Source: an uncultured delta proteobacterium (lineage in GTDB: Bacteria > Desulfobacterota > Binatia > Binatales > Binataceae). From it: DNA of 64,000 nucleotides. Shown here in pieces: positions 1 through 64,000 of the stretch. Location of the stretch: NCBI GenBank assembly GCA_963848285.1, contig CAWKCZ010000007.1, positions 361,597 to 425,596 on the forward strand, in the 5' to 3' direction. The notes below the pieces were generated by a model. The model ran no database searches. It had not been told where the DNA came from and saw only the letters and a list, made by a program, of their open reading frames with translations. Each line of letters begins with the position of its first letter. The first letter of the stretch is position 1. The translations under genes and the position numbers were made by a program.

Positions 1-203
1 ACATGAAAATGATCGATGGCGGCGGCGAGCTTGTAGCCTCCGCGGCTCGCATACTCGGATGCCGCGCCGACCACCTCGATCGCGGTGTCGGCATCGACTT
101 TGAGATCGGCCTTCGACGCGGGCCGCGAATTGACCCGCACCTTGCCGGCCATGATGAGGCGTTGCGCGCCCTCGCGGCTTTCGGCGAGGCCCGCGCGCGT
201 CAT
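1..203 (-). CDS. tlyA: TlyA-family rRNA 2'-O-methyltransferase / hemolysin A, N-terminal S4-domain part; gene runs off the window start
   Basis: Minus-strand translation from ATG at 203: MTRAGLAESREGAQRLIMAGKVRVNSRPASKADLKVDADTAIEVVGAASEYASRGGYKLAAAIDHF. This is the typical TlyA N-terminus and sits in the usual position downstream of xseB. Confidence 0.6.
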   Translation of the reverse strand, partial: MTRAGLAESREGAQRLIMAGKVRVNSRPASKADLKVDADTAIEVVGAASEYASRGGYKLAAAIDHFH

Positions 204-261
204 TTCGAGGTCAAGCCGCGTGCGCATCTACGTCGCTGAAGTAGGAACGATCACCGCAGAC

Positions 262-635
262 TCAGAATGGAATGTCGTCTTCGTCGTCGTTGCCGTTACT
301 TGGCGCGCGCCGTTTTCGCGCGAGCCGGCTCGACGGGCGCGATGTGTGGCACGCGCGGAGTCTCGGCGACGCGCGGGCGGCGCCGGCGCTTCCTTCGTCG
401 AGGCCTTCGTAGGGCGCGGTGCGCAGATCGCCACGGGAGTTGCGGCTGAGGACTTCGACCTTCTTTTCGATCTCGTCGAGCTTCTGATTGAGCGAGCGCA
501 CCAGCGCCGACGCCGCGCTCGAATGCGCCGATGGAATCTTCGAGACGTGAGTTCGCCGGAATCGATCTTGCCGACGATCTCCTCGAGGTCTTTCAATTCT
601 TCTTCAAACTTTTTTGGTTTCGCTGCTGTGGCCAT
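262..635 (-). CDS. xseB: Exodeoxyribonuclease VII small subunit; frame switch mid-gene
   Basis: MATAAKPKKFEEELKDLEEIVGKIDSGELT in one frame continues in the next frame as SLNQKLDEIEKKVEVLSRN. The exact 3' end is uncertain. Confidence 0.6.
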
Positions 636-794
636 CTCACCCCTCTACACTCGCGGCTTTCAGTTCGCGCTCGCAGCTTCCCTCGCCGTAACCGAATCTC
701 CAATTCGTCGCCGACCTCGAACCGTCTTGCGCGTCCATCACGGCGCGGCCGTCGCGAAGATTGGTTACTACCGCATAGCCGCGCTCCAGGCACT

Positions 795-2083
795 TCAAGC
801 GGCGAGGTCGCATCGAGTTGCGTCGCCAGCGAGCCGAGCCGCGCGCGATGCTTCTCGACCACGACCGTGCCGCTCGCGAATCAACGACGCCGAGGCGCGC
901 TCGACCGCCGCGCGCAGATGATGCGCGCGAAGCGTCATCGCCTGCGCCATCATGCGGGAAAGTTCGCGGGTGCGAATGCGCACCTCGCGCGCGATCGCGC
1001 TCGGCGGCCGCAGCCGCGCGACATACTCGCGAATGATGCGGCGCGCATCGAGGACGCGCGCTTCCATCGCGGCGGCGAGCTCCTCCGAAATGTCATCGAC
1101 ATGCGCATGCGCCTCGCGCATCAGCGCGCGCGGATGCTTCACGCGCGCGGCGAGGTAGTCGACGTCCTCGGCAAGGTCGTCGAGCATCTTGCGCATCGAG
1201 GAGGCGAGCGTGCGCTCGAGGTTGGCAACCTGCATCGCGCAGCTCGACCGCGCGAGGGCACCACCACGTGCGCGGCGAAGGTCGGCGTCGGCGCGCGCTT
1301 GTCGGCGACGAAATCCGCGATGGTGAAATCGATCTCGTGGCCGACCGCCGAGACGATCGGAATCCGCGAGCGGAAGATCGCGCGCGCGACGACTTCTTCG
1401 TTGAACGCCCACAAATCCTCGAGCGAGCCGCCGCCGCGTCCGACGATGATGACCTCGGCGCGCGCGTGGCGATTGAGATCCTCGATCGCGTCGGCGATAT
1501 CCTCCGCCGCGCCTTCGCCCTGCACCCGCGCCGGCCGGATGATGACGTTGCAGATTCGGGAAGCGATCGAGCAACACGCGCAGGATATCGCGCAGGCCGG
1601 CGCCGCCGAGCGCGGTCACGATACCGACGGTGCGCGGCAGAAACGGCAGCGCGCGTTTGCGGCCCGACATCGAAGAGGCCCTCGCTCATTGAGGCGCTGC
1701 TTGAGCTGCTCGAATGCGATCTGGAGCGCGCCCGCGCCGCGCGGCTCCATCTCCTCGGCATAGAACTGGAGCGTGCCGCGGGTCTCGTAGATATTCACGC
1801 GCCCGCGCACCACGACCTTCATCCCGTCGGCGGGCTTGAAGCGCAGGCGGCGCTTGGCCGAGGAAAACATCACGACATTGATCGACGCGTCGGCATCTTT
1901 GAGGGTGAAGTAGAAATGATTCGAGTTGGCGAAGCGCGCGTTGGAAATCTCGCCGGTAACCCAGCAGTCGCCGAAGCGCGCATCGAGCGCGTCGCGCACC
2001 AGCCGCACCAGTTGGCTGACCGTCAGCGCCGACGAGGTTTGCGCGCGCGGCGGACCGAGCGCGAGATCGAGCTGCCCCGCCAT
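795..2083 (-). CDS. xseA: Exodeoxyribonuclease VII large subunit; at least 3 frameshifts
   Basis: The N-terminal OB-fold segment (1616..2083), the middle segment [50 protein letters not shown] (1139..1525) and the C-terminal coiled coil (795..1670) lie in different frames. Confidence 0.8.
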
Positions 2084-2130
2084 ATGAGGAGAAGCTACCT
2101 CGAAGCCTCGCGCAGGCGGTAGTAACCACC

Positions 2131-2225
2131 TAACCCCTAACCCCTTCCCCCGAGAAGGATTCCGATAAACGCTGACTTTCTCTTTTCTCCTGATCCCCTT
2201 CCCTTAAGGGAAGGGGTTAGGTCTA
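2131..2225. repeat. REP-like palindrome cluster: half unit at 2131-2160 and perfect palindrome CCCCTTCCCTTAAGGGAAGGGG at 2196-2217 flanked by TAACC/GGTTAGG
   Basis: Read directly from the sequence. The same unit recurs at 7141-7180, 7262-7275, 7795-7830 and 34321-34370. Confidence 0.7.
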
Positions 2226-2900
2226 GCGCGACAGCGCGTCGATGATCTCGCGGGTGACCGGCTGCTTGAAGCGGACGCGCCCGAGGATCGGGACCTCGGT
2301 CATTTTGCGCAGCGATTCCAGATTCGTATCGGCGGCTGGCGAAGAGCGCCGCATCCACATCATTGAGGATCACGCCGACAATGCCGAGGCCGCGGCTGCG
2401 CGCGCGATCGATGCGTCAGCATCGAGGCGCTCAGGCATCCGGCGCGATTGCGCGCGCGACGACGGCGATGTCGAGATTCAGCATGCGCGCGAGGTCGGTG
2501 GCAATCCTTGCCCCACAGCAATCGGCGTCGCGATGCCACCAATGCCCTCGACGATCAGCGAAATCGTTGCGCGCGGCGATCTTCCGGTAGGCTTCGGCGA
2601 TTTCCAGAAGATCAGGGCGGTGCGCGATCCGTTTCCGCCGCGACTGGTGGTGCGATCGCGGCGATCGATAGCGATAGGGACTGATGCAACTCCATCGGCA
2701 GATCGCATGCGGCCGCATACGCGAGGCCGCGCGCATCGGCGGATTCGAGGATGCCATTGACCTCGCGGCATCCGGTCTCGATCGGCTTCATCACGCCGAC
2801 CCGCATCCCGCGTGCATGCGCGGCGAACGCGAGCGCGCATCCGATCAGCGTCTTGCCGACGCGCCACATCGGTCCCGGTGATGAGAATTCCTCGCGCCAT
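2224..2900 (-). CDS. bioD: Dethiobiotin synthetase; frameshifted
   Basis: GILITGTDV...VGKTLIGCALAFAAHARGMRVGVMKPIETG, ...DLARMLNLDIAVVARA and ...GVILNDV...LRKMTEVPILGRVRFKQPVTREIIDALSR* are spread over 3 frames. Confidence 0.7.
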
Positions 2901-3004
2901 CGAGGTCGATTCAATCATCGCGGGCGGGTTCCGCAAAGGGTTCGCGCGCAGCTAGATTGGCGCGCAGAACAGTAGATCGGCGGTTTCCCGTTCGGAGGGA
3001 TCCA

Positions 3005-3537
3005 ATGAGCGCGGCGGGCGTGGCTGAAAAAAATGTCATCGACAGATGGGAGCGGATGCGGGTGCGGCATGCGCACAAGCACCCGCCGGTGCAGAACATT
3101 AACGAGGCGGCGGAACAATCGATGACATTCGGTGAGCGCGCCTCCGATGCGTTCGCGGCGACGATGGGCAGTTGGATAGTTCATCATCATCCAGTCGATC
3201 GATCCTTGCAGATGTGGGTGGCGCTCAACATCACGGCCTACATCGAGCATTGGGATCCGTATCCGTTCATCCTGCTCAATCTCGCGCTCAGCCTCGAAGC
3301 GGCTTATGCTGCGCCGATCATCATGATGTCGCAGAATCGGCAGGCGGAAAAAGATCGCCTCGCGGCGGAAGAGGATTATCACGTCAACACCAAGGCCGAG
3401 GAGGAGCTGAAGGCGTGATGCATCATCTCGAGCAGCAGGACGAAATAATGCTCGACATTCTGCGCCGCCTCGAGGATCAGCATCGTGCGCTGCTGACTCG
3501 CCTCGACACCCGCAATGTCGCGAGCCCGTCGGCATAG
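3005..3537 (+). CDS. DUF1003-family membrane protein; probable frameshift near 3418
   Basis: ...IIMMSQNRQAEKDRLAAEEDYHVNTKAEEELKA followed in the +1 frame by MHHLEQQDEIMLDILRRLEDQHRALLTRLD. Confidence 0.5.
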
Positions 3538-3558
3538 GCTCCTTCAAAAGAAAACGGC

Positions 3559-3583
3559 CGGCGAGATGCCGGCCGTTCGTCAT
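3559..3583. terminator. Bidirectional intrinsic terminator hairpin (AAAACGGCCGGCGAGATGCCGGCCGTTCG) between convergent genes
   Basis: GC stem with an A/T flank on both sides. Confidence 0.5.
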
Positions 3584-3605
3584 TCAACGAATCTGTAGTG
3601 AAGCC

Positions 3606-5034
3606 CTACTGAGCGGCGTCGCCGGCGTTCTTCGCGAGCTGCACCTTGAAGCTGTCCCAGTGATTCAGGATGTCGATGGCCTTCTGTAGCTGGATGTCCT
3701 TTTCTTCCTTGGGCGGCTTGGTCGCGGAGGCTTTGCCGGGCTGCGGATTGCGATCCGCCGCCGGCCGGCACCGGGACCGCTCCTTGTGCTCTGATCGCCG
3801 GTCGGCTTTCGCGTCGGCGCCAGGATGCTGCTTGTTCTGGAAATGTCCGGGCAGATCGCGCTCGTGAATCTCGGGGTTCTCGTCGAGCTGCGCGCCTTCG
3901 CCTTCGAGCGATGCGAGCGTCGGCTTGGGATTGTCGACATCGACATCGGGAGTGATGCCGACCGCCTGGATCGAGCGGCCATTGGGCGTGAAGTAGCGCG
4001 CCGTGGTCAGCCGCAAGGCAGAATGATCATCGAGCGGCAGGATGGTTTGCACCGATCCTTTGCCGAAGGTCTGGGTGCCGACGATGACCGCGCGCTTCTG
4101 ATCCTGCAGCGCGCCCGCGACGATCTCGCTCGCGCTGGCGCTGCCGCCATTGACCAGCACCACCATCGGATAGTCTTCGAAGCCGGTCTTCTTATGCGAG
4201 AAGTATTTCTGCTGCTGATTCTCGTTGCGGCCCTGGGTGTAAACGATCAGGCCGCCGTCGAGGAACTCGTCGGAAACCTTGACCGCCTGATTGAGCAGGC
4301 CACCCGGATTGTCGCGCAGGTCGAGCACCAGGCCCTTCACCTTGCCATGATCCTGCTTCTGGAAATCATCGACGGCCTTTTCGACCGCGTCGTCGGTGCT
4401 CTCCTGGAAGGTGCTGATGCGGACATAGCCGTAGCCGTCCTGGCATGGTCTTGGCCTTGACCGATTGAATCTTGATGACGTCGCGCGCGAGCGTCACGTT
4501 GAACAGCTCGGCCACGCCCGTACGATGCATCGTCAGCTTGATCTTGCTGCCGCGCGGCCCGCGCATCCGCTTGACCGCTTCAGTCAGCGTCATGTCCTTG
4601 GTGAAGTCGTCATTGATCTTGATGATCTGATCGCCGGCCTTCAGCCCCGCCTTGTATGCGGGAGTGTCCTCGATCGGCGAGACGATGGTCAGCACGCCAT
4701 TTTTGATGGTGATTTCGATGCCGAGGCCGCCGAAGCTGCCGCGCGTCTCGACTTCGAGGTCGCGATAGAGCTCGGGCGTCAGGTACGCGCTATGCGGGTC
4801 GAGCGAGGCGAGCATGCCGGTGATCGCGCCGTCGATGAGGCGCTTGGTGGTGACCGGCTCGACGTAGTTCTTCTGCACGATCGCGAGCACATTCGCGAAG
4901 GTTTCGAGCTCCTGGTAGGAGTCGCTGGGGAGCGCCTGCGCGCGCCGCACCGCGACTTCTTCGAGGACCACGAAGCAGGCTATCAGGCAGGCCGCGAGCG
5001 TGATTGCCCATCGATTCTTCTTCATTACTGACAT
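3606..5034 (-). CDS. ctpA: Carboxyl-terminal processing protease (S41, PDZ domain); frameshift near 4340-4440
   Basis: N-terminal part with signal peptide and PDZ (4366..5034) and the S41 catalytic part GLVLDLRDNPGGLL...GSASASEI (3606..4340) are in different frames. Confidence 0.8.
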
Positions 5035-5113
5035 CCGAAACCTATCAACTTATAGAGTTCGAGCATTCAATCTAATCAAAAGCGGGCGTCGTTTGGATAG
5101 ACGCACCGCGCAA

Positions 5114-5722
5114 TCAACTCGCCTTGGCCGACAGCAATTGCTGCAGCGCCTCCTTCACGTCGGCGCGCGACCAGTCGAAGGCGCCCATATGATGCGCGAC
5201 GATGCGCCCGTTGCGATCGATGATAAACGTCTCGGGCACCCCGCTGACGCCGTAGGAATCGCCGACCTTGTTTTCCGGATCGAGCAGGATCCTAAAATGG
5301 TATCCGTTCTTCTCGACGTAGGGCACCACCGCCGATTTGCCCTTGGTGTCCTGGCTGACCGCGAGCATCACGAAGTCCTTGTTGCCCTTGAGCTCGTCGT
5401 ACAGCGTCTCCATCGAGGGCATTTCCTCGCGGCAGGGCCCGCACCAGGTCGCCCATACGTTGAGGAAAACCACCTTGCCCTTGAGCGACGCGAGCGAAAC
5501 GGTCTCGCCGGTGAGCGCATCCTCGAGCTTGAAGTCGCGCTCGCGATGTCGCCGGCCGGCACCGGGCGGCGCCTTCGCTGGTCGCCGTGCTCTCGCCCGA
5601 TGCGTCGGCAGCAGCGCGACCGCATGCGGATGGCTGAGCTCATACTGACGCCGCAAACAGCAGCAGCGCGGCGAGCACGAGGAATGCGCCGATGCGCGCA
5701 AGGGTCTTTCCGCTGATCTCCA
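5114..5722 (-). CDS. TlpA/ResA-like thiol-disulfide oxidoreductase (thioredoxin fold, WCGPC); frameshift after the N-terminal TM segment
   Basis: MEISGKTLARIGAFLVLAALLLFAA (stop), then ...KGKVVFLNVWATWCGPCREEMP...GVSGVPETFIIDRNGRIV in the frame of ORF 5114..6250. Confidence 0.7.
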   Translation of the reverse strand, partial: WRSAERPLRASAHSSCSPRCCCLRRQYELSHPHAVALLPTHRARARRPAKAPPGAGRRHRERDFKLEDALTGETVSLASLKGKVVFLNVWATWCGPCREEMPSMETLYDELKGNKDFVMLAVSQDTKGKSAVVPYVEKNGYHFRILLDPENKVGDSYGVSGVPETFIIDRNGRIVAHHMGAFDWSRADVKEALQQLLSAKAS

Positions 5723-5779
5723 TTTACGCCTGTCACCGCCGGCTTCCGGCTCCTGCTTCCGGCTTGCCGCTAGTGCTCG

Positions 5780-6598
5780 ATGGCGTTCGTCGGCGCCGGC
5801 ACGTGCGGGACGACATACATAATGCGCGCCGATGATCATCATCACGATCGCAATCAACTGCGCCTCGCTGAGACCCATGAAGACCCGCGGATTAACCCGC
5901 AGAAACTCGACCATGAAGCGCGCCGCGCCGGCGAGCATCAGATATAGATAGAACAACTGGCCGGGCACTTTGGTTTCCTTTCGCCGCGACCACAGAAACA
6001 GGAAGATCAGCGTATAGAGGATGGCCTCGTAAATCGGCGTCGGATGGACATGGACGCCCGGATAAAATGCCGACACCAAATGGTTATGGCTGTCGAGCTT
6101 CAGCACCGTGTTGCCGTTCCATCCCACGATCGCGTTGGGATACTGCACGCCCCATGGCAGCGTGGTCGGCATCCCCCAGTCGCCGTCGCCCGACAGATGG
6201 CATCCGATGCGCCCCAGCGCCTGGCCAATCACCAGCGCGGGGCCGGCCATATCGGCAGCGGTCCAGAACGGGACTTGGTAATATCGCGACGACGAAATAC
6301 GGAGACAGCAGGCCGCCGATCAGGCCGCCGTACCATACGAAGCCGGAGCCCGAGAAAATGATCGACCACGGGTCGTGCATGTAGGACGGAAATTGTCGAT
6401 GTACCGAATACAGCCGCGAGCATGCGATGCCGCGCGATCGCCGCCCACACCACCATCGAGGAGGCGAAATCGGTGTTGAGCCCGCGCCGTTTGCATTCCG
6501 AGCTGATGACGAAGTCGGCGGCGAGAAAGCCCAGCGCCATCATCATGCCCGTAGCTGTAGACGGTAATCGGGCCGAGCTTGAAGAGAACCGGAATCAT
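5780..6598 (-). CDS. lgt: Prolipoprotein diacylglyceryl transferase; 2 frameshifts
   Basis: MIPVLFKLGPITVYSYG / LMMALGFLAADFVISSECKRRGLNTDF / ...GCHLSGDGDWGMPTTLPWGV...HPTPIYEAILYTLIFLFL are in three frames. ORF 5114..6250 is an artefactual fusion of lgt and tlpA. Confidence 0.8.
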
Positions 6599-6690
6599 CG
6601 AGATGAAATTATAATAGCGCGTCCGGGGGCGGAGACCAGAAGGGTTCTGTTGCGCGGCAAAGTTAACATTGCAGAGTAGCAGGAGGGATC

Positions 6691-7146
6691 ATGCGGGCGG
6701 TTTTGCAGCGGGTTTCCCAGGCCGAGGTGCGCGGTCGAATGACGACGTCATCGGAAAAATCGGGCGCGGCTTCGTCGTCCTACTCGGGGTAGCGAAGGAT
6801 GACACCGAGAAGGATGCGGCCTACATCGCGGACAAGACCCTCGCGATGCGGGTCTTCGCCGACGCCGAGGGCAAGATGAACCTCGCGCTGCGCCAGGTCG
6901 GCGGCGAGCTGCTGGTGATCTCGCAATTCACGCTGCTGGCGGATACCGAATCGGGGCGGCGTCCCTCGTTCATCCGGGCCGCGCCTCCTGAGGAAGCGAA
7001 GCGGCTGTACGAGCTGTTCCTCTCGCTGGTGAGAAACGACGGTGTTAAGGTTGAGACTGGCGAGTTCGGCGCGATCGATGGCGGTATCGCTGATCAACGA
7101 GGGGCCGGTGACGATCATGCTCGATAGCCGGAAGCAGCAGACCTAA
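6691..7146 (+). CDS. dtd: D-aminoacyl-tRNA deacylase; frameshifts near the 5' and 3' ends
   Basis: MRAVLQRVSQAEV...(shift)...DDVIGKIGRGFVVLLGVAKDDTEKDAAYIADKTLAMRVFADAEGKMNLALRQVGGELLVISQFTLLADT...INEGPVTIMLDS. Confidence 0.8.
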
Positions 7147-7290
7147 CCCCTTCCCCTGAAGTGGAAGGGGGACTAAGCCCAAGCCGTTCTCTGCCTCGAC
7201 CCCGACGCGAATCGTCATACCCTCTCCAGTATGGAGAGGGCCGAAAGGTTGGAGGACAATTTTAAGGGAAGGGGATCAGAGGAAGAAAAT
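7141..7290. repeat. Cluster of short palindromes: CCCCTTCCCCTGAAGTGGAAGGGGG (7147-7171), CCCTCTCCAGTATGGAGAGGG (7220-7240) and half-site TTAAGGGAAGGGGA (7262-7275)
   Basis: Read directly from the sequence; intergenic between dtd and the DUF1285 gene. Confidence 0.65.
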
Positions 7291-7772
7291 GGCGCGCGCG
7301 GGATTCTATGCCGTCGAGTCGGGGAAGATTTCCTTCCGCAGGGACGGCAACTGGTATAGCGACGAGGAGCGCATCGACAATCCGCGCATCGCGCTGCTGT
7401 TCTCCCAGAGCATCAAGCAAAACCCCGACGGGTCAGCTACTTCCTGCAGGTCGCCGAGGAGCGCGCGCCCATCACCGTCGAGGACACGCCTTACGTCATC
7501 AAGGGCATCGAGGACGATGGCAACGGCGGATTCCGCTGATCCTCAATGATGACACGCGCGAGGCGATGGATCCCGCGACCCTCGAAGTCGGCGCCGACAA
7601 CGTCCTGTATGCGCGGGTGAAGGGCGGGCAGCATCGCGCGCGGTTCCTGCGCCCCGCGTACTATCATCTGAGCGAGCAACTTCGAGGCCGATGCCTCGGG
7701 GAGGTTTTTCATACAAATCGGCGGCAAGCGCTACCCGCTGAAATCCGCGAGCAGCAACGATTCCAAAGCTAG
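7289..7772 (+). CDS. DUF1285-family protein; frameshifted
   Basis: MARAGFYAVESGKISFRRDGNWYSDEERIDNPRIALLFSQSI..., then ...ITVEDTPYVIKGIEDDGNGG and ...LILNDDTREAMDPATLEVGADNVLYARVKGGQHRARFLRPAYYHLSEQL in other frames. Confidence 0.55.
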
Positions 7773-7794
7773 TCACAAAATCGCCTCCTGGTCC

Positions 7795-7830
7795 GTCCCC
7801 CTTCCCTCAAGGGAAGGGGTTAGGGGTTAG
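7795..7830. repeat. REP-like palindrome CCCCCTTCCCTCAAGGGAAGGGGTTAGGGGTTAGG
   Basis: Same family as the units at 2196 and 34339. Confidence 0.65.
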
Positions 7831-7852
7831 GTCAGCCGATCCGATCCTCCAC

Positions 7853-8303
7853 GTGGTCCTGGTGCGCCCCGAGATTCCGCAGAATACCGGCTCGATTGCG
7901 CGCATTGACCGCCGCGACACGTATCCGCCTACATCTAGTCGGGCCGCTCGGCTACTCGCTGGAGGATCGTTACCTCAAGCGCGCCGGGCCTCGATTACTG
8001 GCCGCTGGTGGATTTGCAGACCTATGCGGATGGGAGGAGTTCATCGCCGCGCATCCCGATGCGTCGATGAAATTCTTTTCCGCGCGCACCGAGCAATCCT
8101 ACTTGCAGGCGCAATATCAGCCCGGCGATTTCCTGGTGTTCGGCAGCGAGACCAAGGGACTGGGTCGCGAGTTCATCGCGAAGAATATCGAGCGCACCTA
8201 TACCATCCCGATTTTCGAATCAGGCGTGCGAAGCCTCAATCTCTCCAATGCGGTGTCGATCGTGGTTTACGAAGCGCTGCGCCAGACCGGCACCATCCGC
8301 TGA
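7853..8303 (+). CDS. trmL: tRNA (cytidine/uridine-2'-O)-methyltransferase, SpoU class; 2 frameshifts
   Basis: MVLVRPEIPQNTGSIAR / ...RIRLHLVGPLGYSLEDRYLKRAG / ...FLVFGSETKGLGREFIAKNIERTYTIPIFESGVRSLNLSNAVSIVVYEALRQ. Confidence 0.75.
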
Positions 8304-8420
8304 GTTACGCCGTTTCTTCGCGATCCGCGGCGGAAGTGGCATGAGGCGGGATCTTCCGCTCACGCTTTCCGCGCGGCGCTCGAGGAAACCGGAGCATCTG
8401 CCGCATCATTTTGGGTTCGT

Positions 8421-9225
8421 TTATGCGTTTCCGCACCGTGACGATTCGGAGGCCTCTTCCGATGCCTCGCTTGCCGACTCGGCTGCATCGGTGGCTTCGT
8501 TCATGTAATCCAGCTCCTCGGGGGCCTCTTCCGATTTCATCCGCTCCTTGCGCCGCCGCTCCAGGAAATTGAGGCATCGAAACAGCATCGAGTTGATGGC
8601 GCCCTGGTAGCGCAGCATGGTGCTGGCCGACGGTCCGGTCGGAATCGTCAGGATGTCCGAGGCCGGCCTTGTGGAAACAGCGCGCCTGATCCTCCATCAC
8701 CTTGTTCAGATGGCCGTCGAATCCGGCTTTTTCCAGATGCGCCCAATTCCCCGAAGCCGAGATTGTTCGCCACCGAGTGAACGCCACGCCGCCTCGGTTT
8801 CGAAGGTCCAGACCTTGGCGAGCTTCCAGTAACATCCGGCCAGTTGCTGCACCATCATGTGCTCACTCACGGTGCGATGGCTGATACTCCTGCGCGAGGC
8901 CCGCGACGATTTCCTCGAACTCGGCGCGCCGCTCCTTGCCCTCGATGATGGCATTGTAGGCGGCTTTGGCCAGGATGCCGTGGCGGAGCGCATTGAGACT
9001 CGAGCGCGCTTTTCCGTCCGGCGTGCGCGGGCCGGTCGAGCGTTGCGCATTGGCGCGATTGGCGGCGGCCTTGCGCTCGCTGACAGACAGGTTGGGTGAT
9101 GGGGAAGCAGGGTTGGGGTTGAGCATAGCGTCTCCGAGCATAGCGTCTCCAAATGATGAGCCGACACGAATGCCAGGGCGCATCGGTGAGTTGGAAGGGA
9201 GGGAGACGCTACGCGGCGGAGGCAT
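8421..9225 (-). CDS. Conserved hypothetical protein (N-terminal ...ANRANAQRSTGPRTPDGKARSSLNALRHGILAK motif); frameshifted; contains a 15-bp tandem duplication
   Basis: Segments MPPPRSV...AQEYQPSHRE / HMMVQQLAGCYWKLAKVWTFETEAAWRSLGGEQ / ...YQGAINSMLFRCLNFLERRRKERMKSEEAPEELDYMNEATDAAESASE are joined across frames. The duplicated GAGCATAGCGTCTCC at 9122-9151 encodes DAMLGDAML. Confidence 0.35.
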
Positions 9226-9324
9226 CAGGAAAATCGCGCCTCCCGCGGTGAGACTTAAAGTATTTACCTATTCACTGCCGGTGTACAGAGGCCAAGTCCG
9301 TAACGCTGGCTGCGACCTGACCCC

Positions 9325-10187
9325 TCAACCCCTTCGGACTTGCTCCTCGTACACCCGCAGCACCGATTCGGTCTCGGCATCGGCCGGATAGAAAACCTCG
9401 ACGTGAAGGTCCTGCAGCGTTACATCATTCGGGGTCGCGACGGTGGTGACGGTGCTGAACATCCGCGCAATTTTCCCATCCAGCTTCAGCTCCATCGGAA
9501 GAATCAGATCATGCGGCGCTTCGAGGTCGGGTTCACGCCATCGCGTCGGAATGCCGGGGTAGGCGAGGATCTCCGTAATGAGGTCCTCGCAAGTCGTCGT
9601 CGCGCGCCCATGCCAGCCGGCGATAGGCCTCGTTCAGGAGCGACTTCGCGATCGCCTCCCAGTTCAGGATGACTTTGCGCGAACCCGTTGGGATCGAACA
9701 GCAGGCGCAGCACGTTGATACGCGGCGCTTTCGAATATCGTCAGCGGCGTCAGGCCCTCAGGCTCCTTGCCGAGGGTCTGGTGAGAAACCGGATGAAGGC
9801 CTCATTCGCCATCACGATGTTCCAATGACGATCGTGTGCGAGCGCGCTGCGCGGCTCATTCGACTTGAGCATCACCTCGACCGCCGCGCGCACCTGCGTC
9901 ATGCGCGGATCATCGAGGCTGGTTTCGCCATAGACCGGCGCATAGCCGGCGGCGAGCAGCAGGAAATTTCGCTCGCGCAGCGGGATGTCGAGCACGTTCG
10001 AGAGCATCAGCAGCATCTCGCGGCTGGGCTCGGCGCGGCCGGTTTCGAGGAAGCTGATGTGGCGCGCGGAAACTTCCGCGTCGAGCGCGAGGTCGAGCTG
10101 GCTCAGATGCCGCGCCTCGCGCCATCGACGCAGAAGCGGCCCGACGCCGCTGGGTTCCACCGCCGTTCCATTGCGATGAATGTCCAT
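9325..10187 (-). CDS. MmyB-like transcriptional regulator (XRE HTH plus C-terminal MmyB domain); at least 3 frameshifts
   Basis: N-terminal LRRWREARHLSQLDLALDAEVSARHISFLETGRAEPSREMLLMLSNVLDIPLRERNFLLLAAGYAPVY. C-terminal pieces ...LLFDPNGFAQSHPEL / ...DLEAPHDLILPMELKLDGKIARMFSTVTTVATPNDVTLQDLHVEVFYPADAETESVLRVYEEQV are in other frames. Confidence 0.6.
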
Positions 10188-10189
10188 GC

Positions 10190-10878
10190 CTATAGCCTTA
10201 GCAGCGAGCGGGACCTCGCGCGATTACCTCGCGAGGTAATGCTTCGCATCGCCTTGGCGCGCGCGCGCGCCTGCTGCTCCTGGTAGAGCGCCATTTCCTC
10301 GGCCATCGCCTTGGCCACATTGGGTCGCTGCGCCATGCGATCGAAGTAAGCTCGCCACCGCCGGCCATTTCGCCAGATCGAAGCCCACGAATCGCGCCCA
10401 ATTAAGCACCGTGACGAGGTATGCATCGGCGACGGTGAAACGATCGAGCAGAAATTCGCGGCCATCGAGATGGCGGTTGAGGTGCGCGAGGCGGCGCTCC
10501 GCCTTCTCGCGCGCATATGTTTGGCGCCCTCGGTGGCGGTCGGATCGAGCAGCGGGATGAACACCACCTTGTGCAGTTCCGAGGTCATGAAGTTCAGCCA
10601 TTGCTGCAGGCGATAGCGCTCGATGCCGCTTTGCGGAGCGAGGCCTGACTGCGGGCTTTTGATCGGCGACATATTGCAGCACCACCGGATTTTCGGTGAG
10701 CAGCTCGCCCGCATCGGTGCGCAGCACCGGCACCTGACCCATCGCGTTGACCGCAAGAAAATCCGATCCGTCGGCGAGCTTCTTCGCTTGCGTGTCGACA
10801 TCGATGAAGTTGGCCTGTGATGCCGCCCTCGTAAAGTGCGATCCGCGTGGCCATCGAGCATGCGAGAGGAGAGAAATA
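10190..10878 (-). CDS. Glutathione S-transferase; frameshifted
   Basis: MDLYFSPLACSMATRIALYE / ...MGQVPVLRTDAGELLTENPVVLQYVADQKPA...FLLDRFTVADAYLVTVLNWARFVGFDLAKWPA / ...YFDRMAQRPNVAKAMAEEMALYQEQ. Confidence 0.65.
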
Positions 10879-11018
10879 AAGATCCATCGGATATCCTCCT
10901 TGGGAAAAGTTCCCGATGAGACGCGACTTTCTCATCGGCCTCATCGGGAGCGATAAGTAGCCTACTTCTGTGGCTTCTGCGGCAGCGGGCGCCTCGTCGA
11001 CGAAACCGGTGACGGCTT

Positions 11019-11351
11019 TCAGGCGACCGTCGCGCGGACAATCGTGCCGAAATCGGTGCCTACAAAATGTAGCGGCGCGTCCTTGGTGCCGCCCGCCTCC
11101 CATTGGAAGCGCACCCGATCGCCATACGCATCGACGCCGTCCTTGAGCCGGAACTGGTAGGCGTCGTTGAAGCGCTCGTGCACCGTCGCGATCATCGCGC
11201 TGATGCCCTCGTGGCCGTCGCCGCTGCGATGCGGGTCGGTGTAGTTGGCATCCTCGGTCCAGGCCTTGGCGACCATCGCGCGGCGCTTGTCGGGATCGCG
11301 CTCGTTCCACGCGGCGATGTAACGTTCGACGGTTTCTTTGGGGTTGCTCAT
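11019..11351 (-). CDS. SnoaL-like / NTF2-fold protein (ketosteroid-isomerase-like); intact
   Basis: MSNPKETVERYIAAWNERDPDKRRAMVAKAWTEDANYTDP... Confidence 0.6.
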   Translation of the reverse strand: MSNPKETVERYIAAWNERDPDKRRAMVAKAWTEDANYTDPHRSGDGHEGISAMIATVHERFNDAYQFRLKDGVDAYGDRVRFQWEAGGTKDAPLHFVGTDFGTIVRATVA

Positions 11352-11502
11352 GACGCTACTCCTTGGTTATGCGATGTGTATGCGCATCATTTGCGCACGC
11401 GGAGGAGTCGCATCAATTACGTGCGAGGTAAGGGTCAAACGGCAGGGCCAGCAGTTTCGTCGCGCCGCGAACCCATCGTTCAATTGTTCGGACGGGGGAC
11501 GC

Positions 11503-11730
11503 GTTCTTGTCATCCTGATGCAAGCGGAGCGCAGCAGAAGGATCTCGAAACGCGACAATGCGCCTCGTCGTTCGAATGCGCCGACGACTTCCATCCTGCC
11601 CTGCCGATAGGCCGTGGCGGCAGCCGATCAGGAGGATCGCGATGTTCCAAGGATCGAGATCCTTCCGCTACGCTACGCTTGCGTCAGGATGACATGCAAC
11701 GGAACAGGCTCACCTCAGGATGACGCTGGG
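11503..11730. mobile_element. MITE-like element: inverted copies of TGTCATCCTGA(t/c)GCAAGCG...GAAGGATCTCGA (11503-11555 direct; 11650-11730 inverted, with an extra half copy) flanking a roughly 95-bp core
   Basis: Read directly from the sequence. Related element at 34428-34640. Small ORFs here give the recurring peptides EILPLRYACVRMT and EILLLRSACIRMT. Confidence 0.55.
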
Positions 11731-11734
11731 AAGG

Positions 11735-14700
11735 TCAGCCGGTGGCGGCTTCCTTGGCGGGCGTGTCGAGTTCGCGCTCCAGGCGCTCGATGTCGACGGG
11801 TGACAAGCTGAAGTATTTTGCGTCCGGATGATGGATCACCATCGCGCTCACCGAGGCTTCCGGATCCATCATGTAGCCCTCGGTCAGATGCACATCGACA
11901 TTCTGCTTATCCACTTCGAGCAGGCGGAAAATCTGTTCCTGATCTTCCATCCGCGGGCACGCCGGATAGCCCGGCGAGAAGCGATTACCGTGATAATGCG
12001 CCTGGAAGAGATCCTTTTTCGTGGTGCCGGCCGGATCGCCGATGCCCCACATCGCGCGGATTTTTTCGTGCAGCAGTTCCGCGAATGCCTCGGCGCCTTC
12101 GAGCCCGAGCACCTGCAGGATGTGCGAGCGCAGGTAGTCGCCGCTTGTTCTTCCATTCCTCGGCGAGCGCGCGGATGCCGGTGCCGATGGTGGTGATGAA
12201 AAAGTTCACGTAGTCGAGGCGTCCGGAATCGCGCGGCGCGATGTAGTCCGCGAGGCATAGCCCGGGCGCGTCGCTCTGGCGCCCGAAGATGAAGGTCTCG
12301 AGGACGTTCTTGCCGTCGGGCTGAGGATCATCAGCGGTGCGATCGCCGTCGGACTGCGCGGGGAAAAATTTGTAGATCGCGTTCGCGCTGATGTCGGCTG
12401 CGCGCGATCATCAGATGCGCAACTTCCTCGACCGCGTCGTTCAGCTCGCGCGCCTTCGCATCGCCGCTTGCGAGCGCCTCTTCGAAATTCTTGAAGCCGA
12501 GATGTTTCGCATACAGCGACTTGGGATTGATGTAGTCGAAAATCTCGCCGAGGTCGTAGTCGCGCAGCACGTGCAGCTTCAGGTCCGGAGGCCGCGGAAT
12601 CTCGATGTCGCGGCGCACGCTCGCGCGCACCGCCGGCTTGGTCGGCGCATCGATGACCTTCGAGGCGATGCGCCTGCAGCCGCTGCGTCTCCTCTTCGAG
12701 GCGAATCTTGAGCGACTCGCGCGCCTCGCGATCCATGATCTGATTCGCGAGGTCGAGCCCGTTCATCGCGTCGTTGGCGTATGCGACCAGCCCCGCATAC
12801 TCGGGCGCGATCTTGATCCGCGTGAAGCGATTGCTGAGCGCGGCGCCGCCGACCAGGATCGGGCACGCGATTTCCGCGGTCTTCAAATCCTGCGCCGTGA
12901 TGACCATCATCTGCGCCGACTTGACCAGCAGTCCCGAAAGCCCGATCGCGTCGGGGCGATGCTCGCGGAACGCCTTGATGAGATCCTCGGGCGGCACCTT
13001 GATGCCGAGGTTGACGACGTTGTAGCCGTTGTTGCCGAGGATGATCTCGACCAGATTTTTGCCGATGTCGTGAACGTCGCCCTTGACCGTCGCGAGGATG
13101 ATTTTGCCCTTGCTGACGTTCTCGCTCTTGGTCATGTGCGGCTCGAGATGCGCGACCGCGGCCTTCATCGCCTCGGCCGATTGCAGCACCTCGGCGACGA
13201 TCATCTGGTTGGCGTTGAACAGCCGCCCGACCTCATCCATGCCCTTCATCAACGGGCCGTTGATGATTTCGAGCGGGCCGCGCGCCTGCAGCGCCTCGTT
13301 CAAATCCTCGAAGAGGCCGTCCTTGGAACCCTCCAAAATGTAGAGCGCGAGGCGCTCGTCGAGCGGCAGCGAGCGGCGCTGCTCGACGGTCTCCTTGCCC
13401 TTGCGCTCGCGGAAATGCGCCGCGAACGCCGCGATCGGATCCTCGCCGCGCCACCAGATGAGATCCTCGGCGAGCTTGCGCTCTTCTTCCGGAATCGACG
13501 GGTAGCGTTCGAGCTTCTCCGAGTTGACGATCGCGAGGTCGAGCCCGGCCTGCACGCAGTGATACAGCATCACCGAGTTGAGAACTTCGCGCCCCGCCTC
13601 GGGCAGCCCGAACGAAACGTTGGAGACGCCGAGGACGGTTTTGCAATTCGGCAGCGCCTGCTTGATGAGCCGGATGCCTTCGATCGTCTCGACGCCGGAG
13701 CCGATGTAATTTTTGTCGCCGGTGCCGACCGGGAACACCAGCGGATCGAAGATGATGTCCTCGGGCTCGACGCCGTACTTTTCGGTGAGCAGCTGGAACG
13801 AGCGCTGCGCGACTTGCAGTTTGCGCTCGCGCGTGACCGCCTGCGCCTGCTGCTTGTCCTCGTCGATACATCCGACCACCAGCGCCGCGCCGAAGCGCCG
13901 CGCCATCGGCACCACTTTCTTGAAGCGCTCTTCGCCGTCTTCGAGGTTGATCGAATTGATGATCGCCTTGCCCTGCGAGCGCTTGAGCGATTCCTCGATG
14001 ACCGCCGCATCGGTCGAATCGATCATCAGCGGAACTTTGATTTTCTTGACCAGGATGTCGAGGAAGGTGGTGATGTCGGCCATCTCGTTGCGATCGGGGT
14101 CCTGCAGGCATACGTCGAGGACGTGCGCGCCCTTGCGCACCTGCGCGCGCCCGATTTCCGAGGCTTCCTCGAACTTGCCCTGCGCGATGAGGCGCTTGAA
14201 CTTGCGGCTGCCGAGCACGTTGGTGCGCTCGCCGACGATCACCGGACGCGTGTCGTTGTCGATCACCAGCGTCTCGATTCCCGAGACGACCGAGCGCCGC
14301 AGCGTCGAGGGCATGCGCGGCTTCTTGCCCGCGACCGCATCGGCCAGCAGCTTGATGTGCTCGGGCGTGGTCCCGCAGCATCCGCCGACGAGGTTCACCC
14401 ATCCGTTGTCGATGAAGCGCGCGACCTTGGCCGCGAACATCTCGGGCGTCTCGTTGTACTTGCCCTCCTCGTCGGGCAGGCCGGCGTTGGGGACGCATGC
14501 GACATCGAAGCGGCAGATCTCCGAGAGCGTGCGCAGATGATCGGTCATGAAGTCCGGGCCGGTCGCGCAGTTGAGCCCCATCCACAAGAGATCGCGATGC
14601 GCGAGCGAGACGTAAAACGCCTCGATGTCCTGCCCGGCGAGCAGCGTGCCCATCGTCTCGACGGTGCCCTGCACCGAAACCGCGACCGGCGCGCCGGTCT

Positions 14701-15266
14701 TCTTAATCGCGCGCTCGATGCCGGTCAGGATGGCTTTGACGTTGACGGTATCCTGCATGGTTTCGAGCAGGAGCACATCGACGCCGCCCTCGATGAGGCC
14801 GAGCGCCTGCGCTTCATAGGCATCGGCGACCTGATCGAAGGTGATGCCGCCGGTGACGGAAATGGTCTTGGTGCCGGGGCCCATCGAGCCGATGACGAAG
14901 CGCGGTTTGTCGGGAGTGCTGAAGGCGTCGGCTTCGAGCGCGGGCGAGCTCGGCGGCGCGCTGATTGATTCGATGGGTTTGGTCCGCGAGACTGTACTCG
15001 CCGAGGACGTAGGGGATTGCGCCAAAGGTCGCGGTTTCGATAAGGTCGGCGCCCACTTCGAGGAAGCTTTGATGCATCTTGCGGATAGCGTCGGGGCGGG
15101 TGAGGACGACGTTTTCGTTGCAGCCCTCGTATTGCGGGCCGCCGAAGTCCTCGGGTCCGAAATTGAGCCCCTGGATATAGGTGCCGAACGCGCCGTCGAT
15201 CACGAGGATGCGCTGCGCCAGCAACTCCCGAAGGAGCTTTATTCGAGCAGGGTCAGTCAGCATCAA
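11735..15266 (-). CDS. metH: Cobalamin-dependent methionine synthase, all domains present; many frameshifts
   Basis: Hcy-binding N-terminus (14814..15266), pterin/B12 domains in the 939-aa ORF 12206..15025 and activation domain (11735..12112) are separated by frame changes around 12206-12330 and 14814-15025. Confidence 0.9.
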
Positions 15267-15361
15267 AGCCTCGAAATCTGGTTAAGACGAACCTCGAAGT
15301 TTAACCCAGTGACTGCAGCCCTCGCAATTTAGCCATCTTCGCGATCAAAAGCTGCACGCGC

Positions 15362-16260
15362 ATGAGCGCGAACCGAACCGTATTGGTTACCGGAGGCGCC
15401 GGTTTTGTCGGCTCCAACCTGGTCGACGAACTCCTCGCCCGCGACCTGCGAGGTGCGCGTCGATCGATAACTTCGCGACCGGCAGCCGCAAGAACCTCAA
15501 TCCTCGCGCCGAGCTGATCGAGGCCGACATCCGCGACGGCGAGGCGATCCGGGCGGCCTTCGAGGGCGTCGATTGCGTATTTCACGTCGCCGCGCTGCCG
15601 CGAATTCCGCTCTCGATCGCCAAGCCGGTCGAGACGCATATGACGAATGTGGTCGGCACTCTGAATGTGCTCATCGCGGCGCGCGATGCCAAGGTGCGGC
15701 GGGTCATCTATTCGGGGTCATCATCTGTATATGGCGACCAGACCGTCGATGCCGCTGGTCGAGACGATGACGCCCAACCCGCTCAATCCTTACGCGCTGC
15801 AGAAGTACGTCGGCGAGCAATACACGCGGATGTTCCATCGGCTGTTCGCGATGGAGACCCTCACGCTGCGCTACTTTAACGTCTACGGCCCGCGGATGGC
15901 GTCCGAGGGCGCTTACGTCACGGTCATTTCCGCCTTCATGGCGGCGCGGCAAGCGCGGCGAGCCGCTGCAAATCCATGGCGACGGCGAGCAGACCCGCGA
16001 TTTCACCCACGTCAGCGACATCGTCGCGGCGAACATCCTCGCGATGGATGCCCCGACTGCGGATGGCCGCGCGATCAACGTCGGCGCCGGACGCAATGTC
16101 AGCATCAATCGCATCGCGGACCTCATCGGAGGTCAGCGGGTGCGCGATGGAAGGGCGCAAGGGCGACATGCGCAACACGCTGGCCGATACCACCGAGGCC
16201 TCGCGCATCCTGGGATGGCGTCCGCAGGTCTCGGTCGAGGAAGGGGTCCGCAGCTGCTGA
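15362..16260 (+). CDS. NAD-dependent epimerase/dehydratase (GalE/WbpP-like); about 4 frameshifts
   Basis: MSANRTVLVTGGAGFVGSNLVDELLARD / ...VRVIDNFATGSRKNL...VFHVAALPRIPLSIAKP / ...NPYALQKYVGEQYTRMF...YFNVYGPRM / ...HGDGEQTRDFTHVSDIVAANI / ...ASRILGWRPQVSVEEGVRSC*. Confidence 0.75.
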
Positions 16261-16532
16261 CCGCGCAGGGCCCTACGGTCGGTAGGACTCCCATCCGAGG
16301 ATCGGGCGATCTCATAGCGGCGCCTTCGAGTGAAGCGATCCACCATCGGGGATTTGCGACATCTTGTAGCGCGATGCGCTCACAAATTGGCGCATTCGGT
16401 GACGCATGCAATTCCTCGAAAGTCCTTTCCGCAAAACTTCAGGCGATGTGCGATCGTTCTACCCCTGAGACAGTTTAGACTGCATAGCGTGACTAAACGA
16501 TCTTGATTTGGTACTCAACACTTTGTAGCATT

Positions 16533-16563
16533 AACGCACATTGTATACTGATTAAAGCTCTTC
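16533..16563 (+). promoter_or_regulatory. Candidate sigma70-like promoter (TTGTAG - 15/16 nt - TATACT) in the AT-richer region upstream of the tadG-like gene
   Basis: Hexamers read in the sequence; the spacer is slightly short. Weak call. Confidence 0.2.
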
Positions 16564-16627
16564 AACGTCAGTGGCGGCACGTCGTTGCTTAAGAGGCGGG
16601 CACTATTCGCTGCTAGAGGTTTTGAAA

Positions 16628-18431
16628 ATGAAATTCGTTCGCAAGCCGACGGAGGCAGGTCATTGTTATCGTCGCACTTTCGGTGACGGTATCTGCTCGG
16701 GTTTATGGGATTGGCCACCGATGTGGGCGTTCTGTGGGCGATCAAGCGCAAGGCCCAAACCGCGGCCGATGCCGCCGCGGTCGCCGGCGTAAATGCGACC
16801 ATGAACCACCCAGGCCGAATTACTCGACGGCGGCGACCGATGTCGCGAGCCTTAACGGATTCACCAACGGGCCAGAACAACATCGTAGCTGACTACCCAG
16901 CCAGAATACTCCCACCGGCTACCCCGCGGGGACTTATGTTCAGGTCGAGATCACCGGACCGGTTAAGACCTTATTTCCTGGGCGTGATTGGATACAGGAC
17001 GATTAACGTCGGGGTCAGCGCTTTGGCCGGCAATACCAGCGGTCCTAACACCATCATCGCGATGAATGGGTCCGGGACCGGCGTCACCATCGATGGGCCT
17101 TCGGTGAATGTGACCTGCGGCGTCATCAGCAATTCCAGCAGCTCTCAGTCCCTGACGGTCAACAATGGCGGCTCGATAACCGCAGGCAGTATCGCGGTAG
17201 TTGGCGGGACCAGCGGCACGGTGCCTTCCAACGTCAAAACTCACGTGCGCGCCAGTGCAAAATCCCTTCAGCAACTGGACTCCGCCATCGCCGCACAGTT
17301 GCACCCGCCAAAGCACCAACAACAGCGGGACCAACACGATAACGACCACCTGCACCGTCCCCTCCAATACGGTCTATTCGGGCGGCAGCAGCGATTGCGG
17401 CCATTCCATCCAGTCACCATACAATTCGCACACCCACAGCTACACTCCGATTACGGTAACCTTTTCGGGTGGGAACTGCGGCAATCACATCAGTTGCGGC
17501 GGCTCCGGCCAGTCCACCTGCCAGAACGTGACCTGCAACTTCAATCCCGGCCAATATCAATGTGTGAATACTCGCGGCGGCTGGGGCGGATTCGGGGCAG
17601 CGCCGCTCCGGCTTCATGTATGCCGAAGCGCCGGATGATTGGGCGGCGACTGGGGAAATGCGTCGTTAGGCTTCGTTCGCACGGCGGCAGCGGCAGATGC
17701 AATGGGGCGGGCGTTTCGAGAAAGTCTGGGGATCTTCGGGACCGTGACCCCCAGCATCGAAATCGGGCCCAATGCCTCGAGCTGCACCGCGAACTTCAGC
17801 TCCGGCACCTATACCTTCCTCGGCAATGTTTCGATCTGCGGGAACAACACCGTCAACCTGCAGCCCGGCACCTACTGCGGCGGCATCACCATCGCCGATG
17901 ACTCAAATGGCAATAGCCCTACGGTAAACTTCGCTCCGGGAACTTACGTCTGCGGTGGTGGCGGCCTGAACGTCTCAGGCCATTGCACCTTGTCGCGGCA
18001 CCGGATGCACCTTCCACAACACCGCTGATACCTCGAGCGAGGGATACTCCAACGGCCCCATCAACTGCGGCGGCAACTCAGGCGATAGCGTTCATTGCAC
18101 CCTGAGCGCGCCGACCTCGGGTTCCTGCAAGGGAATGCTGTTCACCCAGGATAGGTCCGATCGGTGGCGGCAGCACTGCACGGATGGGGTTGGCACTCCG
18201 GGTTCGGAAATTGCACCATCAAGTGCGACTCCTCCTCGACCTGCGATGGAGCATGTTACACTCCCGAACGCCAAATGCACTTTCTCTGGGAATTCGAGCA
18301 GCCATGGCTATACCATCGTAGTCGCCGATTCGGTGACCTTGACTGGGAATACCACGCAGACTCATCATTGCGACTATTCCTCGCTCTCGAATGGGATCGG
18401 ACCCATCATGACCAGCGCGCTGTTCAAGTAG
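16628..18431 (+). CDS. TadG-like minor pilin / pilus tip protein (Tad_N motif) with a Cys-rich C-terminal region; at least 6 frameshifts
   Basis: ...GLATDVGVLWAIKRKAQTAADAAAVAGVNATMNHPG / YSTAATDVASLNGFTNG / QNNIVADYP...AMNGSGTGVTIDGPSVNVTCGVISNSSSSQSLTVNNGGSITAGSIAVVGGTSGTVPSNVKTHVRASA / ...CTVPSNTVYSGGSSDCG...GGNCGNHISCGGSGQSTCQNVTCNFNPGQYQC / ...PGTYCGGITIADDSNGNSPTVNFAPGTYVCGGGGLNVSGHCTL / ...GPIMTSALFK*. Confidence 0.6.
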
Positions 18432-18454
18432 ACAGAGGGATAAGGGGGGACTCC

Positions 18455-18920
18455 GTGCGAGGGGCGTTCGAAAATTCAAGGCGAGGACAGGCATGCGACC
18501 GAGCTGGCGTTCTCGGTTCCGGTGCTTGGCTTGTTGCTGATCGGGACAGCGGATTTCGGGCGCGCCTTCTTACTTCAACCAGGAAGTGGTCGCGGCCGCG
18601 CGGGCCGGTGCGCAGTATGGCTCCCAGAGCGTTGCCACCGCCGCCGACACCAGCGGATCTAAAGTGCGGCGGCGCTGGCAAATGCCGCCAACGTTCCCGG
18701 GTTCGACCAGCAACACCACCTCCAGCTCCTGCACCTGTCAGTCGCCGGTTCCGACCGGAGAGACCGCTTGCGCACTACCATACTGCAATGGCGCCAATTC
18801 GCAGGCGACCTATGTGACTGTGACGCACACCGCGACCTTCAGAACCCTGATGCAACTATCCCGGCGTTCCGCATTCGAACGCCATGTCGGGCACAGGCCA
18901 TTATGCAGGTTCAGGAATAG
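18455..18920 (+). CDS. TadE-like pseudopilin; frameshifted; GTG start with GGGGGGA ribosome-binding site
   Basis: VRGAFENSRRGQA / TELAFSVPVLGLLLIGTADFGRAFYF / EVVAAARAGAQYGSQSVATAADTSG / ...SSCTCQSPVPTGETACALPYCNGANSQATYVTVTHTATFRTL. Confidence 0.6.
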
Positions 18921-18926
18921 GGAGCC

Positions 18927-19326
18927 ATGACGCGCCGCTGCTGCAGGTGACGTTGGATTGGTCCCCGGGCCAGACGGCGGTGGAGTTTGCGTTCGTCGCG
19001 ACCGCCCTCCTGCTATTGCTTAGCGCCGTGATGATGATGGGCGGAGGCGGTGATGGCATACAACAGCATGTCATCCGCCGCCGAGGAAGCGGTCCGCTAT
19101 GCGGTCGCCTATGGGCCTAACAGTCCGAGTCCCGCCAGTCGCAGGCCACCATCGAGCAAGTCGCGGTCAACATCGCGCCCCAGTTGCATCTGACCGCCAC
19201 CGCAGCCGGCAAGTGCCAGCGGCAACGTCACCTCGAGCTGGGTGACCGATGCCAACATGCGCGACGCGACAGGATGCCAAGGTAGTGATCAACTACAACT
19301 ACACCCTCAAGATTCCCTTCATGTAG
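18927..19326 (+). CDS. Second TadE-like pseudopilin; frameshifted
   Basis: MTRR / LLQVTLDWSPGQTAVEFAFVATALLLLLSAVMMMG / MAYNSMSSAAEEAVRYAVAYGPNSPSPA / QATIEQVAVNIAPQLHLTATAAGK / ...AKVVINYNYTLKIPFM*. Confidence 0.6.
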
Positions 19327-19397
19327 CTCGGTGACGCTGCATCTGAGCGCGACTTCGCAGATGATGGCGTCGCAGTAGGTCCCGTCACCGTCTTAGC

Positions 19398-19425
19398 CGG
19401 CGCTCGCGCCCCTTTTTCGCTCGGC
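19398..19425 (+). terminator. Candidate intrinsic terminator GGCGCTCGCGCCCCTTTTTCGC after the pilin genes
   Basis: GC stem followed by a T-run. Confidence 0.35.
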
Positions 19426-19471
19426 TTTTAATACCCGCGCGCTTGAGATAACGAAGGGCGGGAGCTTTATC

Positions 19472-20290
19472 ATGTCCAACCCCTATTACAAGCAACATTG
19501 GATCGAGATCGAACCCGAACGCCACGCCGCTTACGACCAGATCCTCGGTTATCATCCGGCGCTGGAGCCGATTATTCAGCCCCTGGAGCTGCGACCCGGG
19601 CTTGCGCGTGCTCGATGTTGGCTCCGGCCCCGCGCATACCACCATGGAACTGGCGCGCCGGGTCGCGCCCTCGGGCAAGGTGAGGGCGTCGACATCAATG
19701 CGGAATTCATTGCGCGAGCGACCTCGCGCGCCCGCGAGGCGAAGCTTCCGATCGAATTCACTCATAGCGGATTTCCGCCGTTGCCGTTTCCCGCCGCGAG
19801 CTTCGACCGCGTGTTCTGCAAAAATGTTCTTGAGTATGTCGATTCGGCCGCCGATACGGTCGATGGAAATGGCGCGGGTAACGGCGCCCGGAGGCATCGT
19901 GGTTGCCTCGGACAGCGACTGGGACATGATGGTGCTCGAAACCGGCGCGGCCAACCGTGAACGCAACGAGCGCGTGCTTGCGGCATCGAAATCCATCGCG
20001 ATCAAGGAACCGCGCATCGGACGGATGCTGTTCGGTCTGTTCCGCGACGCGGGCCTGACCGACGTCAAAGTCGAAATCATGGCGGGCGCGGATACCGCGG
20101 GTCGCGCGCTGCCGATGTTGAAAGCGAGTTTCTCGCGCTATGCGCACGATTCGGGCCGCGTCGCCGAGGCGGAAGTCGCCGCATGGCTGCGCCTCGAGTC
20201 GAGCGCGCGATCGAAGAGGGAAGGTTTTTTTTCGTGTTGCCGCAGTTCGTGGTGCGCGGCGTTAAGAAAAGTCGATGGAACTGCGCGACA
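19472..20290 (+). CDS. Class I SAM-dependent methyltransferase; frameshifted
   Basis: ...LELRPGLRVLDVGSGPAHTTMELARRVAPSGKV / EGVDINAEFIARATSRAREAKLPIEFTHSGFPPLPFPAASFDRVFCKNVLEYV / ...MEMARVTAPGGIVVASDSDWDMMVLET... Confidence 0.6.
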
Positions 20291-20317
20291 ATGCCTGCTA
20301 ATCGGACAGGAGTAACT

Positions 20318-21064
20318 ATGGTCGATAGCGTGGCTCGCATTCCTCGATAGTCTGATGGCGGTTGCGATGCTCGGGGCCGGCATCTTCGGCGCGCATTGGC
20401 GATATTTTACCCCGTTCAGCGGCTTCCAGATGTTCCTGCTCGGGATTCCTGTTGGGGGCCATTGCGTTGGTAATCGGACTGATCGGAATCTTCGCCACCC
20501 GCAAGTCCGCTGCGATCCGAGCGCCCGTCAGCGCGCGAGAGTGGGCACCGTGGTCGGCCTGCTGATGGTCATTGCCGGTCGTATGGCTCATCGCTCACCG
20601 GCCCCAAAGTTCCCGCGATCAACGACATCACCACTGATTTCGACAATCCTCCCGGAGTTCACCCACGCTCTAGGAAATGAATCGAACCACGGGCGCGACA
20701 TGAAATACGACAAGCGCGAAATATGCCGATCGCCAGTTGCACGGTTATGGTCCGCTCGCGCCGCTTAAGATGCCGGAATCGCCCGACGACGCATTCAAGA
20801 CGGTGCAGCAAACCGCCGCGCAAATGCCCACCTGGACCGTCACGGTGACCGATCCGGCGACCCGCACTATCGAAGGCTACTCGACCTCGAAGTCTGTTTC
20901 ATTTCAGACGACGATTTCATCATTGAGGTGCGGGCCGGTGCGGGGACTGGCAGCCTGGTGCGAGATGCGCTCCAAATCGCGCGACGGCATCGGCGATCAT
21001 GGCGTCAACTACAAGCGCATCAAGGGTTTCTTCGCGGCGCGTTCGCCCAGCTTCGAGCGGCTAG
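20318..21064 (+). CDS. DUF1499-family protein; frameshifted
   Basis: N-terminal TM segments, then ...PPEFTHALGNESNHGRDMKYDKREI / ...LHGYGPLAPLKMPESPDDAFKTVQQTAAQMPTWTVTVTDPATRTIEGYSTSKSVSFQTT / ...RSKSRDGIGDHGVNYKRIKGFFAARSPSFERL*. Confidence 0.55.
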
Positions 21065-21223
21065 CGCAACTGCACGAGCCTGACTTACAGATGTACGCCG
21101 TCTTGTACCGAGCTCCTTCGCTAAGGCTGGGCGGGTCCCGCTTGACGGCGCAGCGCCGAGGATGAAAGCTTTCAGACTAGGTCCCGATCCTTGACGGAAT
21201 CCACGGAAGACGAAGGAAGAATC

Positions 21224-22166
21224 ATGGCAAAACAAAAATTGCGCTGGCACTCTCGGCGATGCCCGATACTCCACCGCAGACCATCATCGACCTCTCCAAG
21301 AGCGCCGAGGACAACGGCTTCGCCGGCGTCTTCATGACCGAGGCCGGCAACGATTCGCTCGCCTACTGCCTCGGCGTCGGCGCGCATACCCGGACCGTCA
21401 AGCTCGGCACCGCGATCACCAACATCTACTTGCGGCATCCCGCGCTGCTCGCCAACGAGGCCGCGGCGGTGCAGGAGTTTACCGGCGGCCGCTTCATCCT
21501 CGGCCTCGGCACCGGGCATCGCGAGATGAACACCATCCTCGGCATCGAGATGGGCGAGCCGATGGCGAAGATGCGCGAGGTCGTCGCCACTTTGCGCAAA
21601 GCGATCGACGGCGGCCGCACCGGCCCGAAAGTCACCTCGAAGCTGCCCATCTACCTCGCGGGCGTTTCCGCCGATGGTGAAACTCGCCGGCGAAATCGCC
21701 GACGGCGTCATCTTCAATTTCTTCCCGCCCGCGCGCGTCAAGCAGGCGCTGGGCGAATTGGCCGAAGGCGCGCAAGAAGGCAAATCGCAACGTCGCCGAC
21801 ATCGAGCCGACGCTGTTCGCGACCGCGTTCATTTCCGATGACCTCGAAGCGGCGCGGCGTCCCGCGCGCAAGCTGCTTTCGCGTTACGGCGCGTTGCGCT
21901 TTTACGGCAACATGCTCGCCAACGCGGGCTTCAGAAGCGAGATCGAAGGCATCCGCGCGGCCGGCCGCGACGAACCGAAAGCGATGGCGGCGGTGAGCGA
22001 CAACATGATCGATTCCGCGCTGCTGGTCGGACCCGAATCGCGCATCCGCGATCGCCTCGCGGAGCTGGCCGCCCCGGGCCTCGGCACCGTGATCGTGTTC
22101 GTCAATCCGGTAAACGAGGATCGCGTGAGCGGCAACAAGCGCGCCATCCGCGCGTTGAAGTCTTAG
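21224..22166 (+). CDS. LLM-class (luciferase-like) flavin/F420-dependent oxidoreductase; 3 frameshifts
   Basis: ...FAGVFMTEAGNDSLAYCLGVGAHTRTVKLGTAITNIYLRHPALLANEAAAVQEFTGGRFILGLGTGH / VKLAGEIADGVIFNFFPPARVKQALGELAEG / ...YGNMLANAGFRSEIEGIRAAGRDE...TVIVFVNPVNEDRVSGNKRAIRALKS*. Confidence 0.7.
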
Positions 22167-22330
22167 AAGCATGTGTGAGGCAGAGACCACGTGAGGCACA
22201 GAGACACGCGAGGGCAAGAAGCCAGCGAATCGGCAAGGCGTATCCGGCGTATATTTTCTGCTCGCCTCTCTAAGTGGCGCGCAGCGCCGCTGTGGCGGCT
22301 TCTGCGTCAGCGAAGAGGATCAAAACTATT

Positions 22331-23110
22331 ATGCCATATGCAATCGTCACCGGCGGTGCACGCGGATTCGGCCTCGGAATCGTCAAGGCGCTGTTCGAAC
22401 ACAACGTCGTCGATGAGGTCGCGGTAATCGATCTCAGCCTCGCGCCGGCGCCCGACGCGATCGCGAACAAGGTCCACGGCTTCACCGCCGATGTGACCGA
22501 CGAAAAGCAGGTCCATCAGGCGGTCGAGGCGATCGTCGCGAAGCTCGGACCGAATCCGCCGTGCTATGCAACAACGCCGGTGGCGGACGAGCGAGCATGG
22601 TTCGAGCATGGGCGCGAAGGCGAATGGGAAACCGTCGAAATTTTTCGCCGCTATGTCGATCTGAACCTGAACTCGGTGCATATCGTGACGCGCGAGGTCG
22701 CGCCGCGAATGAAAGCGGGTGCGGCGATTTGCAACACCGCCTCGATCGCCGGCCAGCTCGCGAGCCCGTTCCTCGCGGCCTACGCGGCCGCCAAAGCTGG
22801 CGTAATTTCCTACAGCAAGACCTGCGCGCTGCAGCTCGGGCCCAAGGGCATCCGCGTCAATGCGGTCGCGCCCGGCCTCATCTATACGCAAGGTGTGGGA
22901 AGACCTCGGCGCGGCGCTCGGCGGTGGCGATGCGAAGGCACGTGCGACCTTCGAGGAAACAGTGAGAAGCATCGTGCCGCTCGGGCGCGAGCAGACCATG
23001 CAGGACATCGGGCGCACGGTCGCGTGGCTATGCTCCGAACAGGCGCAAAATGTTACTGGCCAGATAATCGCCATCGATGGCGGCATTACCCTGGGCGCCG
23101 CTTCGACCGC
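22331..23110 (+). CDS. SDR-family oxidoreductase; 2 frameshifts
   Basis: MPYAIVTGGARGFGLGIVKAL / VLCNNAGG...ICNTASIAGQLASPFLAAYAAAKAGVISYSKTCALQLGPKGIRVNAVAPGLIYT / ...NVTGQIIAIDGGITLGAA. Confidence 0.65.
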
Positions 23111-23284
23111 CGCGAATAAATCTCCACGAGCACTCCTCTCTCGCATTTTTCCGCGGGATGAGGACGACGGGCGCGGCTCTCGCCATGGCTGCGAAGCGAG
23201 AACCGTGCCCGCCGGGTGAGGGTGCTGCGAATGCCACCTCCAGTGGAAGAATCCACCCTCGCACTCCTGCTAAAATGTCCCACC

Positions 23285-24617
23285 ATGGCCGCCAAGGAGG
23301 AAAAGGCCCTCGCGATCCTGCGCCGCCTGCGCGACAACGGCTTCATCGCGCTCTTCAACGGCGGATGTGTGCGCGATCGCCTGCTCGGAATTCCCATCAA
23401 GGACTACGACATCGCCACCGATGCGCGTCCCGAAGTCGTGCAGCGCCTGTTCGAGAAGACCGTCGCAGTCGGCGCGCAGTTCGGCGTCATCATGGTGATC
23501 GATCGATGGCGATCCGTTCGAGGTTGCAACCTTCCGCGCCGACGCCCCTTATGATCGATGGCCGCCGCCCTTCGTCGGTCCGCTTCGGCGCCATCGAGGA
23601 GGATGCCAAGCGCCGCGACTTCACCATCGGTGGAATGTACTACGATCCCTTCGAGGATCGCCTCATCGATACCGGTCGAGGGGATGCGCGATCTGCGCGC
23701 CGGCATCATCCGCGCGATCGGCAATCCCTACGATCGCTTTGCCGAGGATCATCTCCGCGTGCATGCGCGCCGCGCGTTTCGCCGCGCGCCTAAACTTTAC
23801 CATCGAGCCCGAGACGCATGCGCGCGATGAAGGCGACTGCGCCGATGGTGCCGAAGGTTTCCGCTGAGCGCATCGGCGAGGAAATCGTCCGCCTGATGAC
23901 TGAAGGTGGCGCCGCGCGCGGCATGGACCTCATGGTCGAGACCGGCATCATGAAAGAGGTGCTGCCCGAAGTGCTGCCGATGATCGGATGCCTGCAGCCG
24001 GCAAACTATCATCCCGAGGGCGACGTGTACGTGCACACCAAGATCGCGGTCGCGATGCTGAGTCCCGGATGCACGCGAGACGCTCGCGTTCGGAATTCTT
24101 TTTCACGACGTCGCGAAACCGCAAACCCGCGCCGAGCAAAATGGCAAGGTGACCTACTACGGCCACACCGATATCGGCGCGCGAGATGGCGATCGACATT
24201 CTCGCGCGGCTGCGCCGCTCGCGCGCGGTGCAGGAACGCGTCGCCTACCTGGTGAAGAATCATCTAAAGCTCACGATGGCGCCGCGCATGCGCACCTCGA
24301 CGCTCAAGCGGATGCTCAGCCGAAGACGGCTTCGACGAGCTGCTCGAAGTGAGCAGGATGGACGCGCTCGCGTCGAGCTCCTACCTCGGGCATTACCATT
24401 TCTGCCGCCACGCGATGGCGCGAGATGACGCCCGCGCAGATGCGCCCGCCGCGCTTCGTCAGCGGCACGGATCTCATCGGGATGGGATTCAAGCCGGGCC
24501 CCGCCTTCAAAAACATTTTGCAGGAAGCTCGAGGACCTGCAACTCGACGGCGCACTCGCCGACCGCGAGGCGGCCATCGCCTACATCCGCCAGCACTATT
24601 CCGCGGCTGGAAACTGA
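23285..24617 (+). CDS. cca: CCA tRNA nucleotidyltransferase (poly(A) polymerase family); at least 5 frameshifts
   Basis: MAAKEEKALAILRRLRDNGFIALFNGGCVRDRLLGIPIKDYDIATDARPEVVQRLFEKTVAVGAQFGVIMVI / ...[39 protein letters not shown] / ...DLRAGIIRAIGNPYDRFAEDHLRVHARRAF / ...ERIGEEIVRLM... / ...AFGILFHDVAKPQT...HTDIGA / ...ERVAYLVKNHL. Confidence 0.75.
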
Positions 24618-24622
24618 GCGGC

Positions 24623-26123
24623 TTGCTCGAAGCGAAATCCATCACGCGACGATTTGGGCGCACGCGTCGCGCTCGACGATGTCAACTTCGTCGCGCGTGC
24701 GGGCGAGATCCACGCACTGCTCGGCGAGAACGGCGCGGGCAAAACCACGCTCATGAATGTGTTCACCGGGTCGCGTCCGTCCCGATGCGGGGATCGGTGA
24801 ATCTCGAGGGCACGCCGCTGGCGTTGGGCATCGCCCGAAGCCGCTTTGCGCGCCGGCATCGCCGCGGTGCATCAGAGCCCGATGCTGTTCGAGCGTTTCA
24901 CCTGGGAGGAAAACCTCGCGCTCGGCGGCTTCGAACGCGACGGAATCGTCTTGGGATCGAGCGGAATCGATTTGGAAAGCGTCGTGGCGAAAGCGCGCGA
25001 CCTCGCGCGTCATCTCGGCTTCGAGTTGCCGCCGCCGCGCGCCATCATCGCGGAGCGATCGGTCGCCGAGCGCGTCCGTCTCGAGGTTCTGCGCGCGTTG
25101 AGTTTCGACCCGCGCGTGCTGATTCTCGATGAGCCTACCGGCGTCCTCGCGCCCAACGAGCTGACGCGCATTTCTCGATCTTCTGCGACGGCTGCGCGGT
25201 GAAGGCCGCATGGTCATTCTCATCACGCACAAACTGGCCGAGGCGCGCGCGGTCGCCGATCGCATCACGGTGCTGCGCGGCGGCCGCGTCGTCGCGGAAA
25301 CCACGCCCGCCGAGTCCGATGAAGCCGATCTGGCGCGTCTGATGATCGGTGAGCTTGCCGCGTCGCGCTCCCGAAGCCAACTTCCGCCAGTAGCAAAAGC
25401 CGACACCCTGCTCGAAATCGATAATCTGTCGCTTCGAAACGACGGCATTACGATCCTCGACGGAATTTCTCTGCGGCTCACGGCCGGCGAGATCGTGGGC
25501 ATTGCGGGTGTCGACGGCAACGGACAGGCCGAGCTGACCGAAGTCCTCGCCGGTGCGCGCGGCTCCAGTTCGCGGAACGATCAGGGTTCACGGCGGCGCC
25601 CACAGCGCCGCGATTGCAGTAATTCCGCAAGATCGCGACCTCGACGGGCTCATCCTCGACATGCCGCTGTGGGAAAATCTACTGCTCGCGCCGCCGATTC
25701 GCGCCGCGGTCACCCGCAAGCGATGGCTTGAGGTGAACCGCGCGCAGCGGCTCTGTACCGAAGCGCTACAAACGTTTCGCATTCGCGCGGCCGGTCCTGA
25801 GGCGCTCGCGTCCTCGCTCTCGGGCGGAAATCGCCAGCGCTTTGAGGTCGCCCGCGCGATGACGCAGCGGCCGCGCGTGATCGTCGCGCACAACGTGACG
25901 CGCGGACTGGACCTCGCCGCGACCGCCGAGGTCCATCGCATCCTGCTCGAATTTGCCGCCGAATGGCGGTGCGGTGCTGCTGATTGCGAGCGACCTCGAC
26001 GAGTTGCTTGCGATCGCGAGCAGACTCTATGTCATCAGTCGCGGCAAAATCCGCGCGACCGACCCCATCGATCGTACGCCCGAGAAGCTCGGCCTGCTGA
26101 TGGCCGGACGTTGGAATGACTGA
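24623..26123 (+). CDS. ABC transporter ATP-binding protein with two tandem ATPase domains (sugar/nucleoside CUT2/BMP-type); frameshifted; start uncertain
   Basis: [12 protein letters not shown] / [36 protein letters not shown] (Walker A) / ...[18 protein letters not shown] / ...[28 protein letters not shown] (second Walker A) / ...[15 protein letters not shown]... Confidence 0.7.
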
Positions 26124-27198
26124 GATGCTCGCCAGGATCGGGCTGATCGGAAAGCCCGCGGCCGCGGTCGCCCTCGCCATCGCACTGATATCGCTGGTGC
26201 TGTTGGCTCTGGGAGCCTCTCCGGCGGGAGTGTTCCTGGCGTTGGGGCAGGGAGCATTTGGCAATTGGATCGCGTTTACCGATTCGCTGGTGAAAGCGAC
26301 GCCGCTGGTTTTCACCGGACTCGCCATTTCGGTCGCATTTTCCGCCGCCCTGTATAACATCGGCGCCGACGGCCAACTCGTCATCGGAGCGATTGCAGCC
26401 GGCGCGGTGGGTCCCTTCCTCGGCGCATGGCCGCGCCCGCTGGCAATCACGATCGTTCTCGTCGCCGGTGCGCTGGGCGGTGCGATGTGGAGTGGTATCT
26501 GCGGATGGCTGCGCGCGCGGCGCGACACCAACGAGGTCATCAGCACCATCATGCTGAACTTCGTCGCCGCGCAAATCCTGAGCTGGACCGTGCACGGACC
26601 GCTGATGGAGGCCTCGCACGCGTATCCGCAAAGCATGCCGCTCGCGCCGAGCGCCGAGATGTACATGTTCCTGCCGCCGACGCGGCTCAACCTCGGGATG
26701 CTGCTGGCGCTGGCCCTCGCGCTCGCGACGTATTTGTTTCTGTTCCGCAGCGACATCGGTTTCCAGTTGCGCGCGATGGGAAAAAATCGGCGTGCCGCGA
26801 ATTTCTTTCGCGTCCCGATCGCCTCGCTGACCATCTGGACGATGGCTCTTTCGGGCGCGCTCGCGGGGCTGGGCGGCGCGGTCCAAATCTCCGCCATCAA
26901 TCATCGGCTGTATGAAAAAGTCTCGCCCGGATGGGGTTTCGAGGCGATCGCCGTCGCGCTGGTCGCGCGCCTCAATCCGCTCGCGATCGTCGCGACGGCG
27001 ATTTTCTTCGGTGCGCTCGACAACGGCTCGCAGGCGATGCAACGCACCGAGGGCGTTTCTCCCGTGCTGGTGCAGGTTATCCAGGCGATGGTGATTCTCA
27101 TCCTGCTCGCGTTCGACACCAGCGCATGGGGCAATTTGCGCGATGCCTTGGCGCGCTCACGCACAGTCACCACAAGCGCCGGGACCCGCGATGCTTGA
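26116..27198 (+). CDS. ABC transporter permease (first of two); intact, 360 aa
   Basis: Multi-TM hydrophobic profile; overlaps the ATPase stop (ATGACTGA); typical BMP/CUT2-type permease. Confidence 0.8.
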   Translation: MTEMLARIGLIGKPAAAVALAIALISLVLLALGASPAGVFLALGQGAFGNWIAFTDSLVKATPLVFTGLAISVAFSAALYNIGADGQLVIGAIAAGAVGPFLGAWPRPLAITIVLVAGALGGAMWSGICGWLRARRDTNEVISTIMLNFVAAQILSWTVHGPLMEASHAYPQSMPLAPSAEMYMFLPPTRLNLGMLLALALALATYLFLFRSDIGFQLRAMGKNRRAANFFRVPIASLTIWTMALSGALAGLGGAVQISAINHRLYEKVSPGWGFEAIAVALVARLNPLAIVATAIFFGALDNGSQAMQRTEGVSPVLVQVIQAMVILILLAFDTSAWGNLRDALARSRTVTTSAGTRDA

Positions 27199-28114
27199 AG
27201 GCGAGCTGCAGGCATTCCTCACCTCGACCATCGCGATGGCGACGCCGATCCTGCTCGCCGCGTTGGGTGAATTGCTGGTCGAGGAAAGCGGCATCATCAA
27301 TATAGGCATCGAGGGGGCGATGCTGGCGGGCGCGTTCTTCGCGCTGTCCGGCGTGTACTTCACCGGCAGCATCGCGGTCGGATTGCTATGCGCGATGGCG
27401 GCGGCAATCGCTATCAACGCAATGCTCGGGGCGCTGGTGATCAACCTCGCAGTCAACCAGGTGGTCGCGGGAACTGCGCTGGATATTTTCGCCGCCGGCA
27501 TCACCGGGGTTTTCTATCGCCGCTTTTTCGGCATCACCGGCAAGGCTTTCATCGTCACGCCGCTGCGTACGATTGCACTGGGACCGCTGGCGAAGATTCC
27601 GCTCCTCGGTCCGATGCTGTTTAACCATACGCCGCTGGTCTATTTCGCATTCGTGTCGGTGCCGATGCTCGCATGGCTGTTGCATCGCACGCGCTACGGG
27701 CTGCGGCTGCGCGCGGCCGGCGAGCGTCCCGAAGCGGCCGACGCGCTGGGACTTCGCGTCTATGCGATCCGATGGCAGGCGCTGATGATCTCGGGTGTGC
27801 TGACCGGGCTGGCGGGCGCGTTTCTCAGCGTGGCGTATGCGAATACGTTCGTGGAGAACATTTCGGCAGGACGCGGCTTCGTCGCACTCGCGGTGGTGAT
27901 CCTCGGACGGCGCAATCCGTGGGGCCTCGCCGCCGCCTCGATCCTGTTCGGCGCCGCGATGGCGCTGCAGTTCGGCTTGCAGGCACTCGGCACCGCGATT
28001 CCATATCAGCTTTTCCTCGCGCTGCCGTACGTGCTGACCCTGGTAGTGCTGGCGTTCTTCGGTGGCCAGGCGCGCGACCCCAGCGCACTCGGCGTCCCGT
28101 ACACGCGGAGTTGA
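27191..28114 (+). CDS. ABC transporter permease (second); intact
   Basis: MLEGELQAFLTSTIAMATPILLAALGELLVEESGIINIGIEGAML... multi-TM. Confidence 0.8.
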   Translation: MLEGELQAFLTSTIAMATPILLAALGELLVEESGIINIGIEGAMLAGAFFALSGVYFTGSIAVGLLCAMAAAIAINAMLGALVINLAVNQVVAGTALDIFAAGITGVFYRRFFGITGKAFIVTPLRTIALGPLAKIPLLGPMLFNHTPLVYFAFVSVPMLAWLLHRTRYGLRLRAAGERPEAADALGLRVYAIRWQALMISGVLTGLAGAFLSVAYANTFVENISAGRGFVALAVVILGRRNPWGLAAASILFGAAMALQFGLQALGTAIPYQLFLALPYVLTLVVLAFFGGQARDPSALGVPYTRS

Positions 28115-28141
28115 CAAATAGTCGCCTCGTCCTGATGATCG

Positions 28142-29377
28142 ATGGATGAGGGGGCCTCGAAGTTGTCATCGACCAAACTGACTACACGTCTCATCGTGAT
28201 TGCGGCTGTGTTCGCGCTCGCCGGCTGCGCCGCGACCCAACCGCCATCCGCAGAGAATAATCCGCGACCGGAGTTCAAATTCGCCGGCGGGACTTTCAGT
28301 TCAGTAAGCGACCCTCCGACCGATACGAGTGTGGAAGTAAAATACGACGATGGTGCAATTCTAAAGACAGTGCAGTCAGCGCGATTCGGGTCCGGAGTCC
28401 ACAACGGAAGTGTGAACGCCTTCGAAGCCCTTTGTAAAAACCCACCGAATTGTCCGGAAGTGCAATACCAGGACCGTTTCTACGGAGTTGGACCCATCGA
28501 CGGACGCAATTGGATGGATACGGAACTATGGCTGCTGGGAGACTTCAACGCTTCGAGCGACGGGCTCAAATATCAGGCCTGCCGCAACGGCCACATTTAC
28601 AGCGCCGGCGATTTGAAAACTTTGATGGATGTGATCGACAAAGTTGAAAGCAATCCGGCTGGCGCCAAATCCGATCCCGAAGTAGCGAAGCAGCTTGTTA
28701 CCGACGACGCTTTGGTCCTGCGCCTGCCGGTATGTAACTGGCGGCATCGGATCGGACTCGAAGCTGTCTATCCGCCACCCGCCAACGCCGCGAAGGTGCG
28801 CATCGTGCCCGCGAGCCATACCCGATTCGCCTATGTTGAAGCGAAGGGCGACAACGGCGGGGTCGACATCTATATCGACACGGATCATCGGCGTATCGAT
28901 CGATTCGTCTTCACCTCCTCCAAGGGTTCGTTCTCGTTGCGTCCCGTGTACAGCGAAACCGACTGCCCGCTGCTCGATCGCTGCGAACACATGACGCTCG
29001 AATTAGGGAAGCATCAGGACCTGTTGGATATCCGCTCACTTGATGACGAGCCGCTTTCGCAGTCGCGGCTGTTCGAGGTGCGCAATACGCGCGACGGCAC
29101 CAAACAGTACGACGGATGTGCGGGCGGCAGGCTCTACGCGGGCAAGAATCGTCAGACCGTCGAAAGCGAAATAAAAATCGCGCTAGAAAATCCCGCGCCG
29201 CCTCGTCCGCAAGGTGCTCCAATGCTGGGGGCGCCCGCCATCTCCGAAAGTGGCGATACCGTCATCCCCGATGGATTTTGCGACTGGACCGTGCGCACGC
29301 GTCAGATGCAGGCGGCCATGAAAAACCAGGGTGCCGAACCGTCGAGCAACTATGTTCCCGGCGCGTGGCGACAGTGA
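28142..29377 (+). CDS. Hypothetical lipoprotein (lipobox LAGCAA), 411 aa; intact; lower GC than its neighbours
   Basis: Signal peptide plus lipobox directly downstream of the permeases; no resemblance to BMP-family binding proteins that I can recognise. Confidence 0.55.
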   Translation: MDEGASKLSSTKLTTRLIVIAAVFALAGCAATQPPSAENNPRPEFKFAGGTFSSVSDPPTDTSVEVKYDDGAILKTVQSARFGSGVHNGSVNAFEALCKNPPNCPEVQYQDRFYGVGPIDGRNWMDTELWLLGDFNASSDGLKYQACRNGHIYSAGDLKTLMDVIDKVESNPAGAKSDPEVAKQLVTDDALVLRLPVCNWRHRIGLEAVYPPPANAAKVRIVPASHTRFAYVEAKGDNGGVDIYIDTDHRRIDRFVFTSSKGSFSLRPVYSETDCPLLDRCEHMTLELGKHQDLLDIRSLDDEPLSQSRLFEVRNTRDGTKQYDGCAGGRLYAGKNRQTVESEIKIALENPAPPRPQGAPMLGAPAISESGDTVIPDGFCDWTVRTRQMQAAMKNQGAEPSSNYVPGAWRQ

Positions 29378-29389
29378 TAGCTTAGTCGC

Positions 29390-29662
29390 ATGCGCGAGGA
29401 CGTACCCACCACTTCCGCTTTTCCCACTGCGCGATGCGAGTCATGCGCCAAGTCGGTGCTCACTTACGTCATCCTCGATGCGCGCGGCGACGAGGTCCGC
29501 TGCTGCGTGCATTGCGATGGCCCCATCGCCCAGTCATTGCGCTGGCTGACCGCATGGGAGCTCGAGGCCGAGGGCTACGAGATCGGCTATCGTCCGCGCG
29601 AGGAAAAATCCGGCGGCGGATGCGGCAGCGGCTGCGGAACGTGTTCAACCCGTAAAAATTGA
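29390..29662 (+). CDS. Small zinc-ribbon protein (C-x2-C ... CC-x2-C) with a Gly/Cys-rich tail GGGCGSGCGTCS; FmdB-like
   Basis: MREDVPTTSAFPTARCESCAKSVLTYVILDARGDEVRCCVHCDG...EKSGGGCGSGCGTCSTRKN. Confidence 0.4.
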   Translation: MREDVPTTSAFPTARCESCAKSVLTYVILDARGDEVRCCVHCDGPIAQSLRWLTAWELEAEGYEIGYRPREEKSGGGCGSGCGTCSTRKN

Positions 29663-29676
29663 AATCCCGAAATGAA

Positions 29677-29702
29677 AAAGGCGCCCTGGGAGCGCCTTTT
29701 TT
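29677..29702. terminator. Intrinsic terminator AAAAAGGCGCCCTGGGAGCGCCTTTTTTTTGG, bidirectional between convergent genes
   Basis: GC stem plus T8 run. Confidence 0.65.
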
Positions 29703-29724
29703 TTGGTTGGCTGCTTGCGGCTGA

Positions 29725-29958
29725 TTAGCCCTTTAGTCCGAGAAAGTGCTTCAGCTTCTCGGCATCGAAGCCGAGTATCGCCTGGTTATCGACCTTGATT
29801 ACCGGCGCGGCGCGATAGCCCATCGCGAGGAGTTCCTCGCGCGCCTTCGCATCTTCGGAAACATTGCGCTCGGTAAAGTCCACGCCATTGCGAGTCAGAA
29901 ACTCTTTGGCGTGATTGCAAGCGTTGCAGCCATGCATCGTATAAACCGTGACGTTCAT
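29725..29958 (-). CDS. Glutaredoxin/NrdH-like small redoxin (C-N-A-C active site)
   Basis: MNVTVYTMHGCNACNHAKEFLTRNGVDFTERNVSED... Confidence 0.6.
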   Translation of the reverse strand: MNVTVYTMHGCNACNHAKEFLTRNGVDFTERNVSEDAKAREELLAMGYRAAPVIKVDNQAILGFDAEKLKHFLGLKG

Positions 29959-30161
29959 CTGACGGCATGACCTCCTGAACGACCGTACAATTCCAGCCTA
30001 GCACTCCCTACCACGCGAAGCGCGGTGGTCCAAGAGCCGCAAAGCCTCGAAAAATCGGCCCTTCAATCATTAGACGAAGCCGGCCGGGAATAAATTGCGC
30101 CGCCGATCGGTATACGGGGTGGACGCCAAACGAGCGCGTCCGCGGAGGAAGAAACATCATC

Positions 30162-31139
30162 ATGCCAAAAGAACTCGATCGGCGTGCATTTTTGCGCATC
30201 GCCGGCATCTCGATGGGTGCGGCGGCGCTTTATCAATTCGCACCCAAACTCGTCGCCGGGCAGGCGGTCGCAAAATCGCTGCGCGATGCCAACGGTGAGG
30301 CGCCCGCACCATTTCGCTTCGCCCAACTGAGTGACGCGCACGTCGGTTTCAGCGGGCCACCCGACCCGCTCGGCACCAAGGCCTTTGAGCATGCGGTCGA
30401 TTTGCTCAACGCCTCGGGGCGGCCGCCCGAGCTGGTGCTCTTCACCGGCGACCTGACGCATGACGCGGAGAAGCGCGATGAGCATGCGAGCCGGATGCGC
30501 AAGTTCAAGGAAATCGCAGGCCGCCTCAAAGCGTCGAAACTCTACTTCGTGCCGGGCGAGCACGACGCGGGCCTCGACGGCGGGCAGCTTTATCGCGAGT
30601 TCTTCGGCGCGAGCTGGTATTCGTTCGATCATCGCGGCGTACATTTTGTAGGCCTCGATAATGTCTCGCGCGCCAAACCGGAGGTTGGACCGGAGCAGCG
30701 CGCGTGGCTGGTCAACGACCTCACGCGATTTCCCAAGACTGCACCGATAGTGGTCTTCACGCATCGGCCGCTGTTCGACCTCAAGCCCGAATGGGAATGG
30801 TTCACCAGCGACGGTCCCGAGGTGATGAAGATCCTCGCGCCGTTCGAAAACGTGACGGTGCTGTATGGCCACATCCATCGGCGCGATGTGCACAAGGAAG
30901 CCACCGTGAGTCATTACGCGGCGCGCTCGATGATTTTCGCGTTCCCCGATCCGCAAGTGGCGAAGGCCAAAAAGCCGATGCCCTTCGACCAAGGCGATCC
31001 ATTCAAGAACCTCGGCCTCCGGATGGTCGATGGGAACGCGCAGGGCAACCTCGCAGTCGATGACGTCGAGCTCAACGTGCGCGAATTCGCCGGTCGATCC
31101 GGCATCCAGCAAATTTTGCAAGCGGGAGTGTTAGGATGA
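30162..31139 (+). CDS. Calcineurin-like metallophosphoesterase with a Tat signal (RRAFLRIAG); intact
   Basis: ...FAQLSDAHVG...VLFTGDLTHD...GEHD...VFTHRPLF...GHIHR motifs. Confidence 0.75.
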   Translation: MPKELDRRAFLRIAGISMGAAALYQFAPKLVAGQAVAKSLRDANGEAPAPFRFAQLSDAHVGFSGPPDPLGTKAFEHAVDLLNASGRPPELVLFTGDLTHDAEKRDEHASRMRKFKEIAGRLKASKLYFVPGEHDAGLDGGQLYREFFGASWYSFDHRGVHFVGLDNVSRAKPEVGPEQRAWLVNDLTRFPKTAPIVVFTHRPLFDLKPEWEWFTSDGPEVMKILAPFENVTVLYGHIHRRDVHKEATVSHYAARSMIFAFPDPQVAKAKKPMPFDQGDPFKNLGLRMVDGNAQGNLAVDDVELNVREFAGRSGIQQILQAGVLG

Positions 31140-31496
31140 AGCTGAAATCATTTTTCCTCGCGAGTGCGTGTGCGATGGCGGTAGCGGCGATGCCTTCGCC
31201 CCAGGTCTCGGCAGATACACCACCGCGAGTCATCGAGATCAAAGCGAAGAAGTTCGAGTTCGCGCCCCATCAGCTCACCCTCAAGAAGGGTGAGACCGTG
31301 ACGCTCCACCTGGTGAGCGAGGATCGGGTGCACGGATTTTTCCAGCGCGCGCTCGGCATCGATACCGACATCGATCCTTCGAAGGCGGAGCGACGTCACG
31401 GTGACCCCGACCGCGCCCGGCACCTACCAGGTGATATGCGATCACTACTGCGGGTATGGTCACGGCAACATGAACATGACGATCACGGTGGAGTGA
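31136..31496 (+). CDS. Secreted cupredoxin-domain protein with a CuA-like motif C-x3-C-x3-H-x2-M; one frameshift near 31385
   Basis: MKLKSFFLASACAMAVAAMPSPQVSA...FEFAPHQLTLKKGETVTLHLVSEDRVHGF / ...VTVTPTAPGTYQVICDHYCGYGHGNMNMTITVE*. Overlaps the phosphoesterase stop (ATGA). Confidence 0.6.
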
Positions 31497-31569
31497 ATTA
31501 AGGCGCATGCGGTGAGAGTTGCCGCGTTCTTCTCAACGCAGATCGCAGACATAGGAGGTTAAGGCTCCG

Positions 31570-32300
31570 ATGGGTGAGCAAATCGGTGAGCGCGAGGTTG
31601 CGCACGCGTGGGATGCGAACGCGCTTGATATGGACCGCCGAGGTGCGCGCCGGCCACGACCGCAAGCCACGAGCTTTTCACCAGCCCCCGATTCATGGAG
31701 TTCCTTCCCGACCTGGCGGGGCTGAGCGTGATCGACCTCGGATGCGGCGAGGGACGCTATACGCGCGACGTTCGCGCGGCGCGGCGCGCGCATGACCGGC
31801 GTCGATATTTCGCCGCAGATGCTGGACCTCGCGCGGCAGGAGGAAGCGCGCGCGCCGCTCGGCATCCGCTACGAGCTCGAGTCCTCGGCGGAACTGCGCT
31901 CGTTCGCCGACCACCAGCTTCGATGCGGCGGTCTCGACTATGGCGCTGATGGATACGCCGGATTTTCCGGCCGTCGCGCGCGGGCGGCCTCCGCGTGATC
32001 CGTCCGGGAGGCGGATTTTACTTCAGCGTGCTTCATCCATGCTTCATGACGCGCGAATCGGGCTGGGCGACGGATGGCGAAGGGCGCGTGCATCGGCCGG
32101 CAGGATTAGCAATTATTGGGACGCGAGCCCTACACGCGAGGAGTGGGGCTTCGACGACGCGCCGCCGTTTACGATCTTCTATTTTCCCTATCGCCTCGAG
32201 GACTACATCAATGGACTGTGCGCCGCGCGGATTTCGCATCGAGCGCGTCGCAGGAGCCGCGCCCGAGCAAGGAGCTGATCGAGGCGCATCCGGAGATGCA
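31570..32300 (+). CDS. Class I SAM-dependent methyltransferase; at least 6 frameshifts in about 730 bp
   Basis: ...FMEFLPDLAGLSVIDLGCGEGRYTRDV / ...GARMTGVDISPQMLDLARQEEARAPLGIRYELESSAE / ...FDAAVSTMALMDTPDFPAV / ...LRVIRPGGGFYFSVLHPCFMT... / ...FTIFYFPYRLEDYINGL. Confidence 0.5.
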
Positions 32301-32619
32301 CATTCCTCAACCATGATGCATCATCACAGCGGCGTTCGTGCTGTTTGTCGCGGCGCGGAAAATTTGATCTTTTCGGGAAAGCGGATCCAGGGTTGCAATT
32401 GCGCGGCCGATCGCTAAGTTGAAATCGTACAATCTCGCGCGCGGCGATCGGCGCGATGAAAAATAGCTTGGGCTCGCGCCTGGATCCGAAAGTGGGGACC
32501 GGGACCCTGAGACTTGAGCGCTCTCCCATCGCCATTCCGCTCGCTGATTTGGCAAGAGTGTGCTCCTTTGTTCCGGGGTCGCCAGTGTCCGCATCGGCGG
32601 TCCCGAATTTTTTGAGGGA

Positions 32620-33471
32620 GCACGAACGTGGATCAGCCAAGAAAGTTCGCATTACCGATCTCGCCGCGATGAAATCGGCGCGCTCGCCAATCACGATGCT
32701 GACCGCGTACGACGCGCCGTTCGCGCGCATCTTCGACGAGGCCGGCGTCGACGCGCTGCTGGTCGGCGACAGCGTCGCGATGGTGGTGCAGGGCGCCGAC
32801 AGCACACTGCCAGTCACCGTCGAGGAAATCCTCTACCACACGCGCATCGTCGCGCGGGCGCGCAAGCGCGCTTTGCTCATCGCGGACATGCCGTTTCTCT
32901 CCTACCAGGTGAGCGCCGAGGATGCGCTGCGCAACGCCGGCCGCCTCATCAAGGAGGGCGGCGCCGAGGCGGTGAAGCTCGAAGGCGGCGTCGCGGTGGC
33001 CGAGACCGTCGCGCGCCTCAGCGCGAAGTCGACATTCCGGTGATGGGGCACATCGGGCTCACGCCGCAATCGATCCATCGGATGGGCGGGCATCGGGTGC
33101 AGGGCAATCGCGAGGGCAGCGCGCCCGGATGCCGTCAGCGCCTCATCGAGGATGCGAAGGCGCTGGAGGATGCGGGTGCGTTCGCGATCGTGCTGGAAGG
33201 AATTCCGGCGCCGCTCGCGCGCGAGATCACCGCGATGCTCGCGGTGCCGACCATCGGCATCGGCGCGGGCTCGCGATTGCGACGGGCAGGTGCTGGTGAT
33301 GCACGACATGCTCGGGCTCTCGGCGGGACTTCGTGCCGCGCTTCGCCAAACCCTACGCCAGCTTGTGGAATGACGCCTCGGCGGCGACCGCTCGCCTACC
33401 TGCGCGAAGTCAAAGAGCACGCCTTTCCGGGCCCGGAACATTCATACGGACTCAAGGGGAAACGCTCATGA
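32620..33471 (+). CDS. panB: 3-methyl-2-oxobutanoate hydroxymethyltransferase; about 4 frameshifts
   Basis: ...[48 protein letters not shown]...[12 protein letters not shown] / ...[25 protein letters not shown] / ...[31 protein letters not shown] / ...[10 protein letters not shown] / ...[17 protein letters not shown]. Confidence 0.8.
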
Positions 33472-34330
33472 GCAACATCAAGGTGATTCGGAATCCGCGC
33501 GAGATGATGGATTTCGCCGACGCAGCTCGCGCGCGCGGCGAGCGCATCGGCTTCGTGCCCACCATGGGTTACCTGCACGAGGGCCATCTGAGCCTGATGC
33601 GCGAGGCGCACCGGCGTGACCGAGCACGGTGGTCGCGTCGATCTTCGTGAATCCCGACGCAGTTCGCGCCCAACGAGGACCTCTCGCAGCTATCCACGCG
33701 ACTTCGCGCGCGACTGCGCGATGATGGAAACCGTGCCGGTCGAGGTGGTCTTCGCGCCCGAAGCTCCCGACATGTATCTGCCGGGCGCGCAGACCTGGGT
33801 CGAGGTCACCGAGGTGACTCGCGGTCTATGTGGCAAGGGACGGCCGGGGCATTTTCGCGGCGTCACCACGGTGGTGGCGAAGCTGTTCAACATCGTGAAG
33901 CCGCACCTCGCGTTTTTCGGCGAGAAGGATTTTCAGCAACTGCGCGCGATTCAGCGGATGGTGGCGGATTTGAATTTCGACGTCGAGATCGTGCCGATGC
34001 CGATTGTGCGCGAGCGCCGACCACCTCGCGATGTCGTCGCGCAACGCGTATCTGACGCTGGAGCAGCATTGCGATGCGCTCGCGCTGAGTGGCGCGATCG
34101 CGGCGGTGCGCAAGAATTTCGCGTGCGCGGGCAGCCCGAGGAGCTGGTGCAGACTGGCGACGAAGAGTTCTCAGACCGGCCCGGCATCGCGATCGAGTAC
34201 GTCGAAGTGGTCGATGCGGAGACGCTGTAGCCCGCGACCTCGTTGGAGGTGCCGGTGGTGATGGCGATCGCGGCGCGGGTCGGCAAAACGCGCCTCATCG
34301 ACAACGTGGTGCTGACGCGGGAAACCTAAC
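33468..34330 (+). CDS. panC: Pantoate--beta-alanine ligase; about 4 frameshifts
   Basis: [47 protein letters not shown] / ...[18 protein letters not shown]... / ...[65 protein letters not shown] / ...[12 protein letters not shown] / ...[17 protein letters not shown]. Confidence 0.8.
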
Positions 34331-34370
34331 CCCCAGCCCCTTCCCCTTTAGGGAAGGGGAGAAGAGAAAA
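34321..34370. repeat. REP-like palindrome ACCTAACCCCCAGCCCCTTCCCCTTTAGGGAAGGGGAG
   Basis: Same family as the units at 2196, 7147 and 7797. Confidence 0.65.
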
Positions 34371-34427
34371 GGTAATGGTGGCCGGCGTTCAGCGGACGTC
34401 CCGCACTAAGCTTGAACCTGTCCACCG

Positions 34428-34640
34428 CATGTCATCCTGACGTGAGCGAAGTTCGGTGTTTGTCATCCTGACGTGAGCGGAAGCGCGCTGCGGAAGGATC
34501 TCGAAACGTGGAGAGCCGCGATCGTGGACCTCGGCGCGGACGTTCGAGCGTGGTCGCATTCGATTCGGAGTGCGATGGCATTCCACGAGTTGAAGTTCTT
34601 CAGCTGCGCCGCGCAGCGGCTCACTTCAGAATGACAACGA
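34428..34640. mobile_element. MITE-like element: two tandem GTCATCCTGACGTGAGCG units plus GGAAGGATCTCGAAAC (34428-34505), and an inverted divergent copy (34573-34640)
   Basis: Read directly from the sequence; same family as 11503-11730. Small ORFs here give EILPQRASAHVRMT and EVLQLRRAAAHFRMT. Confidence 0.55.
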
Positions 34641-34648
34641 GGGCGTGG

Positions 34649-35410
34649 TTACTTCGCGCCGAGGAGGTTGGCGAGGCGCGTCAGCTCGGCCGGATCGACA
34701 TCGGAGATCGCCCAGTACGTCATCCCCGAATGCGTCCAGTTCGCGAGGTGATAGCCATGATCGTTGGACCACCGCGGCTGCGGCAATGCGTCATCATCCT
34801 CGCGCGTCGGCCACACAAACACATTGATGATGTGGCGTGACGCTGATACACGAGCGCGGACACCGGCATGCCCGCGGCATAGTCGAGGCGTCCGCCAAGC
34901 AGCTTGAAGCCGTCGCTCGCGAGGTCGTCCACCGGCGGCGCGTAGTCGAGCTTGCCGGTGAACCACGGCTTCACCGTATGCCGATCTTCCGAGGCGACAT
35001 CCGACAGATGATTCGCCATCAGCGAGCGGACGTGGTCGGCGACGATTTCGTTTTCGAGATTGGGCGACGGCCCGCGCCTGCAGCATCCACGCGTTCCATC
35101 CCAGGGTCACGAACAGCGTGAGCGAAGCCGCCATCGCGATACCGCGCCACGGCATCGGACGCGGCAGACGCGCCTGGCGAAAGTCCGGAGGACGGGTGGT
35201 GAGTTGCGCCTCGACCAGTTTTCGCAAGGCTGCCGGCGCGGCGTGGCGCGGCGCCTTGACCAGGACCTCGCTCAGCGCGGAGCGCGCGCCCGAGATGGCG
35301 GAGCATCCCGGGCATTCCTCGAGATGACGCTCCATGGCGGCACTGCGCGGCGCGTCGAGCTCGCCGTCATACCACGCATCGAGGAGGTTTTGAGCTTCGT
35401 CGCAAGTCAC
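34649..35410 (-). CDS. Anti-sigma factor (zinc-finger type) with a C-terminal periplasmic domain; 2 frameshifts
   Basis: [37 protein letters not shown]...; C-terminal pieces ...[47 protein letters not shown] / ...[14 protein letters not shown]...[23 protein letters not shown]. Confidence 0.65.
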
Positions 35411-35961
35411 GTTGATGATCCCATCCGGCGCGTGATGGCGCGGGTCAGATGATCGCGCGCGCGAGCCAGCCGCGACATTACGGTGCCGACCGGCGCGCCG
35501 GTCACCCGCGCAATCTCCTTATAGGATAAATCCTCGAACTCGCGAAGGACAATGACCTCGCGAAATTCGACCGCGAGCTCCTCGAGCGCCTCGGTGACGA
35601 TGCGCGCGTCGGCGCCACGAATCAGCTGCGCTTCGGGACTGGGATGTTCCTGCTCCTGATGCATCTCCTCATCGAATGGAACCGCGCTTTCGGCCGCAAT
35701 ATTCCCCTTGCGCATCGAAAAAAAAGTGTTGCGCACGATCGCGAGCAGCCACGCGCGCGGATTCTGCCCGCTGAAGCTGTCGCCGTACCGCAAGGCGCGC
35801 AGCACGGCTTCCTGCGCGATGTCATCGGCATCGTGATCGTTGCGGCAGAGCCAGCGCGCGAAGTTATGGGCGGCATCGAGATGCGGCAGGACGACCTCGG
35901 CGATGCGCTCGTTGCCGGGGGGCTTGGCAGGCTGCCCGAAAGAATAAATCCGCGCCTTCAT
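35407..35961 (-). CDS. RNA polymerase ECF-type sigma-70 factor; intact
   Basis: ...DIAQEAVLRALRYGDSF...LREFEDLSYKEIARVTGAPVGTVMSRLARARDHL. Its stop overlaps the anti-sigma start (ATGA). Confidence 0.8.
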   Translation of the reverse strand: MKARIYSFGQPAKPPGNERIAEVVLPHLDAAHNFARWLCRNDHDADDIAQEAVLRALRYGDSFSGQNPRAWLLAIVRNTFFSMRKGNIAAESAVPFDEEMHQEQEHPSPEAQLIRGADARIVTEALEELAVEFREVIVLREFEDLSYKEIARVTGAPVGTVMSRLARARDHLTRAITRRMGSST

Positions 35962-36019
35962 TGGGGATCATAGTCCATGCGATGGTGCATCGAGTGTCAA
36001 CGCGTCGCGAGCGGCGAGC

Positions 36020-36195
36020 AAAAAAAGGAGCGAAGCGATCAAGGATTCTAACGGGATGGTAGAACCACCCTCTACAGTTCGGCAGGTCGCACGAAATTTC
36101 GAGCCTTGGTAGCCGGCCGCCAGCGTGACCAGCCGTAGGGGTCGGTTCTACCGACCCGATGGAATCCTGGATCGCGCAGCGGTCATCGTGATTGA
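36020..36195. repeat. Roughly 170-bp imperfect palindromic element, copy 1 (AAAAAAAGGAGCGAAGCGATCAAGGATTCTAACGGGATGGTAGAACCACCCTCTACAGTTCGG ... CCGTAGGGGTCGGTTCTACCGACCCGATGGAATCCTGGATCGCGCAGCGGTCATCGTG)
   Basis: The two arms are inverted repeats (AGGATTC/GAATCCT; GGTAGAACC/GGTTCTACC; CCCTCTACAG/CCGTAGGGG). Copies also at 36602-36750 and 62003-62246. Confidence 0.6.
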
Positions 36196-36236
36196 CTGAG
36201 CGTCGCCGATGTTGATCGCAATCGGATAGCGAACCA

Positions 36237-36626
36237 ATGACCCATCGTGAGAAAGTTGATCTACTGACGTCGGAACTCACGGCGAAGGGCGTTAAACAAG
36301 GACTCATTGCGCCGCCCATCTACCGATGGCTGTGGGCGCTCGGATTCGAAACACCACCGCCACTTTTCGGACAATCAGTTGAAGTCGTCTGTCTGATGGG
36401 CGTGCTTGCCGCGGTTGCAATGGGCTCGATCTATTGGCTCACCGGCCTGCCGGACTTTTTCTGGCGAGCGACGCTATTTGGCGGATCAATCGCGGTAACA
36501 ATGGGGTCATTTTTTTATGTCTACTTTCGCTGGAAAGCGAAGCGGCTCGGCCTTCCGGCCTGGGAAGAATATGGGCGCGCCGCAGATGCTCCCGGCTCCA
36601 TAAAAAAGGAGCGAAGCGATCCATGA
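36237..36626 (+). CDS. Small hypothetical membrane protein (3-4 TM); intact; its 3' end is encoded by repeat copy 2
   Basis: MTHREKVDLLTSELTAKGVKQGLIAPPIYRWLWALGFETPPPLFGQSVEVVCLMGVLAAVAMGSIYWLTGLPDFFWRATLFGGSIAVTMGSFFYVYFRW... Confidence 0.4.
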   Translation: MTHREKVDLLTSELTAKGVKQGLIAPPIYRWLWALGFETPPPLFGQSVEVVCLMGVLAAVAMGSIYWLTGLPDFFWRATLFGGSIAVTMGSFFYVYFRWKAKRLGLPAWEEYGRAADAPGSIKKERSDP

Positions 36627-36750
36627 TTCTAACGGGGTGGTAGAACCACCCCCTACAGTTCGAGGGGCGATAGCGAATTTTCGAGATTGGGGCGCTTTGT
36701 ACCTGACCCGTCGGAATCCTCGATCGCGCAGCGTCACTTGGATCGCCGTT
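36602..36750. repeat. Roughly 170-bp palindromic element, copy 2 (about 75% identical to copy 1)
   Basis: AAAAAAGGAGCGAAGCGATCCATGATTCTAACGGGGTGGTAGAACCACCCCCTACAGTTCGAGG ... GACCCGTCGGAATCCTCGATCGCGCAGCGTCAC. Confidence 0.6.
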
Positions 36751-36760
36751 CGTGTCGACG

Positions 36761-37828
36761 TCACAACAACTTCGCGAGGTCTGCGGTCTCCTTCACCAGC
36801 CGCGCGACCAAATCCGCGGCGGGCATCGCGCGCGCCAGTGGTGCTGCCTGACCGGCCCACAATGACAACCGATCTGCATCGCCCAGCTTCGCCGCCGCGG
36901 TGCGCATCGGGCGGGTCAGGTTGTTCTGCGCGGGATATGACAGAAGGTCGCGCGTATGCTCTTTCATCTCGAGGGCGAAGGCATTCGCGAGGCCACGCGC
37001 CATCCGTCCGCTGAATGCGCGCGTGAGCAGTGTCGCGTCATCGCGCGCCGCCAGCACCGCATTTTTGTAAGCCGGCGATGCGCCGCTTTCCGGGCACGTG
37101 AGGAACGCAGTCCCCATCTGCACACCGCTCGCACCGAGGGCAGCCGCTGCGACGATGCCGCGGCCATCCATGATGCCGCCCGATGCGATGACCGGCAGTG
37201 GAGTCGCATCGGCGACTTGCGGCACCAGCGCCATCGTGCCGATGAGGCTGTCTTCGGACGGCGCCAAGAAAGTTCCGCGATGCGCGCCGGCTTCGCTGCC
37301 CTGCGCGATGATCGCATCGACCCCGGCCGTATGCAGCGCGCGCGCCTCAGCCACCGTGGTCGCGGTGCCCATCAGCCTGGTGCCGCGTGCTTTCAGCTTC
37401 GCAATGAGGTCCGGCGCGGGGATGCCGAAGGTGAAGCTGAAGATGGGTACCTTCGCGTCGAGGACCACCTGCACCTGCTCCTCGAATCGCGGCAGGAAGT
37501 CGTCGGGAGTGGTCGGCGCGGGAAGGCCGAGGCGCGCATGATGGGGCATCATCAGTTCGAGCATGCGACGAGGGTCGCGGGCGCCGGTGCCATCGGAGCC
37601 GCCTGCGAACAGATTGACCGCGAATGGCCGGGCCGTCAGCGCGCGAATCTGCGCGATCGATTCCGCGATTTGCGCGGGCCTCATATAGCCGGCGCCCATC
37701 GATCCGAGCCCTCCCGCATTGGACACGGCAGCAACGAGCGCGGGCGTGCTGGTTCCTCCCGCCATCGGCGCGAGGATGAGGGCGTGTTCGATTCCGAGCG
37801 TGGAAGCGAAATTTTGATATCGATGCAT
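36761..37828 (-). CDS. Nitronate monooxygenase (2-nitropropane dioxygenase, FMN TIM barrel); intact
   Basis: MHRYQNFASTLGIEHALILAPMAGGTSTPALVAAVSNAGGLGSMGAGY... Confidence 0.8.
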   Translation of the reverse strand: MHRYQNFASTLGIEHALILAPMAGGTSTPALVAAVSNAGGLGSMGAGYMRPAQIAESIAQIRALTARPFAVNLFAGGSDGTGARDPRRMLELMMPHHARLGLPAPTTPDDFLPRFEEQVQVVLDAKVPIFSFTFGIPAPDLIAKLKARGTRLMGTATTVAEARALHTAGVDAIIAQGSEAGAHRGTFLAPSEDSLIGTMALVPQVADATPLPVIASGGIMDGRGIVAAAALGASGVQMGTAFLTCPESGASPAYKNAVLAARDDATLLTRAFSGRMARGLANAFALEMKEHTRDLLSYPAQNNLTRPMRTAAAKLGDADRLSLWAGQAAPLARAMPAADLVARLVKETADLAKLL

Positions 37829-38092
37829 ATCGAAATTCCTCGATTCATTTTAGACCTACCGCCGAGCCTCTTCGATTGAAGAAGCGCAGCAGACGGCGAT
37901 TTTTCCCTTCACCTTTTCTCGGTGTCGTTGGGCGGGGAAGGGCAGCCGGCGCAAGCTGCGCTCGTGATTATCTCAGCCATCCCACGGTTCAACAGACAGA
38001 AAACATTCGGAACGCCTGCTGTTAATTCCAATCAGATGCCGGCCTCCAGATTTTGAGTCGCGCGCGATGCGGGCAACGGATATACAGATCAG

Positions 38093-39055
38093 ATGAGCGA
38101 TAAAAATACCTCATCGAAATTCGGGGCAAGGTCGACGGCGCGCGAGGTCGTCTCGGGCCACGATTTGCGCGGGCGTGAGGCGATTGTGACCGGTGGCGCC
38201 TCGGGCATCGGCATCGAGACGGTGCGAGCCCTTGCCGAAGCAGACGCGCGCGTCGTCATCGCCACCCGCGATCGGTCCAAGGGCGAGGGCGTCGCTGCGA
38301 CGTTGCGCAAGGAGACCGGCAAGGACGCGATCGAATTCGCGATGCTCGATCTAGGCTCTCTCAAATCGGTGCGCGCGTTCGTCGCACAAATCCTCGCGAC
38401 CGGACGCCCGCTGCATCTGCTCATCAACAATGCCGGCATCATGGCCACCCCGCAGGCCTACACCGAAGAAGGATTCGAATCGCAGTTCGGCACCAATCAC
38501 ATCGGGCATTTTGCGCTCACTGTCGGTCTGCATCCGGCGCTGAAGAAAGCCGGCAAGGCGCGGGTGGTCGAGCTGACTTCGATCGGCCACCGGCGTTCGG
38601 ATGTGGTTTTCGACGACCTCAACTTCCGAAACCGCGCCTACGAGCGATGGTCCGCCTATGGGCAGTCGAAGACTGCCAATGCGCTGTTCGCGGTCGAAGC
38701 GAATCGGCGCTGGGCGGGCGATGGCATCGTTGCAAACTCTGTGCATCCGGGCGGCATCATGAGCGGGCTGCAGAAATTCGTTCCGCGCGAGGAGCAACTC
38801 GCGATGGGATGGATTGACGAAGCCGGCAACGTGAATCCGCGTTTCAAGTCACCGGAGCAGGGCGCGGCAACCTCGATGTATGCTGCGGTCGCACCCGAGC
38901 TCGAAGGCAACGGCGGCCACTATCTCGAAGATTGTGGCATCGCGAAACCGTGGACGGCAGAAAATCCTTTTGCGGGAGTGATGCCGTATGCGCTCGACGT
39001 CGAGCATGCGAAGAGGTTGTGGGACGTCTCGCTGGAAGCGATCGCGAAAGTCTAG
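38093..39055 (+). CDS. SDR-family oxidoreductase (WWOX/retinol-dehydrogenase-like); intact
   Basis: ...AIVTGGASGIGIETVRALAEADARVVIATRD...YGQSKTANALF... Confidence 0.75.
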   Translation: MSDKNTSSKFGARSTAREVVSGHDLRGREAIVTGGASGIGIETVRALAEADARVVIATRDRSKGEGVAATLRKETGKDAIEFAMLDLGSLKSVRAFVAQILATGRPLHLLINNAGIMATPQAYTEEGFESQFGTNHIGHFALTVGLHPALKKAGKARVVELTSIGHRRSDVVFDDLNFRNRAYERWSAYGQSKTANALFAVEANRRWAGDGIVANSVHPGGIMSGLQKFVPREEQLAMGWIDEAGNVNPRFKSPEQGAATSMYAAVAPELEGNGGHYLEDCGIAKPWTAENPFAGVMPYALDVEHAKRLWDVSLEAIAKV

Positions 39056-39081
39056 TAACTGTCTGTCGCAGGAGGAGCAAT

Positions 39082-39675
39082 ATGAGTGCGGATTCAACCG
39101 GCAATGGCAACAAGGGAAAAATCAATCCTCCGAGGCTTTCGCATGTAGTTCTGCGGACCACGCGGCTCCAGCCGATGATCGAATGGTACACGACGGTGTT
39201 GAAGGCGCAGGCCCTGTTCCAAAATGAGTTCGCGGCTTTTTTGACCCACGATGACGAGCATCATCGGATCGCGCTGTTTGCGATTCCCGGCACCGTCGAG
39301 AAGACGCAACACAGTGCCGGGCTCGACCACATCGCATTTTTCTATCCGACCATCGGCGACTGGATCGCGAGTTACGAGCGGCTCAAGGCAGCTGGAATCA
39401 CGCCGCACGGCGCGATGCATCATGGAGTCACGATGTCAATTTACTATCGCGACCCTGATAATAACGGCGTCGAGTTAGCGATCGACAGCATGCCCAAATC
39501 GCAATGGCATGAGTGGATGCGCAACGAGCTCGGCAAAAATCTGATGGGCGCGGCCCTGGATCCTGACGAGATCGCGCAAAGGTTTCATGCCGGCGCACCG
39601 GAAGCCGAGCTGCTTCGATTCGCGCCGGCAGCCAAAGGCGATTACGAGCAAACCCTCCGCCGCCTGATGGAATAA
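39082..39675 (+). CDS. VOC-family protein (glyoxalase / extradiol-dioxygenase fold); intact
   Basis: ...LSHVVLRTTRLQPMIEWYTTVLKA...HHRIALFAIPG...GLDHIAFFYPTIGDWIASYERLKAAGITP... Confidence 0.65.
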   Translation: MSADSTGNGNKGKINPPRLSHVVLRTTRLQPMIEWYTTVLKAQALFQNEFAAFLTHDDEHHRIALFAIPGTVEKTQHSAGLDHIAFFYPTIGDWIASYERLKAAGITPHGAMHHGVTMSIYYRDPDNNGVELAIDSMPKSQWHEWMRNELGKNLMGAALDPDEIAQRFHAGAPEAELLRFAPAAKGDYEQTLRRLME

Positions 39676-39685
39676 CTGAGGCGAA

Positions 39686-40459
39686 ATGATCATGCCGAGC
39701 GGGTCCGAAATCGTTGCCGAGCTCATCGATGGAAATGGCTACGCGCTGTTGCCGAATCTGATCGGCCGCGCCGAGACCGCTGAAGCTCGACGCATCATTC
39801 TCGAATGCAGCGAGACCGCACTGGTCAAGGGCCTGCCCGGGCGAAATGCGGCGACAGGGCAACGCACCGTGGCGAAGCTGCTCCATCGCGGTGAGATTTT
39901 CGAACGACTCGTGCAGCATCCGAGGCTCATCGAGGTCGCGGAAACTCTGCTCGGCGATGACATGACTCTGAGTTCCTACGCCGCGCGCATCCTGGAGCCG
40001 GGTGCGCGCGAGATGGGCGCGCACATCGACTATCCATACTGGGCGATGCGCGGTCCCTTCAATATGCGCCCACCGCTGATGCTGCAGGTCATTTGGATGA
40101 TGCAGGACTTCACCGAAGAGAACGGCGCAACGCTGGTCGTTCCTGGAAGCCAGCGCCGCGGAGTTGCGCCCGATGCGGCAGGCTTTGCACGCGAGGCGAT
40201 CCCGATCACGGGAGTCGCAGGGAGCGCGATCGTCTCGCACGGCCTGCTATGGCATAACACCTCGCCCAACCGGACCGGGGAGCCGCGCGTCTCGATGCTG
40301 ATCAACTACGGGGCAAAGATCATTCGGCCGATGGAGCCGAAGATCGCAGAGGCTCCGCCGCAGGTGCTGGGGCGCGCGAGCGAAAAAATGCGGCAATTAC
40401 TCGGGCTGACTTTCGAGGACTCATTGAAGCGCGACATCACTCGTCGCTACCAAAGCTGA
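39686..40459 (+). CDS. Phytanoyl-CoA dioxygenase (PhyH)-family Fe(II)/2-oxoglutarate oxygenase; intact
   Basis: ...GAHIDYPYWAM...TEENGATLVVPGSQRRG...HGLLWHNTSPNRTGEPRVSMLINY... Confidence 0.75.
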   Translation: MIMPSGSEIVAELIDGNGYALLPNLIGRAETAEARRIILECSETALVKGLPGRNAATGQRTVAKLLHRGEIFERLVQHPRLIEVAETLLGDDMTLSSYAARILEPGAREMGAHIDYPYWAMRGPFNMRPPLMLQVIWMMQDFTEENGATLVVPGSQRRGVAPDAAGFAREAIPITGVAGSAIVSHGLLWHNTSPNRTGEPRVSMLINYGAKIIRPMEPKIAEAPPQVLGRASEKMRQLLGLTFEDSLKRDITRRYQS

Positions 40460-40482
40460 TCATTCCACCGCCGGTGGACAAC

Positions 40483-41082
40483 TCATTTACCGCCGCCGGC
40501 GAACCCCGCCGCAGGTGAGCCCGCGCTACGCTTGTTCGCGCGGTTGGACTTGGCGCCCACGGAGGCCGTCGTTTCAGGTTGGTAAGACTGGCATCGCACC
40601 GCGACCTCGCGGGTGCGAGGACCATCTAGTTCGACCATGAACACGCGCTGCCAGGTTCCCAGCGCGAGGCGCGAATCGATGACCGGAATCGTTTCGCTGG
40701 TGGACAGCAGCAGATGCATCAGGTGCGAATGCCCGTTGGCGCGTTCGTCGACTGCAATCGGGGGCTTGCGGCGGCTCATGTCGTTGTGGTTGTACGCGTG
40801 CTCGACCGGGCACAAGCGATGTAGAAAATGTTTGAAATCCTCGAGCAGGAGTTCCTCGGCCTCGTTGATTTTGATCGCTGCGGTGGTATGCCGCGAAAAC
40901 ACTGTGACCGCACCGTCGCGGATGTTCTCGCGACGCAAATGTTCGTTGATTTGATCGGTCAGATCGATGAATTCGATCGGCTCGGTAGTAGCAATAGTGA
41001 ACAAAATGTTGGAGACCGCGATTGACTGAACCGAAGCTGATCCCGCTTCAGAACTAATCCGGGTTCTCATCAGATGACTCAT
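40483..41082 (-). CDS. yjbQ: YjbQ/UPF0047-family protein (secondary thiamine-phosphate synthase-like); possible C-terminal frameshift or extension
   Basis: ...TVFSRHTTAAIKINEAEELLLEDFKHFLHRLCPVEHAYNHND...ANGHSHLMHLLLSTSETIPVIDSRLALGTWQRVFMVELDGPRTREVAV. Confidence 0.65.
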   Translation of the reverse strand: MSHLMRTRISSEAGSASVQSIAVSNILFTIATTEPIEFIDLTDQINEHLRRENIRDGAVTVFSRHTTAAIKINEAEELLLEDFKHFLHRLCPVEHAYNHNDMSRRKPPIAVDERANGHSHLMHLLLSTSETIPVIDSRLALGTWQRVFMVELDGPRTREVAVRCQSYQPETTASVGAKSNRANKRSAGSPAAGFAGGGK

Positions 41083-41308
41083 ACATCCCCCGCAACGACC
41101 GCCACGAAGCGTTGATTGACCGAAAGGTCAGAGCATCCAGTATGGCGAGGCGGCAAAGAGCGGCAATAGTGCGGAGGGCTTTCTGACCGACTAACCGGCT
41201 GCATGGTCAGTCGGTCAAACCAATGCTGACTGGAAAGCGTTAGCGGTGTTCTCGCTCACTACGAGAGGTGCGCGATGGCGGATTTGGATCGTCGAAGGAG
41301 AGTGATCG

Positions 41309-42347
<1,039 letters not shown>

Positions 42348-42348
42348 C

Positions 42349-42714
42349 CTAGTCGCCTTTCATGAGGCGATGCGAATCGCTGTTGAAATGCTGGGTGGAA
42401 AACTCGTACAGCTCGGCGTCCTCGAGCGCTTCCATCTGATGCACCAGGCCCGGCGGAATATCCATGCATTCGCCGGGATTGAGGACGAACTGCTCGATTT
42501 CCTCGGCGTCCGCCGACTCCTTGATGGTCACCCGCAAGCGTCCGGCGCGCAGGAAGAATGATTCGGTCTTGAGCTTATGAAAGTGCAGCGAGCATCGCTT
42601 GCCCTTGTTGATTTCGAGGATTTTCCCGCAATAGAGCTCGTTGTTGGCGAGCCACACCTCGCGGCCCCATCCTTTGGGTTCGATATGAACCGGCTGTCGT
42701 ACGCGATTCTTCAT
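42349..42714 (-). CDS. Cupin-domain protein (sugar isomerase/epimerase-like) adjacent to gmd; intact
   Basis: ...[49 protein letters not shown]... Confidence 0.45.
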
Positions 42715-42766
42715 CAGTTTGCCCCGGAAATAGTATCTGCACCGAGGCCCGATGAGTCCATACTTC

Positions 42767-43858
42767 CTATTTAGTCTGCGCCTCGATAGTCAGTGGAAGC
42801 TGAAAGCGCAGGGTCTGCGGCGGTTCGCATACGGTGTCGCTGCAGGCCTGGAAGCGCAGGGTACCTTCGATTTTGTATGACCCCGGCTCAATGCGCTTGC
42901 CCAGCGCCTCCATAAATTTTATCGGCGCGGGCGGGCTCCACTTGATGCCGAGCTTGCCGAGGGCGCTAATTTTTCCTTCATACACCGGCAGGGTTTCGCC
43001 CAGCGCCTTGAGGAGCACCGGCTTGGCTGCCGGCATCTCCAGCGATTGCTCGTCCACCAGCGGGCCCTCGAATTTCAGCTCAATAGACTGATAGTTATCA
43101 GGAAGCGGGGTGCCGTAGACATGCCATCCGGGCTGGAGGTTAACCTCCAGCGCGACGCCCAACTCCTGTCCGGGGAAGCATCGATCGGTCGAGAGGCCAA
43201 TGATCGCGGTGAGCACATCGGTTTTGATTTCGAGGGAATTTGGCGCCGCCGCCATCCCGCCCCGGCGCAACGTAAACTGCGTCACCGACGGACGATGCTC
43301 GTAGTTCTCGAGGAATACCTTATCCAGCACAGTGCCATCGGGCGCGAGGAGGAAATCGCCCGGCCACGGCATCCCATACATCATTTTGTGGTCTTCGGGG
43401 ACGTTGGTGTTGAGGATGCCGAATGCGCGGATTACCTTGCTGCCGACATCGGACAGCAGCGGATACTCGATGTGGTTGGCGTCACTGAAACGCTTGAGGA
43501 TTTCCCGCGAATCATAAGTGATCGACGCGACATTGATGCCCTGCGCTTTGAGATTCTTGAGCGAGTATTGCAGCTCGACGAGCTGGTTGCGGCAGTAGGG
43601 TCACCAATCGGCGCTGCGGCTGAAGATGAGCGCGAGCCCGTTTGACCCCATCAAATCCTTGAGCGCAAGCATCCGGCCATTCTGGTCGGGCAGCGCAAAG
43701 TCCGGAACCTTGGCGCCAATCGCGGGACCGGTTTGATAGCCGTGATTCTGCGCCGCGACGAATTCAAGCCAATCATCGGTGGTGATATCGGCGCCGCCCG
43801 CGCCCATGCGAGGAATCATATCGCGAAGTATCGAGGCTCTGGTTTTAGTTTCCATCAC
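42767..43858 (-). CDS. Candidate selenoprotein: Prx/Bcp-like redoxin domain fused to a DsbD-N(alpha)-like domain; in-frame TGA at 43601-43603 inside the redox motif W-U-P-Y-C
   Basis: ORFs 43601..43858 and 42767..43384 are in the same frame, separated only by TGA: ...GAKVPDFALPDQNGRMLALKDLMGSNGLALIFSRSADW-[TGA]-PYCRNQLVELQYSLKNLKAQGINVASITYDSREILKRFSDANHIEYPLLSDVGSKVIRAFGIL...; the C-terminal domain carries QACSDTVCEPP. Hairpin CAGCUCGUCGAGCUG lies 15 nt downstream of the UGA. Confidence 0.55.
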
Positions 43859-43897
43859 CGGTCTCCTTGAAATTCCGGATTTGTTTGAAGCTGCCGG

Positions 43898-44581
43898 TTA
43901 GCGCGTGACGATGGCCTGCGCGACCTTCACCATTTCCGCAGTCGGCTCCTTCAGCACCAATGGCTCCGGCACCGCAACCCCGCGCTGACAGGCCGGCCGC
44001 GCCTCCATGCGAGCCAGCCATGCTTGCAGATTGGGGAGCCCTTCAACGCTGACGCCGCTCCACGGATGGATTCGCACCCAGCACCAGTTGGCGATGTCGG
44101 CAATGCTGTACTCATCGCACAGGTACTGGCGACCTGTAAGTTGGCTCTCGAGCACTTCGAACAGGCGTCGGCATTCGTTGTGGTAGCGCTGGATCGCAGC
44201 GGGAATCTTTTCGGGAAAGTAGCGATAGAAGACGTTGGCCTGGCCCATCATCGGACCGATGCCGGCCATCTGGAACATCAGCCATTGGGTGACGCGCGAC
44301 TCGCCCTTGTCGTCCTGGGGCAGGAGCTTGCCGGTCTTCTTCGCGAGGTAGAGCAAAATCGCGCCGGTCTCGAAAACTGCGAAGTCACCATTAGCGCGAT
44401 CGACGATGGCCGGGATTCTGCCATTGGGGCGGAGCTTCAGAAACTCGGCCTGCTTCTGCTCGCCCTTGCTCAGATCGATTTTATGAACGTTGTAGGGCAG
44501 CCCGACTTCTTCCAGATAGACGGAAACCTTCCAGCCGTTGGGAGTTGAGGCGGTGTACAGGTCGATTGTGGGCGAGCTCAT
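43898..44581 (-). CDS. Nu-class glutathione S-transferase (YfcG/YghU-like GSH-dependent disulfide oxidoreductase); intact
   Basis: [61 protein letters not shown]...[15 protein letters not shown]... Confidence 0.75.
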
Positions 44582-44723
44582 CGCAAGACCTCCTCGAAGG
44601 CGGGTAGTTTAATCGACCCTAGCGATTCTGGAACGAGCGGTCAAGAATTCCCGCCGCTTGCCAAACGGCCGCGACGGATGACGTCAAAATCGGAAGCTGC
44701 TACTCTTTGAGCCTGGTCGAACC

Positions 44724-45344
44724 ATGGCGCGTCCCAAAGAATTTGATCATCGCGAAGTGCTTGACCGCGCGACCAATCTGTTCTGGACCCGTGGTTACGA
44801 TGCGACCTCGATCGAGGACGTGGTCGAAGCCACCGGCATCAACCGCGGCAGTATCTATGGCACTTTCGGCGACAAACAGGGGCTCTTTAACGCAGTACTC
44901 GAATACTACACTCAAATCGTCGCTAACTCGATGTTAGCGGAGTTGGCGGACCCGGATCCGCGCCGCGCCATCGAACGAATGTTCGCTTTTATTATCGATC
45001 GCACCAGCAACCCGAAACTGCCGCGCGGATGCCTCATCACCAACACTTCGCTGGGATGTCGAAGTCGCGGCGATGAAATTTCCCTCCACATCGAAAAATG
45101 CTTCGGCAAGGTCGAAGATGCCATCCATGCAGTGATGCGCCGGGCACAAGCCGCGGGCCTGGTAGCTTCGCCGCGCGAGGCGAAGGCACTCGGACGGTTT
45201 TTCTTCTGCATCGTGCAGGGCCTCAACGTCCTGAACAAGGCCGCGGTGGAACCGGAGGCGCTGAATGATATGGCGCGAGTCGCCATGAGCGTCTGGCAGA
45301 ACTCCCGCGCATTGCCACATCGAAGAGCTGTGGCCGCTCGCTAA
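44724..45344 (+). CDS. TetR/AcrR-family transcriptional regulator; intact; divergent from the GST/redoxin operon
   Basis: ...REVLDRATNLFWTRGYDATSIEDVVEATGINRGSIYGTFGDKQGLFNAVLEYY... Confidence 0.75.
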   Translation: MARPKEFDHREVLDRATNLFWTRGYDATSIEDVVEATGINRGSIYGTFGDKQGLFNAVLEYYTQIVANSMLAELADPDPRRAIERMFAFIIDRTSNPKLPRGCLITNTSLGCRSRGDEISLHIEKCFGKVEDAIHAVMRRAQAAGLVASPREAKALGRFFFCIVQGLNVLNKAAVEPEALNDMARVAMSVWQNSRALPHRRAVAAR

Positions 45345-45649
45345 GGCCTTTGTCGCTTCCATTTTCTGCGGAACCGGCTGCCGATTGAAGTTACTTCACA
45401 CTTACTTTGGTTAGTAAGAACCTCCAAGCTTCCGAATGGGGTGTTCGAATACTTCAATCGCACGAAGGTTTAAAAGCTTGTACTTGCGGGGGTCGACACT
45501 TGGCTAGCATCCCCGCCGACACTTACAAACGCACGACAGGGAAGTCGGGAAGTCGGCAACATGCGCGTACTGGTAGTCGCGGACGATAAGAATCGCTACC
45601 GAAAGAATCGCTACCGATGATCGTAGTAAGGCGATGAGGGCTGCGCCTG

Positions 45650-45903
45650 CTGCGGGCCGAGCTTTACCGGCGCAGGGATTCCCATCGAGGAGCGCTCGCG
45701 AATTTGGGATCGTCTCTATCGAGGCGACAAGAGCCGCTCCCAACGAGGGCTAGGACTGGGCCTCAGCCCGGTGAAAGCAATCGCCCAGGCACGTCGGGGA
45801 CGCATCGAAGTGATCAGCGCAATTGGACGAGGTTCCCGGTTCGCGCTCCATTTCCCGGCCTATAACACTCAACCAAGTTTGGAGCATTGTTGTGGCCTGG
45901 CGA
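45650..45903 (+). pseudogene. Remnant of a sensor histidine kinase: only the C-terminal HATPase_c tail remains
   Basis: ...GAGIPIEERSRIWDRLYRGDKSRSQRGLGLGLSPVKAIAQARRGRIEVISAIGRGSRFALHFPA... with no upstream HisKA/sensor part. Tandem duplications sit just upstream (45539-45557, 45588-45616). Confidence 0.5.
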
Positions 45904-46062
45904 TTGAATTCTGCGCCTCCTAACATGCCATATCGGCAGGAACGTCGTACAGAAATCAATTCGTATATCCCTGCCCGGCCTAAATTAAACTATTCAGTTG
46001 ATCCGCGCCGATGAGAGACATATAAGCGCGCTTAGTTTTGATCGGCACCTATGTCATGAAGA

Positions 46063-46857
46063 GTGGAGACCATTATGTCTAAGGATGAGACTTTGATAAG
46101 TCGCTGGACCGGGTTCGCCTGGACCGGGTTCGCAATGACATTAGCTATCGGCGCGTCAGTCGTATCGATGGCAGTGCCGGCAGGCGCGGCTACCCTGCGC
46201 AAGGCCACTTCGGCCTCGGCTGCCAATGCAGCGGCGGCGAGTGGCGATCCCGGAAGTGTCTTGTATGGCTACTTCGACACCAACGAACCTCCGAGCGAAA
46301 ATGGCACCGGGAATGGCGGCAGCGCGGTGCGCCTGATCAATACGACCGCGCAGGACATGTGCGCCCTCATTTACATTTTCGACAAGGACGAGGAACTCAA
46401 CGCATGTTGTGGTTGTCCTCTGACCGCCAACGAGCTGGTCACGTTGGGCAACGACACCAGGTTTCTCCCTCGCGAGGCCGGCGCTGACCTCGACAGCGGC
46501 GTGATCGCGATCGTCGGAGCGACTGCTTTGGCTCCATGCACCACCAATGGTTCTGCTTCGAACGGCTCGACGTTCAACCCGTCGTGCAATGCCGGATGCG
46601 ATCCGACCATCCCGTTCACGCCCGGCGTGCTGGTTCAGAGCACCCCCTCGGGGCAGGGACTGCAAGGGAATATCATCCACAGTTTTCGGATCGGTAATGT
46701 CGCCAGCCTGACCGAGGATTCACTGTTCGATGATTCGCCGGGCGACTCGACCAACATCGCGCAGGACCTCCAGGCGCAGTGTAAGAACATCGTTCAGCAT
46801 GGTTCGGGCTTCGGTGTCTGCAGTTGCCCGACGGGGTCCGACGAAATGATCGAGTAA
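46063..46857 (+). CDS. Secreted Cys-rich hypothetical protein (signal peptide; 10 Cys incl. CCGC); intact; lower GC
   Basis: ...TLAIGASVVSMAVPAGAATL...MCALIYIFDKDEELNACCGCPLTANEL...CNAGCDPTIP...CKNIVQHGSGFGVCSCP; a 15-bp tandem duplication at 46104-46133 encodes WTGFAWTGFA. Confidence 0.5.
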   Translation: METIMSKDETLISRWTGFAWTGFAMTLAIGASVVSMAVPAGAATLRKATSASAANAAAASGDPGSVLYGYFDTNEPPSENGTGNGGSAVRLINTTAQDMCALIYIFDKDEELNACCGCPLTANELVTLGNDTRFLPREAGADLDSGVIAIVGATALAPCTTNGSASNGSTFNPSCNAGCDPTIPFTPGVLVQSTPSGQGLQGNIIHSFRIGNVASLTEDSLFDDSPGDSTNIAQDLQAQCKNIVQHGSGFGVCSCPTGSDEMIE

Positions 46858-46902
46858 TGACAGAATCTGACCTGAGTAAAAGCTCAGCGATCGTATAGCT
46901 TC

Positions 46903-46950
46903 AGGCGCCGCGGACTTGTTCTTGGTTCGCGGCGCCTTTGCTTTTCTGAC
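46903..46950 (+). terminator. Intrinsic terminator GGCGCCGCGGACTTGTTCTTGGTTCGCGGCGCCTTTGCTTTTCT
   Basis: Long GC stem plus T-rich tail. Confidence 0.45.
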
Positions 46951-47049
46951 AGATACATTCAGGTACGCCGGTATCATTCCGCGAAACCGAGATCAATATC
47001 TCGCGCCTATTTATCGCATTCGAGGCTTAACGCAACTGAATGCTAATAT

Positions 47050-47538
47050 ATGCAGCATTCATTCGCGGAGGTTCATATGAGAAGGGGACTATTGCTTGGA
47101 TTTGTGACCGTCGGACTGCTGTGCACCTTGGGGGTGGCGAGAGCGGATTATTGCCTGACTTTTCCCACTGATACACCCGACGACAACCTGGTTTTTGTCG
47201 GTCGGGGATTCGTTGTGCCGGCGAAAAATGCCTGTAAATCATGGGTTGGATTCAGTAATTTTAACGCCGAGATCTCACCTACCAGCGGCACCGCCTGCCG
47301 GTCCGCAGATGGGACCCAAATGAGCATCATGCTGCAGACCGGCTTTGCTGCAGAGGGCACGTTCTTCGAGGAAGACCAGATGTCGGTGGATCTCTCGACC
47401 GGCGAAGTGACTGACTTCTTCACCAATTTCGATGACGGCGCGTCGGATTTTGGGGGACCCGTCGATGGTACTGCCGCAAAGTGTAAGAAGATCGCCGTAC
47501 CCAACCCGGTAGCTGCCGCCGCAAATGCCAACCACTGA
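47050..47538 (+). CDS. Secreted hypothetical protein (signal peptide MRRGLLLGFVTVGLLCTLGVARA); intact
   Basis: Full-length ORF with an N-terminal signal; no homology I can recognise. Confidence 0.45.
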   Translation: MQHSFAEVHMRRGLLLGFVTVGLLCTLGVARADYCLTFPTDTPDDNLVFVGRGFVVPAKNACKSWVGFSNFNAEISPTSGTACRSADGTQMSIMLQTGFAAEGTFFEEDQMSVDLSTGEVTDFFTNFDDGASDFGGPVDGTAAKCKKIAVPNPVAAAANANH

Positions 47539-47638
47539 GGTTCGTTCACAATTGCTGCTAAACCGCGTCTTTTCACAAGGACGCGGTTGGCAGCCTCTCA
47601 AAGTGTTCGATGGTCGCGCCTAAGGGTTAATTGTCCCC

Positions 47639-48226
47639 TCATCCCCTCGCGGCCACCGGAGCATCCAAATCGCGCAAGCGAATGTCGACCTCGAGCGACG
47701 CTCCTTCCTTGCCGATTAGCACCACGCGATGAAACGGTCCGCTATATTGCACCCGTCCGCCGTTAGGCAGCTTCCACGAGGCTTCCAGGCTCGCGACGCC
47801 CTCATGGATCGTGCCCGTGGATGACGGCGCGCCCAATGCGCTCTCGAGCTGCTGATACACCTCGCTGCCTTCTGAGGGTGGGAAGTGCGCGATAACCATC
47901 TGCATGCCGGATTGGTCGGTGAACTCGTACACCACGTCCTGGTAATCGAAGCTGCCGGCACTGACGTCCTCGACCTTAAAGGCCGGCGCGCCGTAGGGAC
48001 TGGTTTGATTGAAGCCGATCGGAAACAGATGCTCGACCTCGTCACGGGAGTCGCCGAATTTAACTCCCATAAAGGAATTCAGGCCTTTCGGCGGCGATTG
48101 GCCGCTGAGCGGATTCGACGGCACCAGGCTGCAGGCAACCGCCCCCGATGCGCCGAGCGACAAGATCAATGCGACGATTTTTTTGTAAAGGTTGTTTCTG
48201 ATCAAAAGCGTGTCTCGGATAAACAT
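47639..48226 (-). CDS. Hypothetical secreted protein / lipoprotein directly downstream of the NusG paralog
   Basis: MFIRDTLLIRNNLYKKIVALILSLGASGAVACSLVPSNPLSG... signal peptide; intact. Confidence 0.45.
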   Translation of the reverse strand: MFIRDTLLIRNNLYKKIVALILSLGASGAVACSLVPSNPLSGQSPPKGLNSFMGVKFGDSRDEVEHLFPIGFNQTSPYGAPAFKVEDVSAGSFDYQDVVYEFTDQSGMQMVIAHFPPSEGSEVYQQLESALGAPSSTGTIHEGVASLEASWKLPNGGRVQYSGPFHRVVLIGKEGASLEVDIRLRDLDAPVAARG

Positions 48227-48252
48227 CGCGGCGTACCGCAGGTCCGATTACC

Positions 48253-48768
48253 TCAAGAATATTTCGCCAACGCAGTCGCGGGCAAAACGATCCGGGGGCC
48301 TGCACTCTCGATGGTGTTGAGCAGAATTGCGACGCGTTCGGCACCGGAAAGATAGCGCTCGAAGATCGCTTCGAACCCGCGAAAAGGACCCTCCACCACG
48401 CGCACCGGTTGCCCGCTGTCGAAAGGAACCTCGGCTATCTCTACAACGTCATCGACACCGCGTGCCCGAATCTCCCCGACGATAGCTTCGGGCACCACAA
48501 TCGGATCGGAACCGGCGGAAACCAAACCGGTAACCCCGGCGAGGTACTTGACTTCGAAGTAGCTGGTTTGCAGATCGAGGCGCGCAAACACGTAGCACGG
48601 AAACAGCGGCGCGATAGACATCGCGAGCCGGCCCCAGCGCGGCATCCGCGCCTTCAGCATCGGCAGGAAAACTTCCGACAAGCGGCACGCGAGCTGATCG
48701 CGAACCCATCGCTCCTTGCCGGGTTTGGTGCGGACCAAATACCACGGATCCGAAGACTTCAATGACAT
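48253..48768 (-). CDS. Specialised NusG-paralog transcription antiterminator (NGN plus KOW; UpxY/LoaP/TaA-like); intact
   Basis: ...DPWYLVRTKPGKERWVRDQLACRLSEVFLPMLKARMPRWGR...LFPCYVFARLDL...; C-terminal KOW ...GQPVRVVEGPFRGFEAIFERYLSGAERVAILLNTIE. Confidence 0.65.
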   Translation of the reverse strand: MSLKSSDPWYLVRTKPGKERWVRDQLACRLSEVFLPMLKARMPRWGRLAMSIAPLFPCYVFARLDLQTSYFEVKYLAGVTGLVSAGSDPIVVPEAIVGEIRARGVDDVVEIAEVPFDSGQPVRVVEGPFRGFEAIFERYLSGAERVAILLNTIESAGPRIVLPATALAKYS

Positions 48769-48837
48769 CGGGATTCCTTCTGAGGCACAGAACTAGTTGA
48801 GATTCGGTGTTGAAGCAAAACCAATCGTACAAAACAA

Positions 48838-48866
48838 AGGGCGGCTGCGCAAAAGTCGCAGCCGCC
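48838..48866 (-). terminator. Intrinsic terminator GGGCGGCTGCGCAAAAGTCGCAGCCGCCC followed by a T-run on the minus strand
   Basis: Perfect 11-bp stem; TTTGTTTTG follows on the minus strand. Confidence 0.6.
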
Positions 48867-48891
48867 CGGGTTTGCCGATTATACCAGAAGT

Positions 48892-50842
48892 TTAGATCTC
48901 GTAACTGAGGGTCGCCTCCAGCTCGCTGATGCGCTGGTCGCGGCTGAACAGGAACGGATCCGTGTTGCGTCCGCTGCGGCCCAGGTACCAGATCCCATTC
49001 AGCCCCAACAGGATGTTACGCGAATAGCGGAACACGTTGGTGCTGCCCAGGTTGCCGGTGTTGTCGTCGATGTCCCATGCAAACGCGTTGGTCGACGTCA
49101 ACTGTCCATTGACCAGCCAGTTGGTGCTCGCAAGGAAGAAGAAGTTGCTGAAGCGACGCACCTTGCCGTATGCATTCGCGATGTTCGGAATCGCATGCCC
49201 CGGCAGATCGGGGTACCAGGTCTCGACGAACTGGCCGACCAGGAAGGTGTGCTGCTTGGAAATCCATGGAATGTAGGTCGGACGGTCGCCGGCCAGGATG
49301 AAGCGGCCGAACTCGGTCCACCGTGCTGCCGACTCACCGAGCCGCACGTTACGCGTCACGACCGGAGACGCACTCGGCGTAGGACCACCAGTGGGAGGGC
49401 CTGAAACGTCGATACCGACCTTCGGGGCGTACAGCGTGTCGTAGCGGAACACCATGTCGGTCAGGTCTTTGTCGTAGTAGGTTCCCGTCAAACCGAAGAA
49501 GTGGTTGCGACGGAAATTCTCGCTGGTGTACGGACGAATCGTTCCGAACGGCACCGGGCCTCCCGGAGGCGGTGCACCGAAATCGAACTGCCCGGGCAGC
49601 AGGAATACGCCCGGAAAGGCCTTAATGGTTCCGCCACCGCTTCGGTTGATCGGAGTCGGGCACGACGAGCATAGACCCGCTTTCGAATAGCGCGCCTCGT
49701 AAAGGTAGATGAAGCTTGCCTGCAACCCATTTCCGATCGGCAGCAAACTCGAATAACGGAAACCAAACTCGCTCTTGTCCAGCGTATTACGCGGGGTGTT
49801 CGAGTAGCCGGGTCCGCCTGTCAGACCGGCATTCGGATCAAACTGCGTATAGACATTGGTGGGCGCCGCAGCAGTTCCGAGGTTGGTGATACTCGATGGG
49901 AACTGTCCCAGATCCGCGAAGGTCTGGTGCCGATAGGGCTGCCCAAGGCGGTTGTATTGAATGAGCGGTCCGACCGGCGCTCGCACCATCCACGGGTTGC
50001 GCGCGTCGTTTAGCTGAACGACCGCAGTGTCACCCTGATAGTCGCCCGGAATGACGAAAGCCTCGGCCTCGTTGTTCGCAGTCTTCAGGAAGTCCGGCAG
50101 GATGTAGTTGAACTTCAACATCCTGACGTTCTTGCGCAGATTTTCTGCGGTCTCGAAATGGGTCCAGTGAAAGGTCAGGTCGTTTGGGTTGGTAATTTCA
50201 GTTCCCGACAACGCATCAGCTTCCGACCAGATGACCTGCTGCTTGCCGACACGGGCGGAAAAGTTGTCGCTGAAATTTAGCTGCCCGTAGTACTCGCGCA
50301 GGTCGTTGCGGAAGTACTCCTCCTGGATCTCCTGCTGCGTATACACCTTCCAGTCGCGTCGCGGTCTGGGCGACGCCCTCGCGCTTGATGGTCCCCAATG
50401 CGTTGTACCAGGGACGATAGAATGCAAAGAAATCCGCATCCTTAAGAATCAGTGTGTCGAGGCGGCCGAGGAACTTGTAGTTCTTGACCATATGGTAATC
50501 GGGTCGGACGTCGGCCAGTTGCCGCATCTGCACCAGGTCCCAATGGTTGAAATCGAAGCTCCCGCCGGTTTCCGTCGGTGCGCGTCCGGGATTGGTCTGA
50601 ATTGATCCCACCCCTGCTACCGGCGGTGTGAAGGTCGCAGGACTTCCGGTCCCGGACTTGGCACTGCCCTCGCCCCATCGACCGGACTCCCGGGTTTCGA
50701 AGAATCCGAACACCGAAAAGTCGCCTTGCGTAATCGTTGCGTTCGCCGCGGAGGTCCACAGCGTCGCGACCCCGGCGCATGCGGCGATCAACAGATTTCG
50801 CCAGCGCGCACCGCGACCAACACCCAACTTGTTCTTCACCAT
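48892..50842 (-). CDS. Large secreted / outer-membrane beta-barrel protein (about 640 aa, DUF1302-like), copy 1; one frameshift near 50330-50440
   Basis: Signal peptide MVKNKLGVGRGARWRNLLIAACAGVATLWTSAANA; Gly/Asn/aromatic-rich amphipathic strands ...RYSRNILLGLNGIWYLGRSG...ATLSYEI*. Confidence 0.55.
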
Positions 50843-51211
50843 ATGCTCCCCAAAGCTGACTGCTTCTTCCGGAGGTCAGCTATTTGCCGAATCGGCCCAG
50901 CCTGCGTTTCCACCCGAGTTAACCAAAATTAAGGGCCTCAGTAACATACCTAATTGTTAAGTGTCAATGCTGTCATAAGATAAACTATTGGAAAGACGCT
51001 GAAATCGTTGTACTCGACCGCACCTCAAGGACCCTGAGTCAGAACACCTTTGGCATCTCACAGGCAAGAACGATGCTAAAATGCTCTATATAACACCGCA
51101 AATGATGAAGTTCGCTGCCAAGCAATGCCTAAACCTGCTTGGCAGTGCATATCCAGCCGCATCGCGCCCATGGCGAACGAACCTAAATTAGATCCGGACT
51201 TAATATAAGCT

Positions 51212-52174
51212 TTGCAACTGAGTTGCTTCAGTATTGCTTATTTTATAGAAATGCTCATGTCGGGTGGGGAATTCGACATGGAATCTGCGCAGCAAAAATA
51301 TCGGCCAAGTTCCAGGGAATATAAAGTTAGGGATTTGGTCCTGCTGGAACTGAGGCGAAGTGGTTATCCGCTAAGCGAGATCGCCAGCTTGCTAGGTTTC
51401 TCACGACAGCGCGCCGCTCAAATCTACCGTCGCCTGGTCCACGAGGCCTCCGTTAACGAGGAGCCTTCAATCGCTCAAGGACGCGCTACCGGAGGCTCAT
51501 CGGAGCGTGCGTCCATCCATACGGTATCGACGGATGATTTTTCCGAACGCCTTGATCGTCTTAACCAGCATTTCGAATCGCGCGTCCAGCGCGTCTTGAA
51601 GCATCTTTACAAGCGTCAACTTCTCAACGTTCGGCGCAATTACATTTCTACTACGATGTTCTCGAGAGTATGGCCGTATATTGAACGCTATCAGGGAAAG
51701 CCGTTTACCTTCTCGCAGCTCGTGGCCGATCACGCGGAATTGATCGAGGAAAAGCATCTGCCGCAGTTTTTGTCTCGGCTTCGCCGCAACGGCGTGCTTG
51801 CGAATGCCGGATGCTTGCGCTTTCCCGGTCACAACCTTCCCGAGGTCGTCATGGTGGAGCGTCCTCGCGAAGAAACCTGCTCCCGATTTCTTGAGCCGCT
51901 TTTTGTGCGCTGGAGTCACGAGCTCCGCCGCTTGGAGACGAGATACAGAATCAGAGACGGCCAATCGCTAAGGCGAGAGCTATTGGCGGTCATCAGGGAC
52001 TTTGGGCTTTCCGAAGTTGATTTGGATGCGGTTCTGCGGGGCCGGCAAACGCTCGATATCAGGCCTCCGATCGAGATTGCGCAAAAGGATGATGCACGCA
52101 AAGTGCGCACCCCATCGGCTTTTTCTACCGCTCTTGAAGCCGACCAGTCTTTGCCCTTCCCCTCAACAACTTAA
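51212..52174 (+). CDS. Hypothetical regulator: N-terminal sigma-70 region-4-like HTH (LVLLELRRSGYPLSEIASLLGFSRQRAAQIYRRL) plus an unknown roughly 250-aa domain; intact; markedly AT-richer
   Basis: Intact 320-aa ORF (alternative start MESAQQ at 51278) in the spacer between the two OMP repeats; AT-rich upstream region 50900-51210. Confidence 0.45.
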   Translation: MQLSCFSIAYFIEMLMSGGEFDMESAQQKYRPSSREYKVRDLVLLELRRSGYPLSEIASLLGFSRQRAAQIYRRLVHEASVNEEPSIAQGRATGGSSERASIHTVSTDDFSERLDRLNQHFESRVQRVLKHLYKRQLLNVRRNYISTTMFSRVWPYIERYQGKPFTFSQLVADHAELIEEKHLPQFLSRLRRNGVLANAGCLRFPGHNLPEVVMVERPREETCSRFLEPLFVRWSHELRRLETRYRIRDGQSLRRELLAVIRDFGLSEVDLDAVLRGRQTLDIRPPIEIAQKDDARKVRTPSAFSTALEADQSLPFPSTT

Positions 52175-52199
52175 GCGGCGCTTTCGACATAAAAGAAAA

Positions 52200-52228
52200 G
52201 GGCGGCTGCGCAAAAGTCGCAGCCGCCC
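52200..52228 (-). terminator. Intrinsic terminator GGGCGGCTGCGCAAAAGTCGCAGCCGCCC (duplicate)
   Basis: Same hairpin; CTTTTCTTTT follows on the minus strand. Confidence 0.6.
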
Positions 52229-52252
52229 GGTTTTGCTGATTATACCGGAAGT

Positions 52253-54170
52253 TTAGATCTCGTAACTGAGGGTCGCCTCCAGCTCGCTGATGCGCTGGTC
52301 GCGGCTGAACAGGAACGGATCCGTGTTGCGTCCGCTGCGGCCCAGGTACCAGATCCCATTCAGCCCCAACAGGATGTTACGCGAATAGCGGAACACGTTG
52401 GTGCTGCCCAGGTTGCCGGTGTTGTCGTCGATGTCCCATGCAAACGCGTTGGTCGACGTCAACTGTCCATTGACCAGCCAGTTGGTGCTCGCAAGGAAGA
52501 AGAAGTTGCTGAAGCGACGCACCTTGCCGTATGCATTCGCGATGTTCGGAATCGCATGCCCCGGCAGATCGGGGTACCAGGTCTCGACGAACTGGCCGAC
52601 CAGGAAGGTGTGCTGCTTGGAAATCCATGGAATGTAGGTCGGACGGTCGCCGGCCAGGATGAAGCGGCCGAACTCGGTCCACCGTGCTGCCGACTCACCG
52701 AGCCGCACGTTACGCGTCACGACCGGAGACGCACTCGGCGTAGGACCGCCAGTGGGCGGACCTGAAACGTTGATACCGACCTTCGGGGCGTACAGCGTGT
52801 CGTAGCGGAACACCATGTCGGTCAGGTCTTTGTCGTAGTAGGTTCCCGTCAAACCGAAGAAGTGGTTGCGACGGAAATTCTCGCTGGTGTACGGACGAAT
52901 CGTTCCGAACGGCACCGGGCCTCCCGGAGGCGGTGCACCGAAATCGAACTGCCCGGGCAGCAGGAATACGCCCGGAAAGGCCTTAATGGTTCCGCCACCG
53001 CTTCGGTTGATCGGAGTCGGGCACGACGAGCATAGACCCGCTTTCGAATAGCGCGCCTCGTAAAGGTAGATGAAGCTTGCCTGCAACCCATTTCCGATCG
53101 GCAGCAAACTCGAATAACGGAAACCAAACTCACTCTTGTCCAGCGTGTTGCGCGGAGTGTTCGAATATCCCGCTCCACCGGTTAAACCACCACTGGGATC
53201 AAACTGCGTATAGACATTGGTGGGCGCCGCAGCAGTTCCGAGGTTGGTGATACTCGATGGGAACTGTCCCAGATCCGCGAAGGTCTGATGCCGATAGGGC
53301 TGCCCAAGGCGGTTGTATTGAATGAGCGGTCCGACCGGCGCTCGCACCATCCACGGGTTGCGAGCGTCGTTTAGCTGAACGACCGCAGTGTCACCCTGGT
53401 AATCGCCCGGAATGACGAAAGCCTCGGCCTCGTTGTTCGCGGTCTTCAGGAAGTCCGGCAGGATGTAGTTGAACTTCAACATCCTGACGTTCTTGCGCAG
53501 ATTTTCCGCGGTCTCGAAATGAGTCCAATGAAAGCTCAGATCGTTCGGGTTGGTAATTTCAGTTCCCGACAACGCATCAGCTTCCGACCAGATGACCTGC
53601 TGCTTGCCGACACGGGCGGAAAAGTTGTCGCTGAAATTTAGCTGCCCGTAGTACTCGCGCAGGTCGTTGCGGAAATACTCCTCCTGGATCTCCTGCTGCG
53701 TATACACCTTCCAGTCGCGTGCGGTCTGCGCGACGCCCTCGCGCTTGAGGGTCCCCAACGCGTTGTACCAGGGACGATAGAACGCAAAGAAATCCGCGTC
53801 CTTAAGAATCAGTGTGTCGAGGCGGCCGAGGAACTTGTAGTTCTTGACCATGTGGTAGTCGGGCCGGACGTCGGCCAGTTGCCGCATCTGCACCAGGTCC
53901 CAATGGTTGAAATCGAAGCTCCCGCCGGTTTCCGTCGGTGCGCGTCCGGGATTGGTCTGGATTGATCCCGACCCCCGGTACCGGCGGTGTGAAGGTCGCA
54001 GGACTTCCGGTCCCGGACTTGGCACTGCCCTCGCCCCATCGACCGGACTCCCGGGTTTCAAAGAATCCGAACACCGAAAAGTCGCCCTGTGTGATCGTTG
54101 CGTTCGCTGCGGAGGTCCACAGCGTCGCGACCCCGGCGCATGCGGCGATCAACAGATTTCGCCAGCGCAC
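52253..54170 (-). CDS. Large outer-membrane beta-barrel protein, copy 2; one frameshift near 53940-54060, at a different place from copy 1
   Basis: ORF 52253..54061 (602 aa, intact through the region broken in copy 1) plus the N-terminal signal-peptide segment 53802..54170. Confidence 0.55.
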
Positions 54171-54574
54171 ACCGCGACCAACATTCCAATTTGTTCTTCA
54201 CCATATGCTCCCCAAAGCTGACTGCTTCTTCCGGAGGTCAGCTATTTTGCCCCGACCCGAACAATACTGTTTGTCGCACCTATTCCATTACGGGCACGTT
54301 AACGCGGCCTAGGTAGCATCTTGCCGAAGAGGTTGTCAAGCAGGCGTCCCGAAACGAGACATCGCGCGATGCCCTTGTAAAATCGGGCAGTTAGGCGCAT
54401 GCGCGGCGCCAAATCAGGTCACCATGCGGGTTTCGAGCTTGAGAGAAGACGAATTCAAACACCACGCGCGGGCGGCTGGCAGCAAATTTTCTCGATCGTG
54501 CCGGACCACGGGTGCGCGCCCATGAGTCTGAGTAACTCTCAAATACGCGCGGGCTTATGGATGCCGAACAGGAT

Positions 54575-55165
54575 CTAGGCGCTCTCCGGAGTCAGGTCCT
54601 CGGCGAGCGACTTCGCGAGGTCTCCTCCGATGCGACCCTCGGCGCCGAGGTTGGGATGGTCGGCCTGAATGGCGATTTTCCCGTCCCTCGCAAGGGTCAG
54701 AAATGCATCAGGGTCCATTGCGACTTCGAAGCGCACGAACTGCACCGAACTGACGCGCTCCGGCGACATCTGCCGCTCGTCGAATTTGAGTGGAACTTTG
54801 CGATCGCCAAGCTTCAGCGACAGATGCTTCTCGACGCCGACCAGCCGCCGCAACGCCGCATCGCGCTCCTTGGCTTCGGCGAACTCAATCAGCAGCGTCG
54901 CCGAGATCTCGCCTCGCGCGGGGATCAACTCATTGTAGGTATCGATCTCATGCTGGATGGCGGCATCATCCTTGAGTTGCTCGGAGCGAATCATCTCTTC
55001 GACCTGGTACCAAAGCGTCGCGGTGTTTTCGAAGAGAAACGTCAGATGCGATCCAACCGCGAGCCGACGGCGTTCCTTCTCATGGATGAAGAGCGGGCGC
55101 AGCACCGGCCGCACCTTTTGCCATTGCTCGAGGCTGAGGATTTCGTTCTTGGTGATCTTCTTCAT
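54575..55165 (-). CDS. DUF3501-family protein; intact
   Basis: MKKITKNEILSLEQWQKVRPVLRPLFIHEKERRRLAVGSHLTFLFEN...; co-occurs with HdrD-like FeS proteins. Confidence 0.55.
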   Translation of the reverse strand: MKKITKNEILSLEQWQKVRPVLRPLFIHEKERRRLAVGSHLTFLFENTATLWYQVEEMIRSEQLKDDAAIQHEIDTYNELIPARGEISATLLIEFAEAKERDAALRRLVGVEKHLSLKLGDRKVPLKFDERQMSPERVSSVQFVRFEVAMDPDAFLTLARDGKIAIQADHPNLGAEGRIGGDLAKSLAEDLTPESA

Positions 55166-56507
55166 TTGGATTCCTCCGCAGCCTCAGGAGGCGGAACTTT
55201 GTCGGGAAAGCCGCCCTCGTCGTACGCAGCCGCAAGCACTTCGAGCGGATGCACCGGATGCACTCCCGTCGCCTGCTCGATCTGAATCGCCGAGAGCGGG
55301 CAATCGGTCGTCATCAAATTCGCGTCGGCGTCGCGCATGCCGTTGAATGCCTTCGCGCCCCATTTCATCGAGAGCTCGAAGTACTCCTTCTTCATCGCCC
55401 AGATGCCGTCGTGCGCGGTGCACGCATCGACGCTGACGACCTCGGCGCCGGGAATCGTGCGCATCATGTCGCGCGAGCGAAAGCCAATCTGCTGCGCCTT
55501 CAGATGACATGGGATGTGGTAGGCGACCTTGCCCGGCGTGGTGCGAAAATCGCGATTAAACTTGCCGTCGCGCTTGAGCTGGAACAGCAGCTCGTTCGGA
55601 TCGACCACGGCCGCGGCGAATTCCTTCACCTCATCGCCGGGAAGCAGCAGCGGATACTCGCGCCGCATCGTCAGCGAGCAGGTCGGATTGATCGCCGCGA
55701 TTTTGAATCCGCGGCGCACGTACGGCAGCATCGAATCGATGTTGGCGCGCGCCTGCTTCTGCGCGAAATCGACATCGCCGCCGTCGAGCGCCGGCATCCC
55801 GCAGCAGTTCTGCTTCGGGCATGCGATCTCGCATCCATTCTTTTCGAGCACCTTGACCGCGGCCTTGCCCGGCGCGGTGTCGTAATAATTGATGAAGCAG
55901 GTCGGGAATAGCACGACCTTCGCGGTCGGATTCGTGGGCGGCTTCGGCAGGTTGTCGCGCAGCCATTTGTCGAGCGTCTGATCGGCAAACTCGGGAAGCT
56001 TCTTGTCGCGATGAATCCCGAGCAGCTTCTCCATCAGCGCGCGATTGAGCGTGTTGCGGCATCCGAAGTTCGCGAGCCCCGGCAGCAGGCTGCCGAGCTT
56101 CCCGAGGCGATCGGGATTCGAGAGCATCTTGTCGCGGAACTCGACGCCCTTCTCTTTCGCCGTGACCGCCTTGTCGCGCTGCATCAGACGCGGGAAATCG
56201 AGCTGGAACTCGTGACCATCACCGGGAGTGTACGGACATCGCACCTCGCACATCTTGCACAGGTAGCAGAGGTCGACGACGTTGCGTTTCTCATCAGCAG
56301 TGAGCTTGACGAACGTCGCCGTCGTTGCGGTCGACCGCATCGAACAGCGCCGGGAACGAAGGGCACAAATTGAAGCACAGCCGGCATCCGTGGCAGATGT
56401 CGAACACGCGGGTGACTTCCTTGTCGAGGCCCTCGCGGCTCCAGTACTTCGGTTCAGTCGATGTTGTAGGTAAGCCCGTCGGTCGGCTGCGACGAAATGC
56501 GGCTCAT
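55162..56507 (-). CDS. Heterodisulfide-reductase-related (Fe-S)-binding protein (2x C-x2-C-x2-C-x3-CP plus CCG domains; GlpC/HdrD-like); N-terminal frameshifts
   Basis: MSRISSQPTDGLTYNID / ...VFDICHGCRLCFNLCPSFPALFDAVD / ...DLCYLCKMCEVRCPYTPGDGHEF...FPTCFINYY...CCGMP... Confidence 0.7.
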
Positions 56508-56628
56508 GCGGAATTCAGCCTTTTCGATAGCGATGCGAAAAGCATCGCCGGGTGAGATGCTGCTCTGCACCCGGCGACCAGATTCGGGAAATGCCGGCCG
56601 CGGCCGCACACGACGATTCGGTAGCAGA

Positions 56629-57048
56629 TTACCTCAAGGTGTCGGCAGCCTTGCCGAAGCGTCCCGCATGCGACTTTTCGGCCTTGGCAAGCGTCTCGAA
56701 CCAGTCCGCGATTTCCGCGAAGCCTTCCTCGCGCGCGGTCTTCGCCATGCCGGGATACATATCGGTGTACTCGTAGGTCTCGCCGTGCACGGCGGCCTTC
56801 AGGTTGAGCAGCGAATCGCCGATCGGCAGATCGGTCGCGGGATCGCCCACCTGCTTCAGGTAATCGAGATGGCCATGGGCATGGCCGGTTTCACCCTCCG
56901 CGGTGTCGCGGAACAGGCCCGCGATTTCGGGCTGACCTTCGACGTCGGCGACCTTTGCGAAGTACAGGTAGCGGCGGTTGGCCTGGCTCTCGCCGGCAAA
57001 CGCTTCCTTCAAATTTTGATGGGTTTTGGTTCCTTTTAGACTTGCCAT
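56629..57048 (-). CDS. Rubrerythrin-family diiron protein (ferritin-like; no rubredoxin domain); intact
   Basis: ...[56 protein letters not shown]... Confidence 0.75.
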
Positions 57049-57089
57049 TTCTTCCTCCTGCCGTTCGGACTCGTTATAAAATGTAGTTG

Positions 57090-57602
57090 CTAAGCCGACT
57101 TATGGCCCGCGGCGGCCTTGGCTCTGCGCGGACGATTTTTCTCAACGCATTCGGCACAGAGCGCCTGGATTTCCAGCGAGCTGCCGAGCAGCTTGAAATC
57201 GCCGATCGCCGCGCGCCCGCGCAGCACCTGCTCCAGCTCGGGGATCTCGATATCGCGCACCCGCCGGCACTTGACGCATACCACGTGATGATGCGGCGTC
57301 AGGTTGCCGTCGTAGCGCGCGCTGTCATGCAGCGTCGTGACCTTGCGCGCCTCGCCAATCTCGCACAGCGTCTCCAGCGTGCGATGCACCGTCGCGAGCG
57401 AAATATGCGGATGCTCGCGGCGTACGATTTCGCATACCGTATCGGCGCGCGGATGCTCGGCCGACGTCAGCAGAGCCTTGATGATCGCGAGCCGCTGCGG
57501 CGTCACCGCGAGGCCGCCCTTGCGGCATCGCTCGGCAAACTCCGCGAGCCGCCCGGCGGCATACCCAGCCCGCCGCCCCTCATTGATCAACTTTAGTTCC
57601 AT
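57090..57602 (-). CDS. Fur-family regulator, PerR-like; intact
   Basis: ...LAVTPQRLAIIKALLTSAEHPRADTVCEIVRREHPHISLATVHRTLETLCEIGEARKV...HHHVVCVKC...CAEC. Confidence 0.75.
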   Translation of the reverse strand: MELKLINEGRRAGYAAGRLAEFAERCRKGGLAVTPQRLAIIKALLTSAEHPRADTVCEIVRREHPHISLATVHRTLETLCEIGEARKVTTLHDSARYDGNLTPHHHVVCVKCRRVRDIEIPELEQVLRGRAAIGDFKLLGSSLEIQALCAECVEKNRPRRAKAAAGHKSA

Positions 57603-57610
57603 CGATTACC

Positions 57611-57625
57611 TGATAATAATTATCA
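57611..57625. promoter_or_regulatory. Fur/PerR box: perfect palindrome TGATAATAATTATCA, 8 nt upstream of the fur/perR start codon
   Basis: Read in the sequence; matches the GATAATGATAATCATTATC Fur consensus; sits in the divergent intergenic region shared with the sugar kinase gene. Confidence 0.55.
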
Positions 57626-57786
57626 TCTAGTTCCAGGTATCGTCAAGCGCGAGACTCAGGTTCAGCGAGCCGCTACGGCGCAAGCTGTTGCTCCTACAGG
57701 TTGCTGCTGCCATAAATCGGTTCGCATATGCCAAGTGCTTTGACCATCTCAACGATGCCCTGCTTCGTGCGACACCTTAGTTCTGA

Positions 57787-59253
57787 TTGCTGAGCCATTG
57801 CATGGCGCGCGACCTTGTCATCGGAATCGACTCCTCGACCTCAGCGACCAAGGCGATTGCCTGGGACCGGACCGGCGCGGCCGTCGCGGAGGGCCGTGCC
57901 GCGATCCCACTCGCGCAACCTCGGCCGCGCTATTTCGAACAGGAACCCGAAGACTGGTGGCGCTCGACGTCTCTGGCGTTGCGCGAGGTGATGGCAAAGG
58001 TCGATGCGACGCGCATCGCGGGCGTGGCAATCTCGAACCAACGTGAAACCTTCGGCATTTTTGGGGAACACGGCGAGACGATTCGTCCCGCCATCGTATG
58101 GCTCGACGAGCGCGCGATAGATCAAATGCGCCGTTTCGGGGCGAGTTTTGGCGCCGAGAAGATCCACGCGATCTCCGGCAAGCCCGTCGACATCACGCCG
58201 TGCCTCTACCGGATGATATGGCTGCGTGAAAATGAACCGCATCTCCTCGATCGCGCCGCCTATGTCGCCGAGGTCCATGGCTATCTTTGCTTCCGACTTA
58301 CCGGGAGCTGGACAACCTCGACCGCATCTGCCGACCCTTTGGGCGTCCTCGACATGGAGCGCCTTACCTGGTCGCAGGACATCCTCGCCGCGGCGGGAGT
58401 CCCGATTGAGAAGATGCTGACGCTGGTGCGACCCGGCGCCTTCATCGGAAGCGTCAGTGAAGGCGCCGCGCAGGCGACCGGCCTGCCGACCGGCACTCCG
58501 GTGTTCGCAGCCGGCGGCGACGGACAGTGTGCGGGCACAGGCGTCGAGGTGATGCGACCTGGCCGAGCATATATCAACCTCGGAACTGCGGTCGTCTCGG
58601 GAAGCTATTCCGAGCGCTATGCCTTCGATGCCTCATTCCGAACCGAGACGGCGGTCGCCGACCAAGGCTATATCGTCGAGACCTGCTTGCGCTCCGGCAC
58701 CTTCCTGGTTGACTGGATGTCGCACGAGCTCTTTGGAATCGATCCCCAGCGGCGTCTCGAGGCGCTGACAGCCCTCGAGGCCGAAGCCGCCGCTTCACCA
58801 ATCGGCGCCAATGGCGTGATGCTCGTCCCTTATTGGGAAGGGTGCATGACTCCCTATTGGGATGCGGCGGCCCGCGGCGTGATCGCCGGACTCTCGGGAT
58901 CGACCCGACGGGGAGATCTCTATCGCGCGCTGCTGGAGGGCGTAGTGCTCGAACAGGCGCTGGCGTCGCGGCGCCTGCAAGCCGGATGCGGACATACCAT
59001 CGAACACTATGTCGCAGTGGGCGGCGGTACCGCATCGAATCTGTGGATGCAGATTCTAGCCGATGCTACAGGCGTTCAAGTTCATCGCTCGACCAGCAAG
59101 GAGGCGTCCTCTCTAGGTGCCGCAATAGCGGCTGCCAAGGGATGCGGTTGGTATCGGAGTTTCGCCGAAGCATCGGCCGCCATGGCCGGCCATATCGATT
59201 CGGACCTTCGAACCAAGGCCGAAGGAAAAGGCCACCTACGCAGAGCTAGGTGA
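57787..59253 (+). CDS. FGGY-family carbohydrate kinase (xylulokinase-like); intact
   Basis: ...LVIGIDSSTSATKAIAWD...ISNQRETFGIF...GGGTASNLWMQILADATG... Confidence 0.75.
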   Translation: MLSHCMARDLVIGIDSSTSATKAIAWDRTGAAVAEGRAAIPLAQPRPRYFEQEPEDWWRSTSLALREVMAKVDATRIAGVAISNQRETFGIFGEHGETIRPAIVWLDERAIDQMRRFGASFGAEKIHAISGKPVDITPCLYRMIWLRENEPHLLDRAAYVAEVHGYLCFRLTGSWTTSTASADPLGVLDMERLTWSQDILAAAGVPIEKMLTLVRPGAFIGSVSEGAAQATGLPTGTPVFAAGGDGQCAGTGVEVMRPGRAYINLGTAVVSGSYSERYAFDASFRTETAVADQGYIVETCLRSGTFLVDWMSHELFGIDPQRRLEALTALEAEAAASPIGANGVMLVPYWEGCMTPYWDAAARGVIAGLSGSTRRGDLYRALLEGVVLEQALASRRLQAGCGHTIEHYVAVGGGTASNLWMQILADATGVQVHRSTSKEASSLGAAIAAAKGCGWYRSFAEASAAMAGHIDSDLRTKAEGKGHLRRAR

Positions 59254-59371
59254 AATATATGCCGAACTCTGGCCCGCGGTTTCGAGCTGGAACCAAAAGC
59301 TGGCTCGTTTTGTCGAAGAACGGGCCGCAAAGGTGCAATCCTAGACTCGGCTCCCCACTGGGAGTGAGCAG

Positions 59372-60621
59372 CTAATTCCTCCGCACGTTGCGGAAGGGGC
59401 CGGTGTCGAAGCGCGGCTCCTTCGGCAACTCCATCACCCGCTCCGCGATGATGTTGCGCTGAATCTCGTCGGTGCCGCCCGCGATCGATACCGCCGGCAC
59501 CGATACGAGGATCTCCGCGATGATGCCCTCGCGCGGGCTCTCCGGTCCGGTCAGCATCGCCTCGGTGCCGGTCATCATCGTATGCACTCGGGCGCAGGCC
59601 CGCGCGACGTGGCTGGCTGCCAGCTTTCCGAGCGAGCCTTCGGGACCTTGCGGACGGCCCTGCTGCTGGGCGGCGCGCGCGCGACGCGCGGTCCATTCGG
59701 CCGACTTCGCCATGATCATCAGCTTGGCGATTTCCTGCCGGATGTGCGGGATCCTCGTTCGCGCCGGTTTCCTTCGCGCGCTCGAGGATGAGGTCCACTC
59801 GCCGGCGCGCTGCGGATACCATCTGTAGGGCTCGTTGGCCTTTTCGTTTTCGGCGCGCTCCTCGGCGTGAATGTGTCCCTGGCGCGATGCCGCGCTTTGA
59901 TGGAGTCGCGAGGCCGTCGGCGCCGCGGCGCTCATGCGCGAGCGTCGTCATCGCGACCTTCCATCCGTCGCCGACCTTGCCGACGAGATTTTCCGCCGGC
60001 ACTTTCGCATCGGTGAAGAAGACCTGGTTGAACGATGCGTGGCCGTTCATCTGCTTGAGCGGCTGCACATCGACGCCGGGCTGCTTCACGTCGATCACAA
60101 AGTACGACATCCCCTCATGCTTGGGCGCGTCCCAATCGGTGCGCGCGAGCAGACAGGCCGTGGTCGGCATGATGCGCGCTGGTGGTCCAGACTTTCTGTC
60201 CGTTGACGATCCAGAAATCGCCGTTCAAATCCGCGCTGGTGGTCGCGCCCGCGAGGTCGGAGCCGCTGCCGGGCTCGCTGAAGAACTGGCACCAGGTGTC
60301 TTCGCCGGTCAGGATGCGGCGCAGGAACTTTTTCTTCTGCGCATCGCTGCCATGTTCGAGCAGCGTCGCGGCCGCCAGATGGCGCACGCCCGACCGCGCG
60401 GCGCTCACTGCGCCGACGTTGGCAAATTCCTCCTCGACCACGCGCGCGAGCGATGACGGCAACCCACGCCCGTACCATTCCTTGGGCCACTGCGGCGCGC
60501 CCCATCCCGGAATCGGCAAGCTTGCTGCGCCATTCCAGCAGCGACATGTCGGGATCCCAGTTGGCCGCGAGCCATGTCGCGAACTTCGGCGCGCACTTCG
60601 GCTTCGGCTGACGTTACTCAT
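59372..60621 (-). CDS. Acyl-CoA dehydrogenase (1 of a tandem pair); frameshifted
   Basis: ...QFFSEPGSGSDLAGATTSADLNGDFWIVNGQKVWTTSAHHAD / ...LLARTDWDAPKHEGMSYFVIDVKQPGVDVQPLKQMNGHASFNQVFFTDAKVPAENLVG / ...GGTDEIQRNIIAERVMELPKE... Confidence 0.7.
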
Positions 60622-60624
60622 CGC

Positions 60625-61803
60625 TCAAACTCCCCATCGCTGCATCAACAGCTCGCGATGATAACTCGGTTGGCCGAGGAAAACCTCGGAACTCTTGGCG
60701 CGCTTGAACCACAGATGCGTATCGTTGTCCCAGGTGAAGCCGATGCCGCCATGAAGCTGAATGGTTTCGATCGCGGTCTGCAGATAGGTCTCCGACGCCG
60801 ATGGCCTTGGCGAGGCTGGCCAGCGCCGGCCACTCCGGGTCATCGACCGCGGCTGCCTGCGCGGCGTAGTAGGCGGCGGACTTCGCGAGCTCCACATCGA
60901 GCAGCATATCGGCGAGCTTATGCTTGATGGCCTGGAAGGAGCCGATCGTGCGTCCGAACTGGACCCGCAGCTTCGAGTAATCACCGCCGAATCGAGCAGC
61001 GCTGCGCACCGCCCACCATCTCATTGGCGAGCGCGATGGCGGCCTGATCCATCGTGCGGACTGGATCGCGTTCCGCCCGTCATCGCAGATTGCCGAGCAG
61101 ATGCGCGTGGGCGCCACGAAATCGATGCGCGCGATCTTGCGCGTCGGATCCATCGACGGCGAGCGGGCTTCGCTCGACGCCCGCGGCGTTCGCCTCGAGG
61201 GTGAACAGACCCGAAGCCCTCGCGACCGCTCGCCGGGGCACGCGCGCGGCGACGACCAGCAAATCGGCGATGTGACCATCGACGACGTAGCTCTTGGCTC
61301 CGTCGAGGCGGAAGCCATGACCGTCAGTGGTGGCGACGGTCTCGATGCTGCGCCGGATCCCAATTGCCGTTCGGTTCGGTGATCGCGAGCGTCGCGAGTC
61401 GCGCGCCGCTGGCGATGTCCGGCAGCAGGCTCGCTTTCTGCGCCTCGGTGCCCGCGTTCAGGATCGCGTTCGCGGCGAGCACCGAGGTGGAAAAATACGG
61501 TGCGCACAAACCAGCGCGCGGCCGAACTCCTCCATCACGATGCCGAGCTCGACCATGCCGAATCCCGCGCCGCCGTATTGCTCCGGAATATGGATGCCGG
61601 GGAGCGCGAGTTCCTCGCTCATCTGGCGCCACACTGCGGGATCGTAGCCCTCGGCGGTGGCCATCAGGCGTCGGACCTCGGTGGTGGGCGATTTGTCAGT
61701 GAGAAATCGCCGAATGCGCCGAGCGGAACTGCTCCTGCTCATCGGTAAATGCGAACTGGATGCGATGGGCGGGATCGGTTTTCGATTTTTGGGTTGCGCT
61801 CAT
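60625..61803 (-). CDS. Acyl-CoA dehydrogenase (2 of the pair); frameshifted
   Basis: MSATQKSK.../...EELALPGIHIPEQYGGAGFGMVELGIVMEEFGRAL / ...YFSTSVLAANAILNAGTEAQKASLLPDIASGARLATLAITEP / ...QFGRTIGSFQAIKHKLADMLLDVELAKSAAYYAA / ...IQLHGGIGFTWDNDTHLWFKRAKSSEVFLG... Confidence 0.7.
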
Positions 61804-62002
61804 CGGGATAAAACTGCCTTTGTAGCGGGCCTTCGATGCCCGCGTTAGCGATCATCATCTGAATAGCAACGATCGATTGACGACGTAAACCGCAGCAGGT
61901 TTGACTCGTCGATGGCGTCGCCGGAACGGTTCTTGGAAACCGCGCGCATTGATCCATGGCCATCGCCGGTGGAACGCCTCAATTTCGCGTGTGGAATTGA
62001 GG

Positions 62003-62246
62003 ACCAAAGCCATCGAGGATTCAACGGGACGTTCGCGAACGCCCCCTACGGTTCGATGCGAGGTGCCGATATCCAAGGTTTGAGACAGTCGACGGCGTCG
62101 CAGGAAGAGCCCCCGTTTTTTGGTTCGGTACACCGTTTCGATTCGTAGGGGCCGTTCGCGAACGGACCGATGAATCCTGATCCGCGCAGCGTTCATCTAT
62201 TCCTGGAAAGCGCAGACCAACCCGCCGCCGTAGTGGTTGGCACGCG
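62003..62246. repeat. Roughly 170-bp palindromic element, copy 3, bounded by near-identical 24-bp direct repeats TCAATTTCGC(G/C)T(G/T)TGGAATTGAGG at 61979-62002 and 62247-62270
   Basis: ATCGAGGATTCAACGGGACGTTCGCGAACGCCCCCTACGGTTCGAT ... CGATTCGTAGGGGCCGTTCGCGAACGGACCGATGAATCCTGATCCGCGCAGCGTTCATC; aligns with copies 1 and 2, with a swapped internal palindrome. Confidence 0.6.
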
Positions 62247-62301
62247 CGTCAATTTCGCCTTTGGAATTGAGGTGCTGATGTTCCAATGCCGCCGGGTGTG
62301 T

Positions 62302-63183
62302 CTAGGGCAATGGCACCACGTCGTCGAAATGGGTGTAGTCAATCGAGAGCCCGCCGTCGTCTTCGCGCTGCAGAATATCGACGAAGCGATGCCCCCACAG
62401 GATGTCCCGCGGCTGGTAGATGTGGCGGGCGTGGACCGTCTGCGCAAAGGTCTCGTCAAGGCCGATCATCGAAACGATGACCTCGGCGCGCGAGGCCTCC
62501 ATCGTTTCCACCGTGAGTCCGCTGATCGGCGAGTCCTCGGTTATCGGATGAATTGCGGTCCACGAGTAGATGAACATCGCGTTGCGCTCGCGCTGGAGCT
62601 TCAAATCGTAAAAGCGGCGCATCTCCTCGCCTTCGAGGGTTCGTTCCTGGCGTCCGAAGATCACGCGCGCGCTCGCATCGACGATGCGGTTGGCGCGCAT
62701 GTTGGCCATGCGAAATTGCAGGCTCGGAATGCCATCGCGGTTGGCGACGATCGCGACCTTGCTGAAACGCACGCGCGCGCTCGGACGCGAGAACTTCGCG
62801 AACACCAACCCGGTCACCATCGCGAGGCCGATCAACCCGGTGAGCGCCTCGATGCTCATCATCACTTCGGCGAGGAACGTGTCGGGCTCCATTTTGCCGT
62901 AGCCGATGGTGGCCATGGTCTGCACGCTGAAGAAAAACGCGTCGGCAAATGAACCGGGGCGCGCGTTCTCGATGCCTCGATCGAGCAGATAGACGACCGC
63001 GAAGATGGAGTTGATCGCGATGAAGATCAGAACGATTCCGGCGAGCAGCGTCGGCCACGACTCCGTGAGCAGGTAGTGGTAGAGGTCGCTGAGATGGCTT
63101 CCGTCGAGCCCCATGATAGTCGCGGATTGCGACGACTCGGGGCTCGCGACAATCTTGCGGCGAGTGCGCGATCGTATCGGCAT
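62302..63183 (-). CDS. Inward-rectifier-type potassium channel (KirBac-like; TIGYG selectivity filter); intact
   Basis: ...TLLAGIVLIFIAINSIFAVVYLL...FFFSVQTMATIGYGKMEP...; C-terminal cytoplasmic Ig-like domain. Confidence 0.7.
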   Translation of the reverse strand: MPIRSRTRRKIVASPESSQSATIMGLDGSHLSDLYHYLLTESWPTLLAGIVLIFIAINSIFAVVYLLDRGIENARPGSFADAFFFSVQTMATIGYGKMEPDTFLAEVMMSIEALTGLIGLAMVTGLVFAKFSRPSARVRFSKVAIVANRDGIPSLQFRMANMRANRIVDASARVIFGRQERTLEGEEMRRFYDLKLQRERNAMFIYSWTAIHPITEDSPISGLTVETMEASRAEVIVSMIGLDETFAQTVHARHIYQPRDILWGHRFVDILQREDDGGLSIDYTHFDDVVPLP

Positions 63184-63342
63184 CAGTTAGCGGTTTCTCC
63201 CCGCTCGGTTCCTCCCCCGTTGATCGGGGGAGGTGCTCCGGCGCAGTTCATGCGATGGCTGCGAGCACGAACTGTGACGGGGCGGAGAGGGACCTCAGCT
63301 CCGGATTCTGCCTCCGGCGCTTCCTTGAATCTATTTCAGCGA

Positions 63343-64000
63343 CGCCTTCAGCTCTGCGGCCAAATCCGCGGGTCGCCGTCTTGCCCTGATCGATAGCGGC
63401 CTGCAGGCTGAAGAAGCCATGCACCACGCCGTCGTAGCGTTTCACGTCGACTTTGTTGCCGGCCTGCTTGAGCGCCTCGGCGTATGCCTCGCCCTCATCG
63501 CGCAAGCGGATCATGCGAGGCGGTGATGATATGCGCGGGAGGCAGATTTTTCAGGTCCTTGGCGCGGATCGGCGACGCGTACGGATTCTCGCCGTCCTTC
63601 GATCCTTCGAGAGTAGTGGCCCCAGAACCACACCATGTCGGCCTTCGAGAGCACGAAGCCGTCGGCGGTGAATTCCTGGTGCGACGGCGTATCCATCGCG
63701 GCGTCGGTCACCGGGTAGATCAGCATCTGATGGCGAATGCGTGGGCCGCCGCGGTCGCGCGCCATCAGCGCGATTGCCGCCGCGAGGTTGCCTCCGGCGC
63801 TGTCGCCGCCGACCGCGATATGGTCCGCGTCGCTGCCGAGCGAGGCCGCGTTCTTCGCCACCCATTGCGTCGCCGCATAGCAGTCCTCGGGCGCGGCAGG
63901 AAATTTTGCTTCCGGCGCGAGGCGATAATCGACCGCCACCACTGTACATCCGGTCTCGTTGGTCAACGCGCGGCACACGTAGTCATGGCTTTCGAGGTCG
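63343..64000 (-). CDS. Alpha/beta-hydrolase-fold esterase/lipase (HSL family); frameshifted; runs off the window end
   Basis: ...VVAVDYRLAPEAKFP...HIAVGGDSAGGNLAAAIALMARDRG / ...[36 protein letters not shown]... Confidence 0.65.

Follow-up and report, generated by a model that had tools for sequence, protein, structure and literature searches.

Adjacent outer-membrane protein genes in a Binataceae genome, a tandem paralog pair probably kept alike by gene conversion

Two nearly identical repeats of about 2 kb lie in direct orientation within the 64-kb stretch of Binataceae DNA analysed here (the window), and each holds a complete gene for a predicted outer-membrane protein (OMP). We consider it probable that these are two functional paralogs under concerted evolution by gene conversion, that they happen to stand in tandem in this genome, and that the frameshifts they carry are errors. 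As far as the sequences can tell, the pair is an old one that has been homogenised by conversion, and not necessarily the product of a recent duplication. What looks like a set of near-identical, frameshifted 2-kb repeats resolves in this way into a gene-converted paralog pair plus assembly noise, and the process behind the pair is an ordinary one. The features of the locus are as follows, in window coordinates.

48253-48768, minus strand: NusG paralog, RfaH/UpxY-like, below the family cut-offs; directly downstream of copy A, and adjoining OMP family genes in 53 of 78 loci
48836-50888, minus strand: repeat copy A, a complete OMP unit (terminator, CDS and 46-nt leader), 97.18% identical to copy B
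48839-48867, minus strand: intrinsic terminator of copy A, 11-bp stem with 10 GC pairs, 7-nt loop, tail TTTGTTTTGT
48892-50842, minus strand: OMP CDS of copy A, 649 codons once the extra C at 50360 is removed; assembled as ORFs 48892-50439 and 50216-50842
50360, minus strand: 1-nt insertion in copy A, an extra C, context GCGAC-GCGAC
50843-50888, minus strand: 5′ leader common to both copies, 46 nt, with the ATAGC boundary
50889-51253, no strand: divergent intergenic region from copy A to the HTH gene, AT-rich (GC 0.44-0.49) and unique, with a TTGACA box upstream of copy A
51254-52174, plus strand: HTH partner gene, about 300 aa, start uncertain (TTG 51212, ATG 51254 or ATG 51278)
52197-54251, minus strand: repeat copy B, a complete OMP unit, the BLASTN match to copy A
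52200-52228, no strand: terminator hairpin of copy B, tail TTTTCTTTTA, terminator-like when read on both strands
52253-54204, minus strand: OMP CDS of copy B, 649 codons once the extra G at 53970 and the extra T at 54184 are removed
53970, minus strand: 1-nt insertion in copy B, an extra G, in or beside a C5 run
54184, minus strand: second 1-nt insertion in copy B, an extra T, in codon 7
54575-55165, minus strand: DUF3501 gene, directly upstream of copy B; conserved left flank FUR-rubrerythrin-CCG-DUF3501

The two copies were compared by a BLASTN search of the window against itself, which returned copy A and copy B as one long direct repeat (E = 0) with 54 mismatches and four one-base gaps over 2056 columns. 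Apart from this pair, the only self-match in the 64 kb was one of 61 nt. An earlier note on this DNA had described two near-identical direct repeats of about 2.05 kb, and the alignment bears it out, together with most of what the note said of their structure: the terminator is the same in both copies (an identical hairpin at 48867-48839 and 52228-52200), the 5′ leader is shared, with divergence beyond ...GGAGGTCAGCTATTT(T)GCC, and the spacer of 1.3 kb carries a gene on the opposite strand (51212/51278-52174, plus) in which an HTH is predicted. The view of the repeat unit as an OMP-type gene with its own terminator and leader is also supported. The spacer is unique sequence and lies outside the duplicated block. 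On the outer sides, the 3′ flank of copy A (the NusG-paralog side) is orthologous to the region downstream of the gene in relatives L002 and L009, and the 5′ flank of copy B (the DUF3501 side) to the region upstream of it in the same relatives. Both repeats thus appear to be genuine copies of one OMP gene and not a product of assembly, in a tandem OMP-HTH-OMP layout at a single locus.

Each unit ends in the hairpin GGGCGGCTGCG-ACTTTTG-CGCAGCCGCCC, located 25 nt past the stop codon with a T-run after it on the minus strand, and both copies thereby have the GC-rich hairpin and T-run just 3′ of the stop codon that define a rho-independent terminator. Because the hairpin of copy B is terminator-like on both strands, it could serve the convergent HTH gene as well. 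The leader contains a Shine-Dalgarno sequence, GGGGAG (50846-50851), and an inverted repeat, AGCTGAC/GTCAGCT (50875-50881 and 50854-50860). We make no claim for the latter as an RNA element: the fold is not significant (z = -1.2), the minimum-free-energy structure takes another pairing, and there is only one compensatory change. Rfam searches of the window and of the leader matched no family. Promoter-like TTGACA boxes precede the repeat boundary by about 95 nt, which places the start of the repeat inside the putative 5′ UTR. An RNA-mediated (retro-type) duplication, considered on the grounds that the unit approximates a transcript, is therefore rejected.

With the reading frame taken as that common to 25 aligned homologues, the corrected proteins are each 649 aa long and differ at 9 residues. 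By inspection, the N-terminus (MVKNKLGVGRGARWRNLLIAACAGVATLWTSAANA/T) has a basic n-region, a hydrophobic core and an AxA site. Sequence databases assign the protein to no known family: hmmscan gave no match for the corrected protein that reached the Pfam gathering score of the PF06980 (DUF1302) profile, none of 26 family members (the window protein and 25 homologues) matched PF06980 at E ≤ 1, Pfam and NCBIfam have no family for it, and a sequence search of the PDB found no match. Precomputed PF06980 marks, probably faint, are present on 6 among the 120 homologues listed, and JGI names one DUF1302. An AF2 model from the 26-sequence alignment is beta-rich but of low confidence (pLDDT 53), and although its Foldseek matches in the PDB are exclusively outer-membrane barrels (OmpC/F/K36, FadL, OprB; E about 1e-5, TM ≤ 0.39), at such a pLDDT the result backs the general class only. 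The best explanation of these properties is a probable beta-rich outer-membrane protein with a putative signal peptide, remotely DUF1302-like and predicted to form a beta-barrel. The family appears to be specific to Binataceae, in which it is widespread, and is uncharacterised.

The HTH protein is predicted to consist of an N-terminal HTH like that of sigma-70 region 4 or LuxR and a conserved, uncharacterised C-terminal domain. In the window protein the matches are below cut-offs (Sigma70_r4, E = 0.022; HTH_23, E = 0.0025). All nine family members match Sigma70_r4 at a relaxed E (best 1.1e-7), and a profile search of the PDB matched region 4 of sigma factors at E = 0.002-0.2. The homologue search yielded only five proteins, and the family is poorly sampled. 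Copy A and the HTH gene have a divergent, AT-rich control region in common, and the HTH protein probably regulates copy A.

Relatives, sought among GTDB species-representative genomes, supply evidence for concerted evolution. In four related metagenome genomes of the Binataceae (R, CAWFBH, CAWAMM and CAVXGH) the gene is present twice, once at the DUF3501/NusG-paralog locus and once far away beside an HTH gene; homology between the copies in these genomes reaches past the gene by no more than about 50-117 nt on the upstream side and about 55-68 nt on the downstream side. Synteny of the DUF3501/NusG locus holds across the window genome, R, CAWFBH and about 50 other genomes, and HTH-linked copies occur in all five genomes of the clade, in differing contexts. 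As the loci are orthologous in their flanks between genomes, the duplication would be older than the species splits. The two copies are each other's closest relatives in every one of the five genomes, with within-genome identities of 97.4, 99.3, 94.7, 96.4 and 90.9%, whereas identity between genomes is 69-88% regardless of locus type. Paralogs within a genome thus exceed positional orthologs in the window clade, and the second Binataceae clade is mixed, one genome's copies being 81% alike and grouping with copies of other genomes. The mixed clade suggests that conversion is episodic and that allele exchange between lineages may contribute. Short-read MAGs have the same within-genome trend (87-89%). 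In the long-read MAGs, part of the within-genome similarity could come from cross-mapping during polishing.

The differences between the window copies tell a similar story. Within the CDS, third codon positions account for 41 of 51 (80%); with dS at 0.097, a dN/dS of 0.063 shows purifying selection on both copies. The differences are strongly clustered: identity is unbroken for up to 496 nt, and the gap variance amounts to 7131, values reached in none of 5000 permutations that preserved codon-position composition, and the 496-nt run adjoins a patch with 16 differences in 64 nt (p < 0.0002). The patches that appear unconverted fall in the hypervariable loop region of the protein. We infer that gene conversion is the mechanism.

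New paralogs arise most often by tandem duplication, and the direct orientation and 97% identity would agree with a recent, lineage-specific duplication in which youth by itself would explain the likeness of the copies, with no ongoing conversion. We regard this as unlikely. Every one of the five clade genomes carries a pair of copies whose homology limits are similar, and in four of them the pair is split between distant loci, so that about five independent recent duplications into similar places would be needed; in addition, the differences are not uniform along the gene, and the unique spacer was not part of any duplicated block.

Under the gene-conversion reading, RecA-type conversion would repeatedly overwrite one copy with the other across leader, CDS and terminator, which would hold the two copies of a genome at 91-99% identity even as the gene drifts apart from one genome to the next. 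Having its own upstream promoter region, each copy could place a near-identical protein under different control. The adjacent, direct arrangement in the window may permit further events. A single crossover between the copies would remove the HTH gene and one OMP copy and leave the relatives' DUF3501-OMP-NusG layout, and unequal exchange could amplify the unit. The earlier note's proposal that the repeats are substrates for homologous recombination is plausible in this light: the predicted deletion product is the single-copy layout of relatives L009 and L007, and in L039 and L067 synteny breaks exactly where the OMP unit ends.

There are several precedents for such a system. The tufA and tufB genes are duplicated bacterial genes kept alike by conversion. 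The bab, sab and hop outer-membrane paralogs of Helicobacter pylori are likewise duplicated genes in concerted evolution by conversion (PMC6053082, PMC4552749). As in both of these cases, a genome's own paralogs, though at separate loci, resemble each other more closely than orthologs of different genomes do, the differences form a mosaic, and homology is limited to the gene while flanks and promoters differ; as in H. pylori, the protein is surface-exposed (by prediction) with hypervariable loops. Unlike those cases, the protein belongs to another family and the host is an uncultured soil member of the Binataceae; the window copies are also adjacent and direct, which would allow deletion or amplification besides conversion, and conversion is here read from sequence comparison. 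Further, 2-kb direct repeats of 97% identity that flank a 1.3-kb unique segment, with a deletion product matching the relatives' layout, resemble RecA-dependent direct-repeat deletion and amplification systems, although the window case is read from assemblies, where a 3.3-kb contig of another sample (L003) fits an assembly-graph loop without proving excision. A different parallel is the Pseudomonas DUF1302/DUF1329 outer-membrane pair with its adjacent LuxR-type regulator, PP_0765-PP_0767 (bioRxiv 10.1101/2020.07.04.188060; PMC13499233), which shares with the window a predicted outer-membrane beta-barrel of about 600-650 aa with a putative signal peptide, next to a gene with a predicted HTH of the LuxR/sigma-70 region-4 class. 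The function is possibly the uptake or processing of hydrophobic substrates. The parallel is incomplete in that the window OMP and its 25 homologues lack a PF06980 match, and the window HTH protein has an unrelated C-terminal domain. An adjacent DUF1329 partner is the typical context of DUF1302 (PMC13499233), but it is absent here, the immediate neighbours being DUF3501, the HTH gene and the NusG paralog.

The analysis thus outlines an OMP family that usually has an RfaH-like NusG paralog just downstream, that often occurs as two copies evolving in concert, and that is accompanied in one clade by a linked, novel HTH protein.

Contig L003 (contig_151872 of sample ERZ25039463) raises the question of exchange between species. 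It comprises exactly one repeat period, starting at the repeat start and ending 11 nt short of the next copy, and so appears to lend independent support to the tandem layout. Its terminator, spacer and HTH gene are of the window type (97-100%), and its leader and CDS are 99.4% identical to those of relative R; the two types are joined at ATAGC and at the stop codon, points that coincide with the edges of the sequence that can be aligned between the window and R. The contig represents either an allele swap or a polishing artefact. If the former, the leader and CDS might form a swappable surface-protein cassette that is also replaced wholesale between Binataceae species, maybe driven by phage or predator pressure, with the HTH protein and the RfaH-like paralog of NusG in control, a proposal that we hold to be improbable. 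A true cross-species swap would imply strong diversifying pressure on the OMP surface protein in soil bacteria.

A related possibility, to which we give rather little credence, is that the unit is a self-contained, exchangeable cassette whose ends are fixed (ATAGC at 5′, the stop codon or terminator at 3′) and which is moved between loci and lineages by something other than plain homologous recombination. Besides the L003 junctions, it would account for an OMP tree discordant with the flanks (the flanks are nearest L039 and L067, the OMP nearest R) and for OMP-HTH modules in varied contexts and orientations. However, there is no recombinase, transposase or terminal repeat nearby, nor does the unit itself have terminal inverted repeats. 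The upstream homology limits vary by genome from -47 to -117 nt, indicating that the ends are not fixed. The L003 junctions, moreover, are as expected if reads of an abundant R-like strain polished a low-coverage 3.3-kb contig, whose leader does look like a blend of types.

As for the frameshifts, the earlier note counted exactly one in each copy, which is correct for copy A; copy B has two, the one at 54184 having been missed. A codon-usage scan for frame switches proved too noisy, and neighbouring genes were instead assessed by tblastn with proteins of relative R and by DNA alignment to R. Of 15 neighbours, 5 proved to contain frame changes, at least 10 in all; indels affect the ACAD, CCG and epimerase genes, and such metabolic genes are as conserved as their intact neighbours. 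The three indels in 3.9 kb of OMP sequence (0.77 per kb) are about as dense as the frame changes of the neighbouring genes, roughly 10 over about 11 kb (about 0.9 per kb), which lends no support to a special meaning of the OMP frameshifts. Related assemblies were made with Flye and one round of Medaka from Nanopore reads only (record titles; PMC12313526). Consensus error in a metagenome assembly built from Nanopore reads only is the likeliest source of the three frameshifts, rather than pseudogenisation. That both copies are frameshifted, and that one copy in relative R is likewise split (574 + 80 aa), would also fit a redundant, decaying pair of real pseudogenes, possibly with on/off variation of the surface protein; this is very unlikely, because disruptions do not exceed the assembly background, the dN/dS indicates no relaxed selection, there are no in-frame stops, and none of the three sites is in a simple-sequence tract of the phase-variation kind.

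That the pair arose by collapse or chimerism, with one true copy here or an HTH-linked copy elsewhere and the second created or mis-joined, is highly improbable: the assembly is error-prone, repeats are classic mis-join sites and the L039/L067 synteny breaks fall exactly at the repeat end, but the 54 differences between the copies are mostly synonymous, each copy retains one flank orthologous to the relatives' single-copy locus, a mis-join through the repeat would run on into the other locus without returning after 1.3 kb, the embedded OMP-HTH-OMP order requires real OMP sequence on either side of the HTH gene, the second-sample contig ends at the same boundaries, and a 2-kb repeat is shorter than a typical Nanopore read.

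Annotators of this Nanopore-only MAG should expect split genes, and the Ctp peptidase gene in the window is split as well. In the alignment to R, single-base indels of the window are mostly insertions, clustered in some genes and absent in others. They are located outside homopolymers, and the three OMP indels similarly lie away from long homopolymers, a position unusual for classical Nanopore errors.

This locus is best read as a genuine gene-converted pair of OMP paralogs, encoding predicted outer-membrane proteins, on either side of a conserved HTH gene; it comes from an uncultured Binataceae bacterium whose long-read MAG is error-prone. In a self-comparison of the window, the direct repeats 48836-50888 (copy A, on the side of the NusG paralog) and 52197-54251 (copy B, on the DUF3501 side) are 97.18% identical over 2056 aligned columns, with 54 mismatches and four 1-nt gaps, and start 3361 nt apart; the earlier note had placed them correctly to within 1-2 bases. 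One other match was found across the 64 kb, a 61-nt direct repeat (36021-36081 and 36602-36662; 93% identity, 581 nt apart) adjoining an ECF-sigma-like gene at 35407-35961 that was assigned by reading its translation. Each unit consists of a terminator, an ORF and a leader, with the OMP gene on the minus strand in either copy:

48867-48839, minus: terminator of copy A; 11-bp stem with 10 GC pairs and T-rich tail, 25 nt past the stop codon
52228-52200, minus: terminator of copy B; 11-bp stem with 10 GC pairs and T-rich tail, 25 nt past the stop codon
One per unit, minus: OMP ORF of 649 codons after frame correction
50843-50888 and 54205-54251, minus: common leader of 46 nt, starting ...ATAGC
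51254 or 51278 (probable start) to 52174, plus: HTH gene, an ORF in the spacer

The copy B hairpin also scores as a terminator on the plus strand, and so may have a second role in terminating the convergent spacer gene. Within the leader are a Shine-Dalgarno sequence, GGGGAG, and the two arms of an inverted repeat, AGCTGAC/GTCAGCT. Over the 70 nt upstream of the OMP start in related loci (L006-L083), a family leader is kept across Binataceae, …GGCTTGGGGGTGnnT-ATG, with a hairpin-forming sequence before it; the stem shows one compensatory change in the window's clade (AGCTGAC/GTCAGCT versus AGCCGAC/GTCGGCT). The leader has no Rfam match, and its fold statistics are not significant.

Evidence for conversion comes from relatives as well as from the window. 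The closest complete relative, MFD04944.bin.1.36 (a 4.34-Mb contig), has two OMP copies separated by about 808 kb. The first belongs to the series FUR-rubrerythrin-CCG-DUF3501-OMP-NusG-p183, which shares synteny with the window locus on each of its outer sides, and the second adjoins the HTH gene. These copies are 98.9% identical to each other over the gene and its margins (about 50 nt on the upstream side, about 60 nt on the downstream side), and both are only about 75% identical to the window copies. Three further Binataceae genomes (CAWFBH, CAWAMM and CAVXGH) each have one DUF3501-side and one HTH-linked copy. Within each of the five genomes, the closest relative of either copy is the other (97.4, 99.3, 94.7, 96.4 and 90.9% nucleotide identity), with 69-88% identity between genomes, whatever the locus type. 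On these comparisons, the pairs bear the signature of concerted evolution. A second clade is mixed, with pairs at 93.5, 87.8, 85.4 and 80.9% and one copy clustering with another genome's copies, so that conversion is episodic; OMP genes may also be exchanged between lineages.

Within the window, 41 of the 51 CDS differences between copies fall at third codon positions (dS 0.097, dN 0.006, dN/dS 0.063), and both copies are therefore under purifying selection. Their differences are unevenly spread and clustered: none occurs in the 3′ 496 nt, but 16 are packed into 64 nt of a hypervariable loop region, and the observed longest run or gap variance was reached in 0 of 5000 permutations. The pattern reads as a conversion mosaic, not as uniform divergence since a recent duplication. 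Gene conversion between paralogs is known for the tuf genes. It is also well documented for the H. pylori bab/hop genes (PMC6053082, PMC4552749); the Binataceae pair is the same phenomenon in another family and host, and its novelty is confined to these.

All-frame translation gives one frame change in copy A (extra C at 50360) and two in copy B (extra G at 53970; extra T at 54184, codon 7), so that the earlier count of exactly one frameshift each fails for copy B. With the three extra bases removed, two 649-aa proteins with 9 differences are obtained. All three indels are 1-nt insertions, and their density, 0.77 per kb, differs little from a background of about 0.9 per kb counted by frame changes. 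Comparison of the relative's proteins with the window (tblastn) showed at least 2 frame changes in a carboxylesterase, at least 3 in each of two acyl-CoA dehydrogenases, and 1 apiece in the CCG protein and an epimerase, with ten other neighbouring genes intact; a split Ctp peptidase gene occurs in another part of the window. DNA alignment to the relative gave 7 and 12-13 single-base indels for the two dehydrogenases, 3 for CCG and 1 for the epimerase, mainly insertions in the window outside homopolymers, and indel-bearing genes match the relative at least as closely as the intact ones nearby. The related assemblies use Nanopore data only, processed by Flye and a single round of Medaka (record titles; PMC12313526), and the relative's own NusG-side OMP copy is likewise split (574 + 80 aa). 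Given the background-like density, the split neighbours, the related assemblies and this split copy, the OMP frameshifts are most likely consensus errors. Indels are bunched in certain neighbouring genes and absent from others (broken genes lie at 59372-61810, 56309-56463, 41834, 63504-63611 and 4366-4493), and this uneven quality means that ORF-based readings of the window need care. The FUR-family gene (57090-57602) has a 66-nt in-frame deletion at 57166 relative to its ortholog in MFD04944.bin.1.36.

The tandem OMP-HTH-OMP layout is regarded as real. Of the flanks seen at the relatives' single-copy loci, the 5′ one is retained beside copy B and the 3′ one beside copy A. An assembly mis-joined through the repeat would not come back to its original locus 1.3 kb further on. 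L003, a 3341-bp contig from another sample (ERZ25039463), aligns to 48837-52185, exactly one repeat period, from the repeat's first base to 11 nt short of the next copy; this is the assembly-graph product expected of a unique spacer looped between two collapsed repeat copies. The layout may have arisen by insertion of an HTH-OMP module beside a resident copy; alternatively, the tandem may have come first, with relatives later undergoing deletion and relocation. In both cases, MFD04944.bin.1.36 and CAWFBH have the DUF3501-OMP-NusG order predicted for a crossover between the copies. In CAVXGH (L039, about 12024) and CAWAMM (L067, about 12017), synteny breaks off precisely where the OMP unit ends on its 3′ side, with no NusG paralog after it; either these genomes were rearranged at the repeat or the MAGs were mis-joined.

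L003 is itself a mosaic. Its terminator, spacer and HTH gene are window-type (97-100%), and its leader and CDS are 99.4% identical to the relative's HTH-linked copy, with junctions at ATAGC and at the stop codon. We favour a polishing artefact, in which reads of an abundant strain resembling the relative overwrote a short, low-coverage contig; junctions at the extreme edges of the sequence alignable between window and relative, and a leader resembling a blend of types, both fit this. A recent cross-species allele replacement could also produce the mosaic, but would have had only 5-6 shared nt for crossover at those edges.

The OMP protein begins, by inspection, with a typical Sec signal peptide (basic n-region, hydrophobic core, ANA|T). 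Its full-length homologues, at 50-78% identity, number in the hundreds, nearly all in Candidatus Binataceae/Binatia metagenome genomes. Neither it nor any of 26 aligned relatives matches Pfam at E<=1, a PDB sequence search returned no relative, and a few homologues carry precomputed PF06980 (DUF1302) marks. An AlphaFold model from a 26-sequence alignment is beta-rich but of low confidence (pLDDT 53); its Foldseek matches are all outer-membrane barrels (OmpC/F/K36, FadL, OprB), at E about 1e-5 with low TM-scores. A fair label is an outer-membrane beta-barrel, remotely DUF1302-like, with DUF1302 membership not established. In published accounts DUF1302 is an 18-strand barrel of unsolved structure, often beside DUF1329 and a LuxR-type regulator (PMC13499233; bioRxiv 10.1101/2020.07.04.188060). 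The window locus has no DUF1329 neighbour.

The spacer product is 39% identical to a 310-aa protein whose gene is convergent to OMP in a related genome. The alignment of nine family members covers an HTH at the N-terminus (...LREIAxLLGITRQRVSQIERR...) and, at the C-terminus, a conserved domain of about 170 aa. At relaxed thresholds all nine match Sigma70_r4 (best 1e-7; window protein just 0.02), and a PDB profile search finds sigma-factor region 4 at E=0.002-0.2. From these matches, the product is placed among HTH proteins of sigma-r4/LuxR type; its second domain is of uncharacterised kind. Its gene is divergent from copy A across a 365-nt AT-rich gap (GC 0.44-0.49, versus 0.61 for the window). 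Regulators and their targets are usually arranged in this way, and the protein is presumed to be regulatory.

Among 78 OMP loci returned by a scan of species-representative genomes, in 53 the OMP gene is followed, 80-300 nt downstream, by a NusG paralog, which suggests that a specialised antiterminator has a conserved functional link to the OMP locus. The window's paralog (48253-48768, minus; RfaH/UpxY-like, below family cut-offs) lies directly downstream of OMP and is followed by a family-less small protein of about 190 aa, a pattern that recurs across Binataceae.

Finally, an in-frame TGA at 43601-43603 (minus), in the ORF 42767-43720, occupies the first cysteine position of an AhpC/TSA-like redox motif, which reads W-TGA-P-Y-C where CxxC is expected. 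A hairpin, CAGCTC-GTC-GAGCTG, lies 16 nt after it, with a statistically undistinctive fold (z = 0.4); the TGA may be a selenocysteine codon and the hairpin its SECIS element.
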